IMG/VR virus record: IMGVR_UViG_2671180473_000003
Strand: one strand, 5' to 3'
Length of the DNA stretch: 9,849 nucleotides
From: a virus
Lineage: Duplodnaviria; Heunggongvirae; Uroviricota; Caudoviricetes
Part shown: positions 1-9,849 of the stretch, piece by piece
Position numbering within the stretch: position 1 is the first letter of the stretch
How the letters are laid out: each line of letters begins with the position of its first letter
Notes under the pieces: generated by a model
The model's database searches: none
The model's input: the letters and a program-made list of their open reading frames with translations, nothing else
What the model was told of the DNA's origin: nothing
Position numbers and translations under genes: made by a program

Positions 1-13
1 GTCCAATGTGCAT

Positions 14-47
14 AAAAAAATCCGGAAACAAGTGAGCGTTTCCGGAT
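14..47 (-). terminator. Intrinsic terminator-like hairpin about 35 nt downstream of the portal stop codon
   Basis: Perfect 10-bp inverted repeat ATCCGGAAAC (20..29) / GTTTCCGGAT (38..47) with an 8-nt loop. On the minus strand the stem is followed directly by a run of 7 T (plus-strand A run 14..20). Confidence 0.5.
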
Positions 48-80
48 TCTTACACAGCCACTGGATCGGTCAACTGATCC

Positions 81-1328
81 TTAACTGATCGGCATTACAC
101 CACCGGGACGCGGATTCATATCTTCCAGGTCGCGGCAGTCATTGGAAGAGTAAATTCCCCAGTTGATCCCGGTGGCGTAGGCTTCAAAACGGGACTTCAT
201 ATCCCCGCGCAGTAACGCCCCGGCGTTAAATTTGGCGTAATAAACGCCCTGCTTACTTTTTCGTACCAGTCCGGTGTTGATCCGCTGTTCGATGCGGGTC
301 AGATACGGCACCAGTGAATAGTTGATAAATCCCAGCCCCAGCTCTTCGATATTGTTGAAGGTGGCGCGATCGGTGTTCTGCACCATGTGCAACGGCACCC
401 GGAACAGACGACAGATTTCTTCCAGCTGAAACTTGCGGGTTTCCAGGAACTGACTGTCCTCGGCGTTCAGCGCCATCGACTTCCAGTCCAGCCCCATTTC
501 CAGAATCATCGGGCGGTGAGCATTGCCAAGCCCCGTGTGACACTCCTCAAAATCTTTCTTCAGACGCTCGTAAGCATCCGGCGTGAGCTTTTGTTCCGTA
601 CGCAACACACCGGATGTCACCGCACCATTACTAAACAACCTGGCACCGTGCTCCTCGGTTGCCGCTGCCAGTGAAATGGCCTCACGCGCATACGCAATGG
701 GATTCAGCCCGACAAGTCCATCCAGCGTCAGGGTGCGCACATGCCAGATTTCATTCTGGGTCAACACATCCACGGAACCATCCGGAAACGTCACCTGATA
801 AACCGGCTGCCACTGGCTGTTCAGCTTCGGTTCCACACAGCCCGGATCTATCGGAAGAAGCTCCACCACTTCTCCCAGTGCCTTTACCTTGTAGGCGTAA
901 AAATTCCCCCGTAGACACAGGCAGACAATAACCAGCTCCCAGAATTCCTGCGGTGTCATGTAGCCATTAGGTTTTGCCGAAACCAACTTATGCAGTCGTT
1001 CATCCACCGCCCGTGTTTTCAGGGTACCGCTGATTTTGTAGAGACTGCAGGGCAGCATACCAACAGACTCTGCCAGCACCCTGACGCAAGAATAGACCGC
1101 CGTCAGGCGCATGGCCCGCTGGCTACTGATCCGCTTTCCGGTATAGGTGTCGTATGACAGCCCGATAGCATCAGCAGTTCTGCTGGCGTGGTCACCGGCA
1201 CATCGCTTTTTCGTTGAAATAATCCCGAAAAGAACACTATTTACCTCCGCCGACAGACTGCCGTGTACGGTCGAGATATCGCGCCACCAGCCACGACCAG
1301 AACAGGCACAGCGCCCCGGCAACAACAA
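81..1328 (-). CDS. Phage portal protein, HK97 family
   Basis: 415-aa ORF containing the portal-like stretch [23 protein letters not shown] and a conserved C-terminal half; it sits directly downstream of the terminase large subunit. Start is uncertain: the TTG at 1328 has no RBS and overlaps the 60-aa ORF upstream, and the next in-frame ATG is at 1112. Confidence 0.8.
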
Positions 1329-1419
1329 AACCCGCCGGGGGATAAATCAGCCAGGCACCATACGCCAGCAAAAGCGCACCCAGCACGCCCACCAGAGGCG
1401 CGAGAATCAGCATGATCAT
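1237..1419 (-). CDS. Small hypothetical membrane protein (two predicted transmembrane helices)
   Basis: 60-aa ORF with ATG start and a GAGGT RBS 7 nt upstream, lying just after the terL stop. The product is strongly hydrophobic ([46 protein letters not shown]). Confidence 0.5.
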
Positions 1420-1430
1420 AATTACCTCAG

Positions 1431-3164
1431 TTAAAGCGAGCGGATCCCGTAGGACTCAATGTGGTCAGACAGCGTGTCTTCTTTCTCGTACAGCATGGCT
1501 CTGCCAACCGCCATAATCAGCGCAACTGCACCATCGATTTTGTTTTCCGCCTGCTCTTTGACGGGTTTCACCACATCATCGTTACCCGGCATGTTTTTGC
1601 CGACCACGTTGCCGATACACCAGGTCATGATGGGATTGCCGTCATGATGAAAACGTCCCGATTCAATCGCTGCTTCCAGCTCTTTCATCGGATCGGACAT
1701 ATTGGTGAAGTTCTGGACGATAGTGACGGGATTCAGGTCTTCATCAGCAAGGTCATGTGACAACCCGGTCGCCCCGAAGGGGTCGATGGGTGACTCACTG
1801 ACCGGGCTGATTTTGTTCGCCGCTTTGGCCTCCTCGAGGATGTAGCGATAATCCACCTCCGCACCATCGGTAACGGTCAGAACGCCCATTTCCACCCATT
1901 TCTGAAAGCGTTCGGCTGTCCGTCGATCTTCATTTTTCTCGACGCTGTACACCGTGTCATACGGTACCCAGAAACGCGGGGCCACACTGTAGTAATGCGT
2001 TTTACCGTCAATCTCGCGGGTATAAAGTCGCGCCATGCTGTTCATATCCAGCTTACGCGCCAGGTCAAAGGCCAGAATGCACGGCTGCCCCTCGAACTGC
2101 TCAAGGGTCAGTGATTTATCCTCGCAGCTCTGCCAGCTCACCAAGTTGAAATACGCCGAACGCGCCGACACCCAGATATTGAGGTGTTTTGTTTTAAAGA
2201 CGTTTGCCAGACGGGCGTTATTTTTCGCACGCTGCTGCTGACTTAACAAAAATTCGCGATAAACCGACACGCCAATATTTGGATTGGCTTTTTCCAGCAC
2301 CTGCGGGCCGGTCCAGTCGTCACCTTCATCAACGGTATAGATGATCCCGAACAGTTCATCGTTAGGCACCGAGCCGTTGAGCATCTCGATGACTTCCCGC
2401 CGCTTGTCGTAGCACGGCCCCTCAATGTTGTACCCGGCGGTGGTGATGGCCCACATCAGTGGCTGACGTCGCGCCCCCATCCCGGTAAGCATTGTGGTAT
2501 AAAGCGCATCGGTGGCATGCTCGTGATATTCATCAACCACGGCACAGTGGGGTGATGAACCATCACCTGGGTTGCCGATCAGCGGTTCAAACCGCGCGCC
2601 ATCCTCCGGACGGTTCATGTTTGAGGCGTTAACCTCAATCCCGAACGCTTCCGTCAGCATGGGTGTGCGTTTACACATCAGTCGCGCCGGGCGAAAGACT
2701 TCCCACGCCTGTTTCTCTGTCGTGGCACCGGAATACACTTCCGCGCCAAACTCGTTATCACAGGCAAAACAATACAGGGCAACACCGGCAGAGATTGCTG
2801 ATTTGCCGTTCTTACGGGGGATTTCGGTGTACACCTCCCGGAAGCGGCGCAACCGGGTGCCTTTATTGACCCAGCCAAACGCACAGCAGATCACAAATAG
2901 CTGCCACGGCTCCAGCGTGATGGGCATCCGTTTGAATGCCCACTCCCCCTTGGTGTGCGGCAACAGCTGAATAAATTTCGCGGCCCGTTCAGCCAGGTCC
3001 TTGTCGAAGCGGTAACGAAACGACTTACTTTTTTCCGCCATCAGGTCATCAAGATGGCGCTGGCAGGCCTGAATCACAAACTGGCAGGCAACAATCTTTC
3101 CGCGCACGACATCCCGGGCATACTGATTTGCAGCATTTACGTTGGGGTAAGATTTCCGGCTCAT
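1431..3164 (-). CDS. Phage terminase large subunit
   Basis: 577-aa ORF with a P-loop-like motif (PRKNGKS) and a C-terminal nuclease-type region. Its ATG overlaps the terS stop (ATGA). Confidence 0.92.
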
Positions 3165-3655
3165 GATTCGATAATTTTCAGAAACGGGTTAGTGGCTTTC
3201 TTCTGCCCCGCCAGGCCAATCAGACGCTGGCGGCTGCTGGGGTCGAGTCCGAGCATTGCCCCCGTGCTGCTCATCTCGGACTCCTGTTCTTTTTTGGCGG
3301 TCAGCTCCGGATTTTTGACCCTGCCGCCCATTGCACCGGTGATGGTGTTGCCCTGTATGGCAATATTTTTCACGGCACGTCGCCAGAACTCATAGGCCAC
3401 GCACCACCGCTCAAGTACCGCCAGGTCAGTCACGCACAGCAGGCCCTGACCGCAGAGTTCTTTGGTTGTCAGTTGCCACATGATCGTGGCGAGAGGGAGA
3501 TCTTCTTCAGCGAACCACTCTGGTGGCTCAACACCTTTGATGGGCGTAAAAACAGGTTCATCTTTGTTCAGGGCTCGCTTGCCGGGGTTTCCGGCCAGCG
3601 CCTTGCGCGCCGTTGGCTTGGGGCGACGCCCGGAACGCCCCGCCGTTCCAGCCAT
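3161..3655 (-). CDS. Phage terminase small subunit (P27-like family)
   Basis: N-terminal [24 protein letters not shown] resembles P27-family small terminases. The ATG at 3655 has an AGGAG RBS 8 nt upstream; the ORF track extends to a GTG at 3664, which is too close to the RBS. Confidence 0.85.
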
Positions 3656-3694
3656 ATGCGGCACTCCTGGTTAAATTTCATTTTTCGCGGGTAT

Positions 3695-3754
3695 AAAAAA
3701 ACGATGGGGCGGGCAGTCCGGAAGACGTCAGGTCACAGGGATTTGCCCCGCCCC
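3695..3754 (-). other. GC-rich interrupted inverted repeat plus T run between the HNH and terS genes; candidate cos/packaging site or partial terminator
   Basis: GGGGCGGGCA (3706..3715) pairs with TGCCCCGCCCC (3744..3754) around a 28-nt spacer containing the GACGTC palindrome. On the minus strand the repeat is followed 4 nt later by 7 T. Confidence 0.3.
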
Positions 3755-3776
3755 TCCCTACAAGTGAGAATAATTA

Positions 3777-4127
3777 TCACCGGATTCGTTCGCGCGCTGT
3801 TTTCGCTTTATGGCAGGGCCAGCACAGACTCTGCAGGTTGCTGTCTGCGTCTGTTCCGCCATGCGCTTTCGGGATGATGTGGTCGACGGTTTTCGCCTCG
3901 CTCACCACACCGACACGCAGACACAACTGACACAGACCTTTATCGCGCTTCAGAATACGGGCACGAATCACCGTCCATTTTGAGCCATAGCCACGCTGGT
4001 GGCGGCTCAGTCCGCGCTGGTGCTGCACCCAGCCTTCACCGCGATGTTTATCGCAGTAACCCGAACTGTCTGTGGTTGTACCTGCACATCCACGCTTACG
4101 GCAGGCACGTGGGATTAGTGATGGCAT
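3777..4127 (-). CDS. HNH endonuclease (packaging-associated HNH next to terminase)
   Basis: 116-aa ORF with Cys-rich zinc-finger pairs (CRKRGC...C..H, CWPCH) and the H-N-H core (DHIIPKAHGGTDADSNLQSLCWPCH). ATG start with a GAGG RBS. Confidence 0.9.
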   Translation of the reverse strand: MPSLIPRACRKRGCAGTTTDSSGYCDKHRGEGWVQHQRGLSRHQRGYGSKWTVIRARILKRDKGLCQLCLRVGVVSEAKTVDHIIPKAHGGTDADSNLQSLCWPCHKAKTARERIR

Positions 4128-4169
4128 AAATACCTCATACCCTGCGAAATGTTTACCACGATAAAAAGG

Positions 4170-4412
4170 CTACTTAATGCACTGAGTGCGGATATACTCC
4201 TGTGCCCCTTCCAGTTGCATCTGCATCGTCATCAGCCGCTCTCTGAGGGTGAAATAATCCCGTTCAGCGGTGTCTGCCAGTCGGGGGCTGGTTGCATTAT
4301 CCACGCCGGAGGCGGTGGTGGCTTCACGCACTGACTGACAGACTGCTTTGATGTGCAACCGACGACGACCAGCGGCAACATCAGCGCGCAGAGTTTCATT
4401 TTCAGCTTTCGC
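4170..4412 (-). CDS. Rz: Rz spanin (inner-membrane subunit), C-terminal 80 aa only; the N-terminus lies in the N gap
   Basis: Translation AKAENETLRADVAAGRRRLHIKAVCQSVREATTASGVDNATSPRLADTAERDYFTLRERL... closely matches the lambda Rz C-terminal half as recalled. The ORF runs into the N run at 4413. Confidence 0.85.
   Translation of the reverse strand, partial: AKAENETLRADVAAGRRRLHIKAVCQSVREATTASGVDNATSPRLADTAERDYFTLRERLMTMQMQLEGAQEYIRTQCIK
4232..4399 (-). CDS. Rz1: Rz1 spanin (outer-membrane lipoprotein), embedded in Rz in the +1 frame
   Basis: MKLCALMLPLVVVGCTSKQSVSQCVKPPPPPAWIMQPAPDWQTPLNGIISPSESG has a lipobox (VVVGC) and a penta-proline tract, as in lambda Rz1. The start sits at the gap edge, so the true start could be inside the N run. 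Confidence 0.7.
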   Translation of the reverse strand: MKLCALMLPLVVVGCTSKQSVSQCVKPPPPPAWIMQPAPDWQTPLNGIISPSESG

Positions 4413-4758
4413 NNNNNNNNNNNNNNNNNNNNNNNNNNNNNNNNNNNNNNNNNNNNNNNNNNNNNNNNNNNNNNNNNNNNNNNNNNNNNNNNNNNNNNNN
4501 NNNNNNNNNNNNNNNNNNNNNNNNNNNNNNNNNNNNNNNNNNNNNNNNNNNNNNNNNNNNNNNNNNNNNNNNNNNNNNNNNNNNNNNNNNNNNNNNNNNN
4601 NNNNNNNNNNNNNNNNNNNNNNNNNNNNNNNNNNNNNNNNNNNNNNNNNNNNNNNNNNNNNNNNNNNNNNNNNNNNNNNNNNNNNNNNNNNNNNNNNNNN
4701 NNNNNNNNNNNNNNNNNNNNNNNNNNNNNNNNNNNNNNNNNNNNNNNNNNNNNNNNNN
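4413..4758. other. Run of 346 N (assembly gap or masked sequence) inside the lysis cassette
   Basis: Seen directly in the sequence. All ORF-track translations shown as X across this span are artefacts. Confidence 1.
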
Positions 4759-4848
4759 ACCACCTGGGCCAGTGATTAACACAGATGCTATAGCAACAGC
4801 CCCACCACCAATAGCAGCTGCAACAGCCTTGCGTAATGATGGCGACAT
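4759..4848 (-). CDS. R: SAR endolysin (phage-21 R-like lysozyme), N-terminal 30 aa only; the remainder is in the N gap
   Basis: [30 protein letters not shown] is a Gly/Ala-rich signal-anchor-release domain typical of SAR endolysins. Its ATG overlaps the holin stop (TAATG). Confidence 0.7.
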
Positions 4849-5063
4849 TATTCACCTCTCGCAGCCTTACGCTTGTCTTCTCTTATTTTGAAATACAGAT
4901 TTGTCAGATAAGTCAGAAGCCCCAGAAGCAGACTTCCCAGCACACCAATCGCAGCCCACTGTGATGGACTGACCTGATCCAACCACTGCAAAAACCAGTA
5001 GCCGGCACTGCCGGCGGAGGTGCCGTAGGCAATGCCTGTTGATATTTTTTCCATCTGATACAT
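4848..5063 (-). CDS. S: Class II holin / pinholin, phage-21 S-like, with a dual-start motif
   Basis: 71-aa [74 protein letters not shown] with two transmembrane segments and a charged C-terminus. Met1/Met4 resemble the antiholin/holin dual start of S21. It sits immediately upstream of the SAR endolysin. Confidence 0.9.
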
Positions 5064-5095
5064 ATCCCGCCCCCCGACAGACCTGTGCTATCGGA

Positions 5096-5129
5096 AAGAA
5101 AAAAGGCCATCAGCAAAACTCTGATGGCC
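5096..5129 (-). terminator. Intrinsic terminator just upstream of the holin gene
   Basis: 9-bp stem GGCCATCAG (5105..5113) / CTGATGGCC (5121..5129) with a 7-nt loop. On the minus strand it is followed by TTTTTTCTTTCC. Confidence 0.55.
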
Positions 5130-5239
5130 TGAATCACCTTTACCAATATTGTATGAAAAAACACGCACGACTAATTGACAATAATTTTCATTTCCATTAA
5201 AAAAGATCGCGTAGCATTCTTAATTCATGAGGAACTTTA

Positions 5240-5304
5240 CCCGCCAGCAATCTGAGTAGCGAAAGCTGTTCATCCCCAATGTTTTTGCTGGCGGGTCCTT
5301 TTTT
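5240..5304 (+). terminator. Orphan plus-strand hairpin plus T run (terminator-like), with no plus-strand gene nearby
   Basis: 11-bp perfect inverted repeat CCCGCCAGCAA (5240..5250) / TTGCTGGCGGG (5285..5295) with a 34-nt loop, followed on the plus strand by TCCTTTTTTCT. Confidence 0.3.
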
Positions 5305-5743
5305 CTACGGTCCTCCTCCCCGGAGGGGGGCATTTCATTATTTTTCTAATCGTTACTGGTGAGAAGGCGGAAGAAAAAGCCAGTTCTTCGCCCCTAAATA
5401 ACAGCATGATTCCAGTCCATGCAAAATCTGATTTCCAGCTCACACATACCGAGCACTGTACAAAAAACCGCCAGCCAAGGCAGTTAAGAGTGTGTTCCCG
5501 GGGTTTGCTTAGAATATTTTGTAAGTTGTCCGAAGAGATATTTACAACACCAGAATGATGAATCATCAGTCCCCTGCCAGAGGTTCACTACGTAACCTGA
5601 CCGACAATGCACCATTCTGGTGCTGAAAAAAGAGCACTGGAACTGCAACAAAACAACATCACAGAACAGGAGATGGTAAGGAGTCAGACATTCCCACACA
5701 ATATTGTGTCAGTGCAAATAACAACCTTCGTCTCAAATCTCGC

Positions 5744-5818
<75 letters not shown>

Positions 5819-5821
5819 ATA

Positions 5822-5897
<76 letters not shown>

Positions 5898-5899
5898 GC

Positions 5900-5976
5900 T
5901 GGCCCACCACCGAGGACTCGAACCTCGCACCGTCAACTTAGAAGGTTGATGCTCTATCCGGATGAGCTAGTGGTGG
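5900..5976 (-). tRNA. argN: tRNA-Arg (anticodon UCU), argN/argO-like phage tRNA
   Basis: 77-nt cloverleaf: acceptor CCACCAC/GTGGTGG, D-stem GCTC/GAGC, anticodon stem TCAAC/GTTGA, loop CTTCTAA, T-arm CGAGG-TTCGAGT-CCTCG, encoded CCA. Confidence 0.8.
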
Positions 5977-5977
5977 T

Positions 5978-6054
5978 TGGTGGCCCTTGCTGGACTTGAA
6001 CCAGCGACCTGGCGATTATGAGTCGCTCGCTCTGACCAACTGAGCTAAAGGGCC
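5978..6054 (-). tRNA. ileZ: tRNA with anticodon CAU, probably tRNA-Ile2 (lysidine type), ileZ/ileX-like
   Basis: 77-nt cloverleaf GGCCCTTTAGCTCAGTTGGTCAGAGCGAGCGACTCATAATCGCCAGGTCGCTGGTTCAAGTCCAGCAAGGGCCACCA, resembling E. coli ileX as recalled. Met versus Ile2 cannot be settled from the anticodon alone. Confidence 0.8.
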
Positions 6055-6063
6055 GGAGGCAGA

Positions 6064-6092
6064 ATAATAACCATATGTCATCACATCTGCAA
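6064..6092 (-). promoter_or_regulatory. Putative sigma-70 promoter for the tRNA array
   Basis: Minus-strand TTGCAG (-35; 6092..6087), a 17-nt spacer, TATTAT (-10; 6069..6064), then 9 nt to the 5' end of the first tRNA. Confidence 0.45.
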
Positions 6093-6142
6093 ACTCATCT
6101 GACCACCAGCACGTTTAACGTCCTGTGCCGTTTTTCAGGTAT

Positions 6143-6166
6143 AAAAAAACCCGCTCATCGGCGGGT
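6143..6166 (-). terminator. Intrinsic terminator downstream of the ORF6N-domain gene
   Basis: Minus-strand stem ACCCGC / GCGGGT with loop CGATGA, followed by TTTTTTTAT. Confidence 0.55.
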
Positions 6167-6243
6167 TTAAGCTGTGTGGCGTAGTAACCACTCTTAACAG
6201 GATATTCAACTTTTTACGATCGTAAAGTTTTCGGAAAAAATTT

Positions 6244-6807
6244 TTAAAACCGCATCAACCGCTCCACCAGTTGCTCTTTACGGGCAACGATCCACCCGTG
6301 TTGCTCCAGATAAAATTTAAACCGTTCCAGAGTACATACCATCGCATCGGCGGGTACCTTTTCCGTGAACTCAACCTGACCGTGTTTATCGAAGTGGCTC
6401 AGTAATGCGCATCCATCATTTTCGATAGATGTGTTTTGTGCCGCTGGTGGCTGTTTCTGGTTGAAATAACAGTCTTCCAGTTTTTCGAACACTTCCCACG
6501 CCTGATCGGTTTCGAGCATTTTGGCGTGACGGGCTGCGCCACGTTCTGTCCAGAGGATGAGGGAGCGAACGTTACGGGCAATTTTCACAGAAACTCTTAA
6601 AGAGTTTTCGTTCTTCAACTCTCGTAACGCATCACCTTCTATCAGGAAAAAATGTTTACCTTCTATAAACCGTTCTTTGTTTCGATTGAAATTGTTTGTC
6701 AAACGCTGGCGCTCTGTTCCGTACAAATCAGCCAGCAGCTCTGTTGTCATGACAGGAAGATGGTTATGCGTAAGTGACGGGAGTTTTTCAATAGACGTGC
6801 GATTCAT
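6244..6807 (-). CDS. ORF6N-domain (KilA-N-related) accessory protein with an uncharacterised C-terminal domain
   Basis: The N-terminal region LPVMTTELLADLYGTERQRLTNNFNRNKERFIEGKHFFLIEGDALREL...RSLILWTERGAARHAKMLETDQAWEV matches the recalled ORF6N consensus. Start taken at the ATG at 6807, which has an AAAGGA RBS 7 nt upstream; the long ORF-track form (to 7005) has a GTG start, no RBS and implausible composition. Confidence 0.7.
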   Translation of the reverse strand: MNRTSIEKLPSLTHNHLPVMTTELLADLYGTERQRLTNNFNRNKERFIEGKHFFLIEGDALRELKNENSLRVSVKIARNVRSLILWTERGAARHAKMLETDQAWEVFEKLEDCYFNQKQPPAAQNTSIENDGCALLSHFDKHGQVEFTEKVPADAMVCTLERFKFYLEQHGWIVARKEQLVERLMRF

Positions 6808-7013
6808 AGACATGTCCTTTCGAATATTTTGATTTACCCCTTTTGAGAGGGTGACCGGGCGCTCAAAACCGTCGAAAGTCGGCGGGCGTATTTCCATTGC
6901 TGGTATTGTATTAGCCGCACACCCGGTCATAAACCAAGAATTCTGGACACAAAAAAACCACATGGCTATCGGGTGTGGATACCGCTTTCGAGGTGTTTTG
7001 AGCACCGCGGGGA

Positions 7014-7042
7014 AATGTAAACTGCAAACCTGAAACTGTCAA
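7014..7042 (-). promoter_or_regulatory. Putative sigma-70 promoter upstream of the ORF6N gene (leader of about 200 nt)
   Basis: Minus-strand TTGACA (-35; 7042..7037), a 17-nt spacer, TACATT (-10; 7019..7014). Confidence 0.4.
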
Positions 7043-7165
7043 CACCGTCAGGTTCCAATCATCGGGTGGTGAGACGCACAGGGTTGGAACTACCGGGAAA
7101 CCGACCGGCGAGCTTTTCAGCTCCCCCATGCGCCCCACCATAATTCAGATGTGCGCGTGCATACG

Positions 7166-7192
7166 ACAATAAAAAACACGCTCGCGGCGTGT
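7166..7192 (-). terminator. tR'-like intrinsic terminator ending a short (about 80 nt) pR' leader transcript
   Basis: Minus-strand stem ACACGC / GCGTGT with loop CGCGA, followed by TTTTTTATT, about 55 nt downstream of the predicted pR' start site. Confidence 0.6.
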
Positions 7193-7253
7193 GTCTGTCG
7201 CGGTCTCTATCCGGGGTTCCAATCCCGACGCCAGATTTTGCTGGCGCGTGAGG

Positions 7254-7283
7254 AATATAGCCCCGGACAATGTGTCTGGTCAA
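7254..7283 (-). promoter_or_regulatory. Late promoter pR' immediately downstream of Q
   Basis: Minus-strand TTGACC (-35; 7283..7278), an 18-nt spacer, TATATT (-10; 7259..7254). The -35 begins 5 nt after the Q stop codon, the expected lambdoid arrangement. Confidence 0.55.
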
Positions 7284-7287
7284 GCAC

Positions 7288-7674
7288 CTACATAATTCGT
7301 TCTACGTATCTGTCCATCTCCAGCCGGATATCAAGCATCATCAACATGCCATCAATAACCCCTTCCGCTTTCTGCAGGCGCTTGCCAATACAGGTATCCG
7401 AACACCCATGTTTCCGTGCCAGACTCATAAAAGTCATTCCACCTACGTAATAATCCACCAGCAAATCGTGCAAATCCTGATTTTTCTTGTTCAACCGGGC
7501 CATACAGCCACAAATTATCATTGCATCATCATCAGAACACTGAGGGCGTGATTTCACTTTCGACGGAATTAACCCTTTAAAACCAGCAGCGATCGACGCC
7601 CAGGATACATCTTCATGAGTGTTTGCAGCCCAAGCCCCCCACCGTTCCATAACCTGCTGAATATCACGCGCCAT
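7288..7674 (-). CDS. Q: Late-gene antitermination protein Q (933W/82-type Q family)
   Basis: [35 protein letters not shown]...[16 protein letters not shown]... resembles the 933W-type Q N-terminus and Cys-rich core as recalled. The ATG at 7674 overlaps the rusA stop; the ORF-track start at 7695 would add 7 residues. Confidence 0.85.
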
Positions 7675-8035
7675 CGTTATCACCTGTGATTTCATAAATC
7701 TTCACGCCCAGTCGCCCACCAGGAACGAGCTGACCGCGCACAATATTGATTTCATCAAACTGCTCGTCGTCTATGAGTAGTCCGGCATGCGTCAGCGCAT
7801 CCAGTGGTGCTTTCAGGATATTGTCCAGGTCACGACGGCGCTTATCCGGTGGCTCTGCAATAATCTTTATCGCCAGCCTTCCGGACAGGTTTAATTTCAG
7901 CCGCTGCTGGCGAACAATTAGCGTCACATCACGGCGATAACGCTCACCAACTTTTGATACAAAATATGTGCTGCCACGACGTCGCCAGTAAGTATTCACC
8001 GTCGGCGGATAAGGTAAAATAAACTCATGGCGCAT
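7664..8035 (-). CDS. rusA: RusA-family Holliday junction resolvase
   Basis: 123-aa ORF with the RusA catalytic motif region ([30 protein letters not shown]). It sits between the replication genes and Q, as in lambdoid nin regions. Confidence 0.9.
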
Positions 8036-8292
8036 CAGCGCAGCACCTCCTGCACCATTTTTTCAAACTTTCCAACTTTGGTTTCCAGCTCTGCCACACA
8101 ATCAACGAGCTCATCCACCGCTTTTTGTGCGCGATGTTTCGCCTGCATCAGTTCCCTGAGCGCTGGCACCATATCCCGACGAATGGCATCTTTTGTTACA
8201 CCTGTTTTTTCCAGTTGTTCCGCCTGTCGCAACATTTCCTGCGCGTGTTTACGCAATTGTTCAGAGGTAAAAGTCATTGTCTGGTTGTTCAA
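8035..8292 (-). CDS. Hypothetical small protein (predicted coiled coil), nin-region ORF
   Basis: 85-aa ORF rich in charged residues and heptad-like repeats (EQLRKHAQEMLRQAEQLEK...). Its stop overlaps the rusA start (TGATG). Start is a TTG with a GGAG RBS 8 nt upstream, or the ATG at 8277. Confidence 0.5.
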   Translation of the reverse strand: MNNQTMTFTSEQLRKHAQEMLRQAEQLEKTGVTKDAIRRDMVPALRELMQAKHRAQKAVDELVDCVAELETKVGKFEKMVQEVLR

Positions 8293-9680
8293 AAGAAACG
8301 CTCCATCTTACTGCTGTCGGTACGTGTATTGCTGTATCTGCGCGGCTGGGGCTGCCGCATTGGGGTGGAAAGAACCTGTGCGCTTTCCTGGTCCACAGGC
8401 AGAAAATGTCCGTTATAAAAACGCCGGTAAATCGTCCCCAGAGAACCGTTACGTTGTTTCGTGATATTAATTTCTGCTATGCCTGTAGCCTGTGTATCCG
8501 GGTTGTACACTTCATCCCTGTAAAGCATCAGAATGATGTCTGCATCCGCCTCTATTTCTCCGGAATTTTTCAGGTCTGAGTTCATGGGACGTTTATTGGG
8601 TCTGGACTCCACACCGCGGGAGAGCTGGCTCAGCGCAATCAACGGAAAACCACCGGATTTTGCCAGGCCTTTAAGCCCCTTTGAGATTTCACCCACGGCA
8701 AGGTCATGACGCCCCGTGGTTCGGGTTTTTATCAGCCCGAGATAATCAACCACCACCAGCGCCGTTTCCGGATGTTTAATCAGATGGTGTTTCGTTGTTG
8801 CGCATATCTCATCAATGGTCAGGTTCGCCTGGTCCACCATCCAGATATTGCGCCCGGTCATCCGCCCCACCCCTTGTGAGAAACGCGCCCAGTCTTCATC
8901 TTCAAAGTGAGCCACAGATTTCAGGCGTGATACTGGCATCCCTCCAGCCGCAGACACCATACGTTCACCAATCTGGATGTTCGCCATCTCCATGGTGAAC
9001 AGAAGCACACCATGCCCCTGCTCAGTCACCTTGTCGATGATGTCCAGCGCAAGTTCGGTTTTCCCCATCGAAGGACGGGCGGCAATGAATACCAGGTCTC
9101 CGGGCTCCATACCGCCTGTTTTTGCGTCCAGTTCATCAATACCGGTCATCAACGTCCTGGATTTCTCCAGCCCCTGATTCCGGCATTCAACACGCTCAAC
9201 CACTTCCGGAAGCACATCATCAATATGTACCGGCTGAATGACGCCCTTTCCTGTCGACAGTGTGACCATCATGTTCTGCGCATCCTTCAGGGCATCTTCA
9301 GCTGCTTCACAGGTATGCGCATCACGTAATTTCTGCAGCGCCTCATTCAGTGTTTTTTCTGCATCGCGCAGTGCGGCATTGCGCCGCAACGCTGCAACAT
9401 AGTGCTCCAGTGAAGACTTCACCCAGGTTTTACGCCCGGTATCAGTAATCACCGGGGCAAGTTCCGGCATCTCATTACACAACAGCACGGGGTCAATCAC
9501 TCCTGAAACACGGGCCTGTCTGCAGATGCCTGTGTAGATATCCCGATACGCTCGTACAGAAAAAATGTCCGCCGGTAGTGTGATCAGAATATCCATCACT
9601 TCATGATCTGCCCCACGCAGAAAGAATGCGCCAATGACAGCGCCTTCCAGGTCATCATTACGCCAGACTGGTGTTGTCAT
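8289..9680 (-). CDS. dnaB: Replicative DNA helicase, DnaB family (phage-encoded)
   Basis: DnaB-like N-terminal domain and a RecA-like C-terminal domain with Walker A (AARPSMGKTELAL) and Walker B (ALVVVDYLGL). The ATG at 9680 has a GAGGTG RBS 8 nt upstream; the ORF-track extension to the GTG at 9821 is unlikely. Confidence 0.9.
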   Translation of the reverse strand: MTTPVWRNDDLEGAVIGAFFLRGADHEVMDILITLPADIFSVRAYRDIYTGICRQARVSGVIDPVLLCNEMPELAPVITDTGRKTWVKSSLEHYVAALRRNAALRDAEKTLNEALQKLRDAHTCEAAEDALKDAQNMMVTLSTGKGVIQPVHIDDVLPEVVERVECRNQGLEKSRTLMTGIDELDAKTGGMEPGDLVFIAARPSMGKTELALDIIDKVTEQGHGVLLFTMEMANIQIGERMVSAAGGMPVSRLKSVAHFEDEDWARFSQGVGRMTGRNIWMVDQANLTIDEICATTKHHLIKHPETALVVVDYLGLIKTRTTGRHDLAVGEISKGLKGLAKSGGFPLIALSQLSRGVESRPNKRPMNSDLKNSGEIEADADIILMLYRDEVYNPDTQATGIAEINITKQRNGSLGTIYRRFYNGHFLPVDQESAQVLSTPMRQPQPRRYSNTRTDSSKMERFF

Positions 9681-9849
9681 GCAGCCACACCTCTGATACA
9701 AGAACGGTAGCTGGGCCAGTTGAACGACAACCAGTTGCGCCCCCCGTCTGTGATCCTGTCGGCAATGCGGGGGCTGATGAACGCTGGATTTGCCCCTATA
9801 TTTCCAGACACCTGTTATCACTTAACCCATTACTGGCTTGCTGCCGTAG

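Follow-up and report, generated by a model that had tools for sequence, protein, structure and literature searches.

A non-coding tract composed of two modules

We analyzed a stretch of 9,849 nucleotides from a tailed-phage record (Caudoviricetes; IMG/VR record IMGVR_UViG_2671180473_000003), referred to here as the window, and focused on the tract at positions 5064–5743, which separates the start of the holin gene (ATG at 5063) from tRNA-Gly. By coordinates the tract measures 680 bp, rather than the approximately 640 bp given in an earlier, sequence-only reading of the window. All three features marked by that reading, namely a minus-strand terminator, a plus-strand hairpin with a T run and a 14-bp palindrome, are present at the positions given. 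The tract and its surroundings are organized as follows.

4848–5063, minus strand: P21-type holin (Pfam PF04971, E 1.5e-35)
5095–5444: module B, a conserved unit upstream of P21-type holins
5462–5743, minus strand: module A, a structured 3′ trailer running from the end of tRNA-Gly to a terminator U-run
5744–5818, minus strand: tRNA-Gly, bounding the tract on its upstream side
7288–7695: gene for the Q antiterminator, upstream of the tract

The earlier statement that the tract contains no credible open reading frame holds. Its two longest ORFs gave no Pfam match, the only minus-strand ORF that all three module B sequence types have in common spans 17 codons, and 75% of the indels between variants of module A have lengths not divisible by three. 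On these grounds we rejected a small protein or a protein-coding moron. A plus-strand ORF of 10 codons was also set aside, as it lacks a Shine-Dalgarno sequence and its changes are mostly non-synonymous. PGAP annotates a “hypothetical protein” here in just some genomes. No homology was detected to the K-12 DLP12 nmpC-essD intergenic region.

The whole tract was found in only 9 E. coli genomes, whereas its parts are widespread: positions 5064–5444 alone match approximately 1500 E. coli records at 85–87% identity, and positions 5459–5727 alone match 369 genomes at 66–78% identity. As judged by these matches, two modules make up the tract as a mosaic, and each is conserved separately. The junction lies near 5445 and was missed in the sequence-only reading; in relatives, this position is occupied by TerB and DUF3927 genes or by another promoter-plus-terminator unit. 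That reading had proposed to examine whether the tract is conserved as a unit; it is each half that is conserved. Across 4800–6400 we counted 8 terminator-like sites, against 1.5 ± 1.3 expected.

A late-strand terminator and a candidate antisense sRNA in module B

We found module B in 1427 of 5426 complete E. coli genomes, about a quarter, and on 558 plasmids, one of which (IncF) we inspected. It travels with P21-type holins, and many of its carriers are, by their strain names, ST131 or APEC strains. The copies fall into three closely related sequence types, two in prophages and one on plasmids. As there are only these three close types, with no compensatory changes among them, the structures described for this module rest on conservation and on the placement of substitutions. 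Its most conserved segments are the terminator T_B and the plus-strand hairpin.

5093–5130, minus strand: T_B, a strong late-strand intrinsic terminator lying 33 nt ahead of the holin ATG
5175–5203, plus strand: sigma-70-like promoter of the candidate sRNA (TTGACA, 17 nt, TAAAAA), read from the sequence
5210–5304, plus strand: candidate antisense sRNA of ~95 nt, with a ~30-nt 5′ tail, a branched terminator hairpin (5239–5296) and U6 (5299–5304); its 5′ end is predicted
5310–5331, plus strand: second hairpin with a T-rich tail, called by the terminator scan and probably not functional

T_B is a G+C-rich stem-loop followed by a U-run, as expected for an intrinsic terminator. Its stem (5130–5104) has 10 bp, 6 of them G-C, and a loop of 7 nt, and is followed by TTTTTTCTTTC down to approximately 5093, where the U-run region reads T6CTTTC. 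It was called by the terminator scan, with a folding energy of −18.5 kcal/mol (z −2.8), and is identical in both prophage sequence types, which bears out the minus-strand terminator that had been placed at 5096–5129. An equivalent late-strand terminator lies 46 nt before the holin in prophage PP2 of EPEC E2348/69. The earlier proposal, in which this terminator keeps the lysis genes insulated until the arrival of polymerase modified by Q, is supported, by inference, by the conservation of T_B, by its PP2 equivalent and by the Q gene at 7288–7695.

In the late control of lambda-type phages, transcription starts at the constitutive promoter pR′, meets one or more downstream terminators and reads through them when RNA polymerase has been modified by Q. 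The window shares with this scheme the upstream Q gene and the late-strand intrinsic terminators ahead of the lysis genes. It differs in having at least two such terminators (T_B and T_A, described below) after an internal tRNA operon with its own promoter-like site, and in that T_B is just 33 nt from the holin ATG.

On the opposite strand, the hairpin with a T run that had been noted at 5240–5304 is present and is built from an outer stem of 12 bp (5239–5250 with 5285–5296) and an inner stem of 8 bp (5253–5260 with 5265–5272) closed by a GAAA loop, followed by CC and the U6 tract. It folds at −31.6 kcal/mol (z −3.6), and none of 200 shuffled sequences folded equally well. It is also the least variable segment, with changes in 9% of alignment columns versus 17–61% elsewhere. 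All four substitutions that distinguish the hairpin of the window from that of AR0086 fall at unpaired positions. The changes are asymmetric between strands: two inner-stem G-U pairs, and a substitution of A by G in another copy (L055) that creates a G-U pair, are compatible with pairing on the plus strand only. The 36-nt branched interior and the 2-nt spacer before the U-run mean that the hairpin may terminate transcription inefficiently.

This hairpin had been described as an orphan, facing a direction in which no plus-strand gene exists. That description does not stand, as a conserved TTGACA lies approximately 60 nt upstream; this element and its A-rich −10 were overlooked in the sequence-only reading. 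The −35 TTGACA is invariant in all three module B types, and in all three it and the A-rich −10 lie at a fixed distance from the hairpin. In the commonest type the homologous promoter reads TTGACA-18-AAAAAT and scores 10/12 with the promoter scanner; the −10 of the window, TAAAAA, lacks the final T, so that the scanner makes no call there. Among the roles once suggested for the tract, a small RNA is the one that best accounts for the plus hairpin, and we regard the plus-strand unit as a probable gene for an antisense sRNA. The candidate is located 147–241 nt upstream of the holin ATG, antisense to the holin-lysozyme operon. We rejected pairing of its C-rich internal loop or 5′ tail with the G-rich Shine-Dalgarno region ahead of the holin, in the manner of a type I antitoxin, as the duplex energies were no better than those of shuffled sequences. 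A literature search found no paper containing the hairpin sequence.

The second plus-strand hairpin (5310–5331) was rejected as a functional terminator: 53% of its columns vary, neither the AR0086 type nor the plasmid type retains it, and the length of its G-run differs among otherwise identical copies. On the IncF plasmid that we inspected, iss precedes module B by ~400 bp and is encoded on the same strand, and no lysis genes are annotated. In the plasmid copy, the outer stem contains an A-C mismatch and T_B is weakened, so that spread on plasmids may reflect hitch-hiking with iss rather than selection.

The hairpin and U-run could instead be a mere terminator of rightward (antisense) transcription from plus-strand moron genes, such as those of the iss/bor type, located within the lysis cassette or past it, the TTGACA being fortuitous. 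Such genes do occur downstream of the lysis genes in relatives (iss; a hypothetical gene at 4198–4470 of locus L002), the arrangement on the IncF plasmid suits this idea, and the −10 of the window is imperfect. We nevertheless consider it unlikely, given that the TTGACA and A-rich −10 keep their distance from the hairpin in three types, with a score of 10/12 in the commonest, and that the prophage hairpin, located past the entire lysis cassette, is distant from any plus-strand gene. Moreover, PasA, an RNA in the same position, has been validated as an sRNA in its own right (PMC8550237).

Comparison of the candidate with known prophage sRNAs

PasA and PasC of EPEC E2348/69 (EHEC homologues EcOnc51/52) are Hfq-dependent by Northern blotting and have RIL-seq targets (Pearl Mizrahi et al. 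2021, PMC8550237). They adjoin the holin-lysozyme operon and are reported to be enriched in EPEC/EHEC (Zhu, Shabalina and Storz 2026, bioRxiv 10.64898/2026.05.13.724894). At the PasA locus that we retrieved (L003), PasA occupies 2916–3000 on the minus strand and the holin begins at 3214 on the plus strand; in PP2 of E2348/69, PasA is antisense and lies between a cargo gene and the holin.

The candidate and PasA/PasC are alike in several respects. Each occupies the intergenic region just ahead of a class II holin, in antisense orientation to the late operon, is approximately 80–95 nt long, has a TTGACA −35, and ends in a terminator hairpin whose GCCAGC/GCUGGC-type stem carries an unusually large loop and leads into a U-run; each also has a late-strand terminator between the sRNA promoter and the holin. 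By contrast, the candidate hairpin is branched, its inner stem being closed by a GAAA loop. The distributions differ as well, with the candidate found in many named ST131/APEC strains or on iss-linked plasmids (one inspected), and PasA/PasC in EPEC/EHEC.

Homology between them was rejected. A MAFFT alignment shows none, and Smith-Waterman scores did not exceed those of shuffled sequences (p 0.53 and 0.71). A covariance model of PasA/PasC gave no match to the window hairpin at E up to 10, nor did a model of the window hairpin match the PasA/PasC loci, and the candidate element is missing from the E2348/69 loci examined. The motif GCCAGCA...CGAAAG...UGCUGGC is common to the candidate and PasA/PasC; it is a hint only. 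The functional analogy with PasA/PasC is drawn from position and layout only.

A second point of comparison is provided by the anti-sRNAs AgvB and AsxR and the “convergent sRNA” pairs at the lambdoid moron site (Tree et al. 2014, PMC4104026; RF02702, RF02703). Like the candidate, they are small antisense RNA genes downstream of the late promoter pR′, which depends on Q, between cargo and the next phage ORF, each with its own promoter and intrinsic terminator. They are shorter (51–60 nt versus ~95 nt), and AgvB and AsxR combine a conserved 3′ domain of ~42 nt (…GTATCTCATGC.ATTGCCCGAACCCA.TCGGGC TTTT), missing from the tract, with a variable 5′ end of 14–18 nt. In the window the candidate is paired back-to-back with a terminator and is not convergent with a sense sRNA. 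AgvB and AsxR themselves were rejected, as their published sequences are not in the tract and the tract gave no match to their Rfam families. Rfam 15 gave no match at E up to 1 for the window or E up to 10 for the tract, where the best scores, including those of GcvB (RF00022), STnc100 (RF02076) and Esr41 (RF02676), were 10–22 bits against gathering thresholds of 37–245. We rejected STnc100 and every other Rfam family for the tract, and also PasD (PasD2 local alignment, p 0.2–0.45).

A conserved RNA fold in the tRNA trailer

In the window, module A begins at the first base after tRNA-Gly; the same holds for 61 distinct variants taken from lambdoid prophage loci that we retrieved. Its principal elements are listed below.

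5716–5710 with 5639–5633, minus strand: helix 1, a long-range stem enclosing helices 2, 3 and 4
5696–5709, minus strand: helix 2, the palindrome hairpin (ACAC/GUGU; columns 43–46 and 52–55 of alignment A5)
5643–5664, minus strand: helix 4 hairpin, stem retained in 98.6% of cells
5544–5626, minus strand: helices 5 and 6, a long (~29 bp), G-U-rich extended hairpin
5462–5484, minus strand: terminator T_A, ending module A (stem-loop 5484–5467, U-run to 5462)

The RNAalifold consensus for module A comprises 57 pairs in 7 helices. Among 20 variants, 97.2% of the alignment cells at these positions are paired, as compared with 32–54% when the partners are slid, and there are 7 compensatory pairs and 28 double-change cells, a number reached by none of 500 shuffles. 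When the set was enlarged to 54 variants, which are 61–69% identical to the window, 98.4% of cells were paired and compensatory pairs numbered 9. Helix 1 has 6 of its 7 pairs invariant among 20 sequences, the closing pair alternating between G-U and G-C, and its stem is kept in all 54 variants. G-U pairs, which are abundant in the fold, place the RNA on the minus strand. On this covariation, module A is a conserved structured RNA, beyond what the slid and shuffled controls produce. It matched no Rfam family, and an nhmmer search led us to reject a link to the RIL-seq candidate beside the pseudo-tRNA-Gly in PP10 of E2348/69, as no homology was found.

The long hairpin at 5626–5544, which is conserved, was overlooked in the sequence-only reading. 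Its two helices contain 23 and 6 pairs, with 95–99% of cells paired, 3 compensatory pairs and numerous one-sided changes among G-U, A-U and G-C. RNase III processing hairpins are known from polycistronic phage transcripts, for example the T7 R sites and the lambda N leader. Like these, the module A hairpin is long, imperfect, contains G-U pairs and lies between functional units; the resemblance is of form only, and we claim no sequence relationship. It is a candidate RNase III-type processing or stability element.

At its downstream end, module A terminates in a stem-loop followed by a U-run on the transcribed strand, as expected of an intrinsic terminator. This late-strand terminator (5484–5462) went unnoticed in the sequence-only reading, and our scan called it at 5485–5466. 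Its helix (helix 7) is paired in 100% of cells among 20 variants and is followed by T6–T9; in the window it is weaker, owing to a U-G wobble (−10.7 kcal/mol, z −1.6). In 41 of the 61 variants there is no terminator, and module A runs on toward a gene that, where annotated (SerU-LTIIb), is a holin gene. A promoter-like site, TTTGCA-18-TATTAT, is located just upstream of the tRNA array.

Beyond the cis roles of trailer and terminator, module A or a fragment cut from it could act in trans as a regulatory RNA or sponge derived from the tRNA precursor, in the manner of 3′ETS-leuZ, the 3′ external transcribed spacer of a tRNA operon that acts as an RNA sponge. Each is a non-coding RNA that immediately follows the final tRNA of its operon and shares its transcript. 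Module A is larger (~280 nt versus ~50 nt), highly structured and phage-borne, and, unlike 3′ETS-leuZ, in most relatives continues toward a gene that, where annotated, is a holin gene. Its conserved structure is more elaborate than a terminator requires, and the scaffold contains a variable hairpin, helix 4, which in this lineage matches the R1 seed of GcvB. These points speak for a trans-acting RNA, whereas the element looks like an mRNA leader in the 41 terminator-less variants, no Hfq-type U-rich 3′ end is found near the variable hairpin, and E2348/69, the strain used for RIL-seq, yielded no homolog. We judge such a role to be quite improbable.

In the lineage of the window, helix 4 carries a match of 17 of 18 nt to the R1 seed of GcvB (5663–5646; score 31 versus 19.2 ± 2.3 for the null, p ~0.001). 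The segment resembles the seed rather than complementing it, and a more specific reading is that the trailer is a scaffold presenting variable helix 4 as a trans-acting seed, with a GcvB-mimicking RNA released from the tRNA precursor. The 18-mer is missing from all homologs, so we rejected it as a conserved feature and keep this reading only as a very unlikely one. GcvB targets are amino-acid and peptide transporters. If the mimic were real, it could repress the targets of GcvB or soak up the GcvB sponges SroC and AgvB, and it would be the mirror image of AgvB, the phage anti-sRNA.

Conservation of the tract and of its palindrome

The earlier reading had named a poorly conserved spacer as part of what would refute it, and the remnant of lost cargo as one possible content of the tract. 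The former does not describe it, since both halves are conserved modules; of the latter, what remains is that relatives carry other units at the junction near 5445. A neutral spacer or decayed remnant, whose hairpins are chance or relic structures with no present function, would be consistent with the recombination visible at that junction, with the unconserved second plus hairpin and its varying G-run, and with the decay in plasmid copies. Against it, module A has retained its fold at 61–69% sequence identity with compensatory changes, which is a strong counter-argument; the terminator and hairpin of module B are far less variable than their flanks; and terminator-like sites are approximately 5-fold above expectation. 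We therefore hold there to be very little chance that the tract is without function.

The perfect 14-nt palindrome ACACAATATTGTGT at 5696–5709 was confirmed. Taken alone it is only mildly unusual, as a palindrome of this length arises in 3.8% of tract shuffles, and 0.34 are expected per window where two are present. It is perfect only in the lineage of the window; homologs have ACACATTATATGTG(T/G) or ACATATTATATGTG, with altered centre and length. The middle pair of helix 2, in the set of 54 variants, is U-A in 36, C-G in 11 and U-G in 4. The palindrome thus behaves, by these compensatory changes, as an RNA hairpin nested within a larger conserved fold rather than as a conserved protein-binding site, one of the contents once proposed for the tract. 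That it is a DNA operator for a dimeric regulator beside the tRNA array, as its perfect symmetry, rare among shuffled tracts, might suggest, is hardly credible given its restriction to one lineage, the co-variation of its pairs as an RNA stem and its position inside long-range helix 1.

Discussion

With the sequence features and their conservation, the covariation within module A, the asymmetry between strands and the non-coding nature of the tract established, we favor, with a probability of roughly 0.6, the reading that the tract is the non-coding leader of the late (lysis) operon of a prophage, joined near 5445 by recombination from two RNA-level modules with the roles outlined here. The following model infers transcription, termination, processing and regulatory targets from those features. 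Module A would be co-transcribed with tRNA-Met/Arg/Thr/Gly and would fold into a multi-helix structure that includes the palindrome hairpin. The long hairpin is most likely a processing or stability element, parting the tRNA precursor from the downstream mRNA. Because module A ends in T_A, transcripts from the tRNA promoter would stop there in the lysogen, and T_B would stop any polymerase lacking Q modification. The putative sRNA gene, with its branched GC-rich hairpin, lies back-to-back with T_B and points away from the holin; its product would be a ~95-nt RNA in antisense to the late leader. On the analogy of PasA/PasC, which have this position and orientation in EPEC prophages, the sRNA would most likely act by base pairing in the lysogen, with host mRNAs, with read-through late transcripts, or with both.

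The region from Q to the lysis genes of lambdoid prophages is the site of Shiga toxin and other cargo, and the regulatory sRNAs AgvB, AsxR, PasA–D and StxS are known in it. The window adds two uncatalogued RNA candidates to this region, which is a modest addition and not a new kind of system. The first is a family of structured RNAs associated with phage tRNA-Gly genes; its covariation support would allow curation as an RNA family, and tests could address a role in processing or lysis timing. The second is a candidate antisense sRNA that resembles PasA but is unrelated to it. If neither RNA is expressed, the tract would be a well-insulated late leader. If the sRNA is expressed, regulation by prophage sRNAs would extend beyond the EPEC/EHEC strains studied, and the combination of a terminator and an antisense sRNA gene just before class II holins, assembled two or more times from unrelated sequences, would point to a functional requirement at this site.

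Gene neighbourhood of the tract

The window covers the late region of a lambdoid prophage, whose transcription runs on the minus strand (here the late strand). Pfam also identified an HNH endonuclease and a small terminase subunit in addition to the genes below; the Rfam matches listed are all above the gathering threshold.

Genes and RNAs around the tract
8289-9821, DnaB (Pfam)
7664-8035, RusA (Pfam)
7288-7695, antiterminator Q (Pfam)
7208-7260, minus, c4-a1b1 (Rfam)
7171-7247, minus, isrK (Rfam)
7062-7145, minus, C4 antisense RNA (Rfam)
6845-6928, minus, sRNA-Xcc1, within the ORF6N coding sequence (Rfam)
6244-7005, ORF6N protein (Pfam)
6054-5744, minus, tRNA-Met(CAT), Arg, Thr and Gly (ARAGORN)
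4848-5063, P21-type class II holin (Pfam)

The Rfam matches between Q and the tRNA array (6845-7260, minus strand) look like a P1/P7 immI-type C4/antirepressor cassette, directly after Q at the expected site of pR' and its terminator. The first tRNA (5978-6054), Met (CAT) by ARAGORN, is tRNA-Ile in the RefSeq annotation of a near-identical prophage and is probably ileX-type, with a lysidine-modified CAT anticodon. The gene that follows the holin, expected to be the endolysin, is largely hidden by a run of 346 N (4413-4758); because of this masking, ORF calls around it (e.g. 4402-4848) are unreliable, and the masked gene had zero Pfam matches. In our scan the tRNA array is directly preceded by a promoter-like site, TTTGCA-18-TATTAT, and ORF6N is followed by a terminator.

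The tract spans 680 bp from tRNA-Gly to the holin ATG. The sequence-only reading had seen no credible gene there, and we agree: its two longest ORFs have no Pfam matches, the sole ORF common to homologs has 17 codons, and three quarters of the indels among homologs are frame-breaking. The structured elements were found where that reading had put them, namely a minus-strand terminator (stem 5130-5104 plus T-run; -18.5 kcal/mol, z -2.8), a plus-strand hairpin (5239-5296, with U6 at 5299-5304; -31.6 kcal/mol, z -3.6, no shuffle folding equally well) and a 14-nt palindrome (5696-5709). Terminator-like sites are in about five-fold excess in 4800-6400 (8 versus 1.5 +/- 1.3 expected). The palindrome by itself is only mildly unusual: 3.8% of shuffled tracts contain one. 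Another perfect palindrome of 14 nt, TTTACGATCGTAAA, occurs at 6213-6226, between the ORF6N stop codon, which it immediately follows, and a minus-strand terminator (6168-6147).

The tract is a mosaic of two modules

Among 5426 complete E. coli genomes, Megablast found the whole tract in just 9 (99.3-99.9% identity), whereas 5064-5444 alone was matched by about 1500 records (85-87%). The interval 5095-5444 was matched by 558 plasmids, and distant relatives of 5459-5727 (66-78%) occur in 369 genomes and in phage SerU-LTIIb. Among deposited phage genomes there was no high-identity match to the tract; searching them again at higher sensitivity gave short partial matches only, in five phage records. 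Judged from these matches, the tract is a mosaic with a junction near 5445: as a whole it is rare, but each half is conserved separately.

Elements of module A (5462-5743) and module B (5095-5444)
5716-5710 with 5639-5633, minus, helix 1, long-range
5696-5709, minus, helix 2, the palindrome, a short hairpin within helix 1
5626-5544, minus, helices 5 and 6, extended hairpin of about 29 bp
5484-5462, minus, terminator T_A, helix 7 plus U-run
5310-5331, plus, second hairpin of module B; 53% variable columns
5239-5296, plus, main hairpin of module B; 9% variable columns
5130-5093, minus, terminator T_B; 17% variable columns, no differences between the two prophage types
Module B flanks; 20-61% variable columns

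Module B encodes a candidate antisense sRNA

Module B occurs as three sequence types, that of the window, a common chromosomal type (e.g. strain AR_0086) and a plasmid type, together present in 1427 of the 5426 genomes. Between the window and AR_0086 types, all four substitutions in the main hairpin fall at unpaired positions; adjacent G-U and U-G pairs in the inner stem would be A-C mismatches on the opposite strand, and one variant changes A-U to G-U. These features indicate that the hairpin is a plus-strand RNA. An invariant TTGACA lies about 60 nt upstream, followed after 17-18 nt by an A-rich -10. The scanner called this promoter in the commonest type (10/12, TTGACA-18-AAAAAT) and left it uncalled in the window; an extra A there removes the final T of the -10. 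The predicted product is an sRNA of about 95 nt (5210-5304), antisense to the late leader; T_B stands back-to-back with its promoter, 33 nt from the holin ATG. Direct pairing between this sRNA and the holin translation-initiation region was no better than for shuffled sequences. The second hairpin, absent from two of the three types and differing in G-run length, is probably non-functional. Copies that are otherwise identical (the window and relatives L009, L014, L023 and L041) have G6, G5 or G4 in its G-run (5322-5329), through either homopolymer length polymorphism or sequencing slippage.

Tree et al. (2014, PMC4104026) described prophage sRNA genes that lie downstream of pR', at the moron site. 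PasA and PasC of EPEC E2348/69 have been validated (Pearl Mizrahi et al. 2021, PMC8550237, table S6) and lie directly beside the holin-lysozyme operon (Zhu et al. 2026, bioRxiv 10.64898/2026.05.13.724894). In E2348/69 prophage PP2, PasA is antisense, between an esterase gene and the holin, and a late-strand terminator precedes the holin by 46 nt, the same layout as in the window. We rejected membership in the PasA family: global and local alignments with PasA/PasC were at chance level, and covariance models of either side did not find the other. The tract matched neither AgvB, AsxR, PasD, STnc100 and GcvB nor any other Rfam family. By position and anatomy, the candidate may work like a PasA-type sRNA from outside that family.

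Module B is also found on conjugative plasmids. In the one inspected, the IncF plasmid pMTY20902_IncFI (3501-3844), it sits between iss, about 400 bp upstream of it, and the iro genes, and the annotation shows no lysis genes there; about 558 other plasmids have the module too. In the plasmid copy, the sRNA stem contains an A-C mismatch and T_B is weakened. The common prophage type has a further plus-strand unit just upstream of module B (AR_0086 locus, 5399-5525). Its promoter (TTGCAA-18-TATTAT) and terminator (5466-5487) converge on minus-strand terminators (5525-5502), matching the 'convergent sRNA' arrangement of Tree et al.; module A takes its place in the window.

Module A as a probable structured trailer behind tRNA-Gly

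Module A starts at the base after the phage tRNA-Gly in all relatives inspected. We recovered 61 distinct variants. Of these, 20 end in a terminator, as in the window (AACCGCC-loop-GGCGG plus T6-9). The terminator is missing from the remaining 41, which continue, where annotated (SerU-LTIIb), toward the gene that opens a two-holin/endolysin cassette. SerU-LTIIb (KU052038), an LT-IIb toxin phage, has two trailer copies (3893-4209 and 5793-6115). Each sits between a tRNA-Gly and a holin1 gene, one of which is the duplicate holin1a, so a single block of tRNA, trailer and holin was duplicated.

RNAalifold on the 20 terminator-type sequences gave a consensus of 57 pairs in seven helices. In these sequences 97.2% of cells pair, versus 32-54% with slid partners; double changes number 28 cells in seven pairs, which no shuffle exceeds, and one-sided changes frequently pass through G-U. 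Across 54 variants with 61-69% identity to the window, core pairing was 98.4%, with nine compensatory pairs. The number of G-U pairs shows that the RNA belongs to the minus strand, which is tRNA-sense. We read module A as the tRNA operon's structured 3' trailer. The hairpin of helices 5 and 6, long enough for weak matches to Rfam miRNA-precursor models, is probably a processing or stability element.

A protein-binding site had been among the suggestions for the tract. The palindrome's middle pair covaries in the 54 variants (U-A in 36, C-G in 11) and it is perfectly palindromic in the window lineage only, which argues for an RNA hairpin rather than a protein operator. In helix 4, 5646-5663 (minus, UGUGAUGUUGUUUUGUUG) shares 17 of 18 nt with the R1 seed of GcvB, an sRNA of the host (p about 0.001 versus shuffles). 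The segment is specific to the window lineage, homologs having an unrelated, longer loop; the match is probably coincidental, and we retain a functional reading at low probability.

Implications for late transcription

The tract contains two conserved modules of non-coding RNA, seemingly uncatalogued, since neither has an Rfam match and our literature search found the module B hairpin sequence in no paper. Their kinds are already known: a structured phage leader/trailer with terminator for module A, and a candidate moron-site antisense sRNA for module B. The original observation is confirmed and its interpretation partly supported; the proposed insulation of the lysis genes from upstream promoters is supported, with two terminators in place of one.

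By sequence, conservation and analogy, transcripts from the tRNA promoter would halt at T_A in the lysogen, and polymerases leaking past it would halt at T_B, so that Q-modified polymerase alone would reach the holin. Its own promoter would drive the plus-strand sRNA, whose pairing partners may be host mRNAs, as for PasA, or late transcripts that read through.

Follow-up and report, generated by a model that had tools for sequence, protein, structure and literature searches.

A probable antisense-RNA-gated antirepressor cassette behind the Q gene of a lambdoid prophage

We analysed a 9,849-nucleotide stretch of tailed-phage DNA (IMG/VR record IMGVR_UViG_2671180473_000003; the window, below) in which a gene for a 187-aa ORF6N-domain protein lies downstream of the late antiterminator gene Q. 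The cassette that carries this gene (7042..6140, minus strand) is probably an antisense-RNA-gated antirepressor unit of the kind represented by P1 immI and Gifsy-1 isrK. We read it this way because three short boxes, one in the loop of an RNA encoded ahead of the gene and one on each side of that RNA, change together across 21 cassettes. The cassette seems to belong to the switch by which the phage itself is induced, and not to be a freely expressed accessory gene.

The window and its antirepressor-like gene

All genes of the window lie on the minus strand, in lambdoid prophage order (Table 1), with the prophage repressor gene lying outside it. A contig from Shigella sonnei (L025) has the same gene order, and complete E. 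coli genomes match the window DNA at no more than ~87–93% identity. The gap between Q and the ORF6N gene is 480 nt. An Rfam scan returned four matches above the gathering score (GA) in this interval, namely c4-a1b1, isrK, C4 and sRNA-Xcc1, all of them missed in an earlier, sequence-only reading of the same DNA. That reading had put the gene between tR' and the tRNA array; the location holds, and the supposed pR'/tR' pair turns out to be the promoter and terminator of IsrK. We refer to the isrK/C4 elements as unit 1 and to the cassette with the sRNA-Xcc1-class RNA and the gene as unit 2.

Table 1 Features of the window, in the direction of transcription.
Feature	Coordinates	Strand	Basis
DnaB-like helicase	9821..8289	-	
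RusA	8035..7664	-	
Q late antiterminator gene, upstream neighbour	7695..7288	-	Phage_antitermQ PF06530, E=2.7e-52
Unit-1 promoter PisrK, TTGACC-18-TATATT, where pR' is expected	7283..7254	-	promoter scan
Unit-1 decoy/target RNA c4-a1b1	7260..7208	-	RF03163, 50.1 bits, GA 46.7
isrK sRNA, overlapping c4-a1b1	7247..7171	-	RF01394, 77.5 bits, GA 50
IsrK terminator hairpin	7192..7176	-	
Unit-1 C4 antisense RNA, equivalent to the Gifsy-1 STnc1160/orf45 region	7145..7062	-	RF01695, 71 bits, GA 45
Unit-1 b2 target copy GATTGGAAC, lacking a gene of its own, joined here to unit 2	7060..7052	-	alignment
Unit-2 promoter TTGACA-17-TACATT, inferred start site ~7006	7042..7014	-	positional conservation
Upstream target/decoy box a1' CTCAAAA	7002..6996	-	complementary to a'
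Upstream target/decoy box b1' TCGAAAG	6991..6985	-	complementary to b'; 96.6% paired, 5 covarying pairs
Weak hairpin (CCACA/UGUGG) + U7, candidate leaky terminator, IsrK-terminator analogue	6978..6951	-	comparison of 21 cassettes
Unit-2 C4-like antisense RNA, sRNA-Xcc1 family, 84 nt	6928..6845	-	RF02221, 77.4 bits, GA 53, model positions 1-87
b' hairpin loop CTTTCGA (CUUUCGA)	6878..6872	-	
a' TTTTGAG (UUUUGAG), single-stranded, 3' of b'	6868..6862	-	
Downstream target box a2' ATCAAAA	6833..6827	-	
Downstream target box b2' TCGAAAG, overlapping the SD	6823..6817	-	complementary to b'
AnrP-family antirepressor-like gene, 187 aa	6807..6244	-	Pfam, PHROG, AnrP homology, AlphaFold2 model
Intrinsic terminator closing the cassette, hairpin 6168..6147 + T-run	6168..6140	-	hairpin scan, conserved position
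tRNA array Met/Ile(CAT)-Arg-Thr-Gly, four genes	6054..5744	-	
Holin	5063..4848	-	
Lysis region, broken by a run of N (4413..4758)		-	
Beyond the lysis region: HNH endonuclease, small and large terminase, portal		-	

The start codon (ATG 6807) is kept in 21 related cassettes and follows a Shine-Dalgarno (SD) sequence, AAGGA, at 6819..6815; the stop codon is 6246..6244. The longest frame at the locus, 253 aa from GTG 7005 (7005..6244), was rejected as the gene: it is open only in cassettes of the TTTCGA class, being stopped 1–12 codons upstream in the other classes, and it overlaps the RNA. An alternative start at ATG 6813 was set aside as well, since it is not conserved among relatives.

The 187-aa product has the ORF6N domain claimed for it in the sequence-only reading (PF10543, residues 13–97, E=1.5e-20, 73.7 bits against a Pfam cut-off of 27.8) and also the separate C-terminal module. 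In the AlphaFold2 model an ORF6N domain (~1–119) is joined through a disordered linker (120–132) to a small domain of its own (133–187), a β-hairpin with two helices modelled at pLDDT ~80–90. The function, given earlier as unknown, can be named. PHROG 2379 'anti-repressor' is matched end to end (positions 3–187 of 187, E=4.4e-85), and Gifsy-1 STM2616, which is the AnrP of Hershko-Shalev et al., is of equal length, with 49% identity in an alignment that covers 184 of 187 residues (4–185; E=7e-58). The nearest protein is 99% identical, carries a Shigella sonnei name and represents a cluster with 106 members; the family at large numbers 4660 proteins at E<=1e-5 (2321 cluster representatives), across which residues 1–120 are fused to many differing C-termini. 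NCBIfam holds no family for the protein. A contig search with the protein, limited to one genome per species, gave distant relatives only, and close relatives were retrieved separately. Judged from these homologies, the gene is a common and widespread prophage antirepressor and a close relative of Gifsy-1 AnrP.

'Antirepressor' is here a functional label, carried over from the prophage induction that AnrP brings about and not from repressor binding. The N-terminal ORF6N domain resembles DNA-binding winged-helix folds, and the RNA gating proposed below could serve a sequence-specific DNA-binding regulator that directly activates early or late phage promoters or displaces the repressor from DNA. 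We consider this variant unlikely, and it bears on what the protein would act upon, leaving the gating as proposed.

The sequence-only reading had also given the gene a candidate promoter and a terminator of its own, and both find support here. Taken alone, the promoter match does not exceed chance: 2.2 kb yielded 4 promoter-like sites, with an expectation of 2.7. Among 18 distinct cassettes, 15 have a sigma-70 match of at least 9/12 that differs in sequence from one to the next and ends 7–9 nt before a conserved GGTGCTCAAAAC box (chance 1.5%). That the promoter belongs to the gene is thus supported by a position that has been conserved despite sequence turnover. The terminator, a hairpin with a T-run, follows the gene at a conserved place in each locus that was compared (VL40, EC12, L028, L038 and Gifsy-1, where it is part of isrJ); the Rfam scan detected no isrJ downstream of the gene in the window. 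LexA control of the kind found for Gifsy GfoA or N15 antC was considered and rejected: the 20-nt LexA consensus has no match, and a CTGT-N8-ACAG-like site with one mismatch that overlaps the -35 (7036..7051) is not conserved in EC12 and is one of 6 that the window contains, where chance alone would give 3.2.

The antisense RNA and its covarying boxes

An sRNA-Xcc1-class RNA is placed between this promoter and the start codon, and its end is 38 nt from the ATG. In the direction of transcription unit 2 consists of the promoter, a1'b1', a terminator-like hairpin, the C4-like RNA, a2'b2' with the ribosome-binding site, and the antirepressor gene (ant). The features of the RNA that might bear on excision by RNase P, as in P1-type control, are an acceptor-like closing stem and a 3' CACCC tail. 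Its fold is 95.8% paired across the 21 cassettes; single-sequence folding is unimpressive (z = -0.6 to -2.0). The hairpin with U7 has two compensatory pairs and an invariant U-run in the same cassettes and is thermodynamically weak, so we assign it a terminator function only as a candidate.

Relatives of unit 2 were taken from E. coli, Salmonella, phage Nil2 (antB) and 38 viral contigs, and 21 distinct cassettes were aligned. The retrieval pattern left the loop free and fixed a' and its flanks, and for this reason the invariance of the a boxes is uninformative. The b boxes vary. Four versions of the b' loop occur in the alignment (CUUUCGA, CUACUUG, CUACUGA and CUAUCUG), and b2' falls into four specificity classes (TCGAAAG, CAAGTAG, TCAGTAG and CAGATAG). 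Between b' and b2' all 147 of 147 cells of the seven pairs are paired, with compensatory changes in five of the seven; when the partner is slid by 1–3 columns, pairing falls to 42–62% and compensatory pairs to 0. These counts come from a closely related sample (84% mean column identity) and represent some four to five independent class switches. The few exceptions to b1'–b' pairing are one point mismatch and a hybrid cassette, L073, in which the class of b1' differs from that of b' and b2'. The most reasonable explanation for the concerted change of three boxes is RNA pairing, because b1' and b2' are direct copies of each other and b' is their reverse complement.

Two units outside the alignment bear on the same point. 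In a more distant one from Symbiopectobacterium, the loop UGCUAA faces b1 UUAGCA and, beside the SD, b2 UUAGCC (5/6). L080 was left out of the alignment; its b1 matches the loop CUGUUUG, and both the downstream target and the gene are absent. Calculated duplex energies agree with the box sequences: in a 4x4 comparison of loops and leaders the cognate duplex is the most stable, and the RNA of the window reaches -21.5 kcal/mol with its own leader as against -12.8 to -14.6 kcal/mol with leaders from the three non-cognate classes.

The presence of this RNA bears directly on how the cassette was read earlier, as a self-contained gene whose promoter could make its expression in the lysogen independent of Q. 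Since the transcript first encodes an RNA complementary to the SD, promoter activity in the lysogen is expected to yield mainly RNA and little protein. An autonomous moron, its protein made constitutively in the lysogen for a toxin, superinfection-exclusion or defence benefit, would have a promoter and terminator flanking a single gene and would move among phage genome positions, all of which is seen here, and PADLOC gives weak matches of the ORF6N domain to the candidate system PDC-S05 (E=1e-7). We nevertheless regard this as very unlikely. Between promoter and gene stands an antisense RNA that is conserved, complements the SD and takes part in three-way covariation. Translation of the homologue AnrP is off by default, and AnrP is non-toxic alone and induces its prophage. 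A compositional test for foreign, moron-type origin showed no anomaly in the cassette (44–48% GC against 45–55% in the flanks), and the PADLOC matches, confined to the shared N-domain, are the sole signal for a defence or toxin role, which was accordingly rejected. Of the moron label, then, the promoter, the terminator and the mobility of the unit remain; atypical composition and a function unrelated to phage development, given that the homologue induces its prophage, do not.

For the antisense-gated unit that we favour, the following sequence of events may be envisaged. The sigma-70 promoter would start a transcript near 7006 that runs through the decoy, the hairpin with U7, the C4-like RNA, the target with the SD, the gene and the terminator. 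The C4-like RNA would probably be excised and stable, as P1 C4 and Gifsy-1 STnc1160 are; we infer both the processing and the sign of regulation by analogy with P1 c4 and Gifsy-1. The b' loop and the adjacent a' would pair with a2'b2' and block ribosome binding, and because of this block the lysogen could have an active promoter and yet make no antirepressor. Acting in cis or as a separate short RNA, a1'b1' would compete for the loop as IsrK does in Gifsy-1, thereby setting the threshold for release. The 187-aa protein, once made, should relieve the repression of the prophage and so favour its induction; the C-domain is an exchangeable part. The minimum-energy fold of the whole leader adds a qualification: a1'b1' pairs with a'b' in cis and the SD is largely open, so that ribosomes might translate the unprocessed transcript and the switch might by default be less 'off' than this scheme implies.

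The upstream isrK/C4 unit and the spread of the module

Unit 1 has boxes of its own. The C4 segment GUUCCAA is complementary to the isrK loop UUGGAAC and co-varies with the GGCGU/ACGCC of Gifsy-1 and Nil2. Because the box sequences of the two units differ, they should not cross-react. The box after C4 is common to Gifsy-1, VL40 and Nil2; there it leads into the antirepressor gene, whereas here the b2 box (GAUUGGAAC, 7060..7052) is joined straight to the -35 of unit 2. Since unit 2 thus stands directly behind a unit 1 without a gene, transcription that reads through from PisrK or that is carried out by Q-modified polymerase would also enter unit 2, and may there modulate release in addition to the decoy.

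The promoter of unit 1 has features that are suggestive of a late promoter pR'. PisrK is the sole good promoter directly after Q, with several terminator-like hairpins between it and the holin gene, and its -35/-10 spacer varies with the upstream Q family while the -10 region is constant. All isrK units, with or without an upstream Q gene, share this -10 region, CCGGGGCTATATTCC, and PisrK also heads isrK units that adjoin no Q gene at all (Nil2, L036).

A frame homologous to Gifsy-1 orf45 (7141..6911, 76 codons) starts in unit 1 and ends 104 nt before ATG 6807. This distance means that the Gifsy-1 type of coupling cannot operate here. The corresponding 76-aa ORF, called a gene in L025, was rejected as such: it is the orf45 homologue, and neither its length (14–76 codons among relatives) nor its end point is conserved.

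Such an arrangement could be an inert remnant: recombination would have put unit 2 in place of the 3' part of an IsrK/C4-AnrP locus, leaving a dead switch in a possibly defective prophage; unit 1 has lost its gene, and the orf45-like frame runs into unit 2 uncoupled. This is the least probable of the readings that we considered. The antirepressor gene is intact, the 99% identical protein represents a 106-member cluster, and the phage genes that adjoin the cassette in the window are intact too. Moreover, the tandem of unit 1 and unit 2 recurs in E. coli EC12, in Salmonella (L038, L044, L052, L064) and in L065, with all boxes matched; IMG/VR contigs are among its carriers.

The association of gene and RNA is a general one. 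Every enterobacterial locus of the ORF6N protein family that we fetched has an upstream RNA, either isrK with C4 or one of the Xcc1 class, that ends ~38–55 nt before the start codon. These loci represent at least five genomic contexts, among them positions after three Q families, nin regions beside hok/sok, sites beside tail-fibre genes and a non-prophage site in Citrobacter. The presence of the upstream RNA in such diverse contexts argues that the gene and its RNA gate travel as one module. The Xcc1-class RNA unit precedes mostly ORF6N genes and also Rha-domain and Bro-N-domain genes, Rha and Bro-N being other N-domains classic for phage antirepressor-type proteins.

Tentatively, and with rather less confidence than we place in the gated unit itself, we suggest that the sRNA-Xcc1 RNAs could be a second lineage of C4-type switches, in which the loop is reprogrammed together with the decoy and the SD-proximal box; the classes would then be hetero-immune 'anti-immunity groups' of the prophages of enterobacteria, and the window would hold two switches in series. 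If this is true, an IsrK/C4 switch followed by an Xcc1-type switch would form a two-key gate that ties transcription of the Q region to release from repression. The role of the upstream unit, like the target of the protein, is conceived here in these conditional terms.

The reading of the cassette as a gated antirepressor unit has wider consequences. In Shigella, E. coli (Stx phages among them) and Salmonella, antirepressor units set the time at which prophages turn lytic without repressor cleavage, and they permit cross-talk among co-resident prophages. The widespread 'ORF6N domain-containing protein' beside Q can now be given the name of an AnrP-type antirepressor with its own RNA gate, and for sRNA-Xcc1 RNAs there is a concrete cis target that is open to test. 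In the matched sets of 7-nt boxes, nature supplies a small collection of RNA switches that are in part orthogonal.

Comparison with known systems

The closest parallel is Gifsy-1. There, PisrK transcribes anrP by read-through into an mRNA that is translationally silent, and anrP translation is switched on when IsrK, supplied in trans, base-pairs with the C4/orf45 region (PMC4825925). Expression of AnrP, which is non-toxic alone, raises antQ-operon mRNA and induces Gifsy-1, and the authors liken the locus to P4 SeqA/CI (PMC4825925). The window shares with Gifsy-1 the order Q, a1b1/isrK, C4, gene, terminator and tRNA, together with the b-box logic of IsrK and C4. It differs in an insertion of ~190 nt between C4 and the gene, which brings in another promoter and decoy together with an Xcc1-class RNA of different specificity. 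The AUGA overlap of the orf45 stop with the anrP start is absent here, and isrJ was not detected.

The same principle is known from P1, in which c4 RNA represses Ant synthesis via complementary upstream regions (PMC8546580; Citron & Schuster 1990, as cited elsewhere). As in immI of P1 and P7, an antisense RNA lies upstream of the antirepressor in one transcription unit and its a'b' faces a1b1 and a2b2, and as between P1 and P7 the specificity classes differ by few bases. Unlike P1, the phage here is lambdoid, and the RNA belongs to the sRNA-Xcc1 family, outside Rfam's C4 clan. The targets differ as well. In P1 the target, as Heinrich et al. are said to have found in 1995, is the ribosome-binding site of a leader gene, icd, from which ant expression follows by coupling. 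Here b2' overlaps the SD of ant itself, and 38 nt leaves no room for a leader ORF.

The family takes its name from sRNA-Xcc1 of Xanthomonas campestris, reportedly described by Chen et al. in 2011 as an integron-borne, trans-acting and virulence-regulated sRNA. The RNA of the window matches this family over the full model at 77.4 bits. Unlike its Xanthomonas namesake, it is encoded in cis as part of a leader, where decoy and SD-target boxes match it, ahead of antirepressor-type genes. A study of APSE phages, alone in the literature searched, saw sRNA-Xcc1 upstream of an ORF6N gene and offered no mechanism.

Like P4 CI RNA and N15 CA RNA, the RNA would be a small processed one that has complements both upstream and downstream and controls genes that oppose immunity. 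The P4 and N15 RNAs act mainly via premature transcription termination. For the window, a translational block is predicted instead, because the target overlaps the SD.

In Stx2a phages, genes annotated as 'antirepressor' share the N-terminal 125 residues at ~66% identity, and antB of Nil2 stands in the same promoter, Xcc1 and ORF6N unit as the gene of the window. Deletion of ant from phi24B impairs efficient induction (PMC3064807). The Stx-phage antirepressors differ from ours in having other C-terminal domains (P22 Ant-like in phi24B) and in lying in the nin region or near int.

Taken as a regulatory proposal, our reading is a modest extension of the P1 immI and Gifsy-1 IsrK paradigm and does not overturn current understanding. 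What is new, as far as the sequences indicate, is the direct masking of the SD of ant and the position of the unit behind a second, orthogonal IsrK/C4 unit, in both of which it would differ from P1 and Gifsy-1.

An IsrK/C4 unit that lacks a gene of its own

Downstream of the Q gene the window carries a complete IsrK/C4 unit from which the unit's own gene is absent, and the b2 box of this unit is fused to the -35 of the promoter of unit 2, the ORF6N unit. The IsrK promoter retains CCGGGGCTATATTCC both in the window and in the related loci L001-L004, L030-L041, L052, L065 and L074. The spacer between its -35 and -10 varies with the family of the upstream Q (PF06530, DUF1133 or Q82-like), and this variation may reflect Q-binding elements, such that PisrK also serves as pR'. 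The promoter is also found at loci with no upstream Q.

Features of the window and of two related loci
Feature	Location	Strand	Remark
Complete IsrK/C4 unit (promoter, a1b1/isrK, terminator, C4, b2 box)	window 7052..7283	-	
IsrK promoter	window 7254..7283		
76-codon ORF	window 6911..7141	-	annotated by gene callers
3' UTR, ORF6N stop codon to terminator	window 6169..6243	-	conserved
Four-tRNA array: CAT, Arg-TCT, Thr-TGT, Gly-TCC	window 5744..6054	-	
Run of 346 N	window 4413..4758		between holin gene and Rz
HNH endonuclease gene	window 3777..4127	-	
Hybrid cassette	L073 (IMG/VR contig 2775506964_000008), about 10660..10890		
isrK-C4-ORF6N unit	L026 (Citrobacter freundii) 1059..2058		

Variant cassettes and other payload genes

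In the hybrid cassette of L073 the upstream decoy, CAAACAG, is of the class seen in the related locus L080, but the loop and SD box belong to the UCGAAAG class. L073 is a natural variant with a mismatched decoy, in which repression might be constitutive. The L026 unit lies at a non-prophage site, with a YebC-like gene on one side and a histidine-phosphatase gene on the other, and its 63-aa ORF, for which a Pfam match was not found, overlaps the start of the antirepressor-like gene ant by 4 nt (icd-like coupling). Three further IMG/VR loci (L047, L062 and L072) carry the same Xcc1-class RNA unit as the window, with matched boxes, upstream of Rha-domain (PF09669) or Bro-N-domain (PF02498) genes rather than ORF6N; in this set the Bro-N-domain gene behind the unit gave a weak, sub-threshold Ogr/Delta zinc-finger match.

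Neighbouring genes

E. coli VL40 has the same four-tRNA array following its ORF6N gene; the CAT tRNA, which ARAGORN calls Met in the window, is annotated there as tRNA-Ile. Most of the endolysin/spanin region is hidden by the run of N, and the ORFs listed across that run are artefacts of it. The HNH endonuclease gene sits directly 5' of the genes for the small and large terminase, the HK97-type packaging arrangement.

Comparison with the Gifsy-1 locus

The start AUG of the 76-codon ORF, inside C4, is that of Gifsy-1 orf45. The ORF crosses the unit-2 promoter and reaches into the Xcc1-class RNA; its relatives are 14 to 76 codons long, and the gene-caller version is 72 aa in the Shigella sonnei contig L025. 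Behind the ORF6N gene the 3' UTR occurs in two conserved versions (window, L003, L028 and L038). Gifsy-1 encodes the sRNA IsrJ at this position; no isrJ match was found in the window, and the 3' UTR may itself give rise to an sRNA. Finally, the unit-1 boxes are UUGGAAC/GUUCCAA in the window whereas those of Gifsy-1 and phage Nil2 are UUGGCGU/ACGCCAA, a difference that co-varies.
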